A stretch of 63,282 bases of DNA, filler included, from Collodictyon triciliatum (lineage: Eukaryota), in NCBI GenBank assembly GCA_043381765.1. It is 3 parts of 3 records of this genome, joined end to end, with 100 filler letters (N's around TTAATTAATTAA, not from the genome) between each part and the next. Parts side by side here need not be neighbours in the genome. Positions count along the whole stretch, not along the records: positions 28,247 to 56,328 come from JBHJMP010000984.1; 2 more parts are not named here. The stretch is one strand, 5' to 3'. Made by a program: the position numbers and the translations under genes. Below the pieces are notes generated by a model. The model saw only the letters and a list, made by a program, of their open reading frames with translations, did not search any database and had not been told where the DNA came from. Shown in pieces: positions 1-63,282 of this stretch (position 1 is the stretch's first letter; the number at the start of each line of letters is the position of its first letter).

Positions 1-1
1 A

Positions 2-265
2 AGCTTCGCACCGTCGAAAAATGCAACGATATTTCACTCCTCGAATGCAACCCCAACCACAGCCGTCCTGAACAACAAAGGAGAATGGCGCTCACGACGT
101 CCCATCTCATACAGAGCGCCATCTCCATTTTTCTTTCGTCTTGAGAACCAAAGACAGTCAAATACACCCGAATCCCCACATTTCTTGATGAACCGGCTTC
201 CTACAAGTTCTCTTTCATCGCACACACACAATAAACCAGACGACTATCTCCCATATGATGAGTAA
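2..265 (+). CDS. 3' end of an unknown protein-coding gene (partial, runs off window start)
   Basis: Frame 2 is open from base 2 to TAA at 263-265 (SFAPSKNATIF...KPDDYLPYDE*), Ser/Pro-rich, more GC-rich than the AT-rich DNA after it; no recognisable domain. Confidence 0.35.
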   Translation, partial: SFAPSKNATIFHSSNATPTTAVLNNKGEWRSRRPISYRAPSPFFFRLENQRQSNTPESPHFLMNRLPTSSLSSHTHNKPDDYLPYDE

Positions 266-445
266 CCGACTCTTTCAAATGGCTTCATCTTGTCGCTAAT
301 TATCCTATTTTAATAGCTCCTGCCCTCTACCTTGGATATGTAGCGATGCAATAATCAAATCCATATGAAGAGATTTGTATCGATGATTCAATAAGCAATT
401 GTTTGTGACTAATGAAAAATAGCTTTATTATCTTGGCTATGAAGA

Positions 446-539
446 ATATAGGGATTCATTTCATTAGTGTACATAATGAGGGCATCAGATGGATATAGGG
501 ATTCATTTCATTAGTTTAAATAATGAGGGCATCAGATGG
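446..539. repeat. 47-bp tandem duplication overlapping the stop codon of the WD40/Cys-rich gene
   Basis: atatagggattcatttcattagt(g/t)ta(c/a)ataatgagggcatcagatgg at 446-492 and 493-539, 2 mismatches. Confidence 0.9.
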
Positions 540-3500
540 ATAAAGGTTCCTGGTCTTTGATATCGGTCATTTCCTTCTCATTTGTAGGTCCTTTAACTTC
601 GCTGGTGATAGCAGAAAAACACCAATACAGGACTTCGAAAATGGAGCAGAGATGATCTATAATCGTATTTAAAGTAGAAATAATGAAATCCGGACCACCT
701 TTATATATAAAGAATATTGCAATAAAACCGTTGGAACAAACGACTAGGGCAACTAAAAAATCTTTGGTTGAGCTACTTAGGTCTGAATATCGGAAAAGAA
801 GGCTCATCATTAGGGTAAAATAGAGGACAGCAACCGACCGAATCTGAGATTTCTTCAAAACATTAGACATGAAAGGCCTAAAGTAAAGCGATGATGCAAT
901 AGTAATCAAAAGTAGCCACAAGCCAAAATAAATTTGAAGGGCAGGGGAAAAGAAAATGCTTATTAGGACAACAAGCAACTTTTGCATCATCATAACAATT
1001 TCCCAATAGTAACACCTCTCAGTATATCCATCCACCAAAAATCTGAGCAAGTAGTATGTATCAGAGGATGGATCTATTAAAGATGACCTCTTGTAAACCA
1101 TATATGCAGCAAGTATAAGTGGGCCGCCGATGCAATATGTCACAATGTAAACGAAAGATATACCTTTCCAGCGAATATATATTGGGTCATCGCACATTAT
1201 AGACATATCTGAGCTAAGGTAACTTTTCCCACCAAGTATTTTACAACCAAATATATTTGAAATAGATGATGCGATAGTAGGATGAACAAAAAACAGCATG
1301 ACCAGCATCGAATATATAAACTCTTGGTAGAGCTTGTATAAGGTAATTTCATCTCTTGTGATTTCCTTGGTTTGTAACCTCCACGCATTTTTTATTAAAA
1401 TTAATATCACAACAATTCCTACCAAAATAAATGGAATTATCATAGAATAAAGAACCTTATCATAAATTATCAGATCGAATCTACAGTCCACAGGGTATGT
1501 ATTCGCTGATAATGAAAACGAAAACAATGCTGGAAACTTCATCATGGTTATGATGGTGGAACTCCAATCTGCATCGAAGTTGGCCAAGTATGACAAAATT
1601 TGGAAATGTGTCGATAGGGTCTTAAGTATTAAGATGCTCCCCGTTCTTGGTTGCCTTGATTGCTCTATCATATAAGCAGCAAATACCAACGGAATAACTA
1701 TGCTTAAGAAAATCAAAAACTCACTGGCCCCTTGTTTTGGGCATTTAACGCAAAATGTACCAGTTTTCCCATATCCTTTTTCACAAACGCTGCATAGCGC
1801 TCCCTTATATCCACTGGCACACTCATTATTCCCCCCATTACAAGCATCTTCATTAAGACATTTATAAGCTACATACTCCCCGTTTGAGTGCTGCGCTTGC
1901 CAATATCCAGGAAAAACATATAGGTTATTACTACCGTCACATTCAAAGTTTTTTGGACAATTTTTGCATCCTTTACTATTGGCATCCAAGTATGTCAATG
2001 GAAGACATGTACAATTCTCCATTGAAACTGAACCAGCCGTGCTTGTAAATGAATTTACGGGGCATTCTTTGCACAAAGTTTGACCATAGTCAGGGTTGTA
2101 AAATCCTGGAGAACATTTAAAACATTCTTGCTGCTTTTCATACCATCCAGGTTTGCATTCACAGGTAGAATTTATCGCTTCAAAGCCAGTCTTACAGACA
2201 CAATCAATGGAATTCATGGAACCATTATTTTTCGTAGAAAATTTCTCACCACAAGATACGCAAAAATTTGTGCCTATTGTTGGTTTGTATGAACCAAGTT
2301 TACATGGAACACATTTATTGCCATCCTCAAACTGTCCAGGAGGGCACGAGCAAACACCACCATAATATACATAGGAATCTATGCATTCGCAGTCATCTAT
2401 TGATTTAGAGCCTTTTGAGGTAGTATTTGAGCGTGTGGGACATGAGTTGCATAAAGAACTTCTTTCTGAGCTGTAGCTTCCATTTGGACATAAAACACAT
2501 GATGATTTATCAAATGAGCCGGTTTTATTGTTGAATGTTCCTGCTGGACATGAATAACATGATGCTTGGCCATCTCTATCATTCCAAGTACCTTGTGGAC
2601 ATTCCATGCAAAAAAATTTACCATATGAGCCAGATTTCGAGTTGAATGTGCCCTTTGGGCAAGCGTAGCATGATTTGGGGTCTTTCGTAATGTCTTCTTT
2701 TTGATAGAATCCTGGTGAGCATGAAGTGCATGATGCGCTTCTTTCTGAGCTGTAGCTTCCATATGGACATGAAATGCATGCCGACTTATCAAATGAGCCG
2801 GTTTTGTTGTTGAAAGTACCAGACAAACATGCGACACAATCAAGTTTGGGAGTATCCTGATAGGTCCCTTGGGGGCATTCTAAACATGAAGAATTGCTAG
2901 TCGACCCAACCCTAGGATTATATGTACCTTCAGTACAATTTTTGCAAGAGATTTGTCCATTTTCATCATTATAAGTCCCTGTACTACAAAATGAGCAAAC
3001 AATTGAACCCGAAATAGAGGAGAAACTTCCTTTTTCACATAACACACAATCGGTTATATTTTTTGATGCGGGATTCATATTATATGTTCCGGCAGGGCAA
3101 TTATGACAAAAATTAGCCTTTGTTATGTTGGAGTACGCTCCTGGCTGACAAGGAGAACAGAAACTTTTTCCATGTTCTTTATTGTAAAAACCAACCGGGC
3201 AATCAAAACAAAAAGTTTGTCCCCTTATATTATTGTATGTTCCTGGTTCGCAGTCGCTGCAGAATGATTGGCCTGATTTGTTCGTGTACTTTCCTTCATC
3301 ACAAAAAAGGCAAGATTGTTGGGCTTCGGACGGGTTATAAGTTCCTGGTAGACATCGATTGCACTTAGTCTGTCCCAAGTTTGGGCTATATGTTCCAGGT
3401 TCGCACGAAAAACACATCGACTGGCCGCTTGTGTTACCATACATTCCTGGAAGACACAGCAAGCAAGAGCTAGAGCTTGTCGAACCATTTGAGGGATTGT

Positions 3501-4669
3501 ATGAACCAGGCGGGCACAAACTACAACGAGACATACCTCCAAGACTAAAACTTCCAGGTGGACACAATTGGCATGTTTTTGATTCATAATTGTAAAAGTA
3601 ACCAGCAGCACAAAGTCCCCAAAATTTTATTGTACCATCCCCACTTCCAGAGATTATATTAGAATCATCTGGAGTAACCAACACACTAAATACGTAGTAG
3701 GAATGGCCAACAAGCGTTCGAATCAAAGTTCCGTCGGAAGCATTCCATATCATGATTGTCCGGTCAGAGCTTCCAGATATAATTTTGGAGCTGTCATGGG
3801 TAATGGCGACACTGTAGATATTATTTGTATGTCCAATCAAAGTAAGAATGGATTCCCCGCTGCGGAGATTCCATATTTTAATTGAATAATCAGCACTGCC
3901 CGAGACAATTTTTGAGTCATCAAGGGAAATAGCTACAGTGTAAACATAATTCTTATGACCAGTAAATGTTTGAATCAAAGCTCCGCTTGAAAGATTCCAA
4001 ATTTTTATTGTTCTATCTAAACTCCCTGATATAATTTTGAGGGTGTCGTGAGTTACAGCGACACTACTCACATCACTACTATGACTAGTCAACGTACGAA
4101 TCAAAGTTCCGTTTGAAAGATTCCAAACCTTGACCGTTTTATCAGCACTACCAGAAACGATAATTGAGCTATCGGGCAAGGTGATTACACTATTTACCCA
4201 ATGTTTATGACCAGTGAGGGTATGAAGTAGACTCCCATTAGAAAGAGTCCAAACCTTGATTGTGTTATCTTGTCCTCCAGAAACGATAAATGAACCATTA
4301 GGCGTAAAAGCAACAGTTGAAACATAATCAGTGTGACCTCTCAGTGTCTGACTCAGATTGCCGTTTTTCATGTTCCAAACTTTAATCACTTGATAGCTTC
4401 CAGAAACTACTTTGGAGCCATCGGGACTAACTGATACACTGAAAATAATATCTGAATGTCCATTCAGTGTGCGGATTAGGTATTCTTGGCCTTCAACCTC
4501 ATAGTGTTTGCTAATTAAGTCTAAAGATAAACCTAAATAGGAAATACAATGTAAATAATTTGCCAATAAGTTATTTTTATGAAATTTTGGGACTTGTCAT
4601 GATATCCAAGAGGTTAATCTTACAGCATATGACGACAGCTGCGAAAAAATACCTCAAGGTAGTAAGCAT
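532..4669 (-). CDS. Receptor-like protein: signal peptide + 7-blade WD40 propeller + Cys-rich (GCC2/GCC3, ephrin-receptor/TNFR-like) repeats + multi-pass (~8-9 TM) C-terminus
   Basis: The 1344-aa ORF starts at TTG. An upstream exon 4669-4624 (ATG...MLTTLRYFFAAVVIC) splices via GTAAGA...TTTAG (intron 4623-4533) in frame into C-LSLDLISKHY. Seven GH...W(N/T/G) repeats (~4473-3616), many CxxCxxGxY repeats (~3615-1740), hydrophobic helices (~1730-640). Confidence 0.9.
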
Positions 4670-6758
4670 GCTACAATGATTAATTTTTGATTATTTCCTA
4701 TAAATCGAAATACCATTTTTTTTTATGAAACTCAAGTTTTTGTTTTTGATTACATTGTGGTATAACATCAAATATGTAATAAGAGTGTCTTTTTTTTACA
4801 TTCAAATAAAGAACTATCACGCATAGACTAGTGGTGTTTGTATTAATAATTTTGAGATACCACCCAATTCATTATTTGAAATTTACTTAAAGTTCGGTAG
4901 ATAACAATTTTCAGATAAAGTAGTTATATGAAAACGATACTAAAATATATCATCTAATTTTCTGGATTTTATTGAACATAAATGAAAGCCCTGATTACGT
5001 TTGAGTGTTATGGATAATGGATAATGGAGAGTGGATAATGGCTCATATTGTTGAAATGGGCGTCTTTTTCTCTGCGATATCAAATGGAGGATGTAAACAC
5101 ATCCCAAATTGAAGGATATATTTGTTAAAGATAATAATTGTAGAAGATAAGAGTTTTTGTTTTTATGAACCATTTCGCATCAAATATGGGCATTTGTTAA
5201 TATCTATCTGACTGGATATTGATGAATTTGAAAATCGAATGAATTCAAGTATATTGATGAATAACTACCAAGTCAATTTTTGTCCATATCAAATATATAA
5301 TTTTTTTTTATTAAAATATGCCTTATTTTTTGAAAATACGATTTAGAATTTAAACAAATCATGTAGATAATACGATAAAATTGATTATCGTATTGAAGAG
5401 AAGGCTCTATTGGAACATTGGAATATATATATATATATACAGAGAAGGGAGAAAATCTAATAAGGGGTAGGAAAACCTGACATGTAGCCATTTTCATCTG
5501 ATCAAAATATTATAAAAAATTTGACATACAAAATCTGGAAGGTCATATCTACTGGTAGCTCTTTTAGAACATTTTATATTGATTAGCAAACCAATGTCTT
5601 CAATCTTTCCATTACTTGCACAGTCCCTAGTGGTTCAAAATAAAAATAAAATGATATAATTAATTCGTTGAAAATTACGATGCATACATGTTTTTATCGT
5701 TGTTGGATTGTACACAATTCTGATAGCCTATTACTTATCAACTGCACATCTACCCAGTAGGTTCCATGCGAACGAAGGCATCAAAGAAAGGCTCGGCAAT
5801 CCCATTGTACAAGGGTTGAAAGGAAGTATAAAACCATAATAGAAAGCATTTTAAAATTAGTCGTTCTACAAATTTTGGTTTCAATCTTAATATATCTAAA
5901 GCAAAAATATAGTCGTGGTTTGAGAACAAAGTCCAATCAGAGACAACATAAATCTAAATATGAGTCAAATAAAATAGAAAATGTGAATCGATGATTTAAT
6001 ACTTTTATGTATGAAAATGAAGTGACGAATTCATGCCACAATTCTTCAGGACGCGTAATAAGAGATACATCAAACGAGGTATCCAATTAAAAACAGAAAC
6101 GAAATAATACCATATTGAGTTGTCCTAAAACAAAAAACTCAACATCGGGTTTCGGCCTTGATATTAGAATGGTTCAATATGCATGGTATGGTAATAAAGT
6201 AAAATGCATACAGTTTACGGTGCTTACTAACTTCATGTGGTGAACTATGATATGATATTCTAGCGTTAAGTTTTCCGACAAGGAACGAAAAAAAATTAAT
6301 AGCAATTTTAACATCTGAGATATTAATATGATAGAATCCATAAAGCGAGTTTGTTGATACGAGAATATGTCGTTTTTACGTCACGTGTAGGTCTTTTTTT
6401 TTGGTTTCTTTGCAACAGTTTATTGAGAGAAAACAAAGCCGAGGAAACCACCTTCGTTGTAGGTCTATAATGTTTGGAAAACAGGGAAGAAGGAAGAAGG
6501 AAGAAGGAAGAAAAATGAAAAAATGAAAAAAAAAAGGCGTGATTTCAGGAACGCACAGGGATCAAATGCGTGGTCGAGGCTGTGTTCTGTTCTTCATGAG
6601 AAACAGAGGGTGTATTTATTAGACTCGATAATCATACATCATACATAGCGAGGATAAGCCAGCCGGTTCAAATTCCGCAAGGAAGAGATGAAAAAAGTGA
6701 ATAAAAGCAGGCAATGAGAGGGAAAAAAAGATATAAGAGTCCCCAAAAATACGCTGAC

Positions 6759-9700
6759 TCAGTTATCGAATTGGTTGTGGTGGTGTTGGTGATTGTGATG
6801 GTACTGGAGAGGGGTTTGATATTGATTTGACGGAGGAAACCCCATTTCTTGAGACGTATCTCTTGGGTGGCGAGGAAAAGGAGACAATCGCGGGATTCTT
6901 CCGGTCGCATCACCTTGGTAACTGCGGCTGTCATAAGCAAATGTCCTCCTTCGTTTGATGCGGCGCCGGTACCATCGCTGGATTAGTTGCGCAGCTTCAT
7001 TTCGCCTCTTACCTATGTTTATATCGCACTTCCTTAATATCTGAGCGGCAGGGTTTTATTTAGGATTGCAAGCAACATCCGCCGAGCACCCATCGCGGTG
7101 AGAAGAATAAATAAAAATATAAAATTATACCTGTATATGTTAGTTTGCGGCAATAGAAATATGAGAGGCACCAAAATCCTTACTGTTAAATCCATACGAT
7201 TGGTGTTGGTCCCTTTGGGTGGGTTGTAGGAGTGGAGGAACCAATTCACTTGATGAGTGAGGGTGCCGTTGATTGGGGCGAGTTGCTCTAGACAAAAGCT
7301 GATAGATATCATGGTTTCCGCGAGACTGAGCTAACTTTGCTGGTGTCGACCCTGAGCTATCCCTAGATTTTCGAGCAAATCGTTACTGAATCACATTCAC
7401 CAGGGGAAACGACTATATTTTTATGCGTTCTTTTTCTCCTTTGACTCTAAAAAGGAAGCATAAAAGGAAAGAAAATATGTCAATCAGGAAACCAATTGGA
7501 GGTGAGTCATCTGATTTCATACTTGATTACAGGATTCGCCCCTGAATTAAGCAATAGCAAGACGAGATTTTCAGAACCGACAACTACAGCCCAATGGAGC
7601 GACGTCATTCCTTGTGAGTCCTTTGCATCGACGTCTATGGATTGTGCGACAAAAACTCGGGCGGCGCTGGGTAAACGGAACATGCATGCATAGTGCAGCA
7701 GTGTGAATCCCATTTCATCTTGCCAATTGACCATATTCTTTTTATCCCTTGTTGTATTGAACTCACTAAAAAAAGAGCATAAAACAATCAAACATGTATT
7801 CATATTTTATGCTCTTGATTTATTTATTTGATGAAAATGACGATTTTATCGGTGGTTGTGTCATGTTTTTTTTTTTTGATATGGAAATGAGATCTACCTC
7901 ACAAATTTCAAAACTAATTGCTGGTTGGTGAGGTGCTGTACGTCATTTCCTTTGTCGAGCATACGATGCGGTGAGTTCTGTTGAGCCAACTTCATCCGCA
8001 GTACCAGGTTCATTTTAACCAACTTGTCTATTGCCCCGATGTATGAAAGAAAAAAGGGGTTAATTTTATCAAGAAATGATTTGATTTTTGTCAAAATTCC
8101 CAAAATTTAATTATACCATTAGCATAAAGAGCCCTTTTTTGTTCTGGATTTCTCTGGCTGCTGGTGACATATGTCTGTGTACTACTTGGTTTCCCAGAGA
8201 CCTTGCTTCTGATACAAAATGCTGCAGAGTTTGTCGTAATTGTGTTCTGTCTTTGCTTTTCATGGAGAAAGGTCCCTTTGGAAAGTATGTACGAAGGAGT
8301 GAAAACAACACTTATATCCACGTTTTCGGCCTCAGAAAACGAAGGAGAAACGCACCGAATTGCCGTAGATGTCACTGCTTGCGCAGGGACGCTTATATCA
8401 CCAAAATATACCGATATAGAGCAGTTCGCAGGAATGGATGTCACAATAACCAGCAACTTGCTTTCTGTGTCGGTGTAAACCCAAGATGGAGCAAAGTCGA
8501 CTATAGTTGGTGTTGTGAACCCACTATCTGTAGGATATTTTTTAATTTAAAAGGAATAAATGTCCAAGAAAGAGCCAAGATGAATACATTTCAATACGTG
8601 AGAGGAAACTTGATCATTTATCTTACTATATATACATGTATAATGCCAAAGACACTGTAAAGATATACATACAAACGAACCTGTGCTTTCTCTGGGCAAG
8701 AATTGAGCATCGTGGCCTGATCCTCCTGAAATTCGAGGACTCAAGGTATTAACTAATTGAAAATGTTTTGACACTGCCTGCTCCTGAGAAAACATCACAT
8801 CTTGTTGCAGAGGATGATTTCTTACTGGCATGGGTTCTATATTAATCAGACATAATCACTTTGACTTTTTACTCAATCAAAACAATTCTTTTTTAAGCGT
8901 AAAAAAACAGAATATTATGTTTCATTGATACCTATGCGTTTTATTTCTCGCCCGTAGCCCCCATCATCCTGATATTGTTCGTGTCGGATGACTTGGGGAT
9001 AGTTTATTGAATCTACGGTGAGGTCTCCATATCTGCCTCCGAAAGGTGACACAGCAGGTTTGGGTACTATCTCAATATTTTGATTCAAAGTCTGTGGTTT
9101 TTTGGACATGCCCCTGTTATAGCCTTTTGTTTTTAAAATATTTTTAATTTCAAAAGCATAGTGCCACTTATTGTTGAATAAGGAGGGAGTTCGCCGTTGG
9201 TATTTTGATAAGTTGTGATGATAGAAAAATTACCGTCACAAGGCTCCAGATTGGAGTGTTCTTTTGCTTGATTTAGGTGCAAATAAAATCTCTCGCTATT
9301 TTCCAAAGGTAATCCGTGTTTAACTTCTTTTGGATGCTTTAGTATTTGGCAATCTCTGCAGGTCAAATTTTATTTTAGTATAAATGAGTATTCTATTGAA
9401 CTTTCCAATGCGTAGTTTCATTCAAAATATGAATTTGATTCGCTCGTTATCACCCACCCAGTTCTTTTATGGGTTAAATGGGAACTTTTTGATGTAAGCG
9501 AATGACTCTCCGTCGCGCTGAGTACATATTCATTGTCGGGTTCTGAAGAAGCCTCAGATTGAATGGGAATGACACTGTTTTCTGGGCGGTCTGTGTGAAT
9601 CTGAATCGAATACCCTGTGAAGTAGTGCACTAGGACAACCTGTGGTTCTTGGAAATCGATGAGCCAGTACATTCTGCGCTGAAGATTCGAAGTGTCCTCT

Positions 9701-10991
9701 CCATAATTGTAAGCACAATTTATCTTATACTCTCCGCCAATCTGATTTTCAATATTAAAAATCGGTTGAATTTTAGGTTTTCAGGGTTTTTTTTTTGATG
9801 GGTGAAGTGTGATTGTTTTTATTAGCCGAATTATCATATGTAAGATTTTCTGTGTGATTTTTACTTTGAGACGCTCATGGTTTTCCCGAATGGCTTTTCC
9901 ATCCTTCTTTTTCTTCCAAATGTAACCGTCCCGCCTAAAATATTTCACCTGATTTTTGTCAAATAGGTATACCGTGCCACCTACCATAAGTGACAAGGGG
10001 TAACGTGAGATTATTTTTTTTCGTATATTAAAAGTGAATTTGTTGATTCAAGGGTAAAGATTAATACAAAAATAGGAAAGAAAATAGACGAACTGGAGGG
10101 TCGAAATGGAGGAGCTCGACTCAGTTTGAAGCTCAATTCTTGGTGTCGAGTAATTATTTCATGGACTTCATTAGGTCTCAGCCATCGATTCCTGGCCTCA
10201 ATTACCGCTCTATATGCAACCTGGTGATTGAAGTTTAAATCTGCTACATCCCCGGTAGGTATTGATTCAAGAAGCGAAATAGAAGCAGCTGAGAATGAAA
10301 TGATTATCAGTTCAGAAATTTAAGTCACGCAAATTACAATATCATATCGACATCGAACATCATATGCAATTTTAAATAAAAAAAATTATGTTAATTATAA
10401 ACAATTAATAAGCTACTTTCTGAGGAACGGGGGTTGTCCACTCCTGGGATTTCGAGTGCTGAGTCAGGTATGTCTTCGTAACCTGTGTAAAATTTGATTC
10501 ATCGCGGGTTGAAAATATAATGACAGGAACACCAAATCGATCATGATTAAGAGGGTGATTTAACCCAATAAAATCAAGAGAAACGGAAGCTGAGATTATG
10601 TCACCCTAAGGTGAAACAAATAGGTTTTTTTCTGGGGAAATAGTTTCAAACACTCTTATTTGTTTGGCTGGTGTATTCTATTTTCACCCGACAAAATTCT
10701 GGAATGCATAATCAAAAGGAAAAACTATGAAATTGATAAAATAAAAATAACTCAATTACCCAATTGCTGTTGTCGATTTGGTCTCGGTTTAACTGAAGAT
10801 GTTGTGGGTGCTACGCTTATTGGAGGAGTTTCAACGGGAGATGAAGAAATATGCAACGACTGCTTCTGTGTATGAGAGGCCGTTGAAGAAATTCCAGAAT
10901 GGAAGCTTTTGTCCGTTCGGTGGTCTCTATGCGAGTAAGTAGGATAATCTGGAGCTATTTGATGGTTTGGTAATGAATCTCGAGATTCCAT
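6759..10991 (-). CDS. CAMTA: Calmodulin-binding transcription activator (CG-1 + TIG/IPT + ankyrin + IQ), multi-exon; 5' end approximate
   Basis: CG-1: EARNRWLRPNEV (~10200), YFRRDGYIWKKKKDGKAIRENHERLK (~9940-9865), QRRMYWL...VVLVHY (~9680-9620). TIG: VYFGDISVPAQAVTSTAIRCVSP (~8420-8340). Ankyrin: GFTLLHYAC, GMTSLHWAV (7500-7780). IQ: AAQLIQRWYRRRIKRRR (~6995-6945). Stop TGA 6761-6759. Confidence 0.9.
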
Positions 10992-11579
10992 GGTCTCCGT
11001 TTTGTTCTCAAGCAGAGAGGATTCGAATCCGATGCTATCGTGCCTACATTGGATAGATTCCTCTTTTGCGTAAATAAATTATGGACATATGGCCAATTCT
11101 ATTTGTAAAAAAAAATATGTAAATTTCATAGATTATTTTATTAAACACTTTATTTTCTGATAAGATGTGAGAAAAGTGCTGCATTTTTGAAGTCGGTGTA
11201 TCAACATGGGATTGTTATGCATATGATTCGATACGAAAACATGGAAAAAAGTGTCTTTAAAATCAATAGGATTTTTTTAAGCATATGATACTTTAAATTT
11301 ATGATTGAAAATGAAATAAAGGCGCATATGACCCTTTAAACTCTAAAAAAATATATATTTTTTTAATGAATTCTGAAATCAGACGACTCTTATGATTCCA
11401 TAAAAAAATTAGAAAATTTAATTGGCAAATTAGATTTATGTAAGGTAGCTCAGTCTTGTATCATATCATTCTTTATAATACTTTCAAATTAAAAGCAAAA
11501 TAATGACATTCGCAAATGACAAATAAATGTAGAGTCTATGCTTTTACTATATTTCCTGTGAGTATATCATGTTTTCCGT

Positions 11580-43166: not shown

Positions 43167-43873
43167 ATGGACTCTGCTTCGCCGAACGCGCTTTCCGCCC
43201 GACCGATCCGCAAACGCAGCCAGCGGCAAACAACGCCAACCACGCGGCTGCCGGCATGGACACAACCGCCAAAGAAGCATCTGAGCGAGGTTCTTGCGCT
43301 TCGTCTTGGACTCTTGTCGCTGAATCATTCCGAGGCCTCCGCAGCAAAGGCAGAAAGTGGAGACTCTGCAGACGCGGATGACGAGGCCAACGACAATCTA
43401 CAAACCTCGCAGCGTTTTGCCGAGGCAGAGCCAACTCAGACTGGCGGATTGGCTGACCCGAGTCCGCACGAAGTGTTTGATCGTGTCCCGATTTACCGAA
43501 CAGCCAGCAGCCGCTATCATGCCAAAAGGTTTTTGCGCCCGCATTATGCTGATTCGCAGTCGCATTCGTGTCGGTGGCTGGTGCCGTACAAGTCAGTTCA
43601 GAGTTTTGTCAAGGAGGTTTATTGGGATGAAGAGGAGAAATGGGCTGAAGCTGAAAAATGGGTTTGATTCCATTGGTGGACAATTCGTCATCTTTTATTC
43701 TTTCACTTTATCTTATTTTTACTTCATCTTTATCTTAGGATGATGTCCTCAAAGGTGGCACTGGGCGTGGTTTCGATATTACTGGGTTGAAGCCAAGTGG
43801 GAAAATATGGGTATTGGACGAGGAGGATAATATTGAAATGGAGAAGGAAAAGGCTAATCAAGAAGAAGAGTAG
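43167..43873 (+). CDS. Hypothetical protein, 2 exons
   Basis: 166-aa ORF with donor GTTTGA after ...AEAEKW, acceptor CTTAG at 43738, in-frame DDVLKGG...KANQEEE* (TAG 43871-43873). Confidence 0.55.
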
Positions 43874-43908
43874 AGCAAACCAAGAGACAAATCAGATGGC
43901 AATTCATT

Positions 43909-44040
43909 GTTTCTTTGTTTCTTTCTTTCTTTGTTTCTTTGTTTCTTTGTTTCTTTGTGTCTTTGTTTCTTTGTTTCTTTGTTTCTTTGTTTCTTTGTTT
44001 CTTTGTTTCTTTGTTTCTTTGTTTCTTTGTTTCTTTGTTT
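43909..44040. repeat. (TTTCTTTG)n octamer repeat
   Basis: About 16 units downstream of the hypothetical gene. Confidence 0.9.
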
Positions 44041-44967
44041 CCTTGTTTCCTTTTATATATGTGCTGTATTCTGCTGTGGCCAAGAAAATAAATTATTTAA
44101 AGCAAAGTCACTGGCTATCTAACGACGCAAAAGGTTGACGTGTATGCGAGGAAACTCGATGTTTTGCCAGCAGACATAATGTTTTCGTTATATCTACCAG
44201 TACCAATTAATGTCGAGGTGAAAAAGAACCGTGATATCAACTCTTTGAATTCCAGACGGTGGCCTGATATATTGATTAAAATATAATTCACGTATTTAAG
44301 AGTTCAAAACTTGCTCCACCAACCTGCTTGGGATTGGTGCCATCTGAGAAGTTTGAGAAATCAAATGGCATGTTGAGGTCATATTGCATATGTTTTCGTC
44401 CTCCCTTCTTCGCGTGGTCGATTGGCTGCTGAACAAAAGTTATGAGAATGCCAAAAAAAAAAAAAAAGTGCGTGGCGCTAGAGCCCCACTTCATCATGGC
44501 CATGCCTGCTGTAGAGAACTTTGTTTGAATGTCACATGGAACACAACTTCTTCTTTTCCCACAGACAATTGTTTATATTTTGCTTTGTTGCATTCTTTTA
44601 TTGGAAAGACTAGAATGTGATTGTGAGATTTTATTATCGATGAGACATACGAGATGTGAGAGGAGAAAGGCCCCATGTTAGAGTTAGACATTATTTGACA
44701 CACAGAACAAAAGAAATCAAGAGTGCAATAGAAGAAAGGAGTATTTTGAAAAAGGAGGAGTATATAGAGGGCAACAGAAGTCTTAGAGAAGAAAGTTATG
44801 TTGGAGACCCTCATATGTTCGTTTGAAGGGAAGACGGGAGGATGAGGTGATGAAAGAGTAATTGTAAACGAAATTTTCTTGCAGCAGAGTTCGGATAGAA
44901 AGTAGCACACTTTCTTGGGGGAGGAAGCCCGAGGAAACGATGGCTCTATCTTGCAGAAAGAACCGTT

Positions 44968-46043
44968 TTACTCTTCATCCAGAATATACTCCACTTTATT
45001 CATGGCCTTGGCACGGATGCGGTAGTCCTCTTTTTCCTCCTTGGATACAGACTTCCAGAGCCTAGATTTAGTAAACAATATAAGAAAAGGAAGAAGAGTA
45101 AAGACAGCAATCTCATAATCTTAATCACTTATGTAACACTCACTGTCCCATTTGCACAGAGAGCTCATTAGTGGAAAGAAACATGTCTTTGTGAAGTATC
45201 CTTTTCCGTTGTTCGCGGTTGAAGAGCAAAAATGAATTCATTTTGGTTTTTTTGAGCACTTTTTTGGGCTGTTGCAATTGCCTGGGTATTGTTGATGAGC
45301 GAGACTGGGGAAATGTGAATGACCTTGCTCGGCTCTTTGGCGATGATTCCTGGGAATTTTATTATGTTATTGATTAATAAACCTAGAAAAATAGAGCATA
45401 CGAATTTCCCTCACAGCCAGCGTCGTTGGCATCATTTGCGGGTGAGATTTTGAAAATAATGAGGACAGCATACCTGGCTCTTCGCACAAGTTATTGACTC
45501 TGCGTCCAAAGACTTCACAGGGTGAATTTTTTGTACATGTGCGTTGGCATCTGGATGCGAATACTGCCTCGAATAATGATGGTGATAGAAGAAGCCATCT
45601 GATAAACAGGATTGTTGGGGGAGAAGTGGGCTGTAGTCTAGATTAGACACAGGCAAATCAACAGACGACGATGAGGGAGAACGGGGTAATATTTTTGAGT
45701 CCGTCGATTGGTGTGTGTTTGCCACACTCCTTAAAGCCTCTGGCATTTCTTCGAGAGAAGTTGGGCAAGGTGTTTGGTCGCACATGGACAGGTCAAGCCA
45801 GTGAGAGATGTCAGCCTCCTCTGCATCCTCCGATATAAGTGGCTCTAGCACTAGCTGTGGCTGGTGGACGACCTTGAATCGGTAGACAGAGATGGGCTCA
45901 GCAGGTGTGCGGGGGAGCTGCGGGATGCAGACCCAGTTTTCCTGTGTTGACAGTGTTGAAATGGACGAGTAGAACTCAAGAAATTTGTTTGCAACGTTTT
46001 CTTTCACTCCAGAATCGCCTTGGTTCGATGTGGTTTGGCTCAT
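44968..46043 (-). CDS. Single HMG-box protein (sequence-specific SOX/TCF/MATA-like), C-terminal box; 3' end may extend by alternative splicing
   Basis: Exons ~46043-45474, ~45351-45145, ~45061-44968 give KKTKMNSFLLFNREQRKRILHKDMFLSTNELSVQMGQ|LWKSVSKEEKEDYRIRAKAMNK. Confidence 0.8.
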
Positions 46044-46956
46044 GATGGTATTCTTTGAGTTCTTAGCGGTCGATGATACTGATCTATATGTGAGTATGCT
46101 TAAGTCATTTTCTTTTCTCTTTTTCCATTTTCAAAAAAAAAAGTGTATTGTTGGGCAGTGTGGATGCAGAGAAGAGAGGGAGAGAGGCGAAGAACGGTAT
46201 GGTCCACGGGGTTGTCTATAGATTTACAGAGAACGTAACGGTATTTTCATAGCCATCCTTTTGGTTTAGTGATCAGTTTCGGTAGGAAAAAAGACTCATG
46301 AGAACGCTGGCCATCCACCTTTTTTTTTTCAGATTTTTTTTAATGTTATGAGGTGATCAGGCGAATAGCTGGGGTGGGGAGAGTTAGGCAGCATAGATGT
46401 GGGCGTGTGAGCGAGTCCTTTTTATACGCAGCAAGTGTAACCGCTGTTCCAATTAGTCTATCTGTCACCCAAGCATCATCGTTATCCAACATATTCCTTT
46501 CCTTCTGATTTCTGCTTTCTAGTGGGGATATTTTTAGAGCGCCCTTAATTTGCCTTTTTTGTCAGACAATCCAACAGACCATCACCACCAGAGAACACCA
46601 ACTAAGGGATGTACTTGTTTATTTTTAGAACTTCGAATGTTGATTTGAATACTGTGCGAATTCTGGTGGAAAATCACAATCCTTATGCGGTAAGATTATT
46701 TTTAGCCAACCACTTTGTTGGTATTTATTTCGCCATATATGCGACCCAAGTTTATAAATAACTTTATCCCTTGCCCATCCTTTCCCATAATTTACCACTT
46801 TAGGAACATATGAGTCGCCTTCTGCCAAAAATAGATTTTGTCTGTGGAGGTGTCAATAGGGCTGGTGTACCCCTTTGTTGTTATCTTCAAACGCTTCCAC
46901 TAAAAATAAAACCAATTTCTGTTAAGATAGGACGCGATTGTGCTATCTGTGAGCAG

Positions 46957-47480
46957 NNNNNNNNNNNNNNNNNNNNNNNNNNNNNNNNNNNNNNNNNNNN
47001 NNNNNNNNNNNNNNNNNNNNNNNNNNNNNNNNNNNNNNNNNNNNNNNNNNNNNNNNNNNNNNNNNNNNNNNNNNNNNNNNNNNNNNNNNNNNNNNNNNNN
47101 NNNNNNNNNNNNNNNNNNNNNNNNNNNNNNNNNNNNNNNNNNNNNNNNNNNNNNNNNNNNNNNNNNNNNNNNNNNNNNNNNNNNNNNNNNNNNNNNNNNN
47201 NNNNNNNNNNNNNNNNNNNNNNNNNNNNNNNNNNNNNNNNNNNNNNNNNNNNNNNNNNNNNNNNNNNNNNNNNNNNNNNNNNNNNNNNNNNNNNNNNNNN
47301 NNNNNNNNNNNNNNNNNNNNNNNNNNNNNNNNNNNNNNNNNNNNNNNNNNNNNNNNNNNNNNNNNNNNNNNNNNNNNNNNNNNNNNNNNNNNNNNNNNNN
47401 NNNNNNNNNNNNNNNNNNNNNNNNNNNNNNNNNNNNNNNNNNNNNNNNNNNNNNNNNNNNNNNNNNNNNNNNNNNNNNNN
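46957..47480. other. Assembly gap (524 N)
   Basis: Run of N. Confidence 1.
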
Positions 47481-48370
47481 GAAGTGGCGACACGCAACTA
47501 TATCCAAGAATGGACACATCGTCGCAATCGCCCACAAAATCTATTCCAATTCAGCATCAATGTTCTAAATAAGGAGCTTTCTGGAATTACCCGGAACACC
47601 CCTATTTCCTTGTTTCATTCGATAGTCCATATTTAGTCAAGTCTTTATGCGGCTAATTTGTTGAAGGATTACCGAATACAGTGATGGGTGCCACCCGAAA
47701 CGTTCGTACAAATGCGGTTTTAGTATCAATGAAACTTGCCAAAAAGTTGCAATTGCCCATTCATTTGTGGAATTTACAGTAATTTTGAATTTTCGACCAC
47801 ACTGCAGGCCAGGGCGCACTAACGTTGGAGTAGAGTGTATGAAGGAGAGCAAACGCCAGTAGGAGACACTATTGGTGCCAGAGAGCAACTAGGTAAGGAA
47901 TAATATGTTCGGTACAAGGGGTGGAACGTCATGGAGCAGTACTGGAATTGAACAGCTGATAACCAGGCACCCAGAGCGCTGAACGTAATGCTGGTGCTTC
48001 GGTATTATAAATGTTATTATAGCCCAAAAAGAGAGAGAGAAAAGAGAACAAAAAAACGATTTTTTTTTTATTATTGTTATATTTTGGAAATTGAGGATGT
48101 AACAGCACAGAATAAAGAAATGACACTATGACAGATTTGATATAGGTGCCGATGTACAACTCTGAGGGTTAGTCTGGGAAGCTTGAATGCCGGATGTGGT
48201 ACGGCTTGAAAATACGGGCTCCATATTTCCATCCCAATATGTCAAATTAAGTTGCACTGTGCAGAGTATGAAAGCAGGAAGAGGAATGGAAGGAGAATCA
48301 AGAGCTAAAAAAAAAAAAAAGAACGAGTAACTCTGGGGTGGTGTGATGTGGAGTGCAACAAATGAATAAG

Positions 48371-51300
48371 CTAGGCAACTCTCAGTATGACTATACTGCT
48401 CTCCCTAGACTGGGGTGAGTTAGAGGGTGCCTCTCGTAGGAATTCGTCGGCAATGAAGTCGACAACAGCGTCAGCAGCCGATTGGGACTGAGCGGAGAGC
48501 CGATGAGCTCGGGGAGGATCGATGGCAGCAGAGCGAAGCCTAAATGAAGGGGATGCAGCATTGGACGAGACCGACGAGGAGCGTGAGCGATGGGGCACAT
48601 AGACTGCAGGTTGCGTCCCTTGCAACAAAGACACCGGGACGGCGTCCAAGAGGGCGGGATTGACTGCAGGATTTGGCTTTGCTTCTGTGGGATTTGGCTT
48701 TGCCTCTGTAAGATTTGGCTTCGCCTCTGTAAGATTTGGCTTGGCTTCCGATGTTTGGGCAACAATCAAGGGGCGGAAGGACTCCATAAAGTTTGCGACG
48801 GCAGACACGGTTTCGAGCGAGACGTCTGGGTATCCATACTGGATGGCATCGAGTAGATGCCCAACTGCAGCATCAAAAAGATCATCGGTGAGGTTAAGAT
48901 GGTGATGGTGCTTCTGAAGATCCACAGACGGCTTGCGGGCACGGCCACCCATGCCGATGATGAGGAAAGCCTTGAGGAAGTGGACCATGCGATTCATGTT
49001 GTAGTCGAGGAAGAACATCTTTTGGTAGATTAGTGAATGAGTAAATTAGGAAAGGAGTAAAGGAGTATAGGAGTAAATTGGCGAATTAGCAAGTAAACCA
49101 AAACGGCATCGCACCTTGAGTAACGGGTCCTTCAGAGCGCGGTAGAAGAAATCATCGATAATCAAGGAAAAGACCGCCTCTCCACCGAGCTGGTTGATGA
49201 GCGCCGAGTTGTGGACCGGAAGCTGGGGTGCCAACAGACCGAGAGCCGCAAGCTCCCTGTGTGCAGCCGAGACCGAGTCCTGCGCCGTCACCGGTGGCGA
49301 GATGTAAGTGTGGCTGTGTGTCGGTGCAGAGTGTGCAACGAGACGCAGCATCTGCTCCCTGGTCAGGCCGTTGAAGCGGAAGCCGATGCGGGCTACGGAG
49401 TCGAGCCCAGGCAGGGCCGGTGTGTAGCACGGGTTGCTGCGCAGGGCGGCAAGGAGGAGGGCGACGCCGCGGGGGCCGATGGCATTCCACTCGAGATGCA
49501 GCTGCAGGGCAGAGGGCGGGAGTCTGGGGAGGACGCGGGCAAGGACGCGGGCAACGCGGGGGCCGAGGCGATTGCCGCGCAGGCTGATGTCGCGCAGGCG
49601 GTGCCAGTGCAGGCGGCGCAGGACACGAGCGAGGGTGGGGCCGCAATCGGGGGCGAGTCCGCAGAAGTCCATGGCCAGCGAGGCAAGCTGCGTGCCGGGG
49701 CCGGACCCTGCGCGGCCGACAACGCCCTGCATCAGCTGGTGGAACCCGGCCGAGCCCAGCCCCGCGTTCTGACTCAGGCGCAGGTGGCGCAGCGTCGGGT
49801 GGGAGCGGAGGAGCGCGCTGAGCCACAGGGCGCTGCTGGGGCCGAGCGCGTTGTTGGCCAGATCCAGCCGCAGCAGTGGGACGCGGCCGCCCAGCAGCGC
49901 GCAGCACAGGCCCCGCACGGCCGCAGAGTCCAGCGCGTTGCCCGACAAGTCTAGTGCCACGACGCGGGCGTATGCGCCGGCCCCGCACTGCAGCCGCGGC
50001 CACACGCAGTGCGTCAGCGCCACCCACGCACCGCCCGTGCCCCCGGCGGCATCCACGTCTGCGCGGCACACAATTGCCTGCCCGCATCTGCCGCCATCGC
50101 CATCCGCTGCCATTGCTGCGTTCGAGAACCCTTTGGATGCCCGCACAAGATCCAGGGCCAGTCGCCCGCCTTCATCGCCCGCCGCGGGCCTCCATGCCTG
50201 CCGCCGCCCGGCGTCTGCCCCGTGTGCGCGGCGGGCTGCGGTGCCGTGGAACCCGTCTGCCGGCGGCCCCACAAACGCCCGCCACTTGGCCCGCAGCGCC
50301 CACCACACAAAGGCGTAGTACCCAGCCGCAAAGGCGCACAGCGTCAGCCACACAATCGTCCAGAAGCTCAGCCGCCGCCCCGTCAGCGCCACAATCTGCG
50401 CCACGCTGGTGGAGAAGACAATCGCGGTCTGCAGCCCGTGCGCGCGGATGTTCTCGTACGAGATGCGTCCGTTCACCGCTGCCGTGCATGCGAGGACGCT
50501 GCACAGAAACAGCGATGCCGGCACCTGTGCATCCGCGTTCTCATCTCCAGTCGCACTCGCATCGCCCCCATCCAGCGGGGTCTCCTGTGTCCCAAAGATG
50601 GAGATCAGGCAGAACGATATCTTTGTGGCGAGCAGGGTCAGGAAAAACACCGAGTTGCGTTCGTAGAAGAAGGAGGTCGGGTTCGACTTTGCTTGCTCCA
50701 GTCGTGAGTGCACTTGCCTCCGCTTGATGTAAAACGAAAGAAGAAACACCCCCGCGCAGAACATTGCGGCGGCACACAGCACCAGGTGTCTGGACGACCA
50801 ACAGGTGATGCTTGGGTCAATCGCGTGCACAAAGTGCGCCGGCCTCTCTGTATCCTTCATGTTCTCCCCAGCAACACTCCACAGTCCTTCTTCCAGTTTC
50901 AGGCTTTGAATCCATCCACCAGGCTCCGTCAAATCCTCATCACGTCCTCGCAGTATCAACCCTTCCGCATCTCCAACAGCTTCCAAGGTGTCTGCAGACT
51001 CGCCCGCCAGATATCTTCTGTACTCAGTTTCGCTTCGATATCCAGTCCTTGAGCCCGTAGAGTTGCATAGAAACACGGAAAATAGAATCGAAAACACTGG
51101 CATGGCCATCCCTACCATGACGAAAAACCAAATCGACCTCCCATACGCACAGGCCTTGAGCCCAAAGACCGCCACCAAATCCTGAGTCCTTGCAAGGGAC
51201 ATCCCTGCACCAGTGGTTATAAACCCAATCACCAGTGCTATCACCATTGTGTAGGAAGACTCGAGAAATCGAGGTGGATACGGGCTGTACTTTTGCATCC

Positions 51301-52879
51301 ACCGAATGACCCCAGGTACATCTCGTACCCCTACCAGCCCGGTTCCAAATGGTGCCCAGTAGAGTTGCATCGCTCCAATCCACAAGGCAAAGAATTGCCA
51401 CGCGAAATATGCTTGTTGCGTCGCTGACCATCTCTGAATCTCTTCCTCAGGGGGTCCAGCAAGTGCTGCTGCTCGCTGCATCAGCGTTAGTAAGGTTCTG
51501 CGATTGCGCTTTGTGTCTGCATACGCATCTTTCACTTCAGGCTCTCTTGCATCAGCTTTGTCAATATCGCCTTTCTTATTCTCTCCGTAACCTGGCCGTG
51601 CTTCCTTGGCATTCGAACTCGATACTTTTGTTTCGGTAATTGAACTGCTGGTATGCACTTGTGTATGTCCTGTCACGATCGCATGGTTCACTTTCTCGTT
51701 CATTGGCTTTGGAATACTGTGTGTTGACTGAAATAACTGGATGGGTGATAGCCTCGCCTCTTGCTTGGCAGAACTCCCTCCTCTGAACTCAGTGCTGCAA
51801 GGTGGCTTTTCTTTTAAATGCTCATTATTCATCTTTCTCATGATGTCATCCACAGCCTTTTCAAGCTCTGCAATATCATCCGAATCTACTCCTGGTCTTG
51901 GCTCCTCATCCACAGACGGCTTCTTTCGTTCCTTCTGGTTTTCTCGTATCACAATGTCCTCCCTGTTGGAAAATACGTCTTTTTTGTTTTCTCTATCTTT
52001 TTCTCTGTACCTGTCCTTTGTTTTGATCCCATGATCGTTGGGTGGAATGTCTATCTTTACCGAAAGCGCGTCTTGACTTTTCCATGCTTGCTGCTGACTC
52101 GAGGTACCTGGGCTTCTTTGATTGTAGTTATGGTTGTGTCGTTGCTTGTAAGAATCTTGCGAATTGTGTTTGAGACCTCTCTTGTGGAAGCGATTCAAGT
52201 GTGGCTTCAGATGGTCCATCTCCAGTTGGCTTTCATCAAAGTCTTCCCCGACAAACCGTTCATGCAATCCTTCTCCCTCCATCCTCTCCGGAAGCAAGAC
52301 TGTCACGACTCCCACGTCCGGGCTGTTGATTTCAGAGTCCAGATCCAGATCCAAGTCCATGTCAAAGTCGACGTCAGCGTCGGGGTCTGTCCGTGGATGA
52401 TTCTTGCTGGACACAACAGAAGACGACGCAGCCGATTCAGACCGGGGCGAGTCCGTCCCATGAAGTCTCTGTCTCGGGTGATTATCAGTAAAGTCCAACG
52501 CCATCTCTAGCCTCATTTGACTCTCCGCTATATCCTCATCGCCAAGCTCAGAAGGCAGAGTGACTTTTGTGCCTCGCAGGCTACGGATAGCATTCAGGAG
52601 ACGCTGCTGAAGGCGGACCGGAAGACACTCGAGGAGAACGATGATGGGGATGGGCAAAGGCTCGCGCTGGGTCTGTTGCCGAATGAGGTCCTCCCAGTGT
52701 CCGGCCTTCACCCAGGGTATTGGAATTCCCTCCTCGCCTTCTTCCTCATGCCTTGGAATCATCGGTTGCTGGGCGTGGGACGAATCAGAGGACGGAGGAG
52801 AGTCGGGTGCCTGCTGTGCCTGCATCTGGTGTCTTGTGACTCGACAGTTCTGCTCCAACGCGGGTCCTCTATGAAGCAT
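48371..52879 (-). CDS. Multi-pass membrane protein + RI-like leucine-rich repeats + C-terminal group I truncated (2/2) haemoglobin
   Basis: Exon 52879-49115 (charged disordered N-term; TM helices ~51410-50290; ~7 LxxLxLxxNxLG repeats ~49965-49340). A phase-0 GT-AG intron 49114-49019 joins it to exon 49018-48371. The junction reads LINQLGGEAVFSLIIDDFFYRALKDPLLK|MFFLDYNMNRMVHFLKAFLIIGMGG...DLQKHHHHLNLTDDLFDAAVGHLLDAI, the TrHb1 pattern. Upstream exons possible. Confidence 0.85.
48670..48750 (-). repeat. 21-bp coding tandem repeat (EAKPN[L/P]T x3-4)
   Basis: SEAKPNLTEAKPNLTEAKPNPTEAKPNPA immediately after the globin domain. Confidence 0.9.
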
Positions 52880-52914
52880 TTGGTTATGGTACCAGTGGCG
52901 GTGTAAGAGGGGGT

Positions 52915-52973
52915 TGTTTGTTTTGTTTTGTTTTGTTTATTTTGTTTTGTTTTGTTTTGTTTATTTTGTTTTG

Positions 52974-53004
<31 letters not shown>

Positions 53005-53068
53005 TGTTTTTGTTTTTGTTTTTGTTTTTGTTTTTGTTTTTGTTTTTGTTTTTGTTTGTTTTTGTTTG
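52915..53068. repeat. (TTTTG)n/(TTTTTG)n microsatellite
   Basis: Penta/hexamer T-rich repeat upstream of the globin-fusion ORF. Confidence 0.95.
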
Positions 53069-54266
53069 GGTTCAAGTGCGCATGCGAGAAGACTGCAAGA
53101 GGAGAGACAAAGAGGAAAAGAAACGTAGATGAAAGAGGATGAACTATTCTTGCATCTTTTCGGGTCCATGGTGTAACTCTGTGGATACCGAGGTCTTTGT
53201 AACCATCAATAGACTGTCCAGTCTCCAACACCTTGTCGGCTGCCGCTATACAATCGTGAGACTCATGTGGCTTTCACATAAAATCAAAGAGGCCCAAGCT
53301 TGTTATCTTTGCACGATTATAGCATGCCGCTGAGCCATTGAAACAACCCCGCGCAATGCAAAGACCGACCTCCAACTAACCATTTCGCTATGGAGAAAGC
53401 CATGTGCAGCCCGAAAGCAGAAAACTCTCTTTCCAGTAAACACCACCCACACGGTTTCTGCGTTGGTTTCCAGATTTCCGTAGGATTTCGGCTTGTTCGA
53501 TATGTTTTCCAGTGTCCTGATGCGGCAACTGCTCGACGGTGACCAGGTTTCCGCATCCGTGCGTATGTGCGTGGATTCGACACACGGAAATTCCATACAT
53601 GTACAGGACTATTTGTATTTCCGAAAATGGAAGGATGGCTGTAGGATGACGTAAGTAAGGAGATGCTTAATCAAGAAACCCAGTGCGAACTTACTTTGTT
53701 AGTGCTCTATACTGTTCTATATAATTTATTATTATTGTAGCAAATTTTAAAATTTTGCGATTACTGATACATATATATCTATTATTACTATATTTTCCAC
53801 AAATGAAACTCAACGCTTTCTTTCGCCCAAACCAAACAGCCAACGAGTCCGCAGGCGCTTCGCCGATACTGGTGCTTGTCCTTGCGTCTGCATCCCACAT
53901 ATAACGTAGTGGTTTGCTTTGGGCGCAAGTTTGCTATGTGAATAAATCAATTATTTTAAGTTCTTCTGGCCAGTCCTTTCCTTAACTTGTCTGCTCGAGT
54001 GTAGGTATGCAACAATATGCAATCATTTTCATTTACAACTGCAAATACTTTATTTGCGATGCACTTTTCTGTGGAGCTATGCAGTTCTTTTGAAAATGTT
54101 TGGTCGCCGTTTGTGTCTTTCGCTCGCATTAAGTTGGTCTCCCATTTGTCATACTTATACTAACGATCATTACTACAACCAAAGGAAAGAAAAAGAAGTG
54201 GTTTATTATGTATAAGAATAGAGTCTGGAAGAGAGAGAGCAAAGTGGCAGAAGAGTCTGATTCACC

Positions 54267-56180
54267 TTATGTGTAATCATCATCGCCATTATCATCATTT
54301 CCACCACCCTGTCCAGACTGATTCTGCTCAAGGAGAATGAGAATCAAGTCCTCAAGCTTCACATACAGCTTCTCGAATTTGCCATCGATATTTACTAGAG
54401 ACTCCTGCATCAACTCCATAGACCGCCCTGTGTCAGAACCTCCGCTAGGAGCAACTTGCCGAACACTGGATGTGACCGCCTCTATCAATATATCTAGTTT
54501 GCTTGGGTCCAAAGCACCGGAATCATTTCTTCCGTTGTCTGCAGATAGTTTTGCTTCTTGCTTAAGGCTTCCTCGTGGCCCAGTCCCACTGCTCGAGCTA
54601 CCTGCCTCTTTGACTGTAATATCTTTCTCCCCTGCTTCCACTTTGATTACTCGTTCACTTTTACCTCTTCTTGATTGATAGCTTTGGAGTCTGTCTGCAG
54701 ATTCGAGTGGGAGTACTCGGCTGGATTGGCTCCACAATGGCGGTGCTGATCTTGTCCTAGAAGGGCATTCAAATAGTGTTGTGTGTTGGCGTTGAAACTC
54801 TTTTTTTTTCTTGCATCCCAAATACATCGTTACAAGAGACAAATGAAAAAAAATCCTTAAACGAATCATACTTTGTTTCATTGGCTTTCGCTTCTGGTTC
54901 TTTCGTTCCACCGAGATATTTCACTCTTAATTGGCGATACTTTTGTCGTATATACTAGAGTTTGCACATCAGAACAAAAAGTATGAATTCATGTGAATAT
55001 TAGTTGTTTTATTTTACATTAATATTGGTGGAGATATAAGCTCACCGCCTGAAGGATTTTGTGATCATCATCTGGAGGAGCTTTTCGGACTTCATCATAT
55101 GATTGGTTAATTATGGCGAGGTACATGTTCAACATGACGAAAAAGACGAGTAGTATGAACGAGAAGAATAGTACTGGTCCTATCGATTGTAGATAAAGTT
55201 AATATCCGTCAAAGTCGACACGTTTTGAATGTGATGGATAATTATCATATGCAATCCCATTCATACATCGCCATAATTGTGGTCATTAATTATGGAATAA
55301 CTAGAAAAAGACAAAAATAAAAGAGATGTATTTTAAAAGGAGTTGATACCAAGAACTCTATTATCTTGTGTAATTTCACTCAAGGCAATTTCTCCGAGAA
55401 TACTGGTAAAAAGAGCGTACCTACACATTTTTAGCACATATGAGTGCAATTGCTGTCTTCCTCTTAAATTGTTCATCCACAATACATATTCATATTAATA
55501 AAGGAAGAATCTTTACAGAGTGCCTTCTAGAGTATTAAACTTCGACACGTTGGAGCCAAATGATATATGGAAGGCTTGGGTGAATCCCCAAAATATGATT
55601 ATGAACATGACCATAAAGTAAAGAATATCATCTCTCGCCTAAATGAAATATTATTTTCTCAGTCCCGCGCAGCCATGAAGCGAGTTATATTTATAGGGAG
55701 TTTTTCCGTTTGTTGATTTTGCCCCCCTTTTTTACAAATGTATTTCAAATAATTACAAATGACAAAGTTCGTGTCAATTCTCCCATTCTCTTGTGGACAG
55801 ATACATATTTGAATATTCTAAAGAAGCATACAACTGTATCTGTGTATCGTGAAATGGCAAGGTTTAGAGTGTTGTTTAGGAGTGCGTAGATTTAATTGTA
55901 TATGAAACAAAATGAAACATATAAAAGAAGTTGGACGCGTACTTATGGCAATTATAGATTTCACTTGTTCTTGGATAAAGGACATTTCAAAGAAATCGAA
56001 TTTTTCATCATAAGGTAGGTTTTTAAGTTTCGAATCAACTTCGTAGTATATATAAGCCTCGAGCGAGAATTGCAGATAAAACATCTGCAAGAAATATATT
56101 AGAACAAAAACCACAATAGCACAGCTTAGACTCTTGGAATCGAGATAGGGCGATATTTCTTTGGTCGATAGCAAAATCAC
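54267..56180 (-). CDS. PKD2: Polycystin-2 (PKD2/TRPP)-like cation channel, C-terminal half; 5' part missing at the spacer
   Basis: Spliced exons: FFRIFKYVSVHKRMGELTRTLSF|ARDDILYFMVMFIIIFWGFTQAFHISFGSNVSKFNTL...|YALFTSILGEIALSEITQDNRVLG|PVLFFSFILLVFFVMLNMYLAIINQSYDEVR, the TRPP S4-S5-pore-S6 signature; coiled-coil tail (LVNIDGKFEKLYVKLEDL). Confidence 0.85.
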
Positions 56181-56229
56181 ATATGCGTCGAGGAAACATA
56201 CAATAATACAAAATGGAATACAATAAGCA

Positions 56230-56235
<6 letters not shown>

Positions 56236-56328
<93 letters not shown>
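56236..56328. repeat. (AAT)n microsatellite at contig edge
   Basis: AAT run running into the spacer. Confidence 0.95.
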
Positions 56329-56428
56329 NNNNNNNNNNNNNNNNNNNNNNNNNNNNNNNNNNNNNNNNNNNNTTAATTAATTAANNNNNNNNNNNNNNNN
56401 NNNNNNNNNNNNNNNNNNNNNNNNNNNN
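56329..56428. other. Artificial assembly spacer (44N + TTAATTAATTAA + 44N)
   Basis: Same 100-bp structure as 28147-28246. Confidence 0.95.
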
Positions 56429-56479
56429 ACAAAAAAAAAACAAACAAAAAAAACAAACAAACAAAACAAACGATGAAAA

Positions 56480-56645
56480 CAAAACAAAACAAAACAAACA
56501 AAACAAACAAAACAAACAAAACAAACAAAACAAACAAAACAAACAAAACAAACAAAACAAACAAAACAAACAAAACAAACAAAACAAACAAAACAAACAA
56601 AACAAACAAAACAAACAAAACAAACAAAACAAACAAAACAAACAA
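56480..56645. repeat. (AAAACAAAC)n 9-mer repeat
   Basis: About 17 units, in the intron preceding the first visible SHMT exon. Confidence 0.9.
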
Positions 56646-56758
56646 TCCCACGACACGCAAGGGGTACAAAAAGAATAGCCACAGGGTGAAGCACCGATGA
56701 ATAGCCATGAGAGCACCTTACTTTGCAAATAATTTGTCCTAACTCCTCGAACACATAG

Positions 56759-58464
56759 ATACTACGGCGGCAACGAGCACATCGACGCCATCGAGACGCT
56801 CTGCCAGCAACGGGCCCTCGCACTCTTTGGCCTGGACGAGAAGGAGTGGGCCGTGAATGTGCAGCCGTACTCTGGGAGCCCAGCCAACTTTGAGGTGTAC
56901 ACAGCGCTTCTGCAGCCGCACGACCGCATCATGGGACTGGATCTGCCATCAGGCGGGCATCTGACGCACGGATACATGACCGGCAAGAAGCGCATATCTG
57001 CATCGTCCATCTACTTCGAATCCATGCCCTACCAAGTGAACATGGTGAGCAAGAGGCAGCAGCTTTCATCGCTGATGCAACCCTATCTGTCTTGATTGTC
57101 TATTCAACCATCCACACAGACCGATGCTGTCATACCACAGCATCAATCACAATAGCAATTGCATATGGATTTCACCGATTCTTGGCCACTCAACCCTCCT
57201 TCAAATCTCCTGCCTCAGCCAGCAACCGAGCCCATCGCACCCCCTCTTTATCTCAGAGACACATTCTTGCTGACCAATCCGCCACATAGCAAACCGGATG
57301 GATCGACTACGACCAACTGGAGGCAAGCGCGCTGCTTTTCCGCCCGCGGCTGCTCATCTGCGGAGCCAGCGCATATCCACGCGACTACGACTACGGCCGA
57401 CTGCGGGCCATCGCCGACAAAGTGGAGGCGGTGCTGATGTGCGACATGGCGCACTTCTCGGGGCTTGTGGCAGCCGGCGCCGTTGCCAGCCCGTTCGGAG
57501 TATGCGATGTGGTGACAACAACGACGCACAAGTCGCTGCGCGGGCCGCGGGCCGGGATGATCTTTGTGCGCCGCAGCCTGAGCATCGCCGGGCAGAGCGC
57601 AGAGGAGCGCATCAACTTTGCCGTCTTCCCAAGCTGCCAAGGCGGGCCGCACAACCACACGATTGCCGCCATGGCCACGGCCTTCCGCGAGGCAGCCACG
57701 CCGCAGTTCCGCCAGTATGCGCACGATGTCCAGGCCAATGCCCGCGCCCTCGCCGCCGCCCTGCGCGACACATACGGCTACAAGCTTGTCACCGACGGCA
57801 CCGACAACCACCTTGTCCTCTGGGACCTGCGCCCGCTCGGCCTGACCGGCAACAAGCTGGAGAAGCTCTGCGACCTGGCTCACATCACCCTCAACAAAAA
57901 CACGGTCCATGGAGACGTCTCCGCCTTCACCCCGGGCGGCGTCCGCATCGGCACCCCCGCACTCACCTCCCGTGGCCTCACCGCTGCCCACTTTGCCACC
58001 GTCGCCGCTTTCCTCCATCGCGCCGTCCAGATTGCCGTGGCCATCCAGGTCCTCCTCTGTCTATCTTCCCTTCGTTTGCTTTGGCTTCGAGTCCTATATG
58101 TCCGATTCTCATGCTTGTTTTGTCGCTGATTCCTTTGTTTTTCTCCTTTTTCTCCGGTCTTCCTCTCTCTTGCTCCCTTCCTTTCCTTTCCTTCTGCTGT
58201 CTATTCTACTTGGCTCTGCAGGAAAAGTCAGGAAAGAAGCTCGCAGACTTCCTGGCCGCCCTCCCCGAGAACGAGGACATCAAGGTTTGTGCCGCCCCGA
58301 CCAGCCACCCTGCTTTGCTTTCCTTTTGCTTTTTCTTTTTTTTCTGACCGTCTGTGTCTTGCGAATAGGCGCTCGCGAAGGATGTGAAGGAGTTTGCCGT
58401 CCAGTTCCCGATTCCCGGCTGGGACGCCTCGTCCATGCGCTACCAGCCATCATCGGCGGAGTAG
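56759..58464 (+). CDS. SHMT: Serine hydroxymethyltransferase (eukaryotic type), 5' exon(s) missing at the spacer
   Basis: [71 protein letters not shown] (PLP lysine), [28 protein letters not shown]; stop TAG 58462-58464. Confidence 0.97.
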
Positions 58465-58797
58465 AGTTTCTCCGCACCCTAAAGACACCAGCACAAACGC
58501 CTCGGCTGCCGGCACGCGGGTCTGCCCTTTGTGCGGGGGACGGTTTCGTTTTAATCAATGCAGAGATTCATATTGTGTCGACGTCGTCGCGGGTGGGAGG
58601 GAGAATGAAGGGGTTTGTGGAGTGGAGGCCTAAAATAGGAGGGGAGATATAATAGCTGCGGAATGATGGGGGTTCTTTTCGTTTGTCTGCGTCGCGCTTC
58701 GTTGCTTGGTGGAGGCTCACCTGCCTAAGCAGGCCGGCCGAGAGTCGAAGGGTGCGGTGGGTTGTGGCACGAGTGGGGTTGCGTGAGTTTGTGCAGG

Positions 58798-61088
58798 TTA
58801 TTCGCTGGTCGGGGCGGCGGGCTCCTCTTGCTTCTTCTCCTCGTCCTTGGCTGGTGCAGAGGCATCGCCTGAGGCGGGCTGAGGCTCAGATTCTGCCGCA
58901 GGTGCAGAGGCAGGTTCAGAGGCAGGAGCAGGAGTGGGTTCAGGTTCAGAGGCAGGTTCCGCATCCAAAGCAGCGGGCTTCTCGTCGGCCTTCTCGGGTG
59001 CCGGCTCATCCACCTTGGCCGGAGCTTCTGCGGCGGCCTTTGGCGGGCGCGTCTCTGGCTTTGCAAGGTAGCGAAGTCCCACCTTTGCGTCGGCACTGAT
59101 CTCGAATGTGTCGACAGCAGCGTCGAATGCCTCTGCTCCGCCGTAGCTTTGTGATTGTGAGGATTGAGTGCTGAACTTGTTTTTTTTTTTTTGTTCGTTT
59201 GTTTGGCAATGATGAGATGCAGTGAATCGGCCGCTACTTACACGTCCAACACGATGGCGAACAACTTTGTCGCGTTCTGGAGCACATCGCCGTCCTTCTT
59301 GGCGGATATGTACCCGATAGACTGCATAAACTCGTTCACGTGCTTGTGGGTCTTGATTTCGCTTTTCTGTGTGTTGGGTCAAGTTTCGTCAGAGGGATGC
59401 CTTCCATTTGAGGCGAGATGAGGTTTCTTTTTCCATTGCGCATAGAGTATTCATAATCCCAAGTTCGCGCAGGCATGAACTCCTCCACGCGGGGCACGTG
59501 ATGATGTGACTTACGAAGGTCTCGACAAGGAGATGCAGGCCCTCGAAGGCAAGGGCGGATTGTCGTGTTGAGCCGTCGCAGAATCTCTCCGCAAAACCAA
59601 AGAGATATTGTGGGCAGTGGCGGGCGATGTTGATGAGAGCCTAGTGGGAAATGAGCTACTCGTTAATCGATTGCAGTCATTAATTTGACCGCTTAGTTAG
59701 TACTTTTTGTTGTCGAATGCATCATATCTTACTGGATTGATGAACTCTTGCTTCCTGACTCGGTGCGATGCGGCTGAAACCAAGCTATCAATCTGACAAT
59801 TCATCGATATACAGCTGTTAGGTGTTTATAAAAAGCAATTGGGCTTGCAAGGCTGGCTAGCCACACACATACACATATATATATATGTTTAACATATATT
59901 AAGATTTGAATGGGAGGGATGGGGTGTTTCACACAAACCAAAGTGTTATAGTCCAACTTTCTCTGAAGCAGATTAACGATTTCATCCACGGCTGTGACTG
60001 CGTGGTGCGAGACATTGTGAACAGAAGAGTCGACGAACTCCAACAGGATATCAACAGCCTTCTCCCTGCAGATGATAATGAAAGAGGAACAAACAAACAA
60101 ACAAACGATCAGACCAACCTACCGACCAAATACCGGACGCAGCACAGACAAAAACTCTGACAGTTGCAAGCCCCAGGCACAATATAAAAACGATCACTAG
60201 ATTGACAGCAATAAAATATCAACTGCTTCTCCTGCAGAAACTCTGGCTTGTGGGCAGTCAACTGACGGATACCAGTGATCACGGGGACATTCAAGTTCCA
60301 CTCACGCGTTTGCTGCGCCTCCAGAATTTCCTACAGCAGAAAACACAAGCCGTACGCTTAGTCGACTCTCAGAGCCTCTTGGCCGGCATTGACAGGAAAT
60401 GTGAAGGGAGAGAGAGAGAAAAAGAAAAGTAAAGAAAAGAGGAAACAATATGACAACAGAAATAGGGAAAGAAACACCGACACACCTTCCAGAGCTCCTC
60501 ATGGTCTTGCACAGCAGGGAGCGCACTTTGTGGGAGAATGGCCTCCTTCTGCTCCTTGTCCACCGGCAGCGCGCGGAAGACGTGGGCGGGAGTCACGGTC
60601 GCAGCCGCAGCTGCAGGACTGGACGTGGCCGCCCCGACACTGCCGCTGGACGCGCGGCGGAGAAATACACGGGTGGACGCACGGGTCGGAGTCAACAGAG
60701 CCCCGTCCGTCTCGCTCTGCTGGCGGCGCGACTTGCGCTTGGATCCGGGCGTCTCGGCAGCTACCGGCGTGGAATCCACACTCGCGGAATCGGCAGAAGC
60801 AGAAGCAGAAGCAGAAGCAGAAGCAGAAGCAGAAGTGGAAGCGGAGTCGGCCATTGGCTCGTCGGCCTTCTGTGCCTCTTCAAGAGCCGGCTTCTCCTCA
60901 GGCGCAGATGTCGGGGCTGCGTCGCCTGCGGCTTCCACAGAGGCGCCCGATTCGTCCACCCGCTGCTTCTTGTTGGCAGACTCCTCTTCGTTTGCCACGG
61001 CCGCGGTGACAGTCGCTTCGCTTGTGGGCGCTGCTGCTGCTGCTGCTGTTGTTGTTATTGGCAGTGTGGGTTCGGTGCTGTCGGCCAT
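58798..61088 (-). CDS. HEAT/TOG-like (CLASP/TOGARAM-type) domain protein flanked by acidic Ala/Pro-rich disordered tails, multi-exon
   Basis: Spliced core EILEAQQTREWNLNVPVITGIRQLTAHKPEFLQEKQ|EKAVDILLEFVDSSVHNVSHHAVTAVDEIV...|...ALINIARHCP... resembles TOG HEAT A/B (W..xx.xx..xR.L..H.P..L); start MADSTEP at 61088. Confidence 0.5.
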
Positions 61089-62981
61089 GGTTTGTGCGGT
61101 GCTATATATGGTATGGTCAGTCAGGTTTTTTTGATCAGCTTGTGCGGGCGAGAAAGCAGGATGGTTTTTCTTCCAGACTCCTTGGAACGGGGTTCGACTG
61201 TGATAAGGCGATGAGGGAAGTCGGTCTCTTGTTTCGTTAGGGTTTTGGTGGGTCATATTTGGTGCGCGCTGGGTTTTAGCGATCAGGTTTGTTTGGACTT
61301 AGTTTGGGGTTATGTTTATGCCCGGGTGGGGGAAGGAGAAATCGTGGCGTCCAGGTTTTTGGTGTGGGAAGGCCTCTTGGGAGATTGGATCAGGCTTTGT
61401 GGTATTATTGTTCCGTTGGAATATTCGTACGTCTTTATAGGTTGCTGTGACTGGTTTTCCTGGATGGAGTAGTGCATTTGGGTATTGATATTCTTTGAAT
61501 GTAAGTAAAAATATGTCGCTGGCACACAAGCGTATTCCACATGTGGGTGTTTGAACGTTGGTTGCATCTGGGAAATTGTGATGGGTGTATGAAATTGTCG
61601 ACATTATGCAAATGTGGAAAGGGTAAGAAGGGCGGAAATTCTCTAGCTATTATCCATCGGTCGTGTTTTCGTGTCTGTCGCACACGTTCCGCATAGTCCG
61701 TTCGCTTATTTACCATCTCCATTTGATGGACGATGACTTTTTTTTTTTGTACACATTGTAAATCAGATATTCATTTTAGAAATTCAAGTTTATTAGGTTA
61801 AATTAATAACCAAAATATCAATTAAAGACAGAAAAACAGTCAGAAGTTATATGTTTTTCCCCTCTCCATTTTTTTTCTGTGTTGCGTCCAGATGAAACTG
61901 CAAGATGTAAGCATTTAATGAATGACAAAACACAGTCGACATTGACTCTACCTACGCGTCGTGCAAAGTCCCATAGGATTTTCAGATTATTGTAAATTGA
62001 GATGTATATAGGCAAACTATTCTGTAGGAAGTGTGCCATGGTTTATGTGAATCAATTTATACGCTGATTAGGTAGGTATTTTTTTTTATTCTCCCAGAAG
62101 TGCCAGGTCGACAATTGGAAGCAGAGTCGTGTGATAGTCATAAAACATTTCCTTCACATAACTCATCTATATTTCAAATGATTCTCCATACAAAAACAAA
62201 AACTTTAACAATACCAAATTTCCAAAAAAACCAAACCAAACCAAAGAAAACCAAAAAACAGAAGGTAGAAGATAACATTTTTTTTTTAGATACCACACAC
62301 AAAAATTAAAATCACTGATACAATAATGCAACCGAACGATGGCTAGCGAACCTTTTCTTAGTTCAACAGTTTCATATCGAGAGAATCATCAATAGTTGAG
62401 AAATCGAGCAGAAATTACTGAATAAACATTATGTTTCGTTTATTGATTGAAAAAAAAAAACATAATATTATTGTTATTAAGAAAATGGCAATTTCAGAGC
62501 AGCTACAGGAGGATAGTGGGTTCTGGTAAAACGAAATCTAAAAGTCATCGTGACAGGCAATTCCTTTCTTCTCAGTATATATGGGAAACTTTAAATGATG
62601 CGTGAATTAGTATTCATAATCACATTGATAAGAGCATTAATATTTTCCAGACCGCGTAAATATAAATTTTCACGAATCTATTCTTCTGATACACTGACGT
62701 TTCGTCGGTTTGCCAGTGACAATATTATAACACCTGTATAATAGGAACATCCTGCACAAAATTGAAAGGAAGAATAAAAAAAAAAAATGTATAATAGGAA
62801 AATCTACAGCAACGGATATGAGAATATCCCGAATCAATTTTTTCTCGCAAAGATGTTCGAGGGATTAATTATATAATTTTACAAATATACGAGAAAAATG
62901 ATTCATTCGAGGAGCAAAACTTTAGCCATCACCCCTGGTTTTATTCTTCAAAAACTGTCATTTATCTTATTTTCTCATTCT

Positions 62982-63129
62982 TCAAGCCATACTTTGAGCT
63001 TGCTGTTTGTCGAATTCCTCCAATTCAGCCTTGTGCCTGGCTGTCATTTCATCCATCAATCGCTTAGCATCCTTCACCATCGACTTTCTCTCCTGCTTTA
63101 GTTGAAGGTCTTTTTTCGTCAACTTCTTG
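62982..63129 (-). CDS. Exon of an unidentified coiled-coil protein (gene starts beyond window end)
   Basis: After acceptor TTTAG: KKLTKKDLQLKQERKSMVKDAKRLMDEMTARHKAELEEFDKQQAQSMA*; the EMxxRHxxEL pattern recalls the N-terminus of OTU2/OTUD6 proteins, but no catalytic domain is visible. Confidence 0.4.
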
Positions 63130-63282
63130 CTAAACAGGCATACCAGAATGAGGAGAAAAGAAGAAGAGCGCTATGTGAGTGCTCAGAAATTATCACGTTC
63201 GCTTTCGTGGATCATCTCTTCTTTTCATTTTAGCAGCGATGAATATCATAATCCAATACCATATGTCTTTTCTCCTTTTCTT

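Follow-up and report, generated by a model that had tools for sequence, protein, structure and literature searches.

The window, i.e. the entire stretch of 63,282 nucleotides of Collodictyon triciliatum DNA (assembly GCA_043381765.1, filler included) which was analysed here, contains two minus-strand ORFs at 49046..52879 (1277 aa) and 48371..49018 (215 aa). Both very probably belong to a single spliced gene. Exon 1 (49115..52879, minus strand) extends from the first ATG of the longer ORF to the splice donor and comprises 1255 codons (aa 1-1255); exon 2 (48371..49018, minus strand) comprises 215 codons (aa 1256-1470) and the TAG stop at 48373-48371. They are separated by a predicted phase-0 intron of 96 nt with GT..AG borders (49019..49114, minus strand), placed by reading the splice sites and by the globin-profile score. 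The junction reads ...CTC AAG/GTGCGA...CCAAAAG/ATG TTC, with AAG/GT as the donor and ATG as the exact first codon of exon 2. Within the intron, a single in-frame TAA (49048-49046) and a branch-like CTAAT motif about 15 nt upstream of the AG are present, and its GC content amounts to 0.375 compared to about 0.55 in the exons on either side. The predicted spliced product is one membrane protein of 1470 aa.

The preliminary description had joined the two ORFs in this way and located the intron inside a globin domain, which is borne out by the ORFs, the splice sites and the gapless globin match restored by the junction. A profile of group 1 truncated haemoglobins (trHbs), built from 13 annotated members (alignment A1), aligns to the spliced protein without a gap over aa 1227-1316, with 48.7 bits and, for this one target, an E-value of 4e-17. 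Applied to the unjoined pieces, the same profile yields 26.2 bits for exon 2 alone, 5.7 for exon 1 alone and 6.3 for the unspliced ORF. Among 138 open GT..AG combinations the proposed junction ranks first with 52.8 bits vs 29.6 for the runner-up, and in 2000 shuffled controls the profile score never exceeded 9.9 bits. Of the 1215 pieces obtained by six-frame translation of the window, moreover, exon 2 matches this profile best (27.7 bits, E-value 1.9e-7). Searched alone, neither globin half is reported by Pfam PF01152 or by NCBIfam. The tail of exon 1 aligns to residues 5-33 of 5d1v and exon 2 to residues 45-116 of HbN; both halves hence match trHbs in contiguous register, which counts for a single spliced gene. 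In the first part of the globin (49115..49201, minus strand; aa 1227-1255), the first Gly-Gly hinge precedes the B helix, which holds Phe1244 (B9) and Phe1245 (B10); the second part (48797..49018, minus strand; aa 1256-1329) contains CD1, E7, E11, the second Gly-Gly hinge, F8 and G8 along with the G and H helices.

One might suppose that no splicing takes place, the 1277-aa ORF ending at the intron TAA to give a TM-LRR protein and the 215-aa ORF being a separate product or a decaying remnant. The shorter ORF indeed opens with its own ATG, a joined contig was not found among the contigs of other runs, none of which bridges 48902-49129, and sequence searches for orthologues returned none to corroborate the junction. 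Yet globin halves flank a 96-nt AT-rich GT..AG segment and become gapless via this junction only, which is very unlikely to arise by chance. In addition, of the six exon 2 variants which contigs of other runs show, four leave the amino acid of the joined frame unchanged. We therefore consider an unspliced locus very unlikely. Stop-codon reassignment as an alternative way of joining the ORFs is opposed by the presence, within the window, of ORFs that run for 1344 and 1277 aa without a stop.

Across the gene, the contigs of other runs contain 26 variants, 18 of which are synonymous in the gene frame vs three and four in the other two frames. Random placement of these variants (5000 trials) gives 7.9 synonymous ones on average and never more than 16. 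In exon 1, synonymous variants account for 13 of 20. This synonymous excess indicates that the frame is under purifying selection. An assembly chimera, in which the LRR block with its 70-75% GC would stem from another source, is suggested by the GC content, which climbs within the ORF from about 0.5 to 0.71-0.73, and by a stretch of N's located downstream of the gene at a distance of about 900 nt. Contigs from four other runs, however, tile both GC boundaries with 97-100% identity, nine of the ten variants in the GC-rich LRR block are synonymous in the continuous frame, and the window holds other GC-rich islands, so that a chimeric origin of the architecture appears extremely improbable. Domain boundaries, too, are tiled by independent contigs: X1 record 4 (49130-49353) spans from the LRRs into the globin, and X2 record 10 together with X5 records 17 and 18 (50199-50602) covers the passage between the last TM helix and the linker.

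The N-terminal region (51440..52879, minus strand; aa 1-480) is rich in Glu, Ser, Asp and Arg, matches neither Pfam nor PDB entries and is probably disordered. The membrane domain (50294..51391, minus strand; aa 497-862) comprises six strong and two weaker hydrophobic helices, the former reaching a Kyte-Doolittle hydropathy of at least 1.5 over 19 aa. One of its loops, 91 aa long (aa 607-697) and acidic, bears a single N-x-T sequon. Acidic loops connect TM3 to TM4 and TM5 to TM6, and TM4 and TM8 are each followed by basic residues; this charge distribution fits an N-in/C-in arrangement with both ends probably cytosolic. For the membrane domain, no Pfam family scores above noise and no PDB sequence match was found; its look-alikes according to a language model are unnamed eukaryotic clusters. 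The linker (49964..50293, minus strand; aa 863-972) is rich in Arg, Ala and Gly and strongly basic directly after the last TM helix. It leads into the LRR block (49310..49963, minus strand; aa 973-1190; 70-75% GC) with seven repeats of the ribonuclease inhibitor (RI) type, a type which we define by tandem 28-29-residue repeats, an LxxLxLxxN/C core and a match to RI and NLR LRRs. The seven LxxLxLxxN cores begin at aa 973, 1002, 1030, 1065, 1095, 1124 and 1162, at a spacing of 28-38 aa. Pfam LRR_6 (PF13516) is matched with 32.7 bits (cut-off 23.4), and the top PDB match is human ribonuclease inhibitor (1a4y, E-value 3.7e-17, four stretches). In an exhaustive search all 150 matches listed fall in the LRR region alone. 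The C-terminal tail (48374..48796, minus strand; aa 1330-1470), which consists of four tandem 7-residue EAKPN(L/P)T units followed by a Ser/Ala/Pro-rich part, has no family match; the low-complexity composition of these last 140 or so residues, together with the absence of a Pfam or PDB match, suggests that they are disordered.

The order of a TM domain, RI-type LRRs and a group I truncated haemoglobin given in the preliminary description is supported by these sequence comparisons, and so are its roughly seven RI-type LRRs by the seven cores, the LRR_6 score and RI as best PDB match. Of its 8-9 TM helices, the multi-pass domain as such stands with a count lowered to 6-8 by hydropathy; its disordered ends agree with low-complexity composition and lacking family matches, from which the disorder itself is deduced.

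With respect to the globin, the excised domain obtains 54.7 bits with the group I profile and 11.8 bits with a profile of 10 group II proteins. At G8 it has Ala1306; Trp is invariant there in the group II alignment and also characterises the groups O, P and Q (PMC4720485). Eight of nine PDB sequence matches are group 1 trHbs, and the three best Atlas clusters are identified as Bac_globin. A model of the half domain encoded by exon 2 (helices E to H) shows a pLDDT of 72.2; it was built with a trHb alignment and hence depends on it. In Foldseek, all 20 rows listed for this model among ranks 1-23 are truncated haemoglobins, with probabilities of 0.63-0.99 and TM-scores of 0.51-0.58 but E-values of 0.15-0.97. 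The profile's own members score 112-156 bits vs 48.7-54.7 for the domain described here. Judged by these comparisons, the globin is a divergent member of group I (T1/N) rather than of group II, and its earlier classification as a group I truncated haemoglobin is upheld by the profile match, the proximal His, Phe CD1 and both Gly-Gly hinges.

Residue positions of the haem pocket were taken from profile alignments (A1, A2 and A3) and from M. tuberculosis HbN, whose numbering we take the helix positions used here to follow. The putative proximal His (F8), His1293 (codon 48905..48907, minus strand), is the second of four consecutive His residues and aligns with the only invariant His of all three alignments as well as with position 81 of M. 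tuberculosis HbN. Gly1232-Gly1233, Gly1279-Gly1280 and Phe1258 (CD1) fall in conserved columns. The gapless alignment assigns Phe1244 to B9, Phe1245 (codon 49147-49145) to B10 and Tyr1246 to B11, meaning that the Phe B9 - Tyr B10 pair is absent, with Phe in place of Tyr at B10. A shift by one residue in helix B would make Tyr1246 B10. In PMC4720485 the pair is described as the most conserved distal feature; Tyr is missing from the B10 column in three of the 13 members of A1 too, so the pair is typical, not absolute. After the second Gly-Gly hinge, Lys replaces a Tyr which is invariant in A1. Positions E7 and E11 are occupied by Met1266 and Leu1270, the Gln of E7/E11 being absent, and the residues that line the distal pocket (Phe B10, Phe CD1, Met E7, Leu E11, Ala G8) are all apolar. 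The same paper names B10, CD1, E7, E11 and G8 as the positions that set ligand reactivity, gives koff values of up to 1e4 per s for highly hydrophobic pockets and reports that low affinity in clade N accompanies Leu at E7, E11 and G8 (PMC4720485). An apolar distal pocket thus disfavours an HbN-like O2/NO-dioxygenase and favours a haem site of low O2 affinity and of NO/CO/redox type.

We consider it reasonably likely that the putative globin domain binds haem. Counting against this, Phe is found at B10 and Lys after the second hinge; these exchanges of Tyr make a haem-free or otherwise altered domain possible. The globin might accordingly have kept its fold and lost its haem chemistry, or the latter might be irrelevant, leaving a module that serves structure or protein binding where the LRR arm ends. 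Apart from both exchanges, such a pseudo-globin would agree with the apolar E7 and E11, with the modest profile match (48.7-54.7 bits as against 112-156) and with the existence of non-haem globin families, which PMC8717448 mentions. Nevertheless, the proximal His, Phe CD1 and both Gly-Gly hinges, which should be the earliest to drift once haem is lost, are kept and the profile alignment is gapless; we regard the loss of haem function as unlikely. A further reading would make the protein an NO dioxygenase, or a different redox enzyme, that resembles M. tuberculosis HbN and is tethered to the membrane, LRRs and TM helices providing placement only. The best-studied group I members detoxify NO (PMC3493545), and other globins, such as globin X (cited in PMC7475203), are known to be tethered to membranes. 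The present protein, however, has neither Tyr B10 nor Gln E11, which stabilise bound O2 in group I proteins (PMC4720485), and is devoid of a reductase partner domain, which renders an enzyme of this kind quite unlikely.

Since the wholly apolar distal pocket predicts O2 to be held weakly, a regulatory role appears the most likely of these functions. Haem b would be bound through His1293, NO or CO would still be able to bind in the pocket, and the ligand or redox state of the haem might change the way in which the LRR surface next to it contacts a partner or the membrane domain. The protein would then be a membrane-anchored haem-based sensor, neither an O2 store nor an NO dioxygenase. A spliced TM-LRR-trHb gene acting as such a sensor is, taken as a whole, our best explanation, to which we assign somewhat less than an even chance; the sensor or regulatory role in itself, which the preliminary description had proposed as gas or redox sensing and which is read from sequence, is put forward tentatively. 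That the membrane domain belongs to no recognisable family counts against the sensor reading, and so does the absence of kinase, cyclase and MCP output domains in Pfam scans.

A multi-pass membrane domain followed by a C-terminal LRR domain is also present in LRRC8/VRAC anion channels, whose cytosolic C-terminal LRRs modulate the membrane part. LRRC8 proteins possess four pannexin-like TM helices, about 17 LRRs and no globin, and no LRRC8 chain is among the 40 PDB matches of the LRR region. The top sequence and fold matches of the globin are group I trHbs (M. tuberculosis HbN, Paramecium, Tetrahymena, Chlamydomonas THB), with which it shares the B-H helix profile match, the Gly-Gly hinges, Phe B9, Phe CD1, His F8 and a small non-Trp G8. 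While these are stand-alone or tandem domains of about 116-136 aa with Tyr B10 and polar E7/E11, the domain described here forms a C-terminal part of a 1470-aa membrane protein, has Phe, Met and Leu at these positions and is encoded in two pieces, with an intron separating the B helix from CD1. To our knowledge, research on truncated haemoglobins has dealt almost exclusively with small soluble proteins, and it is the other globin lineage, that of the globin-coupled sensors, to which signalling roles are assigned.

A membrane-bound globin-coupled sensor occurs in Geobacter sulfurreducens (PMC8076648). It likewise combines a haem globin and a membrane domain in one chain, with a proposed relay of ligand or redox state to another domain. 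In globin-coupled sensors, however, a 3/3 globin of the S family is N-terminal and the host bacterial or archaeal, whereas here a 2/2 globin of the T family is C-terminal in a eukaryote, LRRs lie in between and no transmitter domain is recognised. Membership in this class is ruled out by the C-terminal T-family globin and the lack of MCP, kinase or cyclase domains in Pfam scans.

The closest architecture is that of Allomyces macrogynus AMAG_16521T0, a 1129-aa in silico chimera of RI-like LRRs and a group 1 T globin (Hoogewijs et al. 2012, PMC3287990); eukaryotic chimeric T1 globins are mentioned in a review as well (PMC7475203). Compared by published description, both proteins, each known from sequence alone, show one and the same succession of modules: RI-type LRRs (578-800 in Allomyces and 973-1190 in the present protein) lead through a short linker to a group 1 truncated globin (826-944 and 1227-1329, respectively), after which comes a C-terminal extension (185 aa and about 140 aa). 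They differ in that the N-terminus of the Allomyces protein (20-560) consists of further RI-like repeats, with no membrane domain reported in the published description (PMC3287990), whereas the N-terminal two thirds of the present one are made up of a low-complexity region and 6-8 TM helices. The preliminary description had known of no characterised TM-LRR-TrHb1 architecture: the LRR-T1 globin pair is already published for Allomyces, while a multi-pass membrane domain preceding it was not found elsewhere, and only this domain in front of the LRR-globin module appears new. As the pairing is now met in two unrelated contexts, it suggests a functional cassette and not an annotation accident. More speculatively, and with a rather small chance of being right in full, this may be the first eukaryotic membrane sensor coupled to a truncated haemoglobin, in which an H-bond-free pocket (NO/CO-selective or redox-reporting) would act via the RI-type LRR arm on a domain of eight TM helices resembling a channel or transporter; the LRR-T1-globin pair, known from Allomyces too, would be a reusable signalling cassette with front ends varying by lineage. 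If true, the attachment of a T-family globin to a membrane domain by way of LRRs would bring the 2/2 fold, and eukaryotic membranes as well, into the range of haem-based sensing.

Two open reading frames on the minus strand, of 1277 amino acids (49046..52879) and 215 amino acids (48371..49018), are present in the ORF listing as given in the preliminary description. In the minus-strand reading the upstream frame ends with ...CTC AAG followed by GTGCGA, and ...CCAAAAG precedes the ATG of the second ORF. The 96-nt phase-0 intron which had been proposed to connect them is indeed found as a GT..AG segment at 49114..49019 (minus strand), harbouring a branch-like CTAAT about 15 nt 5' of the AG as well as one in-frame TAA which constitutes the stop of the 1277-aa ORF. 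The GC content of this segment amounts to 0.375, similar to that of the intergenic DNA of the window, while the exon sequence on either side has about 0.55.

Scanned separately, the two halves of the gene yield in Pfam LRR_6 alone for exon 1 (49115-52879) and no relevant match for exon 2 (48371-49018); NCBIfam gives no match for exon 2 or for the LRR part. When compared with PDB sequences, residues 2-75 of exon 2 align with residues 45-116 of HbN, the group I truncated haemoglobin (trHb) of M. tuberculosis, and with other group 1 trHbs, which account for eight of the nine matches at E <= 1 (E 0.2-0.9). For exon 1, the C-terminal 29 residues match residues 5-33 of the bacterial globin 5d1v (E 0.2; one of two PDB matches at E <= 10 for this end), and the weak trHb matches of both exons are in contiguous register. 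Against a group I HMM built from an alignment of 13 genes located on plasmids and annotated "group 1 truncated hemoglobin", the spliced product, obtained by joining the exons by coordinates, scores 48.7 bits (E 4e-17 for one target) as one gapless domain in which profile positions 3-92 correspond to aa 1227-1316. Exon 2 alone reaches 26.2 bits, exon 1 alone 5.7 bits and the unspliced ORF 6.3 bits. Among 138 GT..AG combinations around the site (pairs 30-400 nt apart with an open frame) the proposed junction ranks first with 52.8 bits, followed by a runner-up with 29.6 bits, and 2000 shuffled versions of the domain attain 9.9 bits at most. Exon 2 is also the sole piece with E < 0.1 (27.7 bits, E 1.9e-7) in a six-frame scan of the 1215 pieces of the window. 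The Atlas language-model search, to be taken as a lead only, places three Bac_globin clusters at the top for exon 2 (0.83-0.86). Residues 1-95 of exon 2, modelled by AlphaFold as a half-domain with a trHb alignment, reach a pLDDT of 72.2, and the model finds trHbs by Foldseek against the PDB in 20 of 20 rows listed among ranks 1-23 (probability 0.63-0.99, TM-score 0.51-0.58, E 0.15-0.97). The model is thus compatible with a trHb fold, a result not independent of the trHb alignment which the model itself uses.

The best-supported reading, which we hold with good confidence, is that one spliced gene encodes a membrane protein whose LRRs and haemoglobin form a cytosolic module. Contigs of the public sequencing run X1 cover 48203-48901, 49130-49892, 50084-50554 and 51998-52711 of the gene. 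Among these and the contigs of the other runs none spans 48902-49129 or an exon-exon joint, and the rival reading, in which two unspliced genes take the place of the predicted splice, has to be weighed here against the globin domain which assembles across the junction; we rate it as improbable. The loose ends of the X1 contigs presumably represent the SMART template-switch oligo, which suggests, as a guess, that X1 is an RNA or cDNA library. Read-through of the intron by a stop-reassigning code was rejected since the long stop-free ORFs show no sign of such a code. Retention of the intron (49019-49114) would lead to a protein which ends 22 residues past the donor, i.e. a TM-LRR protein with the first globin helices only. 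That the globin module could be switched off by such truncation is pure speculation.

Contigs of four other public runs (X1, X2, X4 and X5) match the gene at 95-100% identity and differ from it at 26 single bases within the coding sequence. Of these differences 18 are synonymous in the proposed frame, compared to 3 and 4 in the other two frames, while random placement of the same base changes (5000 trials) averages 7.9 synonymous ones and never exceeds 16. Within the LRR block (70-75% GC), where several other frames are open, nine of ten differences are synonymous. Since sequencing errors would show no bias for the third codon position, the proposed frame, the LRR block included, is under purifying selection. 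The GC content within the ORF jumps from 0.44-0.59 to 0.71-0.73. We consider it most improbable that the gene is an assembly chimera, as the same contigs of other runs tile both the boundary between TM8 and the linker and that between LRRs and globin. Short contigs matching the gene at 97-100% identity originate from freshwater, lake-water and subsurface metagenome runs of three studies; hence, the organism carrying the gene, or a close relative, is probably a freshwater microbe.

GC-rich stretches occur elsewhere in the window, too. Islands of 62-75% are located at 49201-50600, 57201-58100, 58701-59100, 60501-61000 and 30901-31300, the rest of the window ranging from 31 to 45%. Several frames are open simultaneously on both strands of these islands, and the ORFs 57298-58347 (plus strand) and 60369-61256 (minus strand) therein are devoid of any Pfam match. 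A microsatellite, (AAAAC)n/(AAAACA)n, extends over about 140 nt (52920-53060) directly 5' of the first ATG of the gene, and an assembly gap (N run at about 46960-47480) follows about 900 nt downstream of its stop codon. A 1344-aa open frame at 532-4566 (minus strand) encodes an N-terminal WD40 beta-propeller and 12 Ephrin_rec_like repeats (PF07699, E 8e-75) with a GC3 of just 0.33, far below that of the LRR-globin gene. Finally, a 371-aa ORF at 19990-21105 (minus strand) shows a weak match to the AAA_16 ATPase family (E 1e-4, under the Pfam cut-off) and overlaps the next ORF (21068-21730) in a different frame, so that an intron may join both.

As expected from the preliminary description, the exon 1 product contains seven LRRs, with LxxLxLxxN-type cores starting at aa 973, 1002, 1030, 1065, 1095, 1124 and 1162 (LRR_6, 32.7 bits at a Pfam cut-off of 23.4). 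Their assignment to the ribonuclease inhibitor (RI) type is borne out by the closest PDB relatives: ribonuclease inhibitors come first (1a4y, E 3.7e-17), ahead of the LRRs of NLRP1 and NLRP3 and of axonemal LRR proteins (40 PDB matches at E <= 0.001). The top clusters for this region consist of NLR/RI-like proteins from fish or frog and unnamed metagenome proteins, a mixture that gives no taxonomic information. In the preceding membrane domain, strong hydrophobic helices (19-residue windows with a Kyte-Doolittle hydropathy >= 1.5) are located at about aa 545-563, 586-604, 700-718, 744-762, 784-804 and 840-858, with weaker candidates at about aa 497-519 and 811-830. Basic clusters follow TM4 (6 K+R) and TM8 (8 K+R in 40 aa), while the loops between TM3 and TM4 (91 aa, 17 D+E, one N-x-T sequon) and between TM5 and TM6 (6 D+E, zero K or R) are acidic. 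Under the positive-inside rule such a charge pattern fits an N-in/C-in topology, which would place LRRs and globin in the cytosol. Database comparison of the membrane domain gives noise only in Pfam (CopD, E 0.071; ResB, E 0.18) and no match at E <= 10 among PDB sequences; a single-sequence AlphaFold model is unusable (pLDDT 44.6). Its look-alikes in the Atlas are unnamed eukaryotic clusters (0.95, 0.93, 0.92). A cluster in which 25% of the members carry the TRP family (PF06011) ranks tenth in the Atlas (0.90); it is no more than a hint, and one lacking Pfam support. Neither the N-terminal 480 aa nor the C-terminal tail is matched in Pfam or PDB searches. The tail includes four tandem 21-nt units encoding EAKPN(L/P)T (48680-48760, minus strand).

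The pocket positions of the globin were assigned via gapless alignment to HbN and to the group I profile, using what we take to be the HbN helix numbering, whose sole corroboration is the E11 mutant chain 2gl3 with Val at position 58. The pocket comprises Phe1244 (B9), Phe1245 (B10), Phe1258 (CD1), Met1266 (E7), Leu1270 (E11), Leu1274 (E15), His1293 (F8), which is the second in a run of four His, and Ala1306 (G8). Thus, the proximal His, Phe CD1 and both Gly-Gly hinges are retained, while Tyr B10 and a polar residue at E7 or E11 are absent; Tyr1246 would occupy B10 if helix B were shifted by one residue. Lys replaces the Tyr after the second Gly-Gly hinge which is invariant in the 13-gene alignment. 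The spliced domain scores 54.7 bits with the group I profile versus 11.8 bits with a group II profile (10 "group II truncated hemoglobin" genes). For comparison, members score 112-172 bits with the profile of their own group and 6-51 bits with that of the other. In the group II alignment the G8 column holds an invariant Trp, a residue which PMC4720485 describes as typical of G8 in trHb groups O, P and Q. With the group I profile far ahead and Ala at G8, the earlier assignment to group I stands.

According to PMC4720485, ligand reactivity depends on the five distal positions (B10, CD1, E7, E11 and G8), no feature is better conserved than the Phe B9-Tyr B10 pair, O2 koff rises up to 1e4 per s in highly hydrophobic pockets, and low affinity in clade N accompanies Leu at E7, E11 and G8. 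In the globin, His1293 probably serves as the haem ligand. That the fold is haem-free and purely structural seems unlikely to us, the proximal His being retained. If haem is bound, O2 should be held only weakly because of the hydrophobic distal residues and these ligand data; the pocket suits NO or CO binding, O2 binding at low affinity, or a redox function. A tethered enzyme resembling an NO dioxygenase appears less likely still, as poor O2 retention would disfavour an HbN-like activity of this kind. We tentatively propose, as one possible role, that the H-bond-free pocket would make the globin a regulatory ligand or redox site, whose state may alter LRR-mediated contacts or the activity of the membrane domain.

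Relatives of the entire architecture did not emerge from the searches. With aa 480-1255 (776 aa), a word-index protein search returned one match, a fish NLRP12-like protein covering the LRRs only, and an exhaustive search 681 matches at E <= 0.001. The best 150 of these (top 100 bits) all fall on aa 939-1236, with no match to the TM region and no trHb domain among these 150 proteins. Comparison of exon 2 with proteins of near length gave 16 candidates, none of them scoring, and no LRR family occurs in 22 multi-domain or tandem trHb proteins retrieved by a trHb-alignment search at longer lengths, which is weak evidence. Neither the TM domain nor the second part of the globin gave a match when scanned against metagenomes, and a six-frame scan revealed no paralogue within the window. 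No orthologue was found in the metagenome contigs or in the protein collections searched, from which the window's own protein is likewise absent. Nor did we find a TM-LRR-truncated-globin protein described in the literature, supplementary tables and subscription protist-globin reviews being outside the scope.

Chimeric T1 globins are known to occur in eukaryotes (review PMC7475203). Hoogewijs et al. 2012 (PMC3287990) report a chimeric protein of 1129 aa from Allomyces macrogynus, in which the N-terminal residues 20-560 are RI-like, 578-800 form an LRR domain and 826-944 a group 1 T globin, followed by an unidentified C-terminal region of 185 aa. The preliminary description was aware of no characterised protein with the TM-LRR-TrHb1 architecture. 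In view of this chimera the pairing of LRRs with a group I trHb is not new, though uncharacterised, whereas no description of the multi-pass membrane front end emerged from the literature searched. The Allomyces protein shares with the gene studied here the order of LRRs, T1 globin and tail but, as reported there, differs from it in having no membrane domain.
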